Program-made: the position numbers and the translations under genes
Shown: piece after piece, positions 1-60,040 of the stretch
Numbering within the stretch: the first letter of the stretch is position 1
Layout of the letters: every line of letters begins with the position of its first letter
From: a virus
Taxonomy: Duplodnaviria > Caudoviricetes
Length of the DNA stretch: 60,040 nt
IMG/VR virus record: IMGVR_UViG_3300025083_000025
Location: 1-60,040 of that record
Strand: one strand, 5' to 3'
The notes under the pieces: model-generated
Databases searched by the model: none
What the model was told of the DNA's origin: nothing
The model's input: the letters and a program-made list of their open reading frames with translations, nothing else

Positions 1-97
1 CAAATCTACTGGCGTGTAGTGTTATGTTTACTTGGTCTATCATTAACATCTCCAAGTATTTCTGTATCTCTCTTATGTGTTTCCTCTTCCTCATCAT
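1..97 (-). CDS. Partial small protein, paralog of 4280..4465
   Basis: Manual translation MMRKRKHIREIQKYLEMLMIDQVNITLHASRF... runs off the window edge and aligns with MIRKRKHIRRTEAYLRMLELDQINLTLYASRM. Confidence 0.7.
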   Translation of the reverse strand, partial: MMRKRKHIREIQKYLEMLMIDQVNITLHASRF

Positions 98-330
98 TTT
101 AGAATATCTTTAATTGCGTTCTTTAGGTGCTTAGGCATCTTCATTTCCTTTAGCATCCACTCTAAATAAGAAGTGGGTACTTCAGAAAGCTTCTTGCCTT
201 TGTGCTTACCTATTTTCATTACGCCATCTGTTATCCTAAACGGAACCTGCTTTGGCTTCTTTGTAATCTCAGTGTTGTTGTTGCCCGACATATGTGCGTG
301 CATTATCTCGGTCCTTATAAACTTACTCAT
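94..330 (-). CDS. DUF3820-like small protein
   Basis: Motif MKIGKHKGKKLSEVPTSYLEW matches the GK(H/Y)KGxxxxxxPxxYLxW signature. Confidence 0.65.
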   Translation of the reverse strand: MSKFIRTEIMHAHMSGNNNTEITKKPKQVPFRITDGVMKIGKHKGKKLSEVPTSYLEWMLKEMKMPKHLKNAIKDILK

Positions 331-402
331 CCTTTCTCCATTTATAAATTAGGTAGCCGTTCCAAGCTAATACTATAAAACATCCTATGACATCTTCAAG
401 TG

Positions 403-633
403 TCATCTCTCTTTGGTGTTAAAGGTTTGGTCATATAGTTCTTCAGTAGTCATCAACCCTCTTTGGTCTGATAAGAACCCACACTTTCTTGTATATTCAG
501 CAAACCCACACATCCTCTCTTTCTCTTTCTCAAGCATTGATTCAATCTTTTGCTCAATCATTCTTGGTGTCTCTAAATCCATTGGTAGTGTTGTTCTAAT
601 CCATTCCAACAACTCTTGCATTGGTGTTTTCAT
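403..633 (-). CDS. Small hypothetical protein, MKTPMQEL...TFNTKE family
   Basis: Shares its N-terminus, LEKEKE core and C-terminus with 630..845; ATGA overlap with the neighbouring gene. Confidence 0.75.
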   Translation of the reverse strand: MKTPMQELLEWIRTTLPMDLETPRMIEQKIESMLEKEKERMCGFAEYTRKCGFLSDQRGLMTTEELYDQTFNTKER

Positions 634-845
634 TTCTCTTTGCTGTTAAAGGTTTTGTAGAAATCTTCAAATGTTCCGTCTCCGTCACATTCATACATAC
701 CATCTTGCCAAGCAGACTCCATCACCTCTTTCTCTTTCTCAAGCATCGCCTCTGCTGCCTCAATACACGGAGCAACCTCGTAAGAGTCGCCGTACTTGGC
801 TATTTCCCACATTTGCTCAATCAGTTCTTGCATTGGTGTTTTCAT
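630..845 (-). CDS. Small hypothetical protein, MKTPMQEL...TFNSKE family
   Basis: Paralog of 403..633; stop/start overlap. Confidence 0.75.
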   Translation of the reverse strand: MKTPMQELIEQMWEIAKYGDSYEVAPCIEAAEAMLEKEKEVMESAWQDGMYECDGDGTFEDFYKTFNSKEK

Positions 846-936
846 TTCTCTTTGGTGTTAAAGGTTTGCGCCTATTTTTATATGCTTGCGCCTATAATTT
901 GACTGATAAACCCATCATTCTGTATCATCTTTGGTT

Positions 937-1068
937 TTAAAGGTCTCTTTCTACGTTTTGCCTTTCAATGTACCTGCGCCACATATTAGCGGCCCAAGCC
1001 TTTCTCTGCATCTTGTTAGGGTACACCTTCTTTAGCCTCGCATTTGCTATGCGTAGGAACTGCTTCAT
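937..1068 (-). CDS. Small basic hypothetical protein (43 aa)
   Basis: Manual translation MKQFLRIANARLKKVYPNKMQRKAWAANMWRRYIERQNVERDL fills the gap between neighbours. Confidence 0.55.
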   Translation of the reverse strand: MKQFLRIANARLKKVYPNKMQRKAWAANMWRRYIERQNVERDL

Positions 1069-1076
1069 CTTATCAC

Positions 1077-1742
1077 TCATGAGTAAATAACTTTATCAAT
1101 TGCATAGACGTCGTTGGACTCTTCAAAGACCAAGTATCCATTGCGCTCAAGCAACTGAATAAATTTCTTTGAATCTTTGTGTTTTGATTCTGCTTTAATC
1201 AATGCAGGGCGTAACGCTCTATTGTTAAAGTCTATAGATGATAGTATAGAATAGTCGTGACCCTCAGTGTCTAACTTTAAAAAGTCTACACGGGGAATAC
1301 CACCCATAAATACAGCGTCTTCATAAGTAATTGTACTTACAGTCCGTTGATCTACGAATTTCTTATTCCTTTTCACAGTGTACTCAGTAAAGGTTGACAT
1401 CCCAGCGTAATCTCTATCCTTTTTAACTTGTTCTTCCTTGTACACATCCATCACTCTGCTACCACGTTTGATGTCTACGGCAGAATTTATATACGTTACA
1501 CCCTTATAGCGGTCAAGCATATTAAGGTATTTAGTTACCGGTTCAACAACAACCCCATGCCATCCAGCATCGCCAAGAGTTTCGTTTAATGTGTCAAAGT
1601 AACACGTACCTATTTCAACAAAGTATTTCTTACCCGTTAAAAGATTAGACAATTTTTCTTTATTACCTCCTGGTGCCAAAATTCCACGTCCACCTTTTGA
1701 ATTGCGCTGAACACTACTGAGTTTCTTTTCTTCAATTGCCAT
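1077..1742 (-). CDS. FkbM-family SAM-dependent methyltransferase
   Basis: Motifs FVEIG, GWHGVVVEP, INSAV and VDFLKLDTEGHD. The true start may be downstream because of the overlap with 1637..1819. Confidence 0.85.
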   Translation of the reverse strand: MAIEEKKLSSVQRNSKGGRGILAPGGNKEKLSNLLTGKKYFVEIGTCYFDTLNETLGDAGWHGVVVEPVTKYLNMLDRYKGVTYINSAVDIKRGSRVMDVYKEEQVKKDRDYAGMSTFTEYTVKRNKKFVDQRTVSTITYEDAVFMGGIPRVDFLKLDTEGHDYSILSSIDFNNRALRPALIKAESKHKDSKKFIQLLERNGYLVFEESNDVYAIDKVIYS

Positions 1743-1819
1743 CTTTTATTTCTTCTATTATAGGTTATACTATATGTGTTAGGAATTCTAACCTCATCGT
1801 TGTTTCCGAAATTACTCAT
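1637..1819 (-). CDS. Hypothetical protein
   Basis: ORF co-oriented with the operon and following an intergenic stem-loop. Confidence 0.5.
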   Translation of the reverse strand: MSNFGNNDEVRIPNTYSITYNRRNKRWQLKKRNSVVFSAIQKVDVEFWHQEVIKKNCLIF

Positions 1820-1896
1820 ACTAAAAAAATTAAAGAGGGGGCGCCCCTTTTAAAAAGAGTTTTGCGTTATCTAAATTAAGAACGCCCCCACTTAAT

Positions 1897-2184
1897 TTAG
1901 AACGGCAAGTCACCGGCGGGCTGTGCCGCGACCGTGTCGTTCTGATTGTTCTTAGTGTACTGCTGATTCTTCGGCGCTCTTGGGTTGAACGTCGACATGA
2001 ATGCAACTCCATCGGTCTTGATCACGAAGTCGATGTTTACATTACCTGATGAGGTAAGGTACTTCTTCAACTCATCAAGTTGATGCTCTTTAAAAGAGAT
2101 ATCATACTTCACGACACCGCTGTCGTACTCCTTCTTCTCGCCTACATATCCAATGTAGACGTCTTTTTTTTCTTGTTCTGACAT
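1897..2184 (-). CDS. Putative single-stranded DNA-binding protein
   Basis: Short beta-rich body, flexible tail ending GDLPF, adjacent to exonuclease and SSAP. Confidence 0.65.
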   Translation of the reverse strand: MSEQEKKDVYIGYVGEKKEYDSGVVKYDISFKEHQLDELKKYLTSSGNVNIDFVIKTDGVAFMSTFNPRAPKNQQYTKNNQNDTVAAQPAGDLPF

Positions 2185-2198
2185 AGGTCAATAAAGAA

Positions 2199-2978
2199 TT
2201 AAATTTCCCCTTGAATAAAAAAATGACTGGCTGTGCCACCTTCTTCATAATGCGACTTGATTATGTTGAGGGCTTTAGCAACCTTCTTTCTACCGAAGTC
2301 AAGGGTTTCTTCGGATGCTTTAAATACTGCTGGTAAATATGGATAGGCCTTCTCTTGTACTACCCAATAGAAATCTTTAACCCCAAATGCTTGGGTGTAT
2401 ATGTATGCTTGTATGTCATAGCCATACGCAATCACGTCTCGTGAAAATCCTTTAACACTTCTTGAGGATTTAGAATCCGATATAAATCCATCTCCAAGTG
2501 CGTCCAAGAATCCACGTACCGGAACCGTGATTCCGTCAAAGTCAATCTCTTGTAGAAATTCTACTTGAAAATCTCCTTCAAGATATATATCACGTACACC
2601 GCTATCATCAAGACGGGTTATCATGTCCACACATTGAGTGTAATCATCTTCACTAATGAGTTCTTTACCCGTAGCCTTCTCTTGTTCCAAGGCTTTCCAC
2701 TCTTTATACTTTTTAGTCATGGCTGGGCTTTTGCCTCCGATCTCCTTGAGTATATGAGCGTCGTCTAACACATAGAACTGATCGTTAAAGACTTCGGGCG
2801 TAAACAATAGACAATCGTAAGCACTACCAAAAGTTAATGCCTTAGATGTCTTCTTGAGTTTGCCTTGCATGTATAACTCGAACAGCGCAATGTCTTGTAG
2901 TGCAAGTTTAATAGATGAGTAAGAGAGATACTTCTTACCGGTCTTATCTACTAAAGATTCAAACCATCCATTAGTCAT
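2199..2978 (-). CDS. RecE/DUF3799-like PD-(D/E)XK exonuclease
   Basis: Motifs YLSYSSIK, FGSAYD, RGFLD...DSKS, YGYDIQAYIY and VVQEK. Confidence 0.8.
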   Translation of the reverse strand: MTNGWFESLVDKTGKKYLSYSSIKLALQDIALFELYMQGKLKKTSKALTFGSAYDCLLFTPEVFNDQFYVLDDAHILKEIGGKSPAMTKKYKEWKALEQEKATGKELISEDDYTQCVDMITRLDDSGVRDIYLEGDFQVEFLQEIDFDGITVPVRGFLDALGDGFISDSKSSRSVKGFSRDVIAYGYDIQAYIYTQAFGVKDFYWVVQEKAYPYLPAVFKASEETLDFGRKKVAKALNIIKSHYEEGGTASHFFIQGEI

Positions 2979-3511
2979 ATCAGTTTATTTAATTTTTCTA
3001 ACTGACTCTTTGACAATGTGGTTCCGTACTTCTCTTTGATTTGACTTAACCTTTTAGCGCGTTCAGGTTTGTTCGAGCCTCCCTTGATATAATCAACAGC
3101 GCTTTTATAAACTTCGTTCAACGACTGCTTTGTTTCGGGCGCACCATTACTTTGTTTAGCAATAGCCATGTCTACTTCATCTGCTGTAGCAATAGATGTT
3201 TCGATACCAATGCCCAGGAATCCGAGTGCTCTACCTACTGCTGAAGTTTCGCAGTTCTCTACGTACGATGTTTGATTGATACGAGATGAACTCTTATCTT
3301 CTTGAGCCATGCCTTGAGCAACGATGTTGCCTTCCGCATTGGTTATGGTTGCCTGGATTACACATGAGTCAGCATCTAATTGCACGACGTCCGTTTGTAA
3401 TGAAAAGTTTTTGTACTCACTTAAAGTACGAAAGGCAATGACACGTTGGTTAACTTCAACGTACTGTTTGCCTTTGATGTTTGTAGTTTTAAACTGATAA
3501 GTATTGCTCAT
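2975..3511 (-). CDS. Single-strand annealing protein (Rad52/Sak-like recombinase)
   Basis: Motifs IKGKQYVEVNQRV and SYVENCETSAVGRALGFLGIG; coupled to the exonuclease gene. Confidence 0.75.
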   Translation of the reverse strand: MSNTYQFKTTNIKGKQYVEVNQRVIAFRTLSEYKNFSLQTDVVQLDADSCVIQATITNAEGNIVAQGMAQEDKSSSRINQTSYVENCETSAVGRALGFLGIGIETSIATADEVDMAIAKQSNGAPETKQSLNEVYKSAVDYIKGGSNKPERAKRLSQIKEKYGTTLSKSQLEKLNKLI

Positions 3512-3555
3512 AGCATAAATTTATTTGTACAATAATACACATTGTAATGTTAATA

Positions 3556-4056
3556 TCAAAAGAGTTTATCAATTATTTTCTTACCCGCTTCGCCTAATTC
3601 TTCTGCAAGTAATCGTATTGCATTGTACTGCTGACGGCCTCTTTCGTAAACAATAAAGTCATCCGAGCGTTGATAATCACTGTCGAATGACTCGATGTTA
3701 TTCACAAGACGCACCCCTTTCCAAGCGTTACCTTTGTTAATAAAGTAGGGCGTGTCAGGATCTTCGTCGTACATCTCTTCGCTTACGTGATCCCATGTAG
3801 ATTCACACGGCTCGTAACCAGCACCGGTTTTCTCAATAGTGTAGTAAGTGTCTCCCTCTTTAAAGGGATAGTTAGGAGTGACTTGTTCCTTGCTAATTAG
3901 TTCGGCTGTTTTATAATCCTCCCTATCGATGTGACGTATGCCGGTAATACTTACTCCAGCATCCCGTGAAAGAATTCTTCTTGCATCTTCCTCAGTGTAT
4001 GCTTCCACTTCATAGGTCAATGTGCAAGGCACTTCAAACGTGTAATTTGTTCTCAT
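3556..4056 (-). CDS. Hypothetical protein
   Basis: 166-aa ORF within the operon. Confidence 0.65.
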   Translation of the reverse strand: MRTNYTFEVPCTLTYEVEAYTEEDARRILSRDAGVSITGIRHIDREDYKTAELISKEQVTPNYPFKEGDTYYTIEKTGAGYEPCESTWDHVSEEMYDEDPDTPYFINKGNAWKGVRLVNNIESFDSDYQRSDDFIVYERGRQQYNAIRLLAEELGEAGKKIIDKLF

Positions 4057-4280
4057 AGTTTATCTTCATTTATATCGGTTATCTTCCAATCAATTTTGTA
4101 TCTATTAATCATTCGGAATACAGTTCTTGCAGTAACACCTAAATGCTTAGATGCTTCCGTTGGACTCTTGTATTTACGAAGTGCATATGTAATCATAGCG
4201 CGATGATGACGTTCAATATTCAAATCCTCTTGAGGATACTTCATGCCTTCCACTTCTTTATGTAGTTGAAACTCCCCCAT
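4053..4280 (-). CDS. Fis-type helix-turn-helix protein
   Basis: ITYALRKY..PTEASKHLGVTARTVFRMINRY resembles an HTH_8/Fis domain. Confidence 0.7.
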   Translation of the reverse strand: MGEFQLHKEVEGMKYPQEDLNIERHHRAMITYALRKYKSPTEASKHLGVTARTVFRMINRYKIDWKITDINEDKL

Positions 4281-4465
4281 TACATACGTATTAATCTTAG
4301 CCTACGTTGATACTTACGAATCAACAGCGCAGAATTAGTTAGTTGATGCTGGATGTCTTTTGACCATCCCATTCTACTTGCATATAACGTGAGGTTAATC
4401 TGATCTAACTCAAGCATACGTAGGTAGGCTTCCGTTCTTCTTATGTGTTTGCGTTTACGTATCAT
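4280..4465 (-). CDS. Small basic protein, paralog of 1..97
   Basis: Sequence similarity to the partial ORF at the left edge. Confidence 0.7.
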   Translation of the reverse strand: MIRKRKHIRRTEAYLRMLELDQINLTLYASRMGWSKDIQHQLTNSALLIRKYQRRLRLIRM

Positions 4466-4595
4466 AGCCCGACAAGGTATTTAATTACTTGCACAATACA
4501 ATAAAAGAAAGTAAAGATTGGCCCATAAAGAAAGAACCAAGCCAACGCTTCCACCAGCATAGATGGTTTGCGCTTAGGTTTAAAATCATTTTCAG

Positions 4596-4832
4596 TCATA
4601 AAAAAAGTACATTATGTCGCCATGTTTTTTGGTCGACGTTACATTCAAGTTTATAGTATCCGATAATGTCCGCAAACACATCGTCACTCACATTGTGCCA
4701 GGCCGTTATGATTGCTATGTCCGACTTGGTTATGTTACCATAAGCGTTATTCCTTTTCCAATTGTTTGCAACTTTTACAAAGTCCTTAAAGCAAAGTATC
4801 TCCATAGCATTAATCGTTTTCAATTCCAGCAT
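4596..4832 (-). CDS. Hypothetical protein
   Basis: Co-oriented tandem ORF. Confidence 0.55.
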   Translation of the reverse strand: MLELKTINAMEILCFKDFVKVANNWKRNNAYGNITKSDIAIITAWHNVSDDVFADIIGYYKLECNVDQKTWRHNVLFL

Positions 4833-5022
4833 GGACTAAATCCCTCATGCATAATTCAACAATAGATAAGTCCTGACGCACTTCTACCTCAAGCATCGCA
4901 AGTTTTTCTACTGCCTTACGTAACTTGAGTGCTTCAAAACTATGGTGTAATATCTCCGCAGTTTCAAGGGCATGATACACATCTCGTGTAATCTCCTCAA
5001 TAAGTTTTACTTGATTACTCAT
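4810..5022 (-). CDS. Hypothetical protein
   Basis: Co-oriented, overlapping tandem ORF. Confidence 0.6.
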   Translation of the reverse strand: MSNQVKLIEEITRDVYHALETAEILHHSFEALKLRKAVEKLAMLEVEVRQDLSIVELCMRDLVHAGIEND

Positions 5023-5224
5023 TTAACAATTCTTCTATGTCGTTAATAGCCAACTCAATCTCATGCTCTTGTGAGCCTCCTTCTTCAATCTCCATCATCG
5101 CTAAGTCAAAGAAGCCCATGACTTCTTCTTTTAGGTGTGGGTTATCCTCAATAGTTTTCTTACAAAAGAAAATAAACTGATCCATCATATTGTCATCCAT
5201 TTTATTTAACTGATTCGTATTCAT
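5015..5224 (-). CDS. Small acidic hypothetical protein
   Basis: Tandem ORF, D/E-rich. Confidence 0.65.
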   Translation of the reverse strand: MNTNQLNKMDDNMMDQFIFFCKKTIEDNPHLKEEVMGFFDLAMMEIEEGGSQEHEIELAINDIEELLNE

Positions 5225-5474
5225 TAATTAAACCTTCTAAGGCTTCTTCAATATCGTAACTATGCAAGTCCGCATCGGGGAATTGCTTTCGTAACACCTC
5301 GTATACAACGCGGTTAGGCATTACCCCAGCACCATCTATGTAGGTACCTCCACCGCTTCCATCATTCCAAATCTCAAATCCAAGATTGGTTTTACATTGG
5401 TATCCTAAACCTCTACGTGTTTCAAAATACCTTACGCTTTTAACGTACACCTTTGTATCCTCCATGTTATCCAT
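5202..5474 (-). CDS. Hypothetical protein
   Basis: Tandem ORF with the motif RYFETRRGLGY..IWNDGSGGGTY. Confidence 0.65.
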   Translation of the reverse strand: MDNMEDTKVYVKSVRYFETRRGLGYQCKTNLGFEIWNDGSGGGTYIDGAGVMPNRVVYEVLRKQFPDADLHSYDIEEALEGLINEYESVK

Positions 5475-5928
5475 ATATAAAATTAGGTAGACGGCTTATC
5501 TCACGGCATACCTTCACGCATTGGTCAACGATTACACGAGCATCGTACAACTCTTGCATAGCATCATTCCATATCGTGGATAATTTTGCTTCGATAACAT
5601 CACGGTCAATTTTGTCCCACTTTTTCAATTCAGCATTAGATTCTTCCAATGCCTCCATGTAGCATTCTATTGCCCCATCACGCTGGATTAACAGCGCATC
5701 ATGGTATGTCTCATCGCTATCGCCGTTGACCCTATCGAATATGCCCCACTCACTGTAATACTTGCATATTGCACGGAGGTGATTTTCCGCTACTGATTGG
5801 GCACAACCAAATCTATCCGATGTTCGATGGTCTTCTCTTTGCTGTGTTAAGACTGATAGCCCTATGTCTCGATATTGGTCATAGCGCATTTCACGAGCGT
5901 TAAATTTCATTTGCAATTTTTCTATCAT
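5467..5928 (-). CDS. Hypothetical protein
   Basis: 153-aa tandem ORF. Confidence 0.65.
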   Translation of the reverse strand: MIEKLQMKFNAREMRYDQYRDIGLSVLTQQREDHRTSDRFGCAQSVAENHLRAICKYYSEWGIFDRVNGDSDETYHDALLIQRDGAIECYMEALEESNAELKKWDKIDRDVIEAKLSTIWNDAMQELYDARVIVDQCVKVCREISRLPNFIYG

Positions 5929-5934
5929 GTTGAT

Positions 5935-6117
5935 CTATTTTTTTTGATATTCATTTAAATGCCATATGACGTCTCTTAGCGTCCCTAATGTAGCCTCACA
6001 TGAATCCCTATCGGGTACCCATGTACCTTCTTGTAGCATCTCAATGTCTTCCTGCACAAGTTTCAACCTATTCGTCATCGAGCGGATAGCGTCTTTTCTT
6101 ATTTCAATTTTTCTCAT
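5935..6117 (-). CDS. Hypothetical protein
   Basis: Start re-set to MRKIEI, which overlaps the upstream stop. Confidence 0.55.
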   Translation of the reverse strand: MRKIEIRKDAIRSMTNRLKLVQEDIEMLQEGTWVPDRDSCEATLGTLRDVIWHLNEYQKK

Positions 6118-6299
6118 GAGTTTAATTCGTCTAAGTAGACATCCCCACACCTTGCAATGAGGTCATCTATGTTAATAGTAAACTCTCCCCGTTCTTCGAG
6201 GTTTTCTCGTGCCTCTTGCCCTATTTGAAAGGCGAGGTCGTATTGTTCTTGGTCGCCTCCACCGAAGTACCAAGCCAAAAAATCTTCTTTGTTAATCAT
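6114..6299 (-). CDS. Small acidic hypothetical protein
   Basis: First gene downstream of the promoter at 6322-6367. Confidence 0.65.
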   Translation of the reverse strand: MINKEDFLAWYFGGGDQEQYDLAFQIGQEARENLEERGEFTINIDDLIARCGDVYLDELNS

Positions 6300-6321
6300 A
6301 CGAAAGTTTTAAATGATGGGG

Positions 6322-6367
6322 CAAACGTACGGCCCCTAAATTTAGATTTGCGTTAATGAAATGTTAA
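6322..6367 (-). promoter_or_regulatory. Early promoter: TTAAC-N6-TTAAC box + Bacteroidota -7 element
   Basis: TTAACATTTCATTAAC (6367-6352), a 22-nt spacer, then TACGTTTG (6329-6322). Confidence 0.75.
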
Positions 6368-6372
6368 AACCT

Positions 6373-6597
6373 CTAAGCAATGTTCCAGCCATCGTAATTG
6401 TTCAACTCATCTAACAGCGCACCATATAACTCATGGTCACGGTCAATGCCTATGTTTTCCATTTCTATTTTCATGCCCCGTATAAGGCCTTCAACTGCAT
6501 AGTTTTCAATACTGCTAATGCTTATCTCTTGCATCAGTTCTTCAATGCGTTCCTCACGCTCCTCTTTAGAGGTTAGGTGTAATCCAATTCCGTCCAT
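6373..6597 (-). CDS. Hypothetical protein
   Basis: Likely start is MDGIGLH, within ORF 6373..6663. Confidence 0.5.
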   Translation of the reverse strand: MDGIGLHLTSKEEREERIEELMQEISISSIENYAVEGLIRGMKIEMENIGIDRDHELYGALLDELNNYDGWNIA

Positions 6598-6601
6598 ACG
6601 C

Positions 6602-6925
6602 TTATTTTTCGAACCTTTTTCTTTTAAATACTTGATTAATAATTTGCTTTTGTAGGTATGCATCTAATACATTCCATTGCACCGCCATGTCATTCACTCC
6701 TAACTCCTCCCACGCTTCTTCATGATTTTGGTAGACTATAATATCTCCGTCTTTCCATCTCAGTAGTTCATGCTTCCCTTGATAGTCTACTATGACGTAC
6801 CAATTGCATAAGTATTTAGGGTGCATATATATGAGTCCCGTATCATTGACGCACTCATGATCCATTATTTGCCCTTCATCATCTACGATGTCGTAGGCAC
6901 AATTTTCACAGTGTTTGTAGTACAT
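6602..6925 (-). CDS. Hypothetical protein with N-terminal CxxC
   Basis: HCENC...HEC suggests possible metal binding. Confidence 0.6.
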   Translation of the reverse strand: MYYKHCENCAYDIVDDEGQIMDHECVNDTGLIYMHPKYLCNWYVIVDYQGKHELLRWKDGDIIVYQNHEEAWEELGVNDMAVQWNVLDAYLQKQIINQVFKRKRFEK

Positions 6926-6929
6926 AAGA

Positions 6930-7241
6930 TTAGTATTCTGCTTGTACTAAGATGTCCTTCGATTCTCGTGACACCTCCGTTATTAGGTACTCAATGCGGT
7001 TTACCATTCGATATCCACTATCAATGAATAGTTCTTCGCCTTCGCCGTCAACCAGCGTCCATATGTTTAACGCATCGTTGTCTTGATTTTCTGTTAGGAA
7101 CTGCCTATCCTCCTCACTATGGGTGCAGAAGAAAATGCTTGAACCTTTTGTGTTCAATATGGGCTTGTATTTACGCTCCCAATTTTCGAATGATAGTAAC
7201 TCGTAGTTACTTTTCTTTTCAATGTATTCCATAAGCATCAA
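6930..7241 (-). CDS. Hypothetical phage protein
   Basis: Motif IWTLVDGEG..LFIDSGYRMVNRIEYLITE; follows a tRNA-like leader. Confidence 0.7.
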   Translation of the reverse strand: MMLMEYIEKKSNYELLSFENWERKYKPILNTKGSSIFFCTHSEEDRQFLTENQDNDALNIWTLVDGEGEELFIDSGYRMVNRIEYLITEVSRESKDILVQAEY

Positions 7242-7250
7242 TTAAATTAG

Positions 7251-7327
7251 GGGGCATCGTAGGTCACGAACCTACTGAGTCAACAACATGAACCAAAACC
7301 AAACCAATTGTCTTGACATGATGCCCC
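7251..7327 (-). ncRNA. tRNA-like structured element 1
   Basis: GGGGCATC/GATGCCCC stem stacked on a GTAGG-TTCGTGA-CCTAC T-arm. No canonical D or anticodon arm and no CCA. Confidence 0.55.
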
Positions 7328-7343
7328 AAGTACATAGGGGTGC

Positions 7344-7607
7344 TTACATGGATATTCCCAATGCGCCGTTCGCTCGGCTTCGCTGATGGATTACGAATAT
7401 TGAGCATCGTTCGTATGTTTCGTCCGTTTCACAGTAAAACGATTTTTCGCTCTCCTCTAATATCTCCACAGCGTATTCCTTCATGTGGGCTACCACACCT
7501 TTAAACACCTTCTGCGCTTCCTCCATTGATTCCAAAGCGTACAAGTAATTTGATTCTTGCATATTTGATGTGTGTGCAACACAATAAGTTTTCGTGTCCA
7601 TAAGCAT
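7344..7607 (-). CDS. Hypothetical protein
   Basis: Tandem ORF; its ATGCTTATG start context is shared with neighbours. Confidence 0.6.
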   Translation of the reverse strand: MLMDTKTYCVAHTSNMQESNYLYALESMEEAQKVFKGVVAHMKEYAVEILEESEKSFYCETDETYERCSIFVIHQRSRANGALGISM

Positions 7608-7924
7608 TATTTTACTGATTCAGTTATTATTCCGCCTCTTTCCTTAGCGAATGCTTCCAACGTAGGTAGCAACGCCATGTACAATTCTTCTCCGTACACC
7701 ACACCCAAAATAGATGCGCCGACTCCGTCTTCAAAGTAAAAAGTGATTTCTTCCATAGGTATTAAATATTTGTTTCTATATCATATCCATAAACAGCGAC
7801 TTCTCCGCTATCAAACAACAATCTCATGTACTTGTATACCTTCGTTGCCGTAGGGCGTTTGCAATGCTTGATAGCCCATATTTTTCTTGGGCCGTGTTCA
7901 CTGCATTGAGTGTAAAATACGTAT

Positions 7925-8113
7925 CTATACACGATCTTCTCCGTAATACTTGCTTTCAGTACAACAAGTGCATATTAAATCCAAGCAGTCTTGAGCGTCT
8001 GCTTCGCGCTTCTCACGTTTGAACTGCTGGTCTTGGTCGTCCTCGTATCCATAGTCCGTGAAACGCTCGTTGTAGTCGGCCATATAGCCCCATAATTGGT
8101 CTTCCGTTAGCAT
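7925..8113 (-). CDS. Small acidic hypothetical protein
   Basis: First gene downstream of the promoter at 8138-8183. Confidence 0.6.
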   Translation of the reverse strand: MLTEDQLWGYMADYNERFTDYGYEDDQDQQFKREKREADAQDCLDLICTCCTESKYYGEDRV

Positions 8114-8137
8114 AAAATTGTTTTTGATTCAACGGTG

Positions 8138-8183
8138 CAATGATACACCGCCGAAAATTAGAATTGAGTTAATGAAATGTTAA
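8138..8183 (-). promoter_or_regulatory. Early promoter: TTAAC-N6-TTAAC box + -7 variant
   Basis: TTAACATTTCATTAAC (8183-8168), 22 nt, TATCATTG (8145-8138). Confidence 0.7.
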
Positions 8184-8512
8184 AGCGTACAAATTATTTT
8201 CTCCCTTCGGGCCATCGTCCTTCGCAGAACGTGTTCGTACATTCGTCGTCATGACCAACGTACTCCATACAATAACCGCACTTGTCGGCATAGAATTCAT
8301 TTTGTTCCGTCATAAATGACGCGTCGTTTGGATTTACCATACTATTTATTATTTGAATTTAGATTTATGCAATGAAATTGCAGTGTCTTCATTTTGGACG
8401 TGATATGCATTGCCTGTAATTCGTCCGTAATGAATAACTTCAAACCATGCAAAGCCTTCGCTATCAAAACTACTTTGCTGAATCGTGGTATACTCTCTCA
8501 TGTTATTGGAAT

Positions 8513-9220
8513 TTAATGTTGTAGAATCTTCACGTCCTTCGTGCCCTTACCTAACAGCCCACTGCATAGCCCACATTTAGCGCAATTGCTCTTGTAGTCC
8601 ATCTCTTTAGATGCTGGGCAACTCACAGCCTTCTCAGTACCTATGGTAGTCGCAACGAATGAGCGGTATCCAATAGAACGTGCCTTGCTTTGCTCCTTCT
8701 CGTCATGTGTTGACGCCATGAACCACTTACCAAAATCATTGGCCCATTTTTTCTCCCATTGGTGTGTATACCCCGTCCAGCCGTCAGCAACCCATGTAAT
8801 CGATTCAACCAATGCCTTAGGCAACAGCGACGGTTCTCCATACGTCCCGAACCTTACATATGTATTGTAGGACATCTTCAAGATTTCATCTTGTTTCGAT
8901 CGATTCAAAGGCGTAAGGTCTTGATAGGATATGCTTCTAAGCATAGATAGAAAACCAACGTACTGATTAAACTTGTGAGTATAACACCCCCCGTTTCCAT
9001 TTCCTACGGAAAACGGGCAGTCCAAACAATTGGAGCCGTCCAGCGCAAAGAATTTCTTCATACCGAAGCCTTTTGACGTAGACGCTAACACCCACTGCTT
9101 CTCGCTGAAGGTGTACGTTTGAACCAAAGGTTTGCCGTCCGATATCTTGTCATTGGTCGTCTTACCTTTACGTACTACAAAGATGTTTTCACCATCTTTC
9201 CAAACCACTCGATTTTTCAT
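8513..9220 (-). CDS. Cys-rich Gp88-like (radical-SAM-fold-like) protein
   Basis: Motifs CLDCP...GGCY, VRFGTYGEP, TGYTHQW and CPAS...CAKCGLC. Confidence 0.55.
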   Translation of the reverse strand: MKNRVVWKDGENIFVVRKGKTTNDKISDGKPLVQTYTFSEKQWVLASTSKGFGMKKFFALDGSNCLDCPFSVGNGNGGCYTHKFNQYVGFLSMLRSISYQDLTPLNRSKQDEILKMSYNTYVRFGTYGEPSLLPKALVESITWVADGWTGYTHQWEKKWANDFGKWFMASTHDEKEQSKARSIGYRSFVATTIGTEKAVSCPASKEMDYKSNCAKCGLCSGLLGKGTKDVKILQH

Positions 9221-9390
9221 ACGTTTTCAGTGTTTTCTTTATACCAATCGCATAACGTGGCTTTCGCATCTTCGTTAAGGTTATCAAATAACCAGCAAAC
9301 CTCGTCGTACGGAATCATAGATTCAGTGAACAAATAATCAAAGTATGCATCTTTGATTTTCTCGGCGTGAATTAACTTTTTCATAAGCAT
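9217..9390 (-). CDS. Small hypothetical protein (57 aa)
   Basis: Manual translation MLMKKLIHAEKIKDAYFDYLF...; ATGA overlap with 8513..9220. Confidence 0.6.
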   Translation of the reverse strand: MLMKKLIHAEKIKDAYFDYLFTESMIPYDEVCWLFDNLNEDAKATLCDWYKENTENV

Positions 9391-9403
9391 CAATTAAATT
9401 AGG

Positions 9404-9459
9404 GGCTTCCAAAGGATTCGAACCTTTACCAATGCAAAGCATTAGCGACCATCGGAGCC
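9404..9459 (-). ncRNA. tRNA-like structured element 2
   Basis: Canonical T-arm AAAGG-TTCGAAT-CCTTT with a GGCTCC/GGAAGCC acceptor-like stem; only 56 nt long. Confidence 0.55.
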
Positions 9460-9472
9460 AACCACAGCGCAT

Positions 9473-9757
9473 TTACGCTGGTCTTAGGCACATAGTCCCG
9501 GGATTAATCCACTCGAAATACCAACCAGCCCTCTCAGCCCATCTATTAAGATGGTTAACAACACCGAAGGTATAAACCTCCTCACTCGAAGCCAACTCCC
9601 AATAATCAAACAAGGGAATTCCGTTGCGGTCGGTCGTTCCGTCCTCAGCACTCATAACAATGGCCATGTCAGGGCCGTCAACCCACATATCCTCATGGAT
9701 AGTGAGTGAAGGGTAGGTACTACCCAAAATTGAAAGCATTTTTGCTCGTGTTCTCAT
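9473..9757 (-). CDS. Hypothetical phage protein
   Basis: Motif LFDYW...YTFGV...GWYFEWINPGT; directly downstream of a promoter. Confidence 0.7.
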   Translation of the reverse strand: MRTRAKMLSILGSTYPSLTIHEDMWVDGPDMAIVMSAEDGTTDRNGIPLFDYWELASSEEVYTFGVVNHLNRWAERAGWYFEWINPGTMCLRPA

Positions 9758-9783
9758 AGTCGAAATTTGTTTGTTTGACGTTG

Positions 9784-9829
9784 CAAATGAACGGCGACAT
9801 TTACTGATCCTTAGTTAATGAAATGTTAA
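9784..9829 (-). promoter_or_regulatory. Early promoter: TTAAC-N6-TTAAC box + -7 variant
   Basis: TTAACATTTCATTAAC (9829-9814), 22 nt, TTCATTTG (9791-9784). Confidence 0.7.
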
Positions 9830-10024
9830 AGCCGTTAAATTAATTTTCACCCCTTTAGGGGTATTCATCGGATTATCTCTCGTATGCTCCCTACGTCGAT
9901 TGTGCCGTAGGTCTTATGCACTCTTACAAGGTAACGCTGGGCCTCAAGCCATACTTTATGGCTCGAGGGTGTACAGCCTTCATAGACCTTAACAGCGTTA
10001 GATATTCTATCTAATTCGTTCATA

Positions 10025-10366
10025 CTAAAATTGTGTAACAATTAAACCAGCACTGCAAAAGTCCTCGCCATAGAATTGTGGGAATTCCTTTAGGAAGTCA
10101 ACCCAATGAGGATTGGGTACAGCAACTACGTTGCAGTAGTCCATAAGGTGTTCAAAACTCTCAATGTCTGGGTAGTCCTCTTGTACGGCCTTTAGGCTTT
10201 CGTACTCCGTATACTCACAACGGATAGCGATTGGGTCGAAGTCTATTTCATAGCCCATATCTTCCTCGAGTTCTTCGAAGTATTCGAATAAGGCACTCAA
10301 GCCTTCATAAGAAAAGTGGCCCTTTAGGGCGTCTTGAAATTCATAGGTATTAACTGAAGTTTTCAT
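10025..10366 (-). CDS. Highly acidic early protein (possible DNA mimic)
   Basis: FSYEGLSALFEYFEELEEDMGYEIDFDPIAIRCEYTEY; function inferred only from charge and position. Confidence 0.6.
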   Translation of the reverse strand: MKTSVNTYEFQDALKGHFSYEGLSALFEYFEELEEDMGYEIDFDPIAIRCEYTEYESLKAVQEDYPDIESFEHLMDYCNVVAVPNPHWVDFLKEFPQFYGEDFCSAGLIVTQF

Positions 10367-10407
10367 AAATGAAAAGGGTTTGTGCCCCCCGAAGGGGGCT
10401 GGTTAAA

Positions 10408-10680
10408 TTATAGTGTTTGTGATTTTCTCTTATCGTTGTGTAACAACGGAAGGTATAAGCCATGGTAACGGCCTCCCTTGTGCACAAATGCTCCGTCAGG
10501 TGTTCCGAAGGAATCCCACATGGGGTGCTCCTCCTCGTCGTAGACGTCCCACAAGAACATCTCTTTGCCGTAGGCATTAATCGTTGGGTAGAAATTGCTC
10601 CAGCCATTCATTGAAGCCTCAAGGCTTACTCGTTGGCCATGATTACGCTGATTCATGCGCTCTAATTGAATTTTGTCCAT
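10408..10680 (-). CDS. Hypothetical protein
   Basis: Tandem ORF followed by a GCCCCC-TTCG-GGGGGC hairpin at about 10384-10399. Confidence 0.6.
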   Translation of the reverse strand: MDKIQLERMNQRNHGQRVSLEASMNGWSNFYPTINAYGKEMFLWDVYDEEEHPMWDSFGTPDGAFVHKGGRYHGLYLPLLHNDKRKSQTL

Positions 10681-10692
10681 GTTAAACGTAGT

Positions 10693-11052
10693 TTAAAGGG
10701 TTACATTTGTTGGGTAGTAATCTCGTGCTTTCCAGTCAGCCAATATCTCTTTTTTATATGCTTTGCATATAACACTCAAGTGGTGCTTCAATGCTGGTAA
10801 GCCATTAATATCGCAGTCAACTTTGTTGACGTTGTAGCGTTTCTCAAATCCGTAGGAATAACGGGTTTTGTTGGCCTCTAATATGTAAACATATTGGTTC
10901 TTGTTGCCTCCTATTGTGATATCTTCGATATCCACGTTGTAGGGCCATGTACCGCCGTCATACGTTTGAGGTACAATTCCTTCGGAATACTGGTTGGCGA
11001 TTTCGATTAAGGCTTTAGCCTTGTTGATTTGATTTAGCGTTGCTTTTTTCAT
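10693..11052 (-). CDS. Hypothetical protein
   Basis: Tandem ORF flanked by identical 14-bp spacers. Confidence 0.7.
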   Translation of the reverse strand: MKKATLNQINKAKALIEIANQYSEGIVPQTYDGGTWPYNVDIEDITIGGNKNQYVYILEANKTRYSYGFEKRYNVNKVDCDINGLPALKHHLSVICKAYKKEILADWKARDYYPTNVTL

Positions 11053-11064
11053 CTTAAACGTAGT

Positions 11065-11280
11065 TTACTTGTTAATTTCATATTGTGCTCTAACCAGTCC
11101 CTTCCACATAGGGTCACTAAGTGACCGATACGCTGAAGTGAGTGATGCCGTGATAAATCCTACGGATTCGTAGGCTTCAGTTTCGAGGAAGTCCTCGTAG
11201 AGGGTAATAACCCAATTCCGACCGAATCGGTTTTCCAATGCTTTCAGCATTTCATGTGTTGATGTGATGTGTTTAGCCAT
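11065..11280 (-). CDS. Hypothetical protein (first early gene)
   Basis: Directly downstream of the promoter at 11304-11350. Confidence 0.65.
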   Translation of the reverse strand: MAKHITSTHEMLKALENRFGRNWVITLYEDFLETEAYESVGFITASLTSAYRSLSDPMWKGLVRAQYEINK

Positions 11281-11303
11281 CTCGTTTTCGTTTTGGTTCG
11301 GGG

Positions 11304-11350
11304 CAAATCTACGGCGGTCTCGACCAGATCTTGTGTTAACGAAAAGTTAA
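11304..11350 (-). promoter_or_regulatory. Early promoter: TTAAC-N6-TTAAC box + -7 element
   Basis: TTAACTTTTCGTTAAC (11350-11335), 23 nt, TAGATTTG (11311-11304). Confidence 0.7.
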
Positions 11351-11354
11351 TCTA

Positions 11355-11745
11355 TGGTGCGCGCATAATGCACACGATAGACAACAACAAGGTCGGTGTT
11401 ATAACATCGGTTTAGAATCGGCTTCTACGAAGCAACACATGTGCCCGCCGTTTAAAACCACGGGGCAATGCGCCTCCCCTTTCAGGGGTTCACATGTTGC
11501 CGTGGGGGTGGGCTTGTGTTTCGGGGGGTAATTGTTCCCTCCCCCTTTACAAGGGGGCCTGGGAATCGCTGGGCTGTGGCCTCCTCCCCTAACCTCCTCC
11601 TCCCGAAGGGAGGGCACTGGTCAAGGGCAGTAAAGCCCAAAATCCTTGCAGGATTCACACGCGCGTTGACCCCCATGGGGTCAGAGAATCGGTTTCGGCT
11701 TTCGCGCGCGGACGTGTACATATATATATAATCCCCGCCCTGAAC
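11355..11745. other. GC-rich, hairpin-dense non-coding region (candidate terminus/packaging/origin region)
   Basis: Many short inverted repeats (e.g. TGACCCC-CAT-GGGGTCA, AATCCT-TGC-AGGATT, CCTCCC-GAA-GGGAGG) followed by a TATATATATA run. Confidence 0.5.
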
Positions 11746-11749
11746 ATGA

Positions 11750-12062
11750 CTCAATAGATTTTGCGGGTTGTAACGCGTTGGAGATTGATCGCTTTGGATA
11801 TTCTTTGTCAGCGAATTTATGCGCTCATAGGGATGCAGTAATAACGTCACCGATCGCGAGACGATGGTAACTATTACCGCTGTAATGAATGTTTGTTCTT
11901 TGGGAAAAATTTGAGCAAAGATATGGCCCCTTTGCAACGGAGTGAATCTGTGTGGAGGTTGCTCACTCGCTGAATCAAGTGTCTCACAAATCACTGCTGT
12001 TTCTTCTTGTCGCTATGCTAAAGAAACTTACAGTTCTTGCTCAATAGAACCTCATACTGATG
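11750..12062 (-). ncRNA. Candidate structured non-coding RNA (~300 nt)
   Basis: Upstream TTGACT...TAACTTCG promoter-like sequence (12096-12066), successive hairpins, no credible ORF. Confidence 0.4.
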
Positions 12063-12112
12063 GTACGAAGTTAGGCTAAAAAAATGAGAAAGTCAATAGT
12101 AGTAAATACCCA

Positions 12113-12565
12113 TTATGCAAAGTCTTCGTATGTGATCCATACTTCTCTTCCATCGAGTAACTCGTTTGATATCTTAGGGTATATATGTTGATATGCGTAT
12201 GTGCTCTTGCCTATTGTTCCCTTCATATCTGCGGCGTTCCCGACGAGTAAACATCCTGCGGTGTGCTCATCGGTATTACCGATATGTATAAGGATGTATT
12301 CAAACCCAGGTACGTTTCTTACCCAAAGCATACCATTGTGCATTTTCGGAAACTTGTCTTTGTATCTGTTGTGGAATCCTCCCACTGTTCGCAGTGTTAT
12401 GCGATAGGTGCCGGCGGGTATGCGTGTCTCGCCCATTACCTTTTCATCTCTATGTTCATCTTCAAGAGTAAAACAGAGAAACTCTCTACCTTCTTTACTT
12501 TCTGAGTACAGTGCTCCAATGGTAAAATCATCTTGGCTGTACATTCTTATTACACGTAGTTCCAT
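12113..12565 (-). CDS. DUF5675-family protein (possible cell-wall peptidase/endolysin)
   Basis: Motifs TIGAL, TLED, ETRIPAGTY and ILIHIGNT..HTAGCLLVG; start re-set to MELRVIR. Confidence 0.75.
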   Translation of the reverse strand: MELRVIRMYSQDDFTIGALYSESKEGREFLCFTLEDEHRDEKVMGETRIPAGTYRITLRTVGGFHNRYKDKFPKMHNGMLWVRNVPGFEYILIHIGNTDEHTAGCLLVGNAADMKGTIGKSTYAYQHIYPKISNELLDGREVWITYEDFA

Positions 12566-12570
12566 ATGAT

Positions 12571-12587
12571 CAAAGATACTATATTTG
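12571..12587. promoter_or_regulatory. Back-to-back divergent -7 elements
   Basis: CAAAGATA-C-TATATTTG reads TATCTTTG on minus and TATATTTG on plus, each within 5 nt of an ATG. Confidence 0.6.
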
Positions 12588-12590
12588 TGT

Positions 12591-13190
12591 ATGGCAAAAT
12601 CAGAGTTAGAGAAGATATACAGAACAGAGTTGATCCATCCTGATCCTCGTGGGACCATGTTGACTGACAAGGGGAGTCATCATTCTTATATACAAAACTA
12701 TTACAGCAAAGAGTTTACAGACAGGGAGGGTGTATCTAATATTCTTGAGTTGGGTGTGATGTCTGGCGGCAGTGTTATGTTATGGCACAAGTGGTTTACT
12801 AATGCTGTTATTGAGGGTGTGGACATATGGGATGAAACTATTTCTAACTTCAAGGAGATGTCAGGAGATACAGCGTACCCTCGTGCGAAACTCTATGAGA
12901 TGGATGGCTATACTGCTGATGCTGTTAATTGTTTCGATGACGACAAGTATGATTACATCATTGACGACGGTCCGCATAGTTTGATGTCTCAGGTATATTG
13001 TATAGAAAACTATCTATGTAAGTTGAAGCCTGGAGGTAAGATGATCATTGAGGATGTCCAGGATCTAAAATGGATACCAACTTTGGTGAAGGCTATAGAC
13101 CCAGAACTTGCAGTTGAATTTTGTACCTTTGACTTCAGTAAAATATCCAACGTAAGTGACGATATCATTTTTGAAATAACACGACAATGA
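12591..13190 (+). CDS. Class I SAM-dependent (sugar O-methyltransferase-like) methyltransferase
   Basis: Motifs TDKG..HSY, ILELGV..GGS, GVDI, YDYIIDDGPH and LKPGGKMIIEDV. Confidence 0.85.
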   Translation: MAKSELEKIYRTELIHPDPRGTMLTDKGSHHSYIQNYYSKEFTDREGVSNILELGVMSGGSVMLWHKWFTNAVIEGVDIWDETISNFKEMSGDTAYPRAKLYEMDGYTADAVNCFDDDKYDYIIDDGPHSLMSQVYCIENYLCKLKPGGKMIIEDVQDLKWIPTLVKAIDPELAVEFCTFDFSKISNVSDDIIFEITRQ

Positions 13191-13444
13191 AAAAGATGTA
13201 CAGAGCCGGTGGTCAAAATGTACCACAAGAGAAGCCAAAGAAGAAAGTGTACGGACCGCCAAAGCCACCGGGCTATAGAAAGTCTACGAAGGAAGAGGAT
13301 AGAGAGCGTGCTGGAGAAAAAGCATACCTCAAACTACGAGAACAAGTTGACCGTGAGGTAAGACAGATGCGTAAAGATGGTGCTACTGAAGAGCAGATCA
13401 ATCGCCATGCAAATAAAGTACTCAGCACTTTAGGTCGCTATTAG
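13187..13444 (+). CDS. Small basic protein (possible virion/core protein)
   Basis: K/R-rich; begins MKKMYRAGG. Confidence 0.65.
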   Translation: MKKMYRAGGQNVPQEKPKKKVYGPPKPPGYRKSTKEEDRERAGEKAYLKLREQVDREVRQMRKDGATEEQINRHANKVLSTLGRY

Positions 13445-13454
13445 ATTCCAGGAC

Positions 13455-14483
13455 ATGAAGTATAGAGGCGATCAGGTAGACCCAAGGAAAAAGAAATATA
13501 CCTCTTATGTTCAGAAAGCACGTACTATGCGTCCATTCACTATGAACGAAGAAGGATCAGATCCGAGTACGGTAAGGATGTCTACAGAGACCTTTGATGG
13601 AGAGAACTGGGTTTCATTCCCCACTATTTTTCCAAAGGAGGGCAACACTGATAGCAGCGACCCACAGGACTGGATTATATATGATTCACCAGAAGAGGCG
13701 TTTAAAGAAGCACAGGAAAGGGGTGAGGTATTTGATTTTGGATCAGACAAAGAAAGTGCTTTGATGTTTGGAGAAGGAGCGTGGAAGCCCAATGAGTTTA
13801 AGGACATGCCTCGTGGTAGAACCAAAACATATCGTGCACCATTCCCATTTAGAAAACGATTTGAAGAGGGTGGTCGTTCTGTTAACTATGTTTCAAATTA
13901 CATTCCTGATCCCTTAGCAACAGGTGATGTTTCTACTACCACCACTTCAGGTACTTATACTTCGGATTCCAAATTTTTTGATGGGAAAGATGGAGAGGTT
14001 ACTGATCCGGAAGGTGATCTTGGAGAGATTCAACAAGCACTATTAGATAAGTTCTCCAGAGATCGTACAGGTAATTCCGATACCGGGTACTATGATTATA
14101 ATACAGATAGAACGTACAGAGGTTCAGCAACCGGAAAGAAAGGGGACGCATATCCCAATCGTATTAAGACTGGATTTAAACAGGGTTATGACTACTCTCC
14201 TAACATAGGTATAAAGAACCTGCAAATAAAACGCAGTTCTAATCCATTTGAAGCATTGATCCAACTAAAAACTAAAAACATTCTTGCTCCAGACCCTGTT
14301 CAGCCAAAGATGGTTGACCCTTTGTATAAGATATACGACAGAAAGTTAAACAGCCAGACAGGAGAGTATGTTTATAACACCAATAAAGGTGAAGTAAGAA
14401 AACAAAGAGGTTCGGAAGACTCACAATTTATCTCTCAGAACCGTGAGGCGTTTAATGAGATGCGTAAAAAATATAGACGATGA
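13455..14483 (+). CDS. Hypothetical protein
   Basis: 342-aa ORF with an internal FEEGG motif. Confidence 0.7.
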   Translation: MKYRGDQVDPRKKKYTSYVQKARTMRPFTMNEEGSDPSTVRMSTETFDGENWVSFPTIFPKEGNTDSSDPQDWIIYDSPEEAFKEAQERGEVFDFGSDKESALMFGEGAWKPNEFKDMPRGRTKTYRAPFPFRKRFEEGGRSVNYVSNYIPDPLATGDVSTTTTSGTYTSDSKFFDGKDGEVTDPEGDLGEIQQALLDKFSRDRTGNSDTGYYDYNTDRTYRGSATGKKGDAYPNRIKTGFKQGYDYSPNIGIKNLQIKRSSNPFEALIQLKTKNILAPDPVQPKMVDPLYKIYDRKLNSQTGEYVYNTNKGEVRKQRGSEDSQFISQNREAFNEMRKKYRR

Positions 14484-14686
14484 AACTAAAGAAAACAACT
14501 AAATCTGTAAAGGTCTCAGCGCCAAAGGGTTATCACTGGATGACAGAAGGAGGCCGTCATTTCTTGATGAAAGGTGACTACAAACCACATAAAGGTGCTT
14601 CAGCCGAGGCGCCATTTAGAATTGTAACACACGATAAAGGAAAAAGCAATCCAGCAATGGATGCCGCACGCAAGGCTAAGGGTTAA
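14480..14686 (+). CDS. Small basic phage protein
   Basis: Motif VSAPKGYHWM...LMKGDYKPHKGA. Confidence 0.7.
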   Translation: MKLKKTTKSVKVSAPKGYHWMTEGGRHFLMKGDYKPHKGASAEAPFRIVTHDKGKSNPAMDAARKAKG

Positions 14687-15116
14687 ACTCCTCCTCTCCA
14701 CCCATCTTGCGGTAAAGGCGGGCTACTATTAGCCGGCCTTTTTGCGTTAAGGCGTATCGTACTGCATAGTTATACTTAGTCTCTTCTCTGAATATATGAT
14801 CTTCTATGTTCTGACTGGGAGTTAGTTTATCAAAGTGCTTGTATATGTAGCCTTTACTCTTTAGTGTCCATATAAAATCCTTCCGCATTTGCGCTTCACT
14901 CTTCTGCATTTTAGTTGCAACGTAGTTTATCGTCCAGAATTCAAGATCATAAACAAACAAAATGAAATCTACTTCAGGCCTGGTTAGACTATAGTTGTTC
15001 TTAGCGTCTCTGTATAGGTATGTAAGATTCTTTAAATAGTTTTCTTTGACAAACTTTTTGTTTATCTTAGAGAATTCACGAAATCTTTTTTTTCGGTCGA
15101 CCCTACTTTTAGGCAT
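14676..15116 (-). CDS. Winged-helix (MarR-like) DNA-binding protein
   Basis: LTRPEVDFILF...LKSKGYI...YALTQKGR; start re-set to MPKSRV. Confidence 0.6.
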   Translation of the reverse strand: MPKSRVDRKKRFREFSKINKKFVKENYLKNLTYLYRDAKNNYSLTRPEVDFILFVYDLEFWTINYVATKMQKSEAQMRKDFIWTLKSKGYIYKHFDKLTPSQNIEDHIFREETKYNYAVRYALTQKGRLIVARLYRKMGGEEEFNP

Positions 15117-15148
15117 ATCAGTATCTTTGCTACTACAAACATAATCAT

Positions 15149-16123
15149 ATGGCATCACTTAGCGGAAATAAAATAAAGGATACATTTAACCTACTACTGA
15201 AACTTCAGTCTTCAGAGGCATCAGCCACTGAGCAGGTCGTTGAAGATGGAGCAGGTAACGATACAGCGTTAAAGATATCTACAGATACAGTAGAGACCAC
15301 AGGGTCCCTTAAAATATCTGGTACACCATCTACATCCACTTCAAATACTACGGCCCTCATGCTTGATGGTAGTGGCGTTGTTGTAACACGTAACCTCAGC
15401 ACCAGTCCAATTGGTACTGCATCGATCACAGCAAATACCCCACTGTCTGCAACAGGAAGCATTATTGAGTTAAAAGACCCAGCGCTACTAAGTCAAATCA
15501 CTCAGCCAGCAAATAACGATAAGTATCTAATCTGGGACGAAAGCGCAAGTGCTTATAAATATATTGAGCAATCAGATTTAGCAACAGCAGTAGGTAATTC
15601 TATAACCGCTGGAACATCAACAGTAGGTATCATGTATGCTCGTGCAGGGGCAACTCAACAAATGAGTTCCACACAGGCTAACACGCTTGTTCAGTACGCA
15701 GAGATATACGAAGATTCTGGAACCACTGGAACTACAGCAACTGGGAGTTCAGTATGGTTTGGTACACTGGCCAATGGTGGAGGCGCCCCTGGTTTGAGTA
15801 TCGGTACATTTGGTGATCCAAGAGATTCTGTTTTAATCAATGAGGTTGAAGGATGGTTTAGAATAACAGGCACGATTTCAGTAATACTAACCGCGAGTGC
15901 TTCCTTTAGTATAGCAGTTGATGCTTCAACCATTCGGAATATAACCGTATCGTCAGACCCAGGTAAAATAAGTACATTTACTCTTGAGGCTCTTTATTAT
16001 TCGGACGGTAATGCCGGTTATAGTGTTAGACTTATAGGTCAAGCCGGCGGGTTAGGAGTTAACGTGTTTTCCGTCAACACATCTCTGGAGGTTGATTACA
16101 TGGGTGATAACGCAACTTTATAA
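15149..16123 (+). CDS. Virion structural/fibre-like protein
   Basis: S/T/G-rich with a C1q/BclA-like beta C-terminus; preceded by TATCTTTG at 15122. Confidence 0.6.
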   Translation: MASLSGNKIKDTFNLLLKLQSSEASATEQVVEDGAGNDTALKISTDTVETTGSLKISGTPSTSTSNTTALMLDGSGVVVTRNLSTSPIGTASITANTPLSATGSIIELKDPALLSQITQPANNDKYLIWDESASAYKYIEQSDLATAVGNSITAGTSTVGIMYARAGATQQMSSTQANTLVQYAEIYEDSGTTGTTATGSSVWFGTLANGGGAPGLSIGTFGDPRDSVLINEVEGWFRITGTISVILTASASFSIAVDASTIRNITVSSDPGKISTFTLEALYYSDGNAGYSVRLIGQAGGLGVNVFSVNTSLEVDYMGDNATL

Positions 16124-16428
16124 TGACAAAACAAGAAAGATTAGAATTCTTCCAGCAGTTAAGATTAAAACTTGACGAGATCGACGACCTTATGGATTCG
16201 TATGGCGGTAAAGAAGAGTTCCTATCTATGTATTGTTTTGGTGCATTTATGCCTGGAGACGAAGATCTTGATACCAATGATAGGTATGAGTTTATGTGTG
16301 GTATGCATATGGCCGCAATAGAGGAATATGAATTAATGACAGATACAGTAGAAGATACTTTCACTAAATATTTACAAGATGAAAGTGACAGAGGGGATTC
16401 CTCTTCAATTGACTACTGGTTAAATTAA
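16123..16428 (+). CDS. Acidic hypothetical protein
   Basis: Translationally coupled ORF. Confidence 0.65.
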   Translation: MTKQERLEFFQQLRLKLDEIDDLMDSYGGKEEFLSMYCFGAFMPGDEDLDTNDRYEFMCGMHMAAIEEYELMTDTVEDTFTKYLQDESDRGDSSSIDYWLN

Positions 16429-16433
16429 ATGAA

Positions 16434-16673
16434 ATGGAACTTATTAGAAAAATCATTATCGGGCAAAACCCGAAAGATGCCATGGCTTACTATGTGGGGC
16501 AGAAGGCAGGAGAGTCAGTAATTGATTCTATCATATTAGACGACAGATGTTTTGTCAAACACGGAATTCGTCGCTATCTTGTATACATCTACAATAAAGA
16601 ACAGGGCATAATGCTTTGGAAAACAGTAGATGATATGCCAGTATTAATTGAACATGATTGTGACTTCGAATGA
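16434..16673 (+). CDS. Hypothetical phage protein upstream of packaging genes
   Basis: MELIRKIIIGQNPKDAMAYYVGQ; coupled to the next gene. Confidence 0.7.
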   Translation: MELIRKIIIGQNPKDAMAYYVGQKAGESVIDSIILDDRCFVKHGIRRYLVYIYNKEQGIMLWKTVDDMPVLIEHDCDFE

Positions 16674-17233
16674 TTGTAATTGATAATTTCATAAAAGACA
16701 CGGATCTGTTGATGGATCTTGAACTTAACAAAGAACACTTATTTAGTGATAACGGATCTTACTACTGGTGGAACGGATGGTGGAACTCACCAGACGATAC
16801 ATTAAAGAAAAGACTAATCTGTTATATATGGAGAGACTACCCTCCGTATGGATCTGTGGCTTTAGACGGCTTTGAGTACTGGACCGGACAATACGGTGAA
16901 GGTAAAGCAGTCTCTGATCTAAACATGCACTTAGATAAAGACGAAGCCCTTTGGAAATCAGAAGGTATAGTAAAGGCTCCTGTTATAGGTACAGTGTTCT
17001 ATCCTGTTGAAATGGATATAGAGGGAGGTTACCTTGAGATATTCTCCAATGGGGCGGACAATGAGCCTGAAAGAATCCAAGCAAAGCATAATAGGTTAAT
17101 CATATTTGACGCAGGTAACATTCATCACAGAGTTACAACTGTAACCAAAGGAACAAGATCTGCTATTGCAATAAACCTTTGGGATGAAGCACCTACAACA
17201 GAATTAAAGTTTGAGGCTCCAGAACCAATATGA
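16670..17233 (+). CDS. 2OG-Fe(II) oxygenase (prolyl-4-hydroxylase-like)
   Basis: HxD (HLDKDE), GGYL, NRLIIFD, distal H (HRVT) and R (TRSAIAIN). Confidence 0.85.
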   Translation: MIVIDNFIKDTDLLMDLELNKEHLFSDNGSYYWWNGWWNSPDDTLKKRLICYIWRDYPPYGSVALDGFEYWTGQYGEGKAVSDLNMHLDKDEALWKSEGIVKAPVIGTVFYPVEMDIEGGYLEIFSNGADNEPERIQAKHNRLIIFDAGNIHHRVTTVTKGTRSAIAINLWDEAPTTELKFEAPEPI

Positions 17234-17880
17234 GACCTTTAAAACATTTTCTTGTAAGGGTTCCTAATGTAACCCAGGACACCGTAACTCTTAACGGAGA
17301 GGAAATCTATATTGACACTAAGTGGGATGAGTTTAAACATCGTACCATGGAAGGTGAGGTTGTTGGTGTTCCAGAAAAATATGACACAGGGGTAGAGATT
17401 GGAGACACAATGTACTTTCATCATCATGTAATATTGGGCGGTAACCATTTGGTTCTTCAGGATGGTGCTAATCAATTAGAAGAGTCTGCAAAAAGAGGAC
17501 AGTGGCTTGATCCAAACAACGATGTATATATAGTCTACTACGACGGAGGCCATGACCCCCTGTCTTGTCAAGCGTATGCACACAAGAGTAAAAAAACTGG
17601 TGAGGTTAAGTTACTGGGAGAATGGATATTCCTTATACCAGCAGAAGAAGAGCAAGAATTAAAAAGTGACACACTGCATCTATTAGAAGAGAAACATGAG
17701 TATAACCAATATGGATATATTAAGTATGGTTCTGATAGATTAGAAGAAACTGGATTGGTGCCCGGCGATAAAGTTATTATTCGAAAGAATTCTGACTATC
17801 GAATGGAGGTTAATGGTGAAACAATGTTTAGGGTATACTTAAAACACATACATGGCAAAGTCATCGAAGCAGAAGCATAA
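17230..17880 (+). CDS. GroES-like co-chaperonin-fold protein
   Basis: MRPLKHFLVR...GEVVGVP...VEIGDTMYF, and a second repeat ..GLVPGDKVI. Confidence 0.6.
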   Translation: MRPLKHFLVRVPNVTQDTVTLNGEEIYIDTKWDEFKHRTMEGEVVGVPEKYDTGVEIGDTMYFHHHVILGGNHLVLQDGANQLEESAKRGQWLDPNNDVYIVYYDGGHDPLSCQAYAHKSKKTGEVKLLGEWIFLIPAEEEQELKSDTLHLLEEKHEYNQYGYIKYGSDRLEETGLVPGDKVIIRKNSDYRMEVNGETMFRVYLKHIHGKVIEAEA

Positions 17881-18148
17881 CATAGTTACAGCGCAAAGAT
17901 TAGTTGCAGCGATGGATATCGCAATTGACAACATGATTGCTGAAATACAAAAGCCTGTAGATCAAGAACTTAGCGGATCTCAACGGAAGGCAGAACTTCA
18001 GTCAATTAAAATTACCGCTGTTGACGCTAAAGAACTTATTGTTGAAAGAGAAAGACTTGAACAACTCATTAAGACACTTAAAGAAAGTGGACAGATTAAA
18101 GAAGAACAAGACTATTCAGGAGGATTCGCAGAAAAATTCTCAAAGTAA
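17852..18148 (+). CDS. Putative terminase small subunit
   Basis: Helical 98-aa ORF immediately before the large terminase; positional inference. Confidence 0.45.
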   Translation: MAKSSKQKHNIVTAQRLVAAMDIAIDNMIAEIQKPVDQELSGSQRKAELQSIKITAVDAKELIVERERLEQLIKTLKESGQIKEEQDYSGGFAEKFSK

Positions 18149-18179
18149 TCAAGTCTTCATCTACTGGGATTATTAAACA

Positions 18180-20282
18180 ATGGCGGGACTTGTAGAAATA
18201 GAAGATGAGATTGTAGTAAACATATGCCCTGACAAAACAGAAGGAGATGTCAGGCTATACTTTGACTTACCAATACAATTCCCTAAGCAGCCAGCAAAGA
18301 AAGAGATACTTTTTAATAATTTAAAAAAGGAAGATCAAAGATGGGTGAGAGAGGGGCTTCCTGATGATCTCAAAAAGATCCGGTCAATGGAAGAGTGGCT
18401 GGGAATGCCAGAGTCATTTAGAAAAAAGTTCACACCCTATATAAGTCAAGAATTTAAAAGACGTAGAAATGGAGTATGGTTTTACAACAACGGGGTACCT
18501 ACCTATATCACAGGTAACCATTACTTCTTCTTACAGTGGTGTAAGATTGATATTGGATACCCATCATTCTTGGACTTTCAAAGGAAACTATTTATACATC
18601 TTGAAGCCTGTATAAAGGATCCAAGAAGTGTTGGACAAGTCTATGTAAAGTGTCGTCGTTCCGGATACACAAATATGTCTGCGTCTGTACTTGTTAATGA
18701 AGGCACACAGGTAAAAGAAAAACTACTGGGCATCATGTCGAAGACAGGAACAGATGCACAAGAAAATATATTCATGAAGAAGGTGGTGCCGATGTACAAG
18801 TCACTGCCTTTTTTCTTTAAACCCATACAAGACGGTACTACCAATCCCCGTATGGAACTCGCATTTCGTGAGCCTTCAAAAAGAATCACAAAGAAAAATA
18901 AGACCGCTTCTTCTGGTGAGGCACTCAATACAATTGTAAACTGGAAGAATACTACGACCAATGCATATGATGGTGAGAAACTACATATGTTATACCTTGA
19001 TGAAGCAGGTAAGTGGGAAAAGGGGAACGACATAAGAGAGGCTTGGAGGATACAGCGTACTTGTTTGTTAGTTGGACGTAGAATTGTAGGAAAGGCTCTT
19101 GTTGGTAGCACTGTCAACCCGCTGGATAGAGGTGGTAAACAGTTTAGAGATTTGTATGGTGCCAGTGATCCAAGAGAAAGAAACGACAACGGTCGAACAC
19201 GCAGTGGACTGTACTCTGTCTTTATACCGTCTTACGATGCACTTGAGGGCTTCTTTGATAAGTATGGGATGCCAGTGGTCGACGACCCAGAGAAAACGGT
19301 TTATACGGAGTTTGATGAGCCTATATCTATAGGAGCAAAGACTTACTTAAAGAATGAGCGTAAAGCATTGGTAAACGATTCTTATGAACTTAATGAGGTA
19401 ATACGCCAGTTCCCGTTCACTGAAGCAGAGGCATTTAGAGACAGCGCCAAAGCATCTCTGTTCAACGTACAAAAGATTTACGAACAGATAGAATACAATG
19501 ATGATTTATATCCTTCTCCGATTGTAGTAGGAAACTTTGTTTGGTCTGGAGGTAAGCAGGACACAGAAGTTATGTTTAAGCCTGATCCAAATGGAAGATG
19601 GCGTATAGCATGGATGCCTCCTTCTGATTTGAGAAACAAACCCAAACCCGAAAATGCCTGGATAGGTTGTGCGGGTGTGGATAGTTATGATATTGACGCA
19701 ACAGTAGACGGAAGAGGATCAAAGGGCGCATGTCATTTCTACAACAAATTCAACATGGGTCACCCATCAAATATGTTTGTCGCTGAATATGCATCACGGC
19801 CACCTCTTGCTAAAATATTTTATGAGGATGTTTTAATGGCTGCTAAGTTTTATGGCTACCCCGTGTTAATTGAAAACAATAAGTACGGTATCGCAAGGTA
19901 CTTTGAGACAAGGGGTTACGATCACTTCTTAATGGAAAGACCAGAACACTTAGGCTCTAAATTCCAAAGCACTAAAACTAAAACAAAAGGTATACCATCG
20001 AATTCAAAAGATGTCATACAGGCTCATGCTCAAGCAATAGAGGCTTACATCCATGATCATGTTGGACTAAATGAGGACACGCTTGAATTTGGAAAAATGT
20101 ATTTTGAAAGAACCCTTGAAGACTGGGTTAATTTTAAGATAGACGACAGAACTAAATATGACCTTTCTATATCAAGTGGTTTGGCATTGCTTGCTGCTCA
20201 AGGACATAAGCCTGTGAAAGTTAAAAGTGATTTCGAAAAGAAGCAGTTCTTTAGGAAAGGTCAGATAATTATACGAAAATAA
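18180..20282 (+). CDS. terL: Terminase large subunit
   Basis: Walker A-like KCRRSGYT, Walker B LYLDEAGKW, GST coupling motif, nuclease GVDSYD and IENN. Confidence 0.9.
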   Translation: MAGLVEIEDEIVVNICPDKTEGDVRLYFDLPIQFPKQPAKKEILFNNLKKEDQRWVREGLPDDLKKIRSMEEWLGMPESFRKKFTPYISQEFKRRRNGVWFYNNGVPTYITGNHYFFLQWCKIDIGYPSFLDFQRKLFIHLEACIKDPRSVGQVYVKCRRSGYTNMSASVLVNEGTQVKEKLLGIMSKTGTDAQENIFMKKVVPMYKSLPFFFKPIQDGTTNPRMELAFREPSKRITKKNKTASSGEALNTIVNWKNTTTNAYDGEKLHMLYLDEAGKWEKGNDIREAWRIQRTCLLVGRRIVGKALVGSTVNPLDRGGKQFRDLYGASDPRERNDNGRTRSGLYSVFIPSYDALEGFFDKYGMPVVDDPEKTVYTEFDEPISIGAKTYLKNERKALVNDSYELNEVIRQFPFTEAEAFRDSAKASLFNVQKIYEQIEYNDDLYPSPIVVGNFVWSGGKQDTEVMFKPDPNGRWRIAWMPPSDLRNKPKPENAWIGCAGVDSYDIDATVDGRGSKGACHFYNKFNMGHPSNMFVAEYASRPPLAKIFYEDVLMAAKFYGYPVLIENNKYGIARYFETRGYDHFLMERPEHLGSKFQSTKTKTKGIPSNSKDVIQAHAQAIEAYIHDHVGLNEDTLEFGKMYFERTLEDWVNFKIDDRTKYDLSISSGLALLAAQGHKPVKVKSDFEKKQFFRKGQIIIRK

Positions 20283-20317
20283 TAAGAAGTATATTTGCAT
20301 AAGTAGCAATCTCAAGT

Positions 20318-22750
20318 ATGGATAACCAATATAAATCAGGACAGTCTTCCTTTCCAGATGCTTTAGCAAGCACAGAGGAGAAGATGTGTATGCCTTATGG
20401 CTTGCAATACGCAAAGGCCATGTTCGCTCAATGGGTTGGGAGTGACTATCAAAATTCATTGTACGGTAGAAGAAATACAGAAATGGAACGCTGTAGAGAT
20501 TATGCCCAGGGAACTCAAGACACGTCTATATACAGACAGATTCTAAATTCTCTTGATCCTAATAATGGAGACGGAACACTACTAACTCTTGATTACACTC
20601 CTGTTCCGATTGTACCAAAGTTTGTAAAGATTGTTGTAAACAAAATATTATCTAAAGAACCGTATCCACAGATACAGGCAATAGATCCTCTATCAAGATC
20701 AGAAAAAGATAAAAAGAAAGCCTCTACTATTTTACGTATTGAAAACCGTAACATAATAGAAGAAGCCAAAGCACTTGGTTTAAATGTTTCAATAGATCCA
20801 AACGAACTACCTGAAACACCAGAAGAAACAGAAATATTTCTTGATACAAATATTAAAACAGACGCTGAGATATCTGCACAGATTGCTACTGAACTGACTC
20901 TCAAGTGGAACAATTTTAATGAATCTATATATCGCCGTTGTGTTGAAGACTTGGCCACTCTTGGTATGGCTGTGGCTAAACGTACTAATGATCCTAACTA
21001 CGGCATCAAAGAAGAGTATGTTGATCCAAAACGATTTGTACATAATTATACTGATGATCCGAACTTTGGTGACTTGACATATGCTGGACATTTCAAGTTC
21101 ATAACCATAATGGAACTCAAGCGTATTGCTGGTGATCAGTTTACTGAAGCACAATACGAACAGATTGCAAAGACAGTAATGAACAAGTACGGAAACAATC
21201 CGACTCAATTTAGTTCTGCTGGATATACATATGATCGTCCAGGCACACGTTACCGTCAGGGATACGATGAGTACAAGGTTGAAGTTATGGACTTTGAGTT
21301 CATGTCTGTCGACAACATTATATACGAGAAGAAAGAATCTGCTTATGGAAACATAGGCTTTTATTACAAAGGGACAGAGTACAATGCTCCTCAGCAATCT
21401 GTATACGATCGAGAAGCAATGTACATGAGTAACGCTACTATATACGGAGGTACTTACATTGTTGGTACAGAGTTAATGTTTGACTACGGTCCTAAGAAAA
21501 ACATACCGAAGAACGTACACGATATCTCTCGTGCTACATTATCATACAGCGCCATTGCAACAAACATTAGAGGAATGATTCCTAAGTCAATGGTTTCCTC
21601 TGTTATTGGGTTTGCTGATATGTTACAAATCACACACCTCAAGATTCAACAATCTATTGCTAAGGCAAAGCCTGATGGTTTGATCATAGATATTGAGGGA
21701 TTAGAGAATGTACAACTTGGTAGAGGCGGAGAACTTCAGCCGTTAGAGATTCAAGACATATACGAACAAACTGGTATCTTCTATTACAGAAGTAAAAATC
21801 CAGAAGGTGGTTTCCAAAACCCACCGGTTCGGGAAATAGGAAATGCTATCAGAAACATCACAGAGTTGGTTGCTATATACAATCACTATCTAAGGATGAT
21901 TAGAGACGCTACAGGGATCAATGAGGTCATGGATGGAACATCACCTAAAGGAGATGCTCTTGTAGGCGTTAGACAGCAGCAAATAGCCGCAGGTAACAAT
22001 GCTATATATGATATTACTAATGCTGCTATGGTTCTTTACAAAAAGGTTTGTGAAGACGTTGTGAAATGTTTACAGATTATACCGCCAAAAAGTATTCTTT
22101 ATAAAGCGTATACCAATGCTATTGGAGAAACAAACATGGCAGTGATAACCTCGTTTGATAATCTATCTATGTACAACTTCGGAGTAATGGTTGTTACAGA
22201 AATGAACGAGATGGACAAAGCCTACTTAGAACAAAACATTCAAGTAGCACTTGCTCAAAAAGAAATTGATCTTGAAGACGCTATTGCTATCAGACAAATC
22301 AAAGATGTTGAGCAAGCAGAAAGATTATTAGTTGTTCGTCGCAAGAAGCGCATGAAGCAGCAACAACAAATGGCGGCTCAAAATATGCAGATGCAAGCGC
22401 AGGCAAATGCTGAGTCATCACAAGTTGCTGGTCAGATTGAAATGCAGAAAAAACAAATGGAGGCTCAGATAGAAGCACAGCGCATTCAATTAGAGACACA
22501 AGCAAAAGCACAACTTTTAGAACTTGAGTATCAATACAAGATTCAATTAGAAAACATAAAAGGTGAGTACGGTATTGTTGAACAACAAATTGAGAGTGGG
22601 GTAAAGCAACAAGAACAAGCAGAATCAGAGAATCGTAAAGACGCTCGTATAGACAAGCAGGCTGCTGCTCAAAGTAAATTAATTGCTCAACGTCAAGGAG
22701 AAAGGCCCCCAATGGAAGAAGAAGTAATAACAAACTTAACCCTATCGTAA
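20318..22750 (+). CDS. Portal protein
   Basis: Follows terL; PIVPKFVKIVV and IRDATGINE motifs; Q-rich coiled-coil C-terminus; TATATTTG at 20290. Confidence 0.85.
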   Translation: MDNQYKSGQSSFPDALASTEEKMCMPYGLQYAKAMFAQWVGSDYQNSLYGRRNTEMERCRDYAQGTQDTSIYRQILNSLDPNNGDGTLLTLDYTPVPIVPKFVKIVVNKILSKEPYPQIQAIDPLSRSEKDKKKASTILRIENRNIIEEAKALGLNVSIDPNELPETPEETEIFLDTNIKTDAEISAQIATELTLKWNNFNESIYRRCVEDLATLGMAVAKRTNDPNYGIKEEYVDPKRFVHNYTDDPNFGDLTYAGHFKFITIMELKRIAGDQFTEAQYEQIAKTVMNKYGNNPTQFSSAGYTYDRPGTRYRQGYDEYKVEVMDFEFMSVDNIIYEKKESAYGNIGFYYKGTEYNAPQQSVYDREAMYMSNATIYGGTYIVGTELMFDYGPKKNIPKNVHDISRATLSYSAIATNIRGMIPKSMVSSVIGFADMLQITHLKIQQSIAKAKPDGLIIDIEGLENVQLGRGGELQPLEIQDIYEQTGIFYYRSKNPEGGFQNPPVREIGNAIRNITELVAIYNHYLRMIRDATGINEVMDGTSPKGDALVGVRQQQIAAGNNAIYDITNAAMVLYKKVCEDVVKCLQIIPPKSILYKAYTNAIGETNMAVITSFDNLSMYNFGVMVVTEMNEMDKAYLEQNIQVALAQKEIDLEDAIAIRQIKDVEQAERLLVVRRKKRMKQQQQMAAQNMQMQAQANAESSQVAGQIEMQKKQMEAQIEAQRIQLETQAKAQLLELEYQYKIQLENIKGEYGIVEQQIESGVKQQEQAESENRKDARIDKQAAAQSKLIAQRQGERPPMEEEVITNLTLS

Positions 22751-22751
22751 T

Positions 22752-23150
22752 ATGGCTTGCGGATGCTCAAATAGTCCATGTTCATGTCCTAACCCGACAA
22801 ACTTAAATATGAACAACGCTGCACAGTTAAATATCTGTACGCGCCGTGGAGACACCTTTATCTTAAACTCTGTTGTAGCATCTTCTAATGGTGTGAAGTT
22901 AGATCTTACTCTATACTCTTTTAAAATGGAAGTTAGAGAATATGACGATGGACCACTGGTTATAGCCGATACCGATATAGATGCTACTGGAGATATCAAT
23001 GGAGATCTTGTGGTAACAATAACAGCGGCTAATATGCAGGTACCAGCAGGTACATATGTATATGGCTTTCAATCAACACTTACATCTGCCGGCACTGTTG
23101 AGACTTGGTTCTATGGAACCTTTGAAGTAGTGCAGGACATCGTAACATAA
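22752..23150 (+). CDS. BppU-N-like fibre adaptor/structural protein
   Basis: RRGDTF...DLTLY.FKMEVR...GTYVY...TWFYGTFEV; precedes the collagen fibre gene. Confidence 0.6.
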   Translation: MACGCSNSPCSCPNPTNLNMNNAAQLNICTRRGDTFILNSVVASSNGVKLDLTLYSFKMEVREYDDGPLVIADTDIDATGDINGDLVVTITAANMQVPAGTYVYGFQSTLTSAGTVETWFYGTFEVVQDIVT

Positions 23151-23168
23151 ATTTCAGAATAACCCCTA

Positions 23169-29368
<6,200 letters not shown>

Positions 29369-29369
<1 letters not shown>

Positions 29370-29563
29370 TGGCAACAACAGAGAATTACTACATACAAGA
29401 CATTGTAACCAGCGACGTCCTTTTGGATGATGGAACTTGGGCGAGAGATGACGATGCCTCTAACGCAAAGACATTCTCTGACCGCTCCAGCGCTGTTACT
29501 CATATAGACACACTTAATAACGGTACATACAGAGTCTATTCGAGAATTGTAAAGACGAATTAG
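29369..29563 (+). CDS. Small hypothetical protein coupled to the collagen gene
   Basis: TAATG overlap; MATTENYYIQDI... Confidence 0.65.
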
Positions 29564-29610
29564 ATAACGTATCTTTATTGATGCAATAGTTAATTTAATT
29601 GTATCAACAA

Positions 29611-31860
29611 ATGGTCATTGTATTCCATGCAGGATATTATGCAAGTGCTTGGAACCCATATTATAACTCTGAAGGAATAGGAGGAACAGAGCAATGTATA
29701 ATGGGTTTATCAAGGTCGCTTGCTCTACAAGGCCATAGTGTTTTCGTAGTAGGTCAAGTCAAACCTGTCTCCGATAAATACCCCAACAGCGGATCCCTTA
29801 ATTATGTAGATCTAAAAAACATAAGTGAAATCCCAGATATAGATATACTAATCGGTGTATCATATATTCACTACCTAAAGTATTACAGCCTCAAGCCTAC
29901 AACTAAGAAGATATTTTGGCTACATAATGAGCATCCCCACTACTGGTACAAAGGCCAGCGTATGTCTGACGTAGATATAAAAGATGCTTATCTAAACACA
30001 GACACAATTGTTTGCCTTACCAATTGGCATAAAGAATACTTTATTAGGAATGAGGCCCCGGCTCATTTGTCAAAAGATAAAGTAAAGGTAATTGGAAACG
30101 GCCTTGACACATCGCTGTTTGAACCTGTTACCATCAAGAATAAAGATTCTTATATATACACATCTCATCCCGAACGAGGACTTGATGCAGTAATTAGTGA
30201 TATTGAAAAAGGATACCTTGATGGTACTCTCGATATATGTACACCTGGTTATGGTTTGGAGTACTACAATCAAAACTTTTCTGAGCGTGTATCTAAATTA
30301 GAAGGCGTTACTTTTCACGGTAGCCTTTCAAATAAAGAGTTGTATAAACTAATGTCTAAGTGTGAGAGTTGGTATTACCCCACTACATACAATGAAACCT
30401 ATTGTTTAACAGCGATCGAGATGTTGGGACATCATGTAAGACCTTTGGTAAATCCTATTGCTGGTCTCAAAGAAACTTTAAATAAGTTTAGCAAGCATAT
30501 AACGGATTGGTCTAAGGTTGATGAATATGTTAAGTCTCGTGACTGGAAGTTGGTAGCGAAAGAATGGGAAATTTTATTTAATAAAAAGGAAAGCCTTATG
30601 ATTCAAAAAGTCTATGTAATATCTATGGATACTTCTGACAAAAAGTTAATGGAGTATACAATAAGACTAAGGGAAGCAGGTATTGATTGCGAAGTAGTAA
30701 TAGTACCAGGTGTAGATGCAAGATCTTTTAAGGATTACAAATGGTCTCCACATGATTCATGGGCTATGGACAGTGATAATAAATGGTGGAACCAACCAGT
30801 AACAGTTGGTGAGATGGGTTGTGGTTTAGCGCATTTAAATACTTGGAAAAGAATAGTACAGGATCAAACAGAGGTTGCTTTAATATGTGAGGAAGACTTC
30901 TTCTTTAAAGGTAAAATAGATTACTCAATCATTCCTGATCCAAGCACATGGGATATGCTTTACTTAGGGCGCAGAGCAATGGCTCCAGATAGAGATGATT
31001 ACGGAGATATTGTAGTTCCTGGATACTCTTATAACTTACATGCTTATATGGTTACTCAAGCCGGTGCATTATCTTTTACTCAGCATAACTTTCAGGAGTA
31101 TATAACAGCGGCAGATGAATTTGTTCCTGCTACTTATTGTGTCCATCCACGAGGCGATTGGGATTGGGTAACAAGAGACACTCGTGCACTTGCATTAAAA
31201 GAAGACATTGCTTTTCAATCGTCTAATGATAACACAAGTAGGACTCAGTCCACTGTTCACGAAGAGATTTTTAAATCGGGTAAATGGCCTGAATGGGTAT
31301 CTAAGTGGATTCACCCCGCTGCAAAGACAAAGGCTTGGGACATGATACTTGAAGAGCCTATACAAGATGTAATATCCTTCCCGCTGTTTACTGAGGAGTT
31401 TTGTGAATTGCTTATAGATGAAGCAGAGCAGAAGGCTTTATGGCAAACTAAAAGACATGATTTTTATCCAACAGTAGATACATTAATTTCTTCATTTGGA
31501 TACGATGAAATATACAAGCGTGTTCTGGAAGATTTTGTTTTTCCGGCAGCGATAAGCAGATGGCATCTTCATGGTAAAGCCTGGGCAGAAATGGATAGTG
31601 AAAACTTTCTGATTAAGTATACTACAGATACACAGGGTCACTTAGATCTGCATCATGACAATGCTGTTATTAGTTCGGTACTAACTTTGAACAAAGACTA
31701 TACAGGGGGCGGTACATATTTTTATAATCAAAAACAAACACATGTAGGAGATGTAGGACACGTCGCTATTCATCCTGGCCAGGTTACCCACAGGCATGGC
31801 GGTAGACCAATACATAGTGGTAAGAGGTATATACTTGTGTCGTTCTGTAATAAGAAATAG
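29611..31860 (+). CDS. Tri-domain enzyme: GT4-like glycosyltransferase + GT25 (COLGALT-like) + PLOD-like lysyl hydroxylase
   Basis: GT4: GGTE, IGNGLD, YTSHPERGL, ETYCLTAIE. GT25: VPGVD, GEMGCGLAH, EED, WDMLYLGR, YSY..HAY, DEFVP. PLOD: FPLFTEEFC, PTVD, HHD, GGGTYF, HPG..TH.H, GKRYILVSF. Confidence 0.88.
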   Translation: MVIVFHAGYYASAWNPYYNSEGIGGTEQCIMGLSRSLALQGHSVFVVGQVKPVSDKYPNSGSLNYVDLKNISEIPDIDILIGVSYIHYLKYYSLKPTTKKIFWLHNEHPHYWYKGQRMSDVDIKDAYLNTDTIVCLTNWHKEYFIRNEAPAHLSKDKVKVIGNGLDTSLFEPVTIKNKDSYIYTSHPERGLDAVISDIEKGYLDGTLDICTPGYGLEYYNQNFSERVSKLEGVTFHGSLSNKELYKLMSKCESWYYPTTYNETYCLTAIEMLGHHVRPLVNPIAGLKETLNKFSKHITDWSKVDEYVKSRDWKLVAKEWEILFNKKESLMIQKVYVISMDTSDKKLMEYTIRLREAGIDCEVVIVPGVDARSFKDYKWSPHDSWAMDSDNKWWNQPVTVGEMGCGLAHLNTWKRIVQDQTEVALICEEDFFFKGKIDYSIIPDPSTWDMLYLGRRAMAPDRDDYGDIVVPGYSYNLHAYMVTQAGALSFTQHNFQEYITAADEFVPATYCVHPRGDWDWVTRDTRALALKEDIAFQSSNDNTSRTQSTVHEEIFKSGKWPEWVSKWIHPAAKTKAWDMILEEPIQDVISFPLFTEEFCELLIDEAEQKALWQTKRHDFYPTVDTLISSFGYDEIYKRVLEDFVFPAAISRWHLHGKAWAEMDSENFLIKYTTDTQGHLDLHHDNAVISSVLTLNKDYTGGGTYFYNQKQTHVGDVGHVAIHPGQVTHRHGGRPIHSGKRYILVSFCNKK

Positions 31861-31861
31861 T

Positions 31862-32005
31862 ATGAAGCATTATATAGACCTAACAACAGAGCAACTAAGG
31901 TTACTTTATATATTAATACCATCGCACCACATGGAAAGCGAAAAGGTTATGGAGATAGTAAAGAAACTTGAGACACACCTCGCTATACCCGGTATAAAAC
32001 GATAA
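31862..32005 (+). CDS. Small hypothetical protein
   Basis: MKHYIDLTTEQLRLL... starts 2 nt after the upstream stop. Confidence 0.5.
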   Translation: MKHYIDLTTEQLRLLYILIPSHHMESEKVMEIVKKLETHLAIPGIKR

Positions 32006-32021
32006 TACTTATATTTGCTTT

Positions 32022-32315
32022 ATGGCAGGAAGTAAGTACAGCAACATACTAAAACGATATAGACTCAAGGGTTTTAATCAACCTAAGCGGACTCCAGATC
32101 ATCCTAAAAAGTCACATATTGTAGCGGCTAAAGAAGGAGACAAGGTTAAGATTATTCGTTTTGGAGAGCAAGGAGCATCAACAGCGGGTAAGCCAAAGGC
32201 AGGTGAATCTGATAAGATGAAAAAGAAACGTGCGTCATTTAAAGCACGTCACGCTAAGAACATTAAGAAGGGTAAATTCTCTGCTGCTTATTGGGCCAAT
32301 AAAGTAAAGTGGTAA
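32022..32315 (+). CDS. Small basic phage protein
   Basis: PKRTPDHPKKSH...KIIRFGEQG...SFKARH...SAAYWANKVKW; TATATTTG at 32010. Confidence 0.75.
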   Translation: MAGSKYSNILKRYRLKGFNQPKRTPDHPKKSHIVAAKEGDKVKIIRFGEQGASTAGKPKAGESDKMKKKRASFKARHAKNIKKGKFSAAYWANKVKW

Positions 32316-32497
32316 TGGCTAAGAAGTACAAATCAAAAGTAAATCAATCAGGAAACTACACTAAGCCAGGAATGCGTAAGCGTTTGTTTAAAAGAATTAT
32401 GGCTGGTACTAAGGGGGGAAGAGCAGGACAGTGGTCTGCCCGTAAAGCACAGATGTTAGCGAAAGCCTATAAAGCCGCAGGGGGCGGATACAAATAA
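32315..32497 (+). CDS. Small basic phage protein (DUF5872-like)
   Basis: GNYTKPGMRK...GQWSARKAQMLAKAYKAAGGGY. Confidence 0.7.
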   Translation: MAKKYKSKVNQSGNYTKPGMRKRLFKRIMAGTKGGRAGQWSARKAQMLAKAYKAAGGGYK

Positions 32498-32745
32498 TGC
32501 CACCAGGTTTAAAAAAAGCACAAGAGTCCTTAAAAAAATGGACTAAACAAAAGTGGCGTACTAAATCAGGTAAGGCCTCATCTAAGACAGGAGAGCGCTA
32601 CCTACCTACAGCGGCAATTGCGGCGTTGTCTGATGAAGAGTACAATGCAACTACAAGAGCGAAAAGAGAGGGTACAAAAAAAGGAAAGCAATATGTTCCT
32701 CAACCCAAAGCCGTTAAAAAGAAGACTAAGGTTTACCGAGCATAG
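32497..32745 (+). CDS. Small basic phage protein (DUF5872-like)
   Basis: SLKKWTKQKWRTKSGK...TGERYLP. Confidence 0.7.
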   Translation: MPPGLKKAQESLKKWTKQKWRTKSGKASSKTGERYLPTAAIAALSDEEYNATTRAKREGTKKGKQYVPQPKAVKKKTKVYRA

Positions 32746-32884
32746 ACACACAACGATCTATAATCTTAGCGTATAACTCAGACTTTTCTTTTGTTCTCAT
32801 CATGTTGGTTGCGGCATAGTCAGCAATATTAGTTAACACGCATTTACTTTCAACGCTGATGTTTGTTTCGTAATTTGTCTTCAT
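32726..32884 (-). CDS. Possible small antisense-strand protein (52 aa)
   Basis: Manual translation MKTNYETNISVESKCVLTNIADYAATNMMRTKEKSELYAKIIDRCVSMLGKP fills an otherwise empty gap. Confidence 0.4.
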   Translation of the reverse strand: MKTNYETNISVESKCVLTNIADYAATNMMRTKEKSELYAKIIDRCVSMLGKP

Positions 32885-32950
32885 GATATAAATTTCAGTT
32901 ACTTAAACTTACATAACATTACTTAAATTTGCAATACAAATCTTATTGAC

Positions 32951-33193
32951 ATGGATGATCGACTAATGAAAATGTACAAAAGTGGGGGACTACTAAAGGC
33001 TCTACTTAAAGACCCAAGCCAAAGAGAGATGGCCCGCAAGATGCTTGACTCTAACAGCGACTCAGTTGTTGATGGTAACGCTGGAAGAGGTGGTACTAAG
33101 AAGTATAAAGCAGGTGGTAAAGCAGAGAAAGCAACAATGACAATGCTTGGTGCTAAAGCAGGATTTAATCCAGGAGCAAAGGATACCTACTAA
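32951..33193 (+). CDS. Small basic protein
   Basis: Has its own TAAATTTG (32924) and a terminator; contains YKSGG and YKAGG motifs. Confidence 0.65.
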   Translation: MDDRLMKMYKSGGLLKALLKDPSQREMARKMLDSNSDSVVDGNAGRGGTKKYKAGGKAEKATMTMLGAKAGFNPGAKDTY

Positions 33194-33214
33194 ACAGCGC
33201 TTACACCATATATA

Positions 33215-33249
33215 AAAAGGGGACTCTTAACAGGGTCCCCTTTTCTTTT
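33215..33249 (+). terminator. Intrinsic terminator (possibly bidirectional)
   Basis: AAAAGGGGAC(T)C-loop-G(G)GTCCCCTTTT followed by CTTTT. Confidence 0.8.
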
Positions 33250-33341
33250 GGCTACTCCTAACCATAGTAAGTGCCAGTGCACTCACTTCCACAAACATAC
33301 AGTTTATGTATTAAATTTGTGGTATAAATAAATTAAATCAA

Positions 33342-34502
33342 ATGGAAAAAGTAGAAAGCCAAATGGAGCAGGCTATCCAGGATGCAGGATTCACTATTAC
33401 GGATACCTTCCCTGGAGAGTCAAATGCTACAGAGCAGGCACCTGTGCAGGATAATGTGCAAGCGCCTACACCAGAGGTAAGTGCAGAACCTGCGCCTACA
33501 AATGAAAGTGAGCCGAATACAGTAGTTGAATCGGCTCAACCAGAAGTACAACCAGACGTACAACAAGACGTACAACAAGATGTACAACAGGTTGTAGAAC
33601 AAGAAACGGCTCCAGTACAAGAGGAGCAAAGTTCTTTAAATAACGAGAGTGAAGGTTTTGAAAGTTTCTTTCAAGCGTTAACAGGCGAAATGCAGTCGAC
33701 GCAAGAAGAACCAACAGAGCCTCAATCTATATCTGAGTCAAGTCTCGACCCACGGATTGCAGTCATTGCTGATTTTGTGGAGAAGACAGGTCGCTCACCT
33801 GAAGACTGGTTCCGTTACCAGGCATTAGATCCGTCCGAAATGGATGATCGTACTGTTATGCGGGTCCATATGGCAAGTGAGTATCCATCTCTTGGTAATG
33901 ATGAAATTGATTTATTGATCTCATCTAAATACAAGACTGATGAAAATGTTTTCTCTGAAGAAGAAGTTAGACTTTCAAACCTTCAGTTGAAGATTGACGC
34001 AGAGAAGGCCAGACAGAATGTAGGATCGTTACGTGAAGCGTATACCCTACCTGCTGAAGGGTCTTCAAATGTTGTTGAAACTGAAAGCCCATTTGATGTG
34101 GAGTGGTCTCGGTCGAATGCACAATCATTAACAGAGTTAGGCGAAATTGCCTTTGAACTCCCCGGTGGTCGTGAATTCAATTATGGCGTGAGTACTGATT
34201 ACCGCAATGAGTTGGCCAAGGATAACGGCAACATGACTGAGTTCTTTGATAAGTACGTGGATAACACGGGCAACTGGGACCATGATCTTTGGAATATGCA
34301 TCGTACGGTTACTGATAACCTACCGAATATTCTACAGAGCATTTACCAGCAAGGTATGAGTGACGGACAACGCAATGTCGTTGAGAAGGCAGCGAATATT
34401 GACGCCAGTAATCCTACTGCTAATCCAGAGCAAAGTCAAAGAGATTCGGTTGCCCAACAGGTACTTGATGCTTTGGGACGGCAACAAACATTTTTGAAAT
34501 AA
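33342..34502 (+). CDS. Putative capsid scaffolding protein
   Basis: Acidic, disordered N-terminus; directly upstream of the capsid gene; TAAATTTG at 33312. Confidence 0.7.
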   Translation: MEKVESQMEQAIQDAGFTITDTFPGESNATEQAPVQDNVQAPTPEVSAEPAPTNESEPNTVVESAQPEVQPDVQQDVQQDVQQVVEQETAPVQEEQSSLNNESEGFESFFQALTGEMQSTQEEPTEPQSISESSLDPRIAVIADFVEKTGRSPEDWFRYQALDPSEMDDRTVMRVHMASEYPSLGNDEIDLLISSKYKTDENVFSEEEVRLSNLQLKIDAEKARQNVGSLREAYTLPAEGSSNVVETESPFDVEWSRSNAQSLTELGEIAFELPGGREFNYGVSTDYRNELAKDNGNMTEFFDKYVDNTGNWDHDLWNMHRTVTDNLPNILQSIYQQGMSDGQRNVVEKAANIDASNPTANPEQSQRDSVAQQVLDALGRQQTFLK

Positions 34503-34522
34503 CGCTATAAAAACAAAATAAC

Positions 34523-35905
34523 ATGGCAACATCTTCAGCACCTCCGGTGTTTAATGACAGCAAGTCAGCGGTATTCCGCCGTCTTGACCCAGCGAAATAT
34601 ACTTCATTGGGTGATTTTATTGACGAAATCAACGCTCCTGACAATCGTGATCAGTTGGTTAAAACTTATGGTTACCAGCAGATCTCAGGTGGTTTAACGG
34701 GGTTCCTAAACCTTACAGGCGCCGTCCGCGCAAGCGGTACCGCAGATGAGGTTCAATACTGGGAAGAAACTCGTCTACATTCTTACGCAACTGTAAACCC
34801 AACGGCAACAGCGGCTTCTACTGCTACTTCATTAGTAGTGAAGAAAGGAACTGCTGATGCAAGTGTATTGCGCTTGAATGATGTAATCTTATGGGGCGGT
34901 GAGCACCGTATGATGGTTACTGCTATCTCTCCTGCTGGTGAGGTTGCAAACACAGCAACTGCTAACTACACTCTTGAGTCTTTAAGTGGTAACATCGGCG
35001 CTACTGCTGCTACTACTGCTGTTAACCTACCTGTGATTGGTAACTTGTTTGCACAAGGATCTGATCAAAACACTGGTTACTTGGAGTCAAACGTAATCAA
35101 GCGTACAAACGCTTACAACATCATCAAAGAGGTGTTCAAGGTTACAGGTTCTCAAGCAACCAACATTGGTTGGGTTAATGTAGGTAACGGCGATTACCGT
35201 TGGTACGTAAAAGGAGAAATGGACACTCGTGCTCGTTTCCTCGACAAGCGTGAAATGATGTTATTGTTAGGTGAGTCAATCACTAACACATTAACAACAA
35301 CAAACATCGGTGGTACACCAACAGCGGGAGAAGGTTACTTCGCTGCTATTGAAAACCGCGGTATTGTACAGAGTGGTCAGATCGATGACTTCACTGAAAT
35401 GGATGTATTGATCTCAGAACTTGACAAGCAAGGTGCAGCACCAGAGTACGCTATGTACGTGAACACTGCTCAGGCTTTGGCAATTGATGACATGGTTGCT
35501 TCATTGAACGGCGCTGCTGGTTTCACTAACACAACTACTGGTCTCGGTGCATTCGGTGGACGTGGTTCAGAACTTGGCTTCGATTCATTCAAGCGTGGTG
35601 GATACACATTCCACAAGCACTCTTGGAAGTTATTGAACGACCCAACATTGTTGGCTGGTTCTGATTACTTAGGAGCAATGATTCCGTTAACTACTGTAGT
35701 AGATCCTAAGACCGGTGATCGTGCCGCTGCTTTGGAATTGAACTACAAGGACACTAACGGATACTCTCGTGAAATGGAGCACTGGATGACAGGTTCTATC
35801 TTAGGTGTGAATAACACTAACACAGATAGCCTACAGTTCAACTACCGTTCTGAGTGTGCATTGGTTACTCGTGCAGCAAACCAACACATCCTTATCAAGT
35901 CATAA
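34523..35905 (+). CDS. Major capsid protein
   Basis: Size, position after the scaffold, strongly biased codon use (AAC/ATC/TTC/CGT) and a downstream terminator. Confidence 0.8.
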   Translation: MATSSAPPVFNDSKSAVFRRLDPAKYTSLGDFIDEINAPDNRDQLVKTYGYQQISGGLTGFLNLTGAVRASGTADEVQYWEETRLHSYATVNPTATAASTATSLVVKKGTADASVLRLNDVILWGGEHRMMVTAISPAGEVANTATANYTLESLSGNIGATAATTAVNLPVIGNLFAQGSDQNTGYLESNVIKRTNAYNIIKEVFKVTGSQATNIGWVNVGNGDYRWYVKGEMDTRARFLDKREMMLLLGESITNTLTTTNIGGTPTAGEGYFAAIENRGIVQSGQIDDFTEMDVLISELDKQGAAPEYAMYVNTAQALAIDDMVASLNGAAGFTNTTTGLGAFGGRGSELGFDSFKRGGYTFHKHSWKLLNDPTLLAGSDYLGAMIPLTTVVDPKTGDRAAALELNYKDTNGYSREMEHWMTGSILGVNNTNTDSLQFNYRSECALVTRAANQHILIKS

Positions 35906-35920
35906 GGATAACAATTTCCG

Positions 35921-35947
35921 GAGAGGGGCTTTGCCCCTCTCTTTTTT
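35921..35947 (+). terminator. Intrinsic terminator after the capsid gene
   Basis: GAGAGGGGC-TTT-GCCCCTCTC followed by TTTTTT. Confidence 0.85.
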
Positions 35948-35967
35948 AATTTTTTAATTCTATTCAA

Positions 35968-36774
35968 ATGTCAACTACAACAAAGGCTGCTCCAAAGGCG
36001 GCAGCAAAAAAAACACCTGCGCCTAAAAAAGGCTACAGCGTAATCAAAAAAGATGCGGCACCAGAAACCACAAAGGTTTTTGAAATTCCAAAAGGCGGCG
36101 GCATCGTCACAAAAATAAAATCAGAGGTAAGTGTATACGATCCAGAAACAAATCAGGTTCGTAGTATACGCTATTGTCCTGGAGAACCAAGTGTATTCCG
36201 TGATGAACAGAACGAAAAGTCACGTAGAGAGCATGTTATATTTAGAGACGGCCTCTTAGCCGTTCCGTATAACAAGCCGAATCTTGCTAAGTTTATGGAA
36301 CTACATACCAGCAATATAGCAAACGGTGGTAAGTTGTTTAAGATTGTAGACAACAGTAGAGATTCTGAAGAAGTGGTTAACAGCGAGTTCTTGACTCATG
36401 ATGCTGTTTCTCTTGTTCGTACAAAAGGTTCTGATGAAATATTAGCAGTTGCTTTATCTTTAGGAATCAACATTGAACAACAAATGATTGATATCCGTAG
36501 AGAGATGTTACGTGAAGCAAAAAGCAGCCCTGCTACTTTTATTGCCATGTTTGATGATCCTCGTGTTAAGACTCGATCAGCAGTTATTCAATCAAATGAT
36601 TTCCAAATCATATCGTGTAAGCCTGATGGAGTATACTGGTTTGACAGTGGCAGATTAATTATATCTGTTCCTGCTGGTCAAGATCCAAAAGACATGATGG
36701 TTCGTTTTTGTCTTACCGAAAAAGGAGCCTCTGTATACGAAGAACTAATATCTCGATTAGAAAAACTTTCGTAG
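35968..36774 (+). CDS. Hypothetical protein downstream of the capsid gene
   Basis: 268-aa ORF with motif RSIRYCPGEPSVFRDEQ. Confidence 0.7.
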   Translation: MSTTTKAAPKAAAKKTPAPKKGYSVIKKDAAPETTKVFEIPKGGGIVTKIKSEVSVYDPETNQVRSIRYCPGEPSVFRDEQNEKSRREHVIFRDGLLAVPYNKPNLAKFMELHTSNIANGGKLFKIVDNSRDSEEVVNSEFLTHDAVSLVRTKGSDEILAVALSLGINIEQQMIDIRREMLREAKSSPATFIAMFDDPRVKTRSAVIQSNDFQIISCKPDGVYWFDSGRLIISVPAGQDPKDMMVRFCLTEKGASVYEELISRLEKLS

Positions 36775-36825
36775 ATTTACAGTACATTATTCGTATATGT
36801 GTTCTGTTAAACACATGTAAGCAGT

Positions 36826-36856
36826 AGAGGGGGTCCCGTAAGACCCCCTCTTTTTA
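36826..36856 (+). terminator. Intrinsic terminator
   Basis: AGAGGGGGTC-CCGTAA-GACCCCCTCT followed by TTTT; TATATTTG promoter next at 36862. Confidence 0.85.
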
Positions 36857-36889
36857 TTTCGTATATTTGCTGTAAAGCCAAAAACTATT

Positions 36890-37642
36890 ATGGCAAGTGT
36901 AGAAAGAGTTTACAAAGCAGTTAGAGACATAGCCAACAAAGACCAAAGAGGTTTTGTTACCCCAGCAATTTTCAACGAGTTTGCAGGTATGGCACAGATG
37001 AATGTATTCAATAGTTTGTTTGAAGAAATGACTATGGCTAATAGATTACGTCGTAGTGCATTGGACGGATCTCGTCAGTTTGCGCGTGCTAAACAGATAG
37101 AAGAAGATCTGTCTACATTCTCTAAGAAGTCAGAGTTGACTTTAACTTCTGGAGTAGTGGATAAGCCTTCTGATTTTGCTCGTGCAATTTCAATATCAAC
37201 TATTGGTAAAATGATATTGGGTGTTCGGCAACAGTCTCTTGTGCAGATGTGCTACAATGAAGATCATATTGATAGAATACTAAACAGCGATTTATCAGCA
37301 CCTTCAGACGATGCACCTGTTGCGTTGATTGCAAACCAGATAGAGATATTCCCCAACGTAAATACAAGTATTAATAAAATCAACCTACGGTACTTCAAGT
37401 TGCCTCAAGGTATTGTTCCAACTACAGGAGCAAAAACAACGGCGTCTCCTAAGTTTGGTTATTCTTCCTCTGTAGCAGGTGTTGAATTATATCTTGCAGC
37501 AAACAGTGTAGACTTTGAATTGCCTGAGCAATACTTTGGTGAGTTAGTTAACGAGGTTGCTTTACTTATAGGTGTTAATCTTCGTGATGCTAATGTATAC
37601 AATTACTCTAATTCAGAGATAACGAAACAAGAGAATAGATAA
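36890..37642 (+). CDS. Putative tail ring/adaptor protein
   Basis: ANKDQRGFVTP..FN..A..AQ and DFELP motifs; positional inference. Confidence 0.6.
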   Translation: MASVERVYKAVRDIANKDQRGFVTPAIFNEFAGMAQMNVFNSLFEEMTMANRLRRSALDGSRQFARAKQIEEDLSTFSKKSELTLTSGVVDKPSDFARAISISTIGKMILGVRQQSLVQMCYNEDHIDRILNSDLSAPSDDAPVALIANQIEIFPNVNTSINKINLRYFKLPQGIVPTTGAKTTASPKFGYSSSVAGVELYLAANSVDFELPEQYFGELVNEVALLIGVNLRDANVYNYSNSEITKQENR

Positions 37643-38385
37643 TGAGTCAGTCATACGTAACAGTAGATAAAGTAGTTAACGACTACACAATGAGTATAGA
37701 TGCAGATGACTATGGGTCTAATGCGTCTGATTATATGTTGCGTCAATATGCCCTGAGAGGTATTCGTGAATTTGGATTTGATATAGCACATACTATTAAA
37801 ACAGTGTTGCTTGATGTCAATCAATCACTTGGCACTGTTGATATGCCTTCTGATTATGTTGACATGGTCAAGATGGGCCAGTTAGGTAATGATGGACTCG
37901 TGTATGTCTTTGCTGAAAACCCTAACATGAATCTCTTACCTGATCAACCAGCAGATGCAATACCAGATTACTTACTGGGATTTGATTCTTATGTGTTTAG
38001 AAATTTTGTTTATGAATCTACAATGGGCCGTCTATACGGTCTTGGTGGTGGACAGGGTGCAGGAGAGTATAGAGTCAACTGGGAAGAATGTAGATTTGAG
38101 ATATCATTGCTTTCAGATACTACTCAGGTAGTGCTTGAGTATATTTCAGATGCTGCTAAATCAAGTAACCCTTGCGTGCCTGTATATGCAGAAGAAGCAT
38201 TACGCGCTTATATATATTACAAAACAGTACATCGTAAGTCAAGTGTACCTGTAAGTGAGAAACAGCGTGCTCGTGCAGAATACTATAACGAACGTCGATT
38301 AGCAAATGCTCGATTGAAATCGTGGAATAAATTTGATGCACTAAGCACAAGTAGAAGAAATTTCAAACTAAGTCCTAAAGCATAA
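37642..38385 (+). CDS. Putative tail ring/tubular protein
   Basis: MPSDYVD...VVLEYISD...AEEALRAYI; positional inference. Confidence 0.6.
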   Translation: MSQSYVTVDKVVNDYTMSIDADDYGSNASDYMLRQYALRGIREFGFDIAHTIKTVLLDVNQSLGTVDMPSDYVDMVKMGQLGNDGLVYVFAENPNMNLLPDQPADAIPDYLLGFDSYVFRNFVYESTMGRLYGLGGGQGAGEYRVNWEECRFEISLLSDTTQVVLEYISDAAKSSNPCVPVYAEEALRAYIYYKTVHRKSSVPVSEKQRARAEYYNERRLANARLKSWNKFDALSTSRRNFKLSPKA

Positions 38386-38388
38386 TCA

Positions 38389-41300
38389 ATGCCGTCTATT
38401 GATAAAATCATACCACGCTATCTGAACAGTGACGATGATGAGCGTTTGATCAAGCGTACCGAAATGGTTGACGCTCAAAACGTACGTGTATCTGTAGACT
38501 CAGAGATAGATGCTCAAGTATTAAAGAATGCCTGGGGTAATATTAGCCGGGCAGACACAATAGAAAACGGGAGTATACCTGCTGGTACTAATGTTGTTAT
38601 AGGTACTGTTGCTGATGAGCAGTCAGCGCAGATATATTATTTCTGTTACAACAGTGCTACTAATCATACGATATTTAGATATGATCAAAACGCCAAGAAA
38701 ACATTTATTGTTTATCAAGGCAGTGTGTTGCAGTTTACACAAGAAGGTCATGTTGATGCTGACATAGTTCGCCTATCAAATCACAACATACTTTTATACT
38801 TTAATGATAGCCTTAGCCAACCAAAAAAAATAAATGCAACACGTGCAGAACAAAGTATATCTGGTGCAGGTGGTTACCCTCCCAATTTTATAAGTGGTAG
38901 CAATGAAGAAAGACTGGCGTACATAACTGCGGCCAAAGCACCGCCATTGATTCCTCCAGTTGTCACCTTCCAAAACAATTCCGGTTATCCTCAAAACGAT
39001 ATATTCGAAAAGAACTTTCAGTTTGCTTATCAATATGAATATGATGACGGAGAGCAGAGTGCATTAAGTCCATACTCTTTACTGGGTATATCTAAGTCTC
39101 AATTGAAAGATGGATTTATAAATGCCGGTGCAAGAAACTTTTATAACGAGGCGAAGATCCAGGTGACATACAGCGCAGCAGATGTAAAAGACATAAACAT
39201 CTACGGGCGTATTGGTGATAAGGATTCTCCATTCTTTTTGATTGACACAATACCTAATGTCAACGGAACAGGAACACAAAATATATTTTTTAGAAACGAC
39301 TCTAACTATATAGGTCTTTCTACTCAGGTTCAAGATAAGAGATACGATAACGTACCTCAGAAAGCAGATAGTCAAGCACTGTCACAAGGGCGTCTTTTTT
39401 ATGGTGGTTATACCGAAGGGTATGACAACCTCCCGTTTATGGATGTAGATGCGCTGCCTAACTATAACGAGAAGCCAAATACTTATACAGTAACTGTTTC
39501 AAAAAATACTACTATAACTAATTATTTAGGTGAGTTTATAGATATAGACTTTAGCAGTATACCAGTAGCAGGATTTACCGCAGACTCAAAAGTATTGCTG
39601 TCGTTTAACTGGAATGACGGTGCTATGACCATACGTAATTCTCTCAAAAGCGACAGAGACTTTAACTTTGTTGATTCACTTGGTGATTTTAAATTATATA
39701 ATGATGCAGCCGGTACAGATTTAGTAGGTCTTTCAGGTGGTACAGATGCTGAGAAACTTGCAGGAATGGCGGGTCTTAGAACTATTGCTAATGGTACTGA
39801 TTATCAGACTGGCATAAACCTTGATTCAGGCACGCTAAACTCTCCTCCTCAAATAAGATTTATTGCTCAAAAGGGAACTTCAGATACAAGAGAAGAAAGT
39901 GTTGGTATTAAAAAGATCAACAGCGGTATTAAGGTTATTAGTAGTGGTTTTCAGGTAAGAAAGATTATAGATATACCGGCTGACAAAACTCGTGCTGAGA
40001 TACAGACGATTGTAGCAAATGAAGTTCAGGGGTTATACCCTACTCAATTGATGCCTCAAGATGGAGAAGCCGGTTTCAGTACATTTACTACGGGCTTTGG
40101 CACAAGAACTACAGTTGAGTCCGCTGCTTTTGCGGGTGCTGGAGAGGTATGGTTTAGAAGAACTAATCCAAACTTCACGACTGGTGTTGACACATACAAG
40201 TTCTCGTTAAGTCTTGTGAACATGAGAATCAATAAATTGGTTTTCGGAACAAAGGAGGCTGAGGTTATAGAGCCATTTGGTACATCTTCGTCATTTGATA
40301 TTATCGAAGCAAACATCGACGGCCAGTTACCACAACTTAATAGTGGCCCCAGTTTTAATCTTGTGCCAACTACTAATGGACTTTATCTTTCAAACACTGG
40401 TGCAAGTGTTACTGGTAAAGGTGCGTTGATCGAACGTAACGGAGGATACATTACAGCGGGAGGTAGTTTTGCTATTGCTAATAGCGACATGGATGGTAAC
40501 AGGTGTTTTAAATCTGGTTCAAGTCATGAACTTGGTTTGTTATACTATGATCAAAAAGGAAGGCCAGGTGGTGTGCAGCCCTTAGATGATGAGACTTTTG
40601 TTCAGCATACTAATGATCGCTCCAATCAAAACAATTTAGATGGCTACGCAGATATCACAATGCGTATACGCCATAAGGCCCCTGCTTGGGCAGATAGGTT
40701 TAGTGTTGTTTACGCTGGTCAAGGATCAATAATAAACAAGGTTCAGTACTCTCTTGGCGGTGCCTATCTTGCTTTAAATGATGCGGCTGAAGGAAGTTTT
40801 GGTTCAACTCAAAGTATGTATCTCTCAATAGGTACCCTACAGGGCCGAAACAATTCTTACGATAATCAATTAGGCGCCGACATAAACTATGGTTTTGCAG
40901 AGGGCGACAGGGTTCGTATAGTTTCATATGGAGACAACCTTAAAGAAACAAAAACATGGAGGATATCTAAAAAAATAACTCTGTTAGCAGATGCCACCTT
41001 AAATCCTATTTTAGATAGAAGTTCAAAGGCTGCTATTCAAAACACAACGGGGGATTTCCTTGTGTTAGAGGATAATAATACTCCTGGTTGGAACACCAGT
41101 AGTTTAATGGACAACACCTCTAACTGGAACAACCAATGTATTATAGAGATATACCGAGAGAGCGATGCCTTTACGGAAATGTTCTATTACGAAATTGGTG
41201 AAAACAAATCTATAGACAGCGCAGGTGTGCACCAGACAGATCGTGTAAGCACAACCGCACAAATTGAGATAGTTTCTCAAACAGGAGACGATGTAGAGTT

Positions 41301-43449
41301 CCGTTCACCAATCAGATTTTTCAAGGGAGATAATATTGAAACTTCAGGTGGGTCAAGTATTACAGTGGGTAATGTTGTAGAAGACACATCGAAGTCTGGA
41401 TATTCTTTTAGAGTTTATGGTGAGACTACATACAACTGGCCAACTTTAAGTCTACATGTAGTAACTGTTACTAATCCTGATTCTGTATTTAATATAGATC
41501 AGGGTGATTCATACTTTAGATTACGCACATTATTCTACGGTAGTGCTCCACGAAAAGGAGACGTATGGCGAAACCTTTCAGCAGCGTATACTCAAAATGC
41601 TTTAGTTGATTGGATTGAAGATCCTCGTGTTAGTGACTTCTTTAAATCAGATTATACTTCATTAGGAAAGAGTTATCCTTACCTTCCTGATGCTACTACT
41701 GTAAAGAGATACGGTTCTATAACTTACTCAGATCCATTCTCTTTTGAAAACACACAACTTGGACTTTCGTCATTTAACTTGACGATGCAAAATTTTGCTG
41801 ATATGTCTTATGACTACGGCTCAATTAAGTCTATGGTTTCGCATGATCAACTGATGTATATATTACATGAGCGCCGTGCTGGTGTTGTACCTGTTCAGAG
41901 AAACATAATTACAGCGGAATCTGGTGAGTCGCTTGTGGCGTCAAACATGATACTGGGTCCAGTAAATTATTATGTAGGAGAATACGGCGTAAATAATAAT
42001 CCTGAATCTGTTGCTCAGTATAGAGGGCAGATTTATTTTATGGACGCAAGAGCCGGTAAGGTATTGCGTATAGGAAAAGAAACAGGGATTAGTATTATAA
42101 GTGAGACTCTGGTTGATGGCTTCTTTAAAAGCAAAACATTCTCAACTGCTCTTTCTGCTAAAAATAAAAGATACCACGGTGGTATAGATAGGGAAAACAC
42201 GGAGTATATTATTAGTTCTCCTGCTCTTTATACTTCACGTATTACTATTAATGATGCATGTACGGGTCAAACGGCTATAGGGAATTCAAGAACTAATGAA
42301 GACGGTGACATAATAAATGTTTCACCAGTATATGATGATTCACTAACATTCTTTTGGAATACGGATGTAAGAAACTGGGAGTGTAGTCTTGATGACTGGG
42401 ATACTTCTGGAAGTGGTCTTATATTAATTGATCAACTTACGTCTAACCCCGTCGTAGGACTTTCAGAGAACTACTCTCCGTCACTTTCTGCGTCTTTGAA
42501 TACTGCCATACCAGTTGTAATGACATCGTCTCAGTATACAGCGTTTTATCCTGCAACATTTAATCAGTTGACAGGGGTTGTTAGACCTGATGCGTCATCG
42601 CCACTCGGTGATCTTATAATTGACAACACTCTTGAAACTCTTGAGGCATTTACTATTGCTTATAACCTTTGGGATAAGTTCTGGAGCACGAGATATTCTT
42701 ACAATACCGATGGAATAATTTCATTGACGGATAGAATGTACACGTTTAATGGTGCTAAAATATATGAGCACTCTCCCGATGCAACAAGAAATACTTTTTA
42801 TGGAATTGCCGGCGACACAATAGTTGAAGTGGTTTCTAACTTTAATCCATCTATGATTAAGGTCTACGAGGCATTAAGTCTTGAAGGCAATAATTCAGGA
42901 TGGACTGTTACACTTAATAATAGTGATCAAACCAGTACGATTGATCGATCAATATGGGACGAAAAAGAAAATTTCTACTACGCTTCCATACATCAAGACT
43001 CCTCAAACAATGTCACGTACACTTCTACCGCAAATGTTACTACCGTTAGCGGAACGTCTGAAGTCTTTTCGCTTGGAGAAGTAGATACATTACCTGGTAC
43101 TCTTGCTGACAAGATACCTTTTAAAAATGCTATAAACAATCAAGCGTTCCCATTAGGAGATTCAACAGCGTTGTATGTTTTAAATATTGCTCAGAATAGA
43201 TTAGAGCCTTTAAATCTCTATGCTGTTTCGGTTTCTGGTGAAAAAGAATTAACTTGTAATGCAACCATATCTGGATTCTCTGCTGGAGATACACTGGTGT
43301 TGATTGCTAACTCTGCAATAGAAGGAGATTCAATTAGAGATTATTATTTGAAAGCAAAATTTGTAAACGCAAGCACAAGCGCACACGAGTTGTACGCTAT
43401 TAACTTTATATATACTAAGTCAAACTTACACAACCAACAAGGACAGTAG
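38389..43449 (+). CDS. Tail stabilisation/nozzle protein
   Basis: LNSDDDERLI..DAQNVR N-terminus, QFAYQY.Y.DGEQS and YGVNNNPES; beta-rich, 1686 aa. Confidence 0.7.
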   Translation: MPSIDKIIPRYLNSDDDERLIKRTEMVDAQNVRVSVDSEIDAQVLKNAWGNISRADTIENGSIPAGTNVVIGTVADEQSAQIYYFCYNSATNHTIFRYDQNAKKTFIVYQGSVLQFTQEGHVDADIVRLSNHNILLYFNDSLSQPKKINATRAEQSISGAGGYPPNFISGSNEERLAYITAAKAPPLIPPVVTFQNNSGYPQNDIFEKNFQFAYQYEYDDGEQSALSPYSLLGISKSQLKDGFINAGARNFYNEAKIQVTYSAADVKDINIYGRIGDKDSPFFLIDTIPNVNGTGTQNIFFRNDSNYIGLSTQVQDKRYDNVPQKADSQALSQGRLFYGGYTEGYDNLPFMDVDALPNYNEKPNTYTVTVSKNTTITNYLGEFIDIDFSSIPVAGFTADSKVLLSFNWNDGAMTIRNSLKSDRDFNFVDSLGDFKLYNDAAGTDLVGLSGGTDAEKLAGMAGLRTIANGTDYQTGINLDSGTLNSPPQIRFIAQKGTSDTREESVGIKKINSGIKVISSGFQVRKIIDIPADKTRAEIQTIVANEVQGLYPTQLMPQDGEAGFSTFTTGFGTRTTVESAAFAGAGEVWFRRTNPNFTTGVDTYKFSLSLVNMRINKLVFGTKEAEVIEPFGTSSSFDIIEANIDGQLPQLNSGPSFNLVPTTNGLYLSNTGASVTGKGALIERNGGYITAGGSFAIANSDMDGNRCFKSGSSHELGLLYYDQKGRPGGVQPLDDETFVQHTNDRSNQNNLDGYADITMRIRHKAPAWADRFSVVYAGQGSIINKVQYSLGGAYLALNDAAEGSFGSTQSMYLSIGTLQGRNNSYDNQLGADINYGFAEGDRVRIVSYGDNLKETKTWRISKKITLLADATLNPILDRSSKAAIQNTTGDFLVLEDNNTPGWNTSSLMDNTSNWNNQCIIEIYRESDAFTEMFYYEIGENKSIDSAGVHQTDRVSTTAQIEIVSQTGDDVEFRSPIRFFKGDNIETSGGSSITVGNVVEDTSKSGYSFRVYGETTYNWPTLSLHVVTVTNPDSVFNIDQGDSYFRLRTLFYGSAPRKGDVWRNLSAAYTQNALVDWIEDPRVSDFFKSDYTSLGKSYPYLPDATTVKRYGSITYSDPFSFENTQLGLSSFNLTMQNFADMSYDYGSIKSMVSHDQLMYILHERRAGVVPVQRNIITAESGESLVASNMILGPVNYYVGEYGVNNNPESVAQYRGQIYFMDARAGKVLRIGKETGISIISETLVDGFFKSKTFSTALSAKNKRYHGGIDRENTEYIISSPALYTSRITINDACTGQTAIGNSRTNEDGDIINVSPVYDDSLTFFWNTDVRNWECSLDDWDTSGSGLILIDQLTSNPVVGLSENYSPSLSASLNTAIPVVMTSSQYTAFYPATFNQLTGVVRPDASSPLGDLIIDNTLETLEAFTIAYNLWDKFWSTRYSYNTDGIISLTDRMYTFNGAKIYEHSPDATRNTFYGIAGDTIVEVVSNFNPSMIKVYEALSLEGNNSGWTVTLNNSDQTSTIDRSIWDEKENFYYASIHQDSSNNVTYTSTANVTTVSGTSEVFSLGEVDTLPGTLADKIPFKNAINNQAFPLGDSTALYVLNIAQNRLEPLNLYAVSVSGEKELTCNATISGFSAGDTLVLIANSAIEGDSIRDYYLKAKFVNASTSAHELYAINFIYTKSNLHNQQGQ

Positions 43450-43485
43450 TAATCCTTATTTTTGTAGGATAAAAAAACATGAGAT

Positions 43486-44628
43486 ATGGCAATAGGACCT
43501 TTAATTAACCTTGGTGCAGGTTTAGCAAAAACCGGATACGGATTGTATCAGGAAAATCTTGCTAAAAGAAAAATGGCGCAGGCTGATCAAACTGCCATGG
43601 GACCTATTCGTTCACAGGCTGCACGACAAAGAATCGCTCGTCAAGAGTCTGATTCACAATCAGCAATAGATGCAGCGTTACGCTCCCAAGCCACACAAGC
43701 CCAGCAGATTGGGGCAACTGGTGGCTCTCGTGCATTGCAGGCAGCAACTCCTGCATTACTTAGAGCAACAGAGTTAACCACCGGAAGTGCTTTAGATAGA
43801 TTTGGGTCATTAGGTGCAAGAGCGTCTCAACTTGAAGACAAAGTAAACTTAGCAAATGCTAACGTAGGTGTAAATGCCAACCTTGCTCGATTACAACGTG
43901 CGGCAGATGCTGCTCGCTCTGTAACTTTAAGCGGTGTATCTGACGTTATCGGAGGAACAGCCGGCCTACTTGGAGGCATTGGTAAAAAAGGAAAGGGCAC
44001 TGATGATGTTGTTGAAACTATGACGGAAGAAACAATAACTCCAGAGAAACAGGCGGTTATGGATCAAGCCAGTATGCCAATGACAAATGCTTTTGGTGCA
44101 ATGGATATTCCTGGAAGCAGTATGGCTGGAGTAAACAGAGCGTCTGATATTGCAGTACGTAGAAAGGGCGCTGGCCTCAATTTAACACCTGAGTACGAAG
44201 TCAATGCAAGTAACTATGCTCCTTCACCTGTTGGAGTACAAGACATTGATACTTCATTTGATACCCAGGCAGAATATGACTTTTTAAATCAGAGTCGTGC
44301 TAAGGCAACAAGTAACAGTTTAGATGCTCTTGCTAACAGAGTTAGTACTTTCGAAGATAGACAAGAAGAAGAAATCATGGGTCTGTTGAACCAGCCTATG
44401 AGCGAAGGTGGAGAATTAGACAGAGCAGAAAAAACACCAGGTGAATTTGATCATGAAGAAAATCCAATTGACATTGTGCAAGAGGGAGACAAGATTGGTG
44501 AGATGACTGGTGGAGAATATATATTTAACCCAGAGCAAGCAGAGGAATTATTAGAACTTTCTAAGGAAGGTAATAGTGAACTACATGAGTTCGTCCGTAA
44601 CTTGCTAAGTAAAGAACAATTTAAGTAA
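43486..44628 (+). CDS. Putative internal virion (ejection) protein
   Basis: A/G/Q-rich helical N-terminus; C-terminal TPGEFDH..GEMTGGEYIFNP; TATTTTTG at 43457. Confidence 0.6.
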   Translation: MAIGPLINLGAGLAKTGYGLYQENLAKRKMAQADQTAMGPIRSQAARQRIARQESDSQSAIDAALRSQATQAQQIGATGGSRALQAATPALLRATELTTGSALDRFGSLGARASQLEDKVNLANANVGVNANLARLQRAADAARSVTLSGVSDVIGGTAGLLGGIGKKGKGTDDVVETMTEETITPEKQAVMDQASMPMTNAFGAMDIPGSSMAGVNRASDIAVRRKGAGLNLTPEYEVNASNYAPSPVGVQDIDTSFDTQAEYDFLNQSRAKATSNSLDALANRVSTFEDRQEEEIMGLLNQPMSEGGELDRAEKTPGEFDHEENPIDIVQEGDKIGEMTGGEYIFNPEQAEELLELSKEGNSELHEFVRNLLSKEQFK

Positions 44629-46661
44629 TGGCTGATACATCCCAATTTATGGCAATAGGCCAGATGCCGTCTGTTGATTATGGTGCTATATATGAGCGCT
44701 CTAAACAACGCCGTGAACTGGAAGAGCAAAGAAAGTTAGATTACTTAAATCAGTTTCAGCAAGAGCGTGGTGCTTTTGCTCCCGGAGTAAAGGCTGAACT
44801 TCAAAAAGTTTATGACGATACTATCAAGGCAGAGTTAGATAAAGGCGACATGTCTTTTGAGGGTAAAGCCAGACTACAGCGAAACTATAATGCTTACAAA
44901 GATCTTGCAGCAAATGCACTTGACTACACTGGACGCATTAATGATTTCGAAGCGTCGATCATGGCAGATCCAAAATCATTCAACGATCCTGGTGCGCTCA
45001 TAGAAACATTAGGCGTCGCAAGAGATACTCAAATACCATTGAGTCAATTACCACAGATAATGCAAGACCTGCCTAATCCAAACGATTACCGCAGGTTTGA
45101 AGTAGCAGAGATGGCTCCAATGTCTGTGGCTGGTGACATACTAAAGAAGTTAAAGACTGAAGGTGGGGGTATTAATCGTTTCTACGACATGGCTAAGAGC
45201 GGTCAGATTGATCCAGCCTCAATTACTGAAACTGTAACAGCGTGGTTTGACGGTAATCAAATATCTCAAGAACAGGAGAACGAGGCTATTGCTTTTTCTA
45301 TGCGTCAGTTAGGTGCATTAGACCAAGACCTTACAGATTACTCTAAACTAAATCAGTTAAGTGAAGAGCAACGACTAAAATACCTACAGCAATATGCAGG
45401 ATATGTGACAGACGCTGTTACTAATTTATTAGCGGACGACATAACAACAGCGGCGGAACAAGCGCGTGCTGAGATGCGTCAGTTTGCTCAGAAAGAAAAC
45501 ATTAAGGCTGCGGCAAAGGCTCGATATAAAGGTGCGGATGGTGCTGGCGGTGATGCTGGTGCTCAAGGCTTCCAAGTAGGTGCATTAGAATATGTTCCCG
45601 CATATGGTACAGATGAAAGAGGAAAGGTAACCAATCAGTCTCGCAAAGATTATAAAGAGAAGTATGGAGACGATGGTATAGCACAGGCTCAAACTGATCT
45701 CTTTAAAAACGTAAGTTACAGCCAGCCTACTATTGTAAGTAGAAAGGGAGATAACAATGTATACACTGTAGAGTCTCTTGCTATAGGTCCAAACGGAGAA
45801 AAGTTAGTGTCTCTTCGTTTTAATCAAGAGGTTGCTGGAAAGAAAAAGAGTGTAAGAACTATTGTTGATTTTGAGGATATCAAAAATGAAGGAATCAAAG
45901 GAGGACAAAAAGCAGTAGACAGAATAAGTAGTGACCTTGAAGGTATGTCAGCATATTGGACAGAGAATATCTTCCCTACGAAGAACCAAGTTGCTCCTGT
46001 CACAGAAGATCAGGTTATTATGCCAACAGCGACGGGTATAATAAGCAACATTGATAACAGACTTAATGGAATAGATGGAGAGGGAATACCTGCTGAAACA
46101 CCTGTTGCAGAAGAAACTGTTGAGGAAGCGTCATTAGTTTTACCAGAAGGATTAGACCTTGGTGGCATCATGACCAGAAAAGATGCCAGTAGAGTTGCTA
46201 TGGATTTAGCAGAACAAAAATACATAGAAGAAAACTATGGTGGTCAAAAAGATTGGGATCGTTTAATGGGTTCTGCAAAAGGTAGGTTAGCAAAACCCTT
46301 TACGGAGTTAATACTTGCAGATGAGCGTTCAGGATATCAGCAAGAACGACGTGGTCAAGAAGCAAAAACAAAAGAAGAGGAAGAGTATATACAAAATCAG
46401 TTGATGCTTACGACTGAGGATAATGCTAATTTCGAGGTTACATCAATGAAAGGATTCGATCGTCTTAGTGAAGAGGGTAAAGCCAACGCGATTGGTAAAT
46501 ATCAAGATGAATTAATAAAGAGATTAAGAAAGAGATTTGATCGTGGTGTTATGCCAACTGGGAAACCTCTGGCTAATGCAATAGGAGACATTGTTAGAAA
46601 TGAAATGCGGCCTTTCTTTGCGGACGCACAATTTATAGATGAAGAATTCTTTGTTGATTAA
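44628..46661 (+). CDS. Putative internal virion protein
   Basis: 677 aa, helical, in the ejection-protein position. Confidence 0.55.
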   Translation: MADTSQFMAIGQMPSVDYGAIYERSKQRRELEEQRKLDYLNQFQQERGAFAPGVKAELQKVYDDTIKAELDKGDMSFEGKARLQRNYNAYKDLAANALDYTGRINDFEASIMADPKSFNDPGALIETLGVARDTQIPLSQLPQIMQDLPNPNDYRRFEVAEMAPMSVAGDILKKLKTEGGGINRFYDMAKSGQIDPASITETVTAWFDGNQISQEQENEAIAFSMRQLGALDQDLTDYSKLNQLSEEQRLKYLQQYAGYVTDAVTNLLADDITTAAEQARAEMRQFAQKENIKAAAKARYKGADGAGGDAGAQGFQVGALEYVPAYGTDERGKVTNQSRKDYKEKYGDDGIAQAQTDLFKNVSYSQPTIVSRKGDNNVYTVESLAIGPNGEKLVSLRFNQEVAGKKKSVRTIVDFEDIKNEGIKGGQKAVDRISSDLEGMSAYWTENIFPTKNQVAPVTEDQVIMPTATGIISNIDNRLNGIDGEGIPAETPVAEETVEEASLVLPEGLDLGGIMTRKDASRVAMDLAEQKYIEENYGGQKDWDRLMGSAKGRLAKPFTELILADERSGYQQERRGQEAKTKEEEEYIQNQLMLTTEDNANFEVTSMKGFDRLSEEGKANAIGKYQDELIKRLRKRFDRGVMPTGKPLANAIGDIVRNEMRPFFADAQFIDEEFFVD

Positions 46662-46674
46662 TAAATTTATATAA

Positions 46675-49600
46675 ATGGAAGATCAAGACTTACTATCAGT
46701 ATTGCAAGCGGCTTACGATCGTGGTGTTACACTGGAGCAAATTCAACAGGCTCTAAATGATGATCCTAATGTAGAACAGGGGGCGTTACAAGTTGCAGAA
46801 GATTTCTTTTTAAAAAAAAAAGACTCTTCGGAAAGTTCACAGGCAGGAGATCTCGTGGTATCAGAATCAGAATCGGTTCAAGATACTATGGCATCTCCTT
46901 CTACAGCAGTCGACTCTAACTCTGGATTTCTTTTACAGGACGGTCTTACATCTTTATCAAATGCATACGATCGTGGTGTAAACCTTTCTCAAATTGAGCA
47001 AGAGTTTCAGGACAATCCTGAATTCGTAGCCTTAGCAAAGGATTACTATAAAACTTTAGGCTCTCGTGTTTGGGATGACCCGCGCGAAGAAGGCATGGGT
47101 ATTATCATTGATGATAATCCTAATATGCTTGGTCGCCTATGGAACAGAGGGGCTGCTTCAGGACGTCTGGCTGCTGAGATAGCCAAGGGTGAGGCAACTG
47201 GATACATGAATTGGGAAAACATTGCGTACCTAAACAGCATTATGCAACGCGATGGAGTAAAGAAAACAGGTGAGGAGAACCCTGTTTTTGATTTTGCTGG
47301 TGATGTAGTTCGGGCAATACCCGAATCTTTAATATCAATGGCAACGAGTATCGAGACTGGTCTTACTGGTGCGGCGGCTGGAGCCGGTACTGGAGCAGGA
47401 ATAGGATCTGTTGTGCCAGGGGTAGGAACAGCGCTTGGTGCAGGTACTGGTGCTGTCTCTGGTTTCTTTGGCGCATCATCTTTAGCAATTGAGTATGCTC
47501 ATTCTTTGATGGACGTCATCCGTGAAGAAGGTGTAAATGTTACAGACGGTGATCAATTAGCATTTGCATTTGAGGATGAAGAACTCATGGATCGTGCTCG
47601 CGAGAAAGGGCTAAAGAGGGGTATTCCTATTGCAATATTCGATGCTATCTCAGGGGGTATTGGCGGTAAGGTCGGAACAACCGTTGTAAAAAACATATCT
47701 AAATCAGCAACAAACAGAGCCGCTAAAATCTTAGCAGCAGAAACATTAACTCAAGGTGCACTTGGTGCAGGTGGAGAACTTTCTGGACAGTTGGTTGCAG
47801 GTGAAAAGATACGTCCTCGTGACATTGCTCTTGAAGCATTCGCTGAATTAGGTCCGGCTGCTCCTGTGATGGCATACAACCTTGCGGGTCGTATAAACAA
47901 AACTCCAGGAGAGTTAAAGTATGCTGACAACATAAAGGCTAAGGAGAATCAAAGTGATGTAGTAGAGGCCAGCAATGCGGTAGATGCTATACCGGAGATG
48001 TCTAAACTAAATACAGAGATAGAAGAACTTGAGGCTGTAAAACCAGTAGACAAAAATGAAGCCCGTGTCAAGAAACAAAAACTTAGAGAACTTAGAGATA
48101 AGAAGTATGATCTAAAGGCTGACCTTTCTGAGAACTACTTAGCCCTTGATGAAGAAACCCGAAAAGAAGTAAAGGCAAAGTTGGCTATGATAATGGTCAA
48201 CGACCAAACAATCTCTACTCAAGGGGCCAACCCTGAACTTTCAAATGTTCTTCGTGAAGAAAATAAAAAACTAAAGGCTGAGATTAAAGAAACAATAACC
48301 GGAAAAACATCAAGCAATGATCAAGCAAGTGGGCAAGAAGTACAGGGTGACATCGAAGCAAGGCAAGAACTTGGGGACGTACCCGACACTGAAGGAAGCG
48401 CAACGCCGGTTACAGTTAGTGGAATACTTCAAGCGCGTGAAGAAGAAGGGCAAACGCAAGGAGAATTAATTGAAGGGGAAGCAACTGAGCGCTCATCATC
48501 TTTCTTAAACATAAAAGATAGAGAGGGCCAAAGCCTTAATCTTTATGACCCTAACGATGCTGCTGCTTTACGTCGTGCTTTAGACGAAGGTGAGTTCAGA
48601 GCCGGGGAAAGAGAGTATTTAGAAAATATGATTCTTGCTTCAGAGTCATATCGCAAGTCAATACCCGAAGCAAAGATGTTTATTATTGGCTTCGGTAGAG
48701 AGGGATATCAAAATGCACTTGACCGTGTTGGATTTGGAAGAGAGGATATAGATATAGAGGGTAATAAAATACCGAAGGATGAGCAACGGGCAACTTATGG
48801 AAAAACCTCGCGTTACAAAAACAGTGTAAAAAATGTAGGTAAAATAGCATTAGAAGTACCAGTGGAAACTTCTCTTTATGGCGAGGCTCAAGGCCGTGGA
48901 GCAGGGGAGAAGTTTACGGGTATCCAAACAGCGTATCATGAAATCTTTCACAATGTTTTAAATCAGCATTTTGGGGAGAACCTATCTGATTACAATCAGT
49001 TAAGAAAGTTAGTGATTCGTCAACTCGCAGAGTCAGATGTTAAGCAATTAAATGATTTTGCAAAAAGATATGCAGATGCAGATGATGTTACTGGTACACT
49101 ACCTTCTGAGGAATTCATGGTTCAGTTGTCTGGTCTTCTCGCGAATAAAAACATTAAGTTTGATCCATCTTTCTTAGAACAACTAAAGGCATTTATAGGT
49201 AATATAATCAGAAAGGCTACAGGCGGCACTATAAATTTTGACATTGAAACTAAATCAGGTAAAATAAAACAAGACTTGGTGGATGCTTCATTGGCTCAAG
49301 ATCTTGCTAACTATTTAAAAGGAACCTCTGAGGCTATGCGTCTTGGTGCTGATGTTAGAGAAGTTTCACAGCCTGCGGCTCTAAGAACAGAGCGTTTCCA
49401 AAGAACAAGACAAGAGATGACGTTTGGTCCTGATGATGAAATGGGCAGTCTTAGTGAGGCAAAAAATGCTGCGAGTCTACCTGATCCTGAAAACTATGAT
49501 AGAACACTTGACCCCGCAGAAAAACTTTTAAAAAGTATAAAGGATAAGACTCGTAGTATTACAAGAGGATTAGAAAAAAAATTAAACACTGGTCTTAGAA

Positions 49601-52600
49601 AAGTTAGAGCAGAGGTTCTATCTGCGATGGAATTCAAACAGTCTGCTAACATACCATATCTAAAGAACCTTGCCAATAGACTTAAAAATGTTCGGAAGAT
49701 TACTGATAAGATGACACCAGAACAGCGCGATGAAGTCTATGAGGCCTCAGATGCATTCTTGTTTGGTGAAGATCAGAAGACCAGGGACGAAGGGATTGCA
49801 AGATTAAAAGAGATTAATGAGACACTTGCTCAGGAAGTAAGTATCATGAAACAAATTAGAGATTTTTACCAGGGACAGTTTGAGTCTGACCCTATGTTTG
49901 ATGTACTTCCTGATGAGTTGATAGATATCATAAAAGATAATTCCCAGTTCTATGGCACCACAACTTATCGTGCGTTTACCGATCCTGATTTTAAGTTTGA
50001 TAGTGAGTTAGGGAAAGCGGCAGAGCAGGTAATGGTACTGGAAGCCTTGGAAGAGGTGTTTATAGAGTTAAGCGATCAATTAACTCTTGCTCCAGAAGGG
50101 ATGAAAGTCCTGGCTGAAATGCGGGAAATGAAACTTGATCCGCGTAAACCAGATGATGTTAAAAAATATGTAGAGGCCAAGAAGAAATCTTTAAACAAGG
50201 GAATAAAAGATCTTTCAAAAGAGGGTAACACTTCGGCACTTGTAACAGCGACAGAAAACCTTAAAGCATTTTCTGAAAAAGATTTAAAAACAATACAAGA
50301 AGAAATAGATGCTGCATTTCTTGCTGAAAAAATACAAGCGCAAAATTTACGTTGGGATACAGACGAAGGGCTTTTCGCTTATATAGACAAAGTTGAGGCC
50401 CCTGCGATTGAGGCCCAGGTACGGAAATACATTAAAGACATACAGATAACGTCTCGTCAAAACATTAATAATGCTGACAATGGTTTTGTTAAAGACAACA
50501 GTTTGGGTGGACTTAGAGTGCCTACGAGATCCTTTAAGGGTAAGCAGGATCTACCCGTTGAATTAAGAACATTTTTAGGCGAGGAAAGAAATCCATTTAT
50601 AAAGTTTACTACCACTGTAAACAACTTAGCCAATATCTATGGGCAGTATGGATTAGTTTCAAGAGTAAACAAGGCAGGGCAAAACGCAGGCACAGGTGAC
50701 ATAATTGTTACTAAGGCTATTGCTAATGCGATCATGAATGGAATCTATTTATTAGATAAGAAAGGAGATACGTTGCCGGTATACATGAATGACGTCAATG
50801 AGGTCTCTGCACGATCACAAAAAGAACTGATATATTTAGCAGAAGGCCTGGGCTTAAAAAGAAGAGACGAGTCGCTTACAGATTTCTATGACAGAATAGG
50901 GATTGAGTATAAAGAAAAAGAGTACCAGACTAAAGTAATGTTTGTCGAGGGTAAAGTCGACAAGGTAATTGAGCCGACTAATTTTAATCAGTTCCAAAAA
51001 TTAAGTGATGCTATAGAGATTTACTTTAGAGAAAACTATACATCAGTTCAAGATAACAACTCACCTCTTAAAGGTCAGTCTATTAATAATGATTTTGTAG
51101 AAGCCTTAAAGATGACGCCACTGTATGCTGCAAAGAACCAGGGTATGCGAATCTACTATGGTATCCTATTGCAAATGCGTAGAACACGGGTGCTCTATAA
51201 CCTACCTACCTGGAGAAAGAACATCATGGGTGGTTGGTATTTCCTGGCTGCTAATGGTATACTTCCTATTGGAGAGAACTTAGGTGGGTATAATGTTATA
51301 AAAGATCTAAGGACACGACTAAAGAAAATGAAGGACGGGGAGTACACTGACCCCCAAATACAAGAACACTTTGAGACAGCGGCTAAGTACGGACTATTTG
51401 GTAGTTCTATTAGTCTGGCTATGTTTGAGAACATCAATAATTCTTTCTATTCTCAGATGAGTGGAGAGAACCCCAATAAAGCATGGGGGTGGATGAAACA
51501 AAAATCAAAAGACTTAGCATATCAGTACGGTGCAATAGATGACTATACTAAATTAGTAGGCTTCCTTGCGAAGAGAGAGAACTTTGCGAAGCGTTTAGCC
51601 TCTAATCCAGAAGGCAAACCATTTAGTGAGTTAAATCCTCAAGAGCAAAACGAAGTAAACGAGATGACAGCGGAGAGAGTAAAACAAAACTTCCCGACAA
51701 TGTCACGTATACACCCTGCTTTCAGAGGCGTTATGCAAAGTCCTTTCGGGGATTTCCTTTCGTTTAGACTGGAGTCGTTCCGTAGTTTTCTTTCTGTATA
51801 TCAAAATGCAGTAAGTGATATAAGAGAGGGTGCAACTAATGAAAGTTTAACACCATCACAAAAGAAAGCATATATCCTCGACGGTACGAAAGCACTGGTT
51901 ACTGGATCAGCAATGGCGGGTATGTCTGCTGTTGGTTACACAATGATGGGTGAACTTGTTCGTAGTCTAACTGGAAAGGAAGATGAAGATGAGCAAGAAT
52001 TAGCAGCAACTGCAAGAGGTGTTAACATGATACTCCCCCCATGGATGCAAGGCGCTAACATTGTCCCTATTGAAATGAATAAGAATGGCGAGATTCGTTT
52101 TGTAAACATGAGTTCGGAAGATCCTTACGATGAGATACAGGGATTGATATATGGTCGTGACGGAATCAATAGGCTCACTCAAATCAGTGAGATACTCTCA
52201 GACTTTACAGATCCTAACATGGCGGTTAAACTGGTATTTAATTTAGCCAAGGGAGAGAACCAATACGGACAACCAATAAGAAACAGCGATGATCTAAACT
52301 GGTTTTACAGACACTTGATTCCTTCTTCTTACTTAGACTGGGATAAGACTACCGGCACCTATGTTTTAAAAGAAGTATTCATACCACCCAACATTGCTTT
52401 TATTGAGCGTACTCTAAGAAAGAGAGCAAAGGAAATACAAGATGCAGAGAAAGCAGGACGTGATCCAGAGTTAGAACCTTTGAATGCACTTCAATTAGGT
52501 ACTAACATATTCTTTAGAGACTACCCTGTAAATATTGCAAGTCAATTTGGTTGGAATCTTAAAGACAAAAACTTTAGAGAGAAGTGGGAAGATCTTCCTG

Positions 52601-52791
52601 AAAACAGAAGAACAGTTCGTAAGGCACATCTCGATGAGGTTAAGCAGGCTTATCAGTATGGGGTAACTTACGGTGAGGCTAAAGACAATTATGATATGAT
52701 TGATAAATTCGAAGATCAAGTTCGTCGAAAGTTCGGTCGTAGCCCAGCAGAATTAGATTACATCCTGTATGACATGGAGTTACCAGATTAA
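46675..52791 (+). CDS. Large internal virion protein with zincin-like HExxH motif
   Basis: 2038 aa; Gly/Ala-rich membrane-like segment; AYHEIFH...SEEF; no RNAP DxDxD-type catalytic loop recognised. Confidence 0.65.
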   Translation: MEDQDLLSVLQAAYDRGVTLEQIQQALNDDPNVEQGALQVAEDFFLKKKDSSESSQAGDLVVSESESVQDTMASPSTAVDSNSGFLLQDGLTSLSNAYDRGVNLSQIEQEFQDNPEFVALAKDYYKTLGSRVWDDPREEGMGIIIDDNPNMLGRLWNRGAASGRLAAEIAKGEATGYMNWENIAYLNSIMQRDGVKKTGEENPVFDFAGDVVRAIPESLISMATSIETGLTGAAAGAGTGAGIGSVVPGVGTALGAGTGAVSGFFGASSLAIEYAHSLMDVIREEGVNVTDGDQLAFAFEDEELMDRAREKGLKRGIPIAIFDAISGGIGGKVGTTVVKNISKSATNRAAKILAAETLTQGALGAGGELSGQLVAGEKIRPRDIALEAFAELGPAAPVMAYNLAGRINKTPGELKYADNIKAKENQSDVVEASNAVDAIPEMSKLNTEIEELEAVKPVDKNEARVKKQKLRELRDKKYDLKADLSENYLALDEETRKEVKAKLAMIMVNDQTISTQGANPELSNVLREENKKLKAEIKETITGKTSSNDQASGQEVQGDIEARQELGDVPDTEGSATPVTVSGILQAREEEGQTQGELIEGEATERSSSFLNIKDREGQSLNLYDPNDAAALRRALDEGEFRAGEREYLENMILASESYRKSIPEAKMFIIGFGREGYQNALDRVGFGREDIDIEGNKIPKDEQRATYGKTSRYKNSVKNVGKIALEVPVETSLYGEAQGRGAGEKFTGIQTAYHEIFHNVLNQHFGENLSDYNQLRKLVIRQLAESDVKQLNDFAKRYADADDVTGTLPSEEFMVQLSGLLANKNIKFDPSFLEQLKAFIGNIIRKATGGTINFDIETKSGKIKQDLVDASLAQDLANYLKGTSEAMRLGADVREVSQPAALRTERFQRTRQEMTFGPDDEMGSLSEAKNAASLPDPENYDRTLDPAEKLLKSIKDKTRSITRGLEKKLNTGLRKVRAEVLSAMEFKQSANIPYLKNLANRLKNVRKITDKMTPEQRDEVYEASDAFLFGEDQKTRDEGIARLKEINETLAQEVSIMKQIRDFYQGQFESDPMFDVLPDELIDIIKDNSQFYGTTTYRAFTDPDFKFDSELGKAAEQVMVLEALEEVFIELSDQLTLAPEGMKVLAEMREMKLDPRKPDDVKKYVEAKKKSLNKGIKDLSKEGNTSALVTATENLKAFSEKDLKTIQEEIDAAFLAEKIQAQNLRWDTDEGLFAYIDKVEAPAIEAQVRKYIKDIQITSRQNINNADNGFVKDNSLGGLRVPTRSFKGKQDLPVELRTFLGEERNPFIKFTTTVNNLANIYGQYGLVSRVNKAGQNAGTGDIIVTKAIANAIMNGIYLLDKKGDTLPVYMNDVNEVSARSQKELIYLAEGLGLKRRDESLTDFYDRIGIEYKEKEYQTKVMFVEGKVDKVIEPTNFNQFQKLSDAIEIYFRENYTSVQDNNSPLKGQSINNDFVEALKMTPLYAAKNQGMRIYYGILLQMRRTRVLYNLPTWRKNIMGGWYFLAANGILPIGENLGGYNVIKDLRTRLKKMKDGEYTDPQIQEHFETAAKYGLFGSSISLAMFENINNSFYSQMSGENPNKAWGWMKQKSKDLAYQYGAIDDYTKLVGFLAKRENFAKRLASNPEGKPFSELNPQEQNEVNEMTAERVKQNFPTMSRIHPAFRGVMQSPFGDFLSFRLESFRSFLSVYQNAVSDIREGATNESLTPSQKKAYILDGTKALVTGSAMAGMSAVGYTMMGELVRSLTGKEDEDEQELAATARGVNMILPPWMQGANIVPIEMNKNGEIRFVNMSSEDPYDEIQGLIYGRDGINRLTQISEILSDFTDPNMAVKLVFNLAKGENQYGQPIRNSDDLNWFYRHLIPSSYLDWDKTTGTYVLKEVFIPPNIAFIERTLRKRAKEIQDAEKAGRDPELEPLNALQLGTNIFFRDYPVNIASQFGWNLKDKNFREKWEDLPENRRTVRKAHLDEVKQAYQYGVTYGEAKDNYDMIDKFEDQVRRKFGRSPAELDYILYDMELPD
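48317..48469 (+). CDS. Nested +1-frame small basic protein (50 aa)
   Basis: MIKQVGKKYRVTSKQGKNLGTYPTLKEAQRRLQLVEYFKRVKKKGKRKEN lies inside an acidic linker of the host ORF. Confidence 0.55.
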   Translation: MIKQVGKKYRVTSKQGKNLGTYPTLKEAQRRLQLVEYFKRVKKKGKRKEN

Positions 52792-52833
52792 CTCAGCCTT
52801 CTCAACTAACAACCAGAATCTTATTTTTGTATA

Positions 52834-53064
52834 ATGAAGTGGAAACAAATATTTAAGGACAGCAACGATTGGAATGAGAAGAGTATTCTTGGTGCTGTCT
52901 CTTTTGCTGTAATGGTTTTGGTAATGGCTCTTGACCTTATCACTGGTGCATTTGGAAAAGATTTAGTAATTAATGAAAGCGTCTATAATTCTTTCGTGTA
53001 TGTCACGATTGGTTGTTTTGGAATTGCTGGAATAGAAAAGTTTGCTAAAAGGAATGGTAAATAA
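52834..53064 (+). CDS. Putative holin
   Basis: 76 aa with two hydrophobic segments and a basic C-terminus; TATTTTTG at 52822. Confidence 0.6.
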   Translation: MKWKQIFKDSNDWNEKSILGAVSFAVMVLVMALDLITGAFGKDLVINESVYNSFVYVTIGCFGIAGIEKFAKRNGK

Positions 53065-53335
53065 TAATGAGATATCAGAAAATACTGTAATAGGTTTATC
53101 TCTAAAAACTGTAGGTATGATTATCGGGGCTGCAATAGTTGTAACCCTGGGGTACTTTGATCTCAAAGCAGGTGTAGATGAAGCAAAGAAACTGCCCGTA
53201 CCTGTTATTAGTCGCACTGAGTTTGATTTAAAAGATGAGTTGATTCGTGAGACTATCATGAACACACAGACTGATGTAGGAGATATTAAAACTCAACTCG
53301 CTCGAATGGAACAGCGCTTGTTTGAGATGAAATGA
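53054..53335 (+). CDS. Single-TM coiled-coil membrane protein (lysis module)
   Basis: One hydrophobic segment followed by a heptad-like tail. Confidence 0.55.
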   Translation: MVNNNEISENTVIGLSLKTVGMIIGAAIVVTLGYFDLKAGVDEAKKLPVPVISRTEFDLKDELIRETIMNTQTDVGDIKTQLARMEQRLFEMK

Positions 53336-53679
53336 AAAACACTATCCTCATATTACTTATGGTAATGATGTTTCCGTCATCGGTAACTACAGAGGTTAGT
53401 CAGATTAATATTAAAGGAGTTGTAGTAGTACACTATAATGCTACATGGAATTCTTCCAACAACTATGTATCAATAACAAACATCAATGGCGCAAAAATCT
53501 TACGCGCTTGGATTGATAAGGACAATACCGTTAAGGAATCAGAAAACATACACGCTGTGCCTACAGTCATATTGTATAATGATGGCAGAGAAATAGAGAG
53601 ATGGGAGGCTGACTTATCTATGAGGTTAGGCATTCATTACTCGACTATTCAAACATCAATAGATAAACTAAATAGATGA
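53332..53679 (+). CDS. Thioredoxin-fold protein lacking CxxC, with N-terminal signal
   Basis: VVVHYNATWN...IHAVPTVILYNDGREIER; contains no cysteine. Confidence 0.6.
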   Translation: MKNTILILLMVMMFPSSVTTEVSQINIKGVVVVHYNATWNSSNNYVSITNINGAKILRAWIDKDNTVKESENIHAVPTVILYNDGREIERWEADLSMRLGIHYSTIQTSIDKLNR

Positions 53680-54092
53680 AATGGCTAACCGGATTAATCA
53701 TAGTGCTATCATTAAGCAGTTGCAGCGCTCAGTGGCACCTCAGAAAAGCAATCAAGAAAGACCCGTCGATGTTAAGAAAAGACACGGTTGTTGTTACGGA
53801 TACGATTGTAACTGCTCCGGTCTCGGTGCGTGACACCATAACACTTCAACAGCGGGATACTATTACCATTACTAAAGACAGACTTAAAGTAAATATTGTA
53901 CGCTCTTTCGACACTATCATGGTGGATGCGATATGCGACAGCGATACTATTGTACAAGTAATAGAAGTACCTGTGCCATCCCTCGTTATGAAGGACAGCA
54001 ACAGGTGGTACAACAAGGTATACAAGGTTTCTTTTTACCTTTTGTTACTTCTACTTCTTCTTCGCTTCTTTCGGAAGCATCACATAATTTAG
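53676..54092 (+). CDS. Putative unimolecular spanin
   Basis: Lipobox LSSC, beta-rich DT-repeat body and a C-terminal TM segment (FYLLLLLLLL) followed by basic residues. Confidence 0.6.
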   Translation: MKWLTGLIIVLSLSSCSAQWHLRKAIKKDPSMLRKDTVVVTDTIVTAPVSVRDTITLQQRDTITITKDRLKVNIVRSFDTIMVDAICDSDTIVQVIEVPVPSLVMKDSNRWYNKVYKVSFYLLLLLLLLRFFRKHHII

Positions 54093-54094
54093 AC

Positions 54095-54193
54095 TCAACT
54101 TCCGCAGGCTTCACAGTCTGAAGGGTTCTCAAAATTACACGTTGGTTGTTCAGCGGACTCAAGTTCCGATACGAATGATTCGAAGTCTTCCAT
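54095..54193 (-). CDS. 32-aa peptide resembling the ribonucleotide reductase alpha C-terminal tail
   Basis: MEDFESFVSELESAEQPTCNFENPSDCEACGS; upstream TATCTTCG (54245-54238). Confidence 0.6.
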   Translation of the reverse strand: MEDFESFVSELESAEQPTCNFENPSDCEACGS

Positions 54194-54258
54194 AATGGTT
54201 TAAAAAAGGTTTAATCCCCACGAAATTGTGGGAACTTCGAAGATACAAAATACCTTGA

Positions 54259-54768
54259 TTATGGTTTCAATTCGTAATAAGGTGAGTATGCGTATCTTAG
54301 GTTCCAGGCCTTCACTTCTGCTGGTGTAAAATCGCCTACAAGGTAATCTTCGGGTGATGTAAACAGTATAAATACTACTATATCAGAGACCTCTTTATCG
54401 ATAGCATATTTGTTTGCCTTGAATGTATTCTCACAAGTCTTAATACTGATCTTTTGAGTCTCTCCATTCTTTACTACATGAATGTCCGGATCATCTGTTA
54501 CATCCTTTGTTTGTTTCAACAGCGTAGACACTGTGTATCTTGAGTACTCTGGTGTGATTTCATAGTAGTACCTTACTAACAACTCTCCAAGTATCCCTAA
54601 GTATTCAGTGTAATATTCACGAGGTACCTCACCCAGTAGTAAGGATTTTTTAGTTCCGGTCCTCTGTTTGTTTGTCCCCTCATATCTTTTCTTATTCGCT
54701 TCTATTCTCCTGAGAGTTAAGTCATCAGAATATTCTTTAAGATAAGACGGGATAGGTAGCCGGTTCAT
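54259..54768 (-). CDS. Putative PD-(D/E)XK-fold endonuclease
   Basis: GILGE...DPDI...ISIKT arrangement of candidate catalytic residues. Confidence 0.45.
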   Translation of the reverse strand: MNRLPIPSYLKEYSDDLTLRRIEANKKRYEGTNKQRTGTKKSLLLGEVPREYYTEYLGILGELLVRYYYEITPEYSRYTVSTLLKQTKDVTDDPDIHVVKNGETQKISIKTCENTFKANKYAIDKEVSDIVVFILFTSPEDYLVGDFTPAEVKAWNLRYAYSPYYELKP

Positions 54769-55730
54769 GACAATCCTTTTAAGCGTTCTTTATTAAGAGT
54801 TGATAGATCATAGTGTTCCTTAACGTACTCATATAGATTGTTGGCCAGCCTCCATGCTTTAGTTATATTCATATCCTTGATCTCTCTGCGCCAGTCAGAT
54901 GGAGACTTACAAAGTATGCCGGTTTCGTTATGTATGATTACTTCTTTATATGGGGTAACACTGCTTGCTATAATTGCAGTCTTAGTATATCCCGCTTCAA
55001 CTACTTTCAATTCTGATTTACATTTATTGAACACACTCTTCTTTAGTGGAGATAGTGATACATCAAAGAACTTGTACAGTTGTGCGTATTGAGTTATGTC
55101 TACGGGGTTCATACGATACTTAGCCTTTAATCTGTCGGCATAGTCCATGAGATTCATGCTGTATAATTCGTAGTCTTCAAAGGTCATACCCATCTCATCC
55201 AGATCTTTCTGGTGACCATTAGCACCAAGGTATCCAAACCTTACTTTAAAGTCTGGATTACCATCTTTCTGTTGATCAGCCCACTGCTGTTCTTTCTCGT
55301 ATACTGTATTAGGGATAAGTCTATAAACAGCGTCAGGATTAATCTTCTTCATCATCGTAATAAGGTACGAGGATGGTGACCAAATCTCATCTGCTATTTT
55401 AATTGTATTGGTAATGTTAGGGCCTTCCTTTTTTTTGTAATGCTCATAGGCTGGATTATCTTTAGGTAGGTTCCAGTAGTCATCGTTATCCAGAATAAGT
55501 TTGACGTCATTGTTCTTTAAGAACTTTTTAAATTCTTTGTGATCAGAGACGCTACATCTCCTGGACACCACAAGGTTTTTTATTTGAGACAAGTCCCATT
55601 CCTTCATCTCATTAAAGTCCTCAAAGAAATGGATCTGTAATCCTTCTTCTTCTTTAAGTCTTAGGAACGGAGTCATTAACCTATGATAGTTAATACCGTT
55701 TAGCCCATCAAGATAAATCAGTGTCATCAT
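54765..55730 (-). CDS. GT-B (GT4-like) glycosyltransferase
   Basis: GINYHRL..P, LILDNDDYW, IPN, RFGYLG..H..DL and SPL...FNKCKSELKVVEAG. Confidence 0.8.
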   Translation of the reverse strand: MMTLIYLDGLNGINYHRLMTPFLRLKEEEGLQIHFFEDFNEMKEWDLSQIKNLVVSRRCSVSDHKEFKKFLKNNDVKLILDNDDYWNLPKDNPAYEHYKKKEGPNITNTIKIADEIWSPSSYLITMMKKINPDAVYRLIPNTVYEKEQQWADQQKDGNPDFKVRFGYLGANGHQKDLDEMGMTFEDYELYSMNLMDYADRLKAKYRMNPVDITQYAQLYKFFDVSLSPLKKSVFNKCKSELKVVEAGYTKTAIIASSVTPYKEVIIHNETGILCKSPSDWRREIKDMNITKAWRLANNLYEYVKEHYDLSTLNKERLKGLS

Positions 55731-55932
55731 AATACTCAAGTAATACAGAGCGAATCATATCAAACTCTGCATCAATGTCTCTTTTAAACTTTCTGATTGT
55801 ATTGTGTAATCGCTCTGCGTCAGAACGAGGATCTCCTGAAGAGTCGTGTAGACTCTCATACAACTCAGTAGCCGCATCATGCATTCTACTGGTTGCCAGG
55901 AAATAAATCTTACTTAATGATTTTGTATCCAT
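55708..55932 (-). CDS. Hypothetical protein
   Basis: Tandem overlapping ORF. Confidence 0.6.
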   Translation of the reverse strand: MDTKSLSKIYFLATSRMHDAATELYESLHDSSGDPRSDAERLHNTIRKFKRDIDAEFDMIRSVLLEYYDDTDLS

Positions 55933-56290
55933 AACCCTTTATTGTTGCAACAAACTTATCCTTCTCTACGTTTGGATCGTATTGAGTTGATTGCTTGGTG
56001 AAGAACTTAGGGCTATCATCATGGATATAGCCGTGATTACGTAGGTAATCTGCTAAAAATTTACAACAACATATAGCGTTATCAACATCGAAACGACAAT
56101 TGTAACGTACATGTATCTCCATTGAGTCAATCCAGAACTTATCATAATCTTTGATTACTTCTGCTATGGACTCCCAATATTCCTTTTTGTATTTTACGCG
56201 CACCGCGTAGTGGCGCCCACTGTAGAACTTATTCAGTGATGGAGGCTTGGGTAGTTGTATTACGATTTCTTCGTAAGCATTCATACCCAT
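55910..56290 (-). CDS. RusA-like Holliday junction resolvase
   Basis: LPKPPSLN, FDVDN...K...D.L...G.I.DD. Confidence 0.75.
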   Translation of the reverse strand: MGMNAYEEIVIQLPKPPSLNKFYSGRHYAVRVKYKKEYWESIAEVIKDYDKFWIDSMEIHVRYNCRFDVDNAICCCKFLADYLRNHGYIHDDSPKFFTKQSTQYDPNVEKDKFVATIKGYGYKIIK

Positions 56291-56300
56291 GAATATAATA

Positions 56301-58076
56301 CTATAACTTCAGTAATGCAACATTATATGCCGCGGGTTTAAAACTTTTATTACCCGTTGCAAGACCACTGAATCCGGTTTTAGTTGAATTGATTTCTAAA
56401 ATAATAGGCTCGTCCCATGCAGTAGGTTCTCCTCCGGTTTCCTGGTTACGTTGTTTACGCACATGTATCTCGGTTCGTTGTCGAAGATCGTAGTCAGGCG
56501 AAGAAACTTTTCTATGAAACGTGAGGAAAGAATCGGCCCTATTCACGAACTTACCGCCGCCTTCAGTCATTGCGGCACGAGGTGCTACCGGCAGACCATC
56601 AGGCCCAACAGTCCTTTGTGCTTCGGTAATAGAGTGCGTGTTAAGCCATACCGCCATGTTGTTCTTAACGCTGAACGTAAGCATTTCTGAAGCGGCTTCA
56701 TAATGATACTCATGAGAAGACACTTGATTGTTCTTTGACACCGTCATCTTTAATGAGTTGTATGGATCAATAAACAAACCATGATAATCTTCTTGGCGTA
56801 TAAGTTTCTCTGCAAATACAAGTAGATCAGTGTAAGAATATACTTGCTCATTACTAATCACTGTAAAATATTTGTTGACCCATTTGTATGCGGCTACTCT
56901 TTCTTCATAGTGCATATCAGTAATCTTCATGTCTACCACAAACTCCATCAGCCTCATCTTTACTGCCGCAGTTCTATTTTCTGAGGAGTAAATTATCCAT
57001 CGCCAATTGTGTTTGATAGAAGAGCATACCATAAGATACAGCGCCATAGTAGTTTTACCTACGTTACTATGCCCATTGATAATAGTAAATTCTTTTTTAA
57101 ATAAGTAATGCTTGTCAAGTTCAGCGAAGCCGGTAGACAAACCTTTCTCAATCTCTCCGTTTGCAAACTTATTGATCCATTCATAGTCACTATCATCAGA
57201 AGAAATAAAGGACATGTCTCCATCATTGATACGCATCTCTCTACGTATCTTGTTCTCATCATCAATGATCTCACGAATAGGCATCATCTTGCCCTGACTT
57301 AACCCATCGACAATAGTCTTCTTGGCTAGATCTAAATCCTCAACGGTGTCACGCAGTTGTAACTCACGTAGCATTACACGCACCGCTTCGTCCTCTTCCA
57401 TCCTTCCAGCAGATATGTATCCACCACATAGAATTGATGCTCTTAAAAGAGTTATGTGCTTCTCGCCGTCAGGTGCCTTACGAATCATACGAGCAACGAT
57501 ATCTATCTTGTCGTAGTCGGTATATGATTTCCTTTCAGTGATATCCTCATGCTGAGTATTCTCAGAGAGCATAGCGCCAAAGACTTTGTTATTGTCATTG
57601 CTAATTAAGTCAGGGTCATAACTTTCAAAGCAAGCCCGCGATACATTAATACCTGAAGGGTCAACCTCTAATCCATATGTTCTATCAAAGTATGCTTGTA
57701 ATGCACGGAAGTGGTCACGATGTCTTTCGCTATTGGAAACCTTGACCAATGCTTTGAGGCCATCACCACTTGGAGATCTCCAGCATGCACGTATGTGTTC
57801 ATCAGTCCCTAATAAAGCCTTATAGTCATCTACATCAATGTGATCAAAGTCTAAGATTACATAACCACTATGTCCTTGAATGTCACTATCTCTTCTGCCT
57901 TTAAATACACCTGAGAATAATGCTACGGGCAAAGTCTTTTTAACAGCGCTTTGACCATCTCTGACTTCATCAACCTTTGATTTTGACTTACCTTCTCGTA
58001 TCCTATCTAATGCGCTTTCTAATGATATATAATGAGGGTCATCAATGTTAGTTATCGATGAGAATATTGTAATCAT
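56301..58076 (-). CDS. Primase-helicase (BT4734/VirE-N-like primase domain + DnaB/RecA-type helicase)
   Basis: KKTLP..FSG, LDFDH, SPSGDGLK and SRACFESYDP; Walker A GHSNVGKT; IDPYN. Start re-set to MITIF. Confidence 0.85.
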   Translation of the reverse strand: MITIFSSITNIDDPHYISLESALDRIREGKSKSKVDEVRDGQSAVKKTLPVALFSGVFKGRRDSDIQGHSGYVILDFDHIDVDDYKALLGTDEHIRACWRSPSGDGLKALVKVSNSERHRDHFRALQAYFDRTYGLEVDPSGINVSRACFESYDPDLISNDNNKVFGAMLSENTQHEDITERKSYTDYDKIDIVARMIRKAPDGEKHITLLRASILCGGYISAGRMEEDEAVRVMLRELQLRDTVEDLDLAKKTIVDGLSQGKMMPIREIIDDENKIRREMRINDGDMSFISSDDSDYEWINKFANGEIEKGLSTGFAELDKHYLFKKEFTIINGHSNVGKTTMALYLMVCSSIKHNWRWIIYSSENRTAAVKMRLMEFVVDMKITDMHYEERVAAYKWVNKYFTVISNEQVYSYTDLLVFAEKLIRQEDYHGLFIDPYNSLKMTVSKNNQVSSHEYHYEAASEMLTFSVKNNMAVWLNTHSITEAQRTVGPDGLPVAPRAAMTEGGGKFVNRADSFLTFHRKVSSPDYDLRQRTEIHVRKQRNQETGGEPTAWDEPIILEINSTKTGFSGLATGNKSFKPAAYNVALLKL

Positions 58077-58077
58077 T

Positions 58078-58383
58078 TCATTTAAAATCTTTGGCATAGG
58101 AATCTTCTTTGTGATATTCAGAGAACCCAATCTTCTTTTGAACAAGAATTTTGGAGACCCTGAAGTTATGTTTTTTGGTTTTGGAATTCATGCATTTTTC
58201 TAAAAAAAATAATGCCTTTGAATCTTTGTTTAGATCATGAAGATTTTTGGCTCTGCTTACACACTCCAACTCGTATCCCTTAAAGAGATGCATCTTCTTA
58301 CCAATCTTTCTTTGATATATAATGTTGACCTTGTAATAGAATATGTCCTGGCCTTTACTCATCCTTTTTATTCTTGCAACCAC
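58078..58383 (-). CDS. Basic hypothetical protein
   Basis: Tandem ORF; start uncertain. Confidence 0.55.
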   Translation of the reverse strand: MVARIKRMSKGQDIFYYKVNIIYQRKIGKKMHLFKGYELECVSRAKNLHDLNKDSKALFFLEKCMNSKTKKHNFRVSKILVQKKIGFSEYHKEDSYAKDFK

Positions 58384-58549
58384 AGTCTTCTTCCAGGTCT
58401 TCCCTTATCTCAAACATTTGATCACAGTAAGATTGTAAACTACTCTGACACCACACGCAAAATGCTACGGGCATGATGCCGAAATTCCCATACAAAAACT
58501 GATCGTCTACTTCACTACCACATATGGTGCACTCTTTTAATTCCATCAT
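58355..58549 (-). CDS. Small zinc-ribbon-like protein
   Basis: CTIC...CVWC. Confidence 0.65.
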   Translation of the reverse strand: MMELKECTICGSEVDDQFLYGNFGIMPVAFCVWCQSSLQSYCDQMFEIREDLEEDCGCKNKKDE

Positions 58550-59010
58550 ACCGGTAGTGTTATTATTTCTGATGCGCTTAATATTGCAAACTCATTCCAA
58601 TTCTGAGGAGCGTCGGCATATATTATCACTTTATATTTAAGTTTAGTGTCGCTTACTTCAGACTCGTTAACTAAATCCCTAATGAGTTCAATGCCTTCGA
58701 AATACTTTCTTTGATAATCGGGGTCTACGGTTTTACCATTAGCATATACTCCCATGCATTTAGCATGAGTTTTCTCAGCGTGAATAACGGTAGAGTGATC
58801 ACGATTAAACATCTTACCAAGAGATTGGTAACTCATAGTAGTATTGAATCTCAGGTAAGACCAAATCAATGTCCGCGTTTGAACCAAGTCACGATCTCTT
58901 TTACTTAGGTAAAGATGCGGTGCGTGAATCTCATTCAAGTTTGAATACACTGTAATTGTAGCATCGATTATTGCTTTGTTCTTTCTATTTATAAATGTAT
59001 GGTAGTCCAT
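58546..59010 (-). CDS. DnaA C-terminal-like HTH protein
   Basis: SYQSLGKMFNRDHSTVIHA matches the DnaA domain IV signature RDH(S/T)TV. Confidence 0.75.
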   Translation of the reverse strand: MDYHTFINRKNKAIIDATITVYSNLNEIHAPHLYLSKRDRDLVQTRTLIWSYLRFNTTMSYQSLGKMFNRDHSTVIHAEKTHAKCMGVYANGKTVDPDYQRKYFEGIELIRDLVNESEVSDTKLKYKVIIYADAPQNWNEFAILSASEIITLPV

Positions 59011-59234
59011 TACTTATCGGATATAGATTTGAAATATTCGGGAGCAACTCTTTCAATTTCCATTAAGATTACAACTTCTTTCTCTCGTAGAGATTCACTT
59101 GATCCTGGATCGTGTTTGCTTTTTGTTCCGAAAGATGCGTGTAGAATACTTAACTCCTCTAATTTACTGTCTACATATTCGCGTACCTCTGTACACATAG
59201 CACGACGGCTTACAGCGTTACATTTATTTTTCAT
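59010..59234 (-). CDS. Hypothetical protein
   Basis: Tandem ORF. Confidence 0.55.
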   Translation of the reverse strand: MKNKCNAVSRRAMCTEVREYVDSKLEELSILHASFGTKSKHDPGSSESLREKEVVILMEIERVAPEYFKSISDK

Positions 59235-59490
59235 ATCTCTTTAAGATTTTTTTTATCTCCTTAATACGTATGTGATCTTTACGAATTAAAGTGAATGACA
59301 TTATCGATACCAATACTAATACAATCATTGAGTTAAAGTTTAGGTTTGTTAAAACCTTCTTGCTCTAATATTTGCTCTTGCCATTCTTGTAACTCATGAA
59401 TATTATCTTTAATATCCTTTAGTTGTGCAGACAATTTATTGATGGTCTCTAAGGGGTTCCCCATCATCTTATTAAACTCTTCTTCGTAGT

Positions 59491-59694
59491 TCATCTCTCT
59501 TTGGTGTTAAAGGTTTCTTCTACTCTTTTTATAAGATAATTAATTTCATACTCATCGTCATCAATAAACTCTTGCACCAATTCTGCTGCGTCTTTATCAT
59601 TGTACTGTTTAGCATACCACTTTAGTCCACCTATAACATCATACACACCGTATTCATTAGGTGTTTCTTTCCACTTCTCAATCAACTCTTTCAT
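59491..59694 (-). CDS. Small protein ending TFNTKER
   Basis: Same junction repeat as the left-end cluster. Confidence 0.7.
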   Translation of the reverse strand: MKELIEKWKETPNEYGVYDVIGGLKWYAKQYNDKDAAELVQEFIDDDEYEINYLIKRVEETFNTKER

Positions 59695-59718
59695 TGCCGT
59701 TTTTATTTCTCTTTTGTT

Positions 59719-59901
59719 TTAATATATTTTCCACTCCCTTGTTACAGCATTGAAGATTTGATAATAGTCATAGTAATCATCATCCTTATACTTTTGAACA
59801 AGGGCTTCAGCATCTTCAAAATAATCAAAACTACCTTTTACATCATTCATACCGCCCGAAGGGTAGTGTTGGCTGAATGCAAAAACTATAAACTTTTTCA
59901 T
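59719..59901 (-). CDS. Small hypothetical phage protein
   Basis: FIVFAFSQHYPSGGMND..GSFD. Confidence 0.65.
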   Translation of the reverse strand: MKKFIVFAFSQHYPSGGMNDVKGSFDYFEDAEALVQKYKDDDYYDYYQIFNAVTREWKIY

Positions 59902-60040
59902 TTTTCTTTGGTGTTAAAGGTTTCCTCAAAGTAGTCATCTGCTGATTTTTGGAAGCAGTTCCTTTGATAGTCATCTGCAAAGTCGCACATCACATCTTTC
60001 TCTTTCTCAAGGTGTAGTTCCGCAAAACTTATAGCATCTT
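59898..60040 (-). CDS. Partial small protein, LEKEK...TFNTKEK family
   Basis: Manual translation ...LHLEKEKDVMCDFADDYQRNCFQKSADDYFEETFNTKEK; start lies outside the window. Confidence 0.7.
   Translation of the reverse strand, partial: DAISFAELHLEKEKDVMCDFADDYQRNCFQKSADDYFEETFNTKEK

Follow-up and report, generated by a model that had tools for sequence, protein, structure and literature searches.

To our knowledge, glycosylation of collagen hydroxylysine is regarded as an animal trait, and the only characterised exception is mimivirus. The mimivirus protein in question, L230, was reportedly characterised by Luther et al. in 2011. It is described as a bifunctional collagen lysyl hydroxylase and hydroxylysine glucosyltransferase (PMC9614988, PMC5802723, PMC9546862), and its substrates are collagen-like proteins encoded by the virus itself, poor in proline and with Lys at the Y position (PMC9614988), a likeness to the phage case proposed here. 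A further mimivirus enzyme, R699, is a proven Gal-Hyl glucosyltransferase (PMC9546862). In the animal pathway an inverting step is followed by a retaining step (PMC12003778). For bacteria, operons that pair collagen-like proteins with 2-oxoglutarate (2OG) dioxygenases were predicted by Iyer, Abhiman, de Souza and Aravind in 2010 (PMC2938197). The fusion of a GT25 domain with a lysyl hydroxylase (LH) domain is already known and characterised in L230, and novelty at the locus described below lies in the phage context, in the GT4 module and in how tightly the enzyme is linked to a lysine-rich substrate gene. Searches of titles and abstracts outside subscription journals turned up no paper on a phage lysyl hydroxylase or on a phage GT25-LH enzyme.

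The window, that is the whole stretch of 60,040 nucleotides that was analysed, is a complete 60-kb record of a marine phage. Its plus strand contains an open reading frame that begins at 29599 (TTG) or 29611 (ATG) and ends at 31860. ORF calls, domain searches and an N-terminal consensus define this as a three-domain enzyme gene (29611..31860, 749 residues plus stop), with the start at ATG 29611 agreeing with the consensus MxIVxYxGY of 78 aligned homologues. The product consists of a GT4-type GT-B domain (residues 1-325), a GT25 domain (330-540) and a 2OG/Fe(II) oxygenase domain (552-749). Its AlphaFold2 model has a mean pLDDT of 90.6 and a pTM of 0.57, the latter meaning that the relative placement of the domains is not defined. 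We propose, with a probability of roughly 0.7, that this protein is a phage enzyme with three activities that modifies collagen lysines, its target being the fibre protein of the neighbouring upstream gene. The proposal is based on the homology and fold of the domains, the invariance of catalytic residues, the constant linkage to collagen-like genes among relatives, and the enrichment of Lys at Y in the linked collagens relative to controls.

A GT4-GT25-lysyl hydroxylase architecture had been proposed in an earlier sequence-only reading of this DNA, and Pfam, PHROG, phmmer against the PDB and Foldseek all confirm it. That reading also called the architecture unusual, its order being the reverse of the expected reaction order. 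A GT ahead of an LH is not unusual, as L230 combines an N-terminal GLT25D1-like glycosyltransferase (GT) with a C-terminal LH domain (PMC9614988), and the LH domain of LH3 is C-terminal as well. Nor is the three-domain arrangement a chance event, since it is common to 158 of the 184 relatives collected (BLAST domain calls) and 432 IMG/VR stretches encode relatives of the enzyme.

The C-terminal domain (31264..31857, plus strand) is assigned to the PLOD/L230 type of lysyl hydroxylase by alignment with L230 and LH3 and by Foldseek. Residues 571-747 match phrog_61 (PHROG, E 1.3e-29), and the match to PF25238, at 27.2 bits, lies under the cut-off of 31. When phmmer was run against the PDB, residues 552-747 aligned with human LH3 (1.2e-21) and mimivirus L230 (5e-22); with a profile of the 78 homologues these values became 1.4e-40 and 1.6e-38, and no other 2OG oxygenase in the PDB was matched at E <= 0.01. 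The predicted domain has a double-stranded beta-helix fold superposable on L230 and LH3. In Foldseek it aligned with 6ax6_B over 199 columns (TMt 0.84, rmsd 1.9 A, 32% identity), and LH3 entries topped the list. The Fe triad H681/D683/H729 (HHD at 31651-31659, H729 at 31795-31797) and the 2OG ligands Y670 and R739 (31825-31827) are each invariant in 78/78 homologues; their counterparts in L230 are H825, D827, H877, Y814 and R887 (PMC5802723). Residue L873 of L230, which sits in an aromatic pocket in a tail-to-tail, Fe-stabilised homodimer, aligns with V725, and the position remains hydrophobic throughout (I in 66/78, V in 12/78). A two-copy complex prediction for residues 552-749 scored 0.22 against a mark of 0.42 and was counted neither way.

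The central domain (30598..31230, plus strand) resembles the GT2 domain of COLGALT1 in both its PF01755 match and its COLGALT1 alignment. The Pfam match covers residues 332-436 at 44.2 bits (cut-off 24), and phmmer placed residues 358-517 on human COLGALT1 at 1e-11. The COLGALT1 match to the GT25 part, 1.8e-12 with the single sequence, reached 4e-31 with the 78-homologue profile, which spans only chain positions 308-528 of COLGALT1, i.e. the whole GT2 domain. By contrast, a bacterial GT25 protein of solved structure in the PDB reached a mere 6e-5 with the same profile. The non-catalytic GT1 domain of COLGALT1 was not found in the phage enzyme, whose N-terminal domain is a GT-B instead. These profile scores bear on the suggestion that the protein is a Rosetta-stone fusion of COLGALT and LH activities. 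The modules are indeed COLGALT-like and PLOD-like rather than members of unrelated bacterial families, but the Rosetta-stone aspect is not new, as the L230 fusion has been characterised and the LH3/COLGALT1 complex has been solved (8zgc).

The residues known to be important in COLGALT1 are the EDD metal motif, Cys412 of the uridine pocket and the essential Asp522 and Trp495 (PMC12003778). The EDD motif aligns with E427-E428-D429 of the phage enzyme (30889-30897), and L230 has a metal motif of the same E-D-D type (PMC9614988). C404 and D502 align with C412 and D522. Conservation among the 78 homologues is high at E427 (78/78), D429 (77/78), C404 (75/78) and D502 (77/78), with position 428 being D in 16/78. 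As judged from the alignments, all catalytic residues checked across the enzyme are kept except the one at the position of W495. The residue aligned there is N475, with N in 55/78 sequences, and the replacement of a residue essential in COLGALT1 stands against the proposed function. The sugar of the phage GT25 domain is not fixed by homology, since the GT25-like counterpart in L230 uses glucose (PMC9614988).

The N-terminal domain (29611..30585, plus strand) is a GT4-type GT-B glycosyltransferase according to PF13439, Foldseek and the EX7E motif. The PF13439 match (residues 23-168) is marginal (29.8 bits; cut-off 28.5), residues 34-304 match a PHROG glycosyltransferase, and homologues also match PF00534 and PF13692. 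EX7E, a mark of retaining GT-B enzymes, is formed by E262 (30394-30396) and E270 (30418-30420), both invariant in 78/78 sequences. The Foldseek matches are retaining GT-B enzymes, namely MshA (3c4q), an alpha-1,2-glucosyltransferase (8x3q, TMt 0.68) and glycogen synthases. The domain therefore has the Pfam GT4 N-terminal domain, the two-Rossmann GT-B fold and the EX7E motif of the family, and Pfam and Foldseek uphold the contrast drawn earlier between this GT-B/GT4 N-terminus and the GT-A domains of PLODs. PF25342 (GT_PLOD) gave no Pfam match in the phage enzyme, and no middle PLOD-like region was found.

The proposed substrate is a collagen-like fibre protein of 2066 residues (23169..29369, plus strand; Pfam Collagen 1.4e-167). 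The enzyme gene begins 242 nt downstream of the fibre gene on the same strand, and no second collagen-like ORF occurs in the 60-kb window. The protein contains 422 G-X-Y triplets in 30 runs together with twelve 42-aa modules. Its C-terminal 151 residues form a TNF/C1q/BclA-like head (AlphaFold2 pLDDT 89) for which Foldseek returned BxpB (8e-7), BclA (1wck, 3tyj), TNF and the C1q-like 9lkk. The fibre tips are exchangeable among relatives, with L032, L038, L042 and L054 ending in a chaperone-like motif that we take to be Peptidase_S74-like. Lysine occupies 219/422 Y positions and 0/422 X positions, so that 219 of the 252 lysines of the protein lie at Y; Thr is the runner-up, at 76/422. Lys at Y could instead aid the stability of the triple helix, which is an argument against the proposed function: K-G-E/D is a known stabilising pattern of the collagen triple helix, and G-E or G-D follows 84 of the 219 Y-lysines. 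Between the two genes lies a 64-aa ORF (29369..29563, plus strand) whose ATG overlaps the TAA stop of the fibre gene (TAATG). Homologues occur in the same place at L017, L026, L028, L031, L033, L034, L036 and L040, and the ORF has no Pfam or NCBIfam match. The enzyme gene lies within the structural module, with portal genes to one side and capsid genes to the other. Another ORF of the window, 16670-17233, showed no homology to the DUF6445 ORF of relatives.

Linkage of enzyme and collagen is a constant feature of the family. Of 61 three-domain loci from IMG/VR, 53 extend 2.9 kb or more upstream of the enzyme gene, and every one of these carries a collagen-like ORF immediately upstream in the same orientation; each of the six loci that show no such ORF has less than 1.8 kb of upstream DNA. 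In 32 de-duplicated enzyme-linked collagen ORFs the median share of Lys at Y is 36.5% (minimum 12%), and Lys at X is almost never seen. This is contrasted by a median of 1% (maximum 37%) in 46 control collagen-like ORFs (Mann-Whitney p = 5e-13), which came from 77 IMG/VR loci chosen by a lysine-blind DNA pattern; at these control loci there were 0 LH matches, one weak GT25 match and one weak GT4 match.

Public annotation points in another direction. Relatives are named 'GR25 family glycosyltransferase involved in LPS biosynthesis', 'cell wall biosynthesis', 'GT25 / LPS biosynthesis' or 'hypothetical', LPS biosynthesis also figures in the family names of GT4 and GT25, and PHROG places the domains in the category 'moron, auxiliary metabolic gene'. 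On that view the enzyme would be a host-directed moron that alters LPS or envelope glycans of the host, or a non-collagen protein, with the collagen neighbour being incidental. We consider this very improbable given that the oxygenase is specifically PLOD/L230-like, that the collagen gene is present at every locus with enough upstream DNA, that Lys at Y is enriched over controls, and that the gene sits between portal and capsid genes in the structural module. L230 itself bore the same 'LPS' annotation until collagen modification was shown (PMC9546862). The stand-alone GT25-LH loci L077-L080, L087 and L088 lack any collagen ORF within 10 kb, an observation that stands against action on a neighbouring fibre. 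In four such contigs that were checked, collagen-like stretches were present elsewhere in three and absent from one, which is 39% complete.

For the preferred collagen-modifying function, homology suggests the following order of steps. The C-terminal 2OG/Fe(II) domain would convert Lys at the Y position of G-X-K to hydroxylysine, and the central GT25 domain, which belongs to an inverting family, would then add a first hexose to the new hydroxyl, perhaps galactose as in COLGALT1 or glucose as in L230. In the third and weakest step the N-terminal GT4 domain, a retaining GT-B, may add a second, alpha-linked sugar, taking the place of the PLOD-type GT-A of LH3, of mimivirus R699 and of GT25-GT_PLOD-LH relatives. 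The last of these include P0136, which carries a PLOD-type GT instead of GT4 (PDB matches to R699 at 8e-27 and to the LH3 GT domain at 2e-26). The proven activity of R699 and the inverting-then-retaining order of the animal pathway also favour this third step. The virion would then carry a proline-poor collagen stalk, heavily glycosylated and ending in a TNF/C1q-like tip.

The third step has a competitor. GT4-LH proteins that lack GT25 make up 6/184 relatives, and 11 GT4-LH loci have no GT25 match within 10 kb, 8/11 of them with an upstream collagen ORF. Such proteins mean that GT4 may glycosylate hydroxylysine directly, or Thr/Ser at Y, in parallel with GT25 rather than extending its product. 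The abundance of Thr at Y in the fibre would fit this arrangement, as BclA-type collagen stalks are O-glycosylated on Thr. We nevertheless regard a parallel GT4 as possible but doubtful, because in GT25-GT_PLOD-LH proteins and in the long L230-like forms the partner of GT25 is a GT of the kind that extends Gal-Hyl, and two transferases competing for one hydroxyl within one polypeptide would be less economical.

The boundary between the GT4 and GT25 domains (30586..30600, plus strand) comprises a linker of residues 326-329 followed by an internal ATG at 30598-30600 (M330), and is defined by pLDDT and by split-gene relatives. The sequence-only reading had placed this ATG (MIQKVYVI) at the domain boundary behind an A-rich stretch, which is correct; the preceding TTTAATAAAAAGGAAAGCCTT is A-rich. 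Residues 326-328, immediately ahead of M330, are the sole AlphaFold segment with a pLDDT below 50. The Met aligned with M330 is also the first residue of stand-alone GT25-LH proteins, and in the split genes of L093 and L089 the TGA stop of the GT4 gene overlaps the GT25-LH start codon as ATGA. The best reading of ATG 30598 is that it is probably a fusion scar, left from the start codon of a once separate GT25-LH gene after its fusion with a translationally coupled GT4 gene upstream, as it is homologous to the split-gene start codon overlapped by the GT4 stop. Counts of fusion and fission on LH trees (at least 10) run too high, since short contigs contribute gene fragments, and for this reason we rely only on split loci verified in the DNA.

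It had been proposed that ATG 30598 is instead a working internal start, giving a shorter GT25-LH isoform beside the full protein. Its location exactly at the boundary behind a disordered linker and the natural stand-alone proteins that open at the aligned Met are in keeping with this, as is the presence of Met in the boundary columns of 43/111 fused or truncated rows from two separate clades. Scored with a start-site matrix derived from 78 roughly called gene starts of the phage, ATG 30598 reaches 1.45, the 41st percentile of true starts, while the annotated start scores only 0.39. Yet among 377 internal in-frame ATGs, 26 others equal or exceed this score. In three of the closer relatives, P0005, P0007 and P0008 (54-57% identical overall), M330 gives way to I or K; the Met is also missing from many clades, and a recent fusion of ATGA-coupled genes would by itself leave a Met. 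An AAGGA ahead of ATG 30598 is unlikely to matter: its reading as a Shine-Dalgarno sequence was rejected because the gene starts of this phage lack such motifs (4/78 gene starts versus 43/377 internal ATGs). We therefore think a second isoform unlikely.

The GT25-LH part of the enzyme has 2638 clusters (50% identity) at E <= 0.001 and 104 at E <= 1e-30. A tblastn search of INPHARED, from which records near the window may have been left out, partly matched 10/50,697 records (<=39% of the query), none with the full architecture. When cellular genomes were scanned with the family alignment, only one of 58 pattern matches was a relative, weak and confined to GT4, which is weak evidence of absence as both patterns lie inside the GT4 domain. 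Among RNA sequencing runs, none was listed as containing the phage, and shares did not exceed 0.13. Region searches with the LH domain and with residues 218-641 of P0136 found metagenomic proteins only, among the 120 matches listed for each. A bolder and rather improbable extension would be that tailed phages of marine bacteria glycosylate the hydroxylysine of collagen fibres with one polypeptide (Lys to Hyl to hexosyl-Hyl to dihexosyl-Hyl), a non-homologous GT-B/GT4 being the counterpart of the GT-A domain of animals and giant viruses. The GT25-LH core would have been shuffled with GT4, with a PLOD-type GT or with no third module over thousands of viral lineages, and an old viral toolkit would lie behind the LH/COLGALT pairing of giant viruses and perhaps of animals.

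The locus places animal-type collagen-modifying enzyme modules in ordinary tailed phages, at scale and in physical linkage with genes for lysine-rich collagen fibres. Should the chemistry be confirmed, it would represent a new kind of modification of phage virion proteins. It would also offer compact enzymes, maybe well expressed in bacteria, for making hydroxylated or glycosylated recombinant collagen, a use for which the mimivirus enzymes are valued (PMC9546862). The natural fusions and fissions (GT4|GT25-LH, GT4-LH, GT25-GT_PLOD-LH) would in that case help to assign roles to the modules.

Several known systems share parts of this arrangement. The operons of Iyer et al. rest on the same idea, namely that co-encoded dioxygenases hydroxylate prokaryotic collagen-like or tail-fibre-like proteins, with further modification afterwards. 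They combine beta-hydroxylase/PhyH-family dioxygenases with sulfotransferases rather than a PLOD-type LH with GT25/GT4, and they lie outside phage structural modules (PMC2938197). BclA, C1q and adiponectin-type proteins have a collagen stalk and a TNF/C1q-like trimeric head like those of the phage fibre, which differs in being phage-encoded and much longer, with its 422 triplets broken by the twelve modules. Mimivirus R699 and R655, a putative GLT25D homologue that the family profile matches at 1.8e-7, likewise constitute a viral set for collagen glycosylation, but as separate genes, and the protein of the window has no R699-type domain.

Human LH3 (PLOD3) and COLGALT1 (GLT25D1) together hold the same two catalytic modules as the phage enzyme and share its expected chemistry, from Lys to Hyl to glycosyl-Hyl. 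The animal modules reside in two separate ER proteins, whereas the phage has one chain, from which the extra GT1 domain of COLGALT1 and the GT-A and accessory domains of LH3 are all absent; the second sugar would be added by a GT-B/GT4 domain in the phage and is added by a GT-A in LH3. L230 is alike in having a GT25-like (GLT25D1) GT N-terminal of a PLOD-type LH in one chain, and the two LH domains are 32% identical (TMt 0.84) with the same Fe and 2OG residues. The phage protein is shorter (749 versus 895 aa) and has an N-terminal GT4 GT-B domain instead. Presumed metagenomic relatives of L230 carry a PLOD GT between GT25 and LH (GT25 plus GT_PLOD in 8/10 long proteins scanned), and in the LH-domain tree these long L230-like forms make up a clade (43 rows, SH-like support 98) separate from the group that contains all GT4-bearing forms. 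Unlike L230, the phage enzyme belongs to a virus with a bacterial host, and its gene adjoins that of its presumed substrate.

The enzyme (29611-31860, +; 749 aa) starts at ATG 29611, the family consensus N-terminus being MxIVxYxGY. Pfam, PHROG and PDB searches place a GT4 domain at residues 1-325, a GT25 domain at 330-540 and a 2OG/Fe(II) oxygenase domain of lysyl hydroxylase (LH) type at 552-749, which confirms the three-domain order described by the sequence-only reading. An AlphaFold model built from a 78-homologue alignment has a mean pLDDT of 90.6 with residues 326-328 as the sole disordered stretch, and its pTM of 0.57 leaves domain packing undefined. Foldseek matched this model to human LH3, COLGALT1 and the LH domain of mimivirus L230 (TMt 0.84, rmsd 1.9 A), and matched its N-terminal part to retaining GT-B enzymes (MshA, glycogen synthases and an alpha-1,2-glucosyltransferase). 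When the enzyme-family profile was compared with the PDB, LH3 (1.4e-40), L230 (1.6e-38) and COLGALT1 (4e-31, spanning the entire catalytic GT2 domain) scored best, followed by mimivirus R655 (1.8e-7) and a bacterial GT25 protein (6e-5), and no 2OG oxygenase beyond LH3 and L230 was found at E <= 0.01. In this test the GT25 and oxygenase domains thus do not fall among unrelated bacterial families.

Alignment also points to the predicted catalytic residues. The key LH residues of L230 (Y814, H825, D827, H877 and R887; PMC5802723, available text) correspond to Y670, H681, D683, H729 and R739, which are invariant in 78/78 homologues. For COLGALT1, the available text of PMC12003778 gives C412, an unusual E-D-D metal motif, an essential W495 and D522. 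In the GT25 domain C412 aligns with C404, the E-D-D motif with E427-E428-D429 and D522 with D502, while W495 is not kept, N475 occupying the aligned position. Within GT4, E262-x7-E270 is invariant among homologues.

The internal ATG at 30598, which encodes M330, had been considered a possible start for a shorter GT25-LH product. The first residue of stand-alone GT25-LH proteins (about 430-440 aa) aligns with M330, and a GT4 gene lies directly upstream of the stand-alone gene in 10 of the 23 loci fetched. At two of the loci (L093 and L089) the TGA of the GT4 gene overlaps the GT25-LH ATG as ATGA, so the two genes are translationally coupled and would be fused by a one-base shift. The boundary columns hold Met in 43/111 fused rows, and the M330 position is I or K in three relatives (P0005, P0007 and P0008) of 54-57% overall identity. 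Shine-Dalgarno motifs precede 4/78 gene starts of this phage, which does not use them, and the start-likeness of ATG 30598 is ordinary (rank 27 of 377 internal in-frame ATGs). Internal initiation at this site is possible but unsupported; from these comparisons we read ATG 30598 as a fusion scar.

We propose that the substrate is the collagen-like fibre encoded just upstream (23169-29369, +; 2066 aa). Its 422 G-X-Y triplets carry Lys at 219 Y positions and at no X position; Pro is scarce: it takes 12 X positions and does not appear in the list of Y residues. Among the 61 three-domain IMG/VR loci, a collagen-like ORF lies directly upstream on the same strand in 53/53 with at least 2.9 kb of upstream sequence; of the eight short-flank loci, two have a truncated collagen ORF and six have <1.8 kb upstream. 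Many of the 61 are near-duplicates, and de-duplication left 32 distinct collagen ORFs. These were compared with 46 distinct collagen ORFs from 77 control IMG/VR loci, which a collagen DNA pattern blind to lysine had picked; this control samples the collection arbitrarily, not at random. Lys at Y had a median of 36.5% (minimum 12%) in enzyme-linked ORFs versus 1% (maximum 37%) in control ORFs (Mann-Whitney p = 5e-13), and the 77 control loci gave no LH match.

The C-terminal 151 aa of the fibre are predicted to adopt a TNF/C1q/BclA-like jelly roll fold, and among relatives this tip is exchanged for other domains, much as in receptor-binding fibres. TNF/C1q-like tips occur in the window (28914-29366) and 14 loci; others are also seen, including a chaperone-like tip (VKPI...GV.FDW...GVIAQEL) in L032, L038, L042 and L054. 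Such exchange suggests that the tips serve as host-range modules on a shared, putatively modified stalk. A Laminin_G_3/concanavalin-like lectin ORF of ~303 aa lies 3' of the collagen gene in L042 (8299-9207; PF13385, 1.4e-11), L038 (8294-9205) and L054 (8860-9774). Eleven loci (L033, L034, L036, L038, L039, L040, L042, L055, L057, L059 and L066) have a ~184-aa ORF between the collagen and enzyme genes, at about 9450-10001 in most, its end abutting the enzyme start. It has an H-x-D...H-like pattern, matches DUF6445 in L034 (PF20043, 1e-12; the other ten are similar by eye) and is absent from the window. One 81-kb viral contig (L025 and L051) carries two different cassettes, with enzymes 95% and 45% identical to that of the window; either this phage has two fibre systems or the assembly is chimeric.

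The 60,040-bp record is 100% complete (CheckV, IMG/VR) and has a typical tailed-phage gene arrangement: large terminase (18180), portal (20318), a 132-aa ORF, the collagen-like gene, a 64-aa ORF, the enzyme gene, three small basic ORFs, a 386-aa ORF and virion structural protein phrog_13704 (34523), with more virion proteins beyond. The phrog_13704 protein, probably a capsid protein from its gene position, is 31.7% identical to Flavobacterium/Cellulophaga podophage counterparts, and because of this resemblance the host is likely to be a marine Bacteroidota. The 64-aa ORF (29369-29563, +), whose ATG overlaps the fibre-gene stop (TAATG), is kept at the same site in at least eight related loci, had no match in family searches and could be a fibre assembly factor. 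The three successive, very basic Lys/Arg-rich ORFs (32022-32745, +; 97, 62 and 82 aa) lie just 3' of the enzyme gene, and the first (32022-32312) had no NCBIfam match. Another glycosyltransferase gene (54765-55739, -; phrog_7162, 2.7e-38) lies amid replication genes on the opposite strand. A second 2OG-Fe(II) oxygenase, unrelated to that of the enzyme (16670-17233, +; 187 aa; PF13640, 2e-7; weak phrog_61), is unlikely to be a prolyl 4-hydroxylase of the fibre because the fibre has almost no Pro at Y.

The 184 collected proteins comprise 158 GT4-GT25-LH, 20 GT25-LH (fragments among these) and 6 GT4-LH forms. A further large group is GT25-GT_PLOD-LH, one member of which (P0136) matches GT_PLOD at 2e-46 and, in a PDB search, the mimivirus Gal-Hyl glucosyltransferase R699 at 8e-27. 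Its residues 218-641 retrieved 737 proteins at E <= 1e-5; the 120 matches listed are mostly GT25 plus GT_PLOD, the remainder being shorter GT25-LH forms. One protein found with this query (P0335; 454 aa, GT25 Pfam match) is recorded on a ~104-Mb contig, a size suggesting that a eukaryotic chromosome-scale assembly holds the gene, whether as an integrated copy or as a contaminant. GT25, GT_PLOD and LH occur together in long proteins of about 850-1000 aa (8/10 scanned), which resemble L230 as published (895 aa, N-terminus 27.7% identical to GLT25D1 and C-terminus 35% to PLOD1; PMC9614988, available text). In an unrooted LH-domain FastTree with weak deep branches, the long forms make one clade (43 rows, support 98) and every GT4-bearing form belongs to a second large group (81 rows, support 87). 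The GT25-LH core thus pairs, by domain composition, with a variable third transferase, and because of this pairing GT4 is predicted to add a second sugar. Alternatively, GT4 may act on hydroxylysine directly, a reading compatible with 11 loci where GT4-LH occurs and GT25 is absent from the surrounding 10 kb.

The sequence-only reading was correct in its observation and is supported in part only in its interpretation as a fusion of COLGALT and LH activities: the profile indicates that the domains are COLGALT- and LH3-like, but a GT25-LH fusion that acts on viral collagen is already known from L230. The complex of human LH3 and COLGALT1 is likewise already solved, and hydroxylation of bacterial collagen-like proteins by other dioxygenase families has been predicted (PMC2938197, available text). 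Against these known systems, four features appear new, and our literature search found no account of them: that bacteriophages encode a PLOD-type LH and a COLGALT-type GT, that a GT4 module is attached, that Lys-at-Y collagen fibre genes are near-obligate neighbours, and that the enzyme family is abundant.
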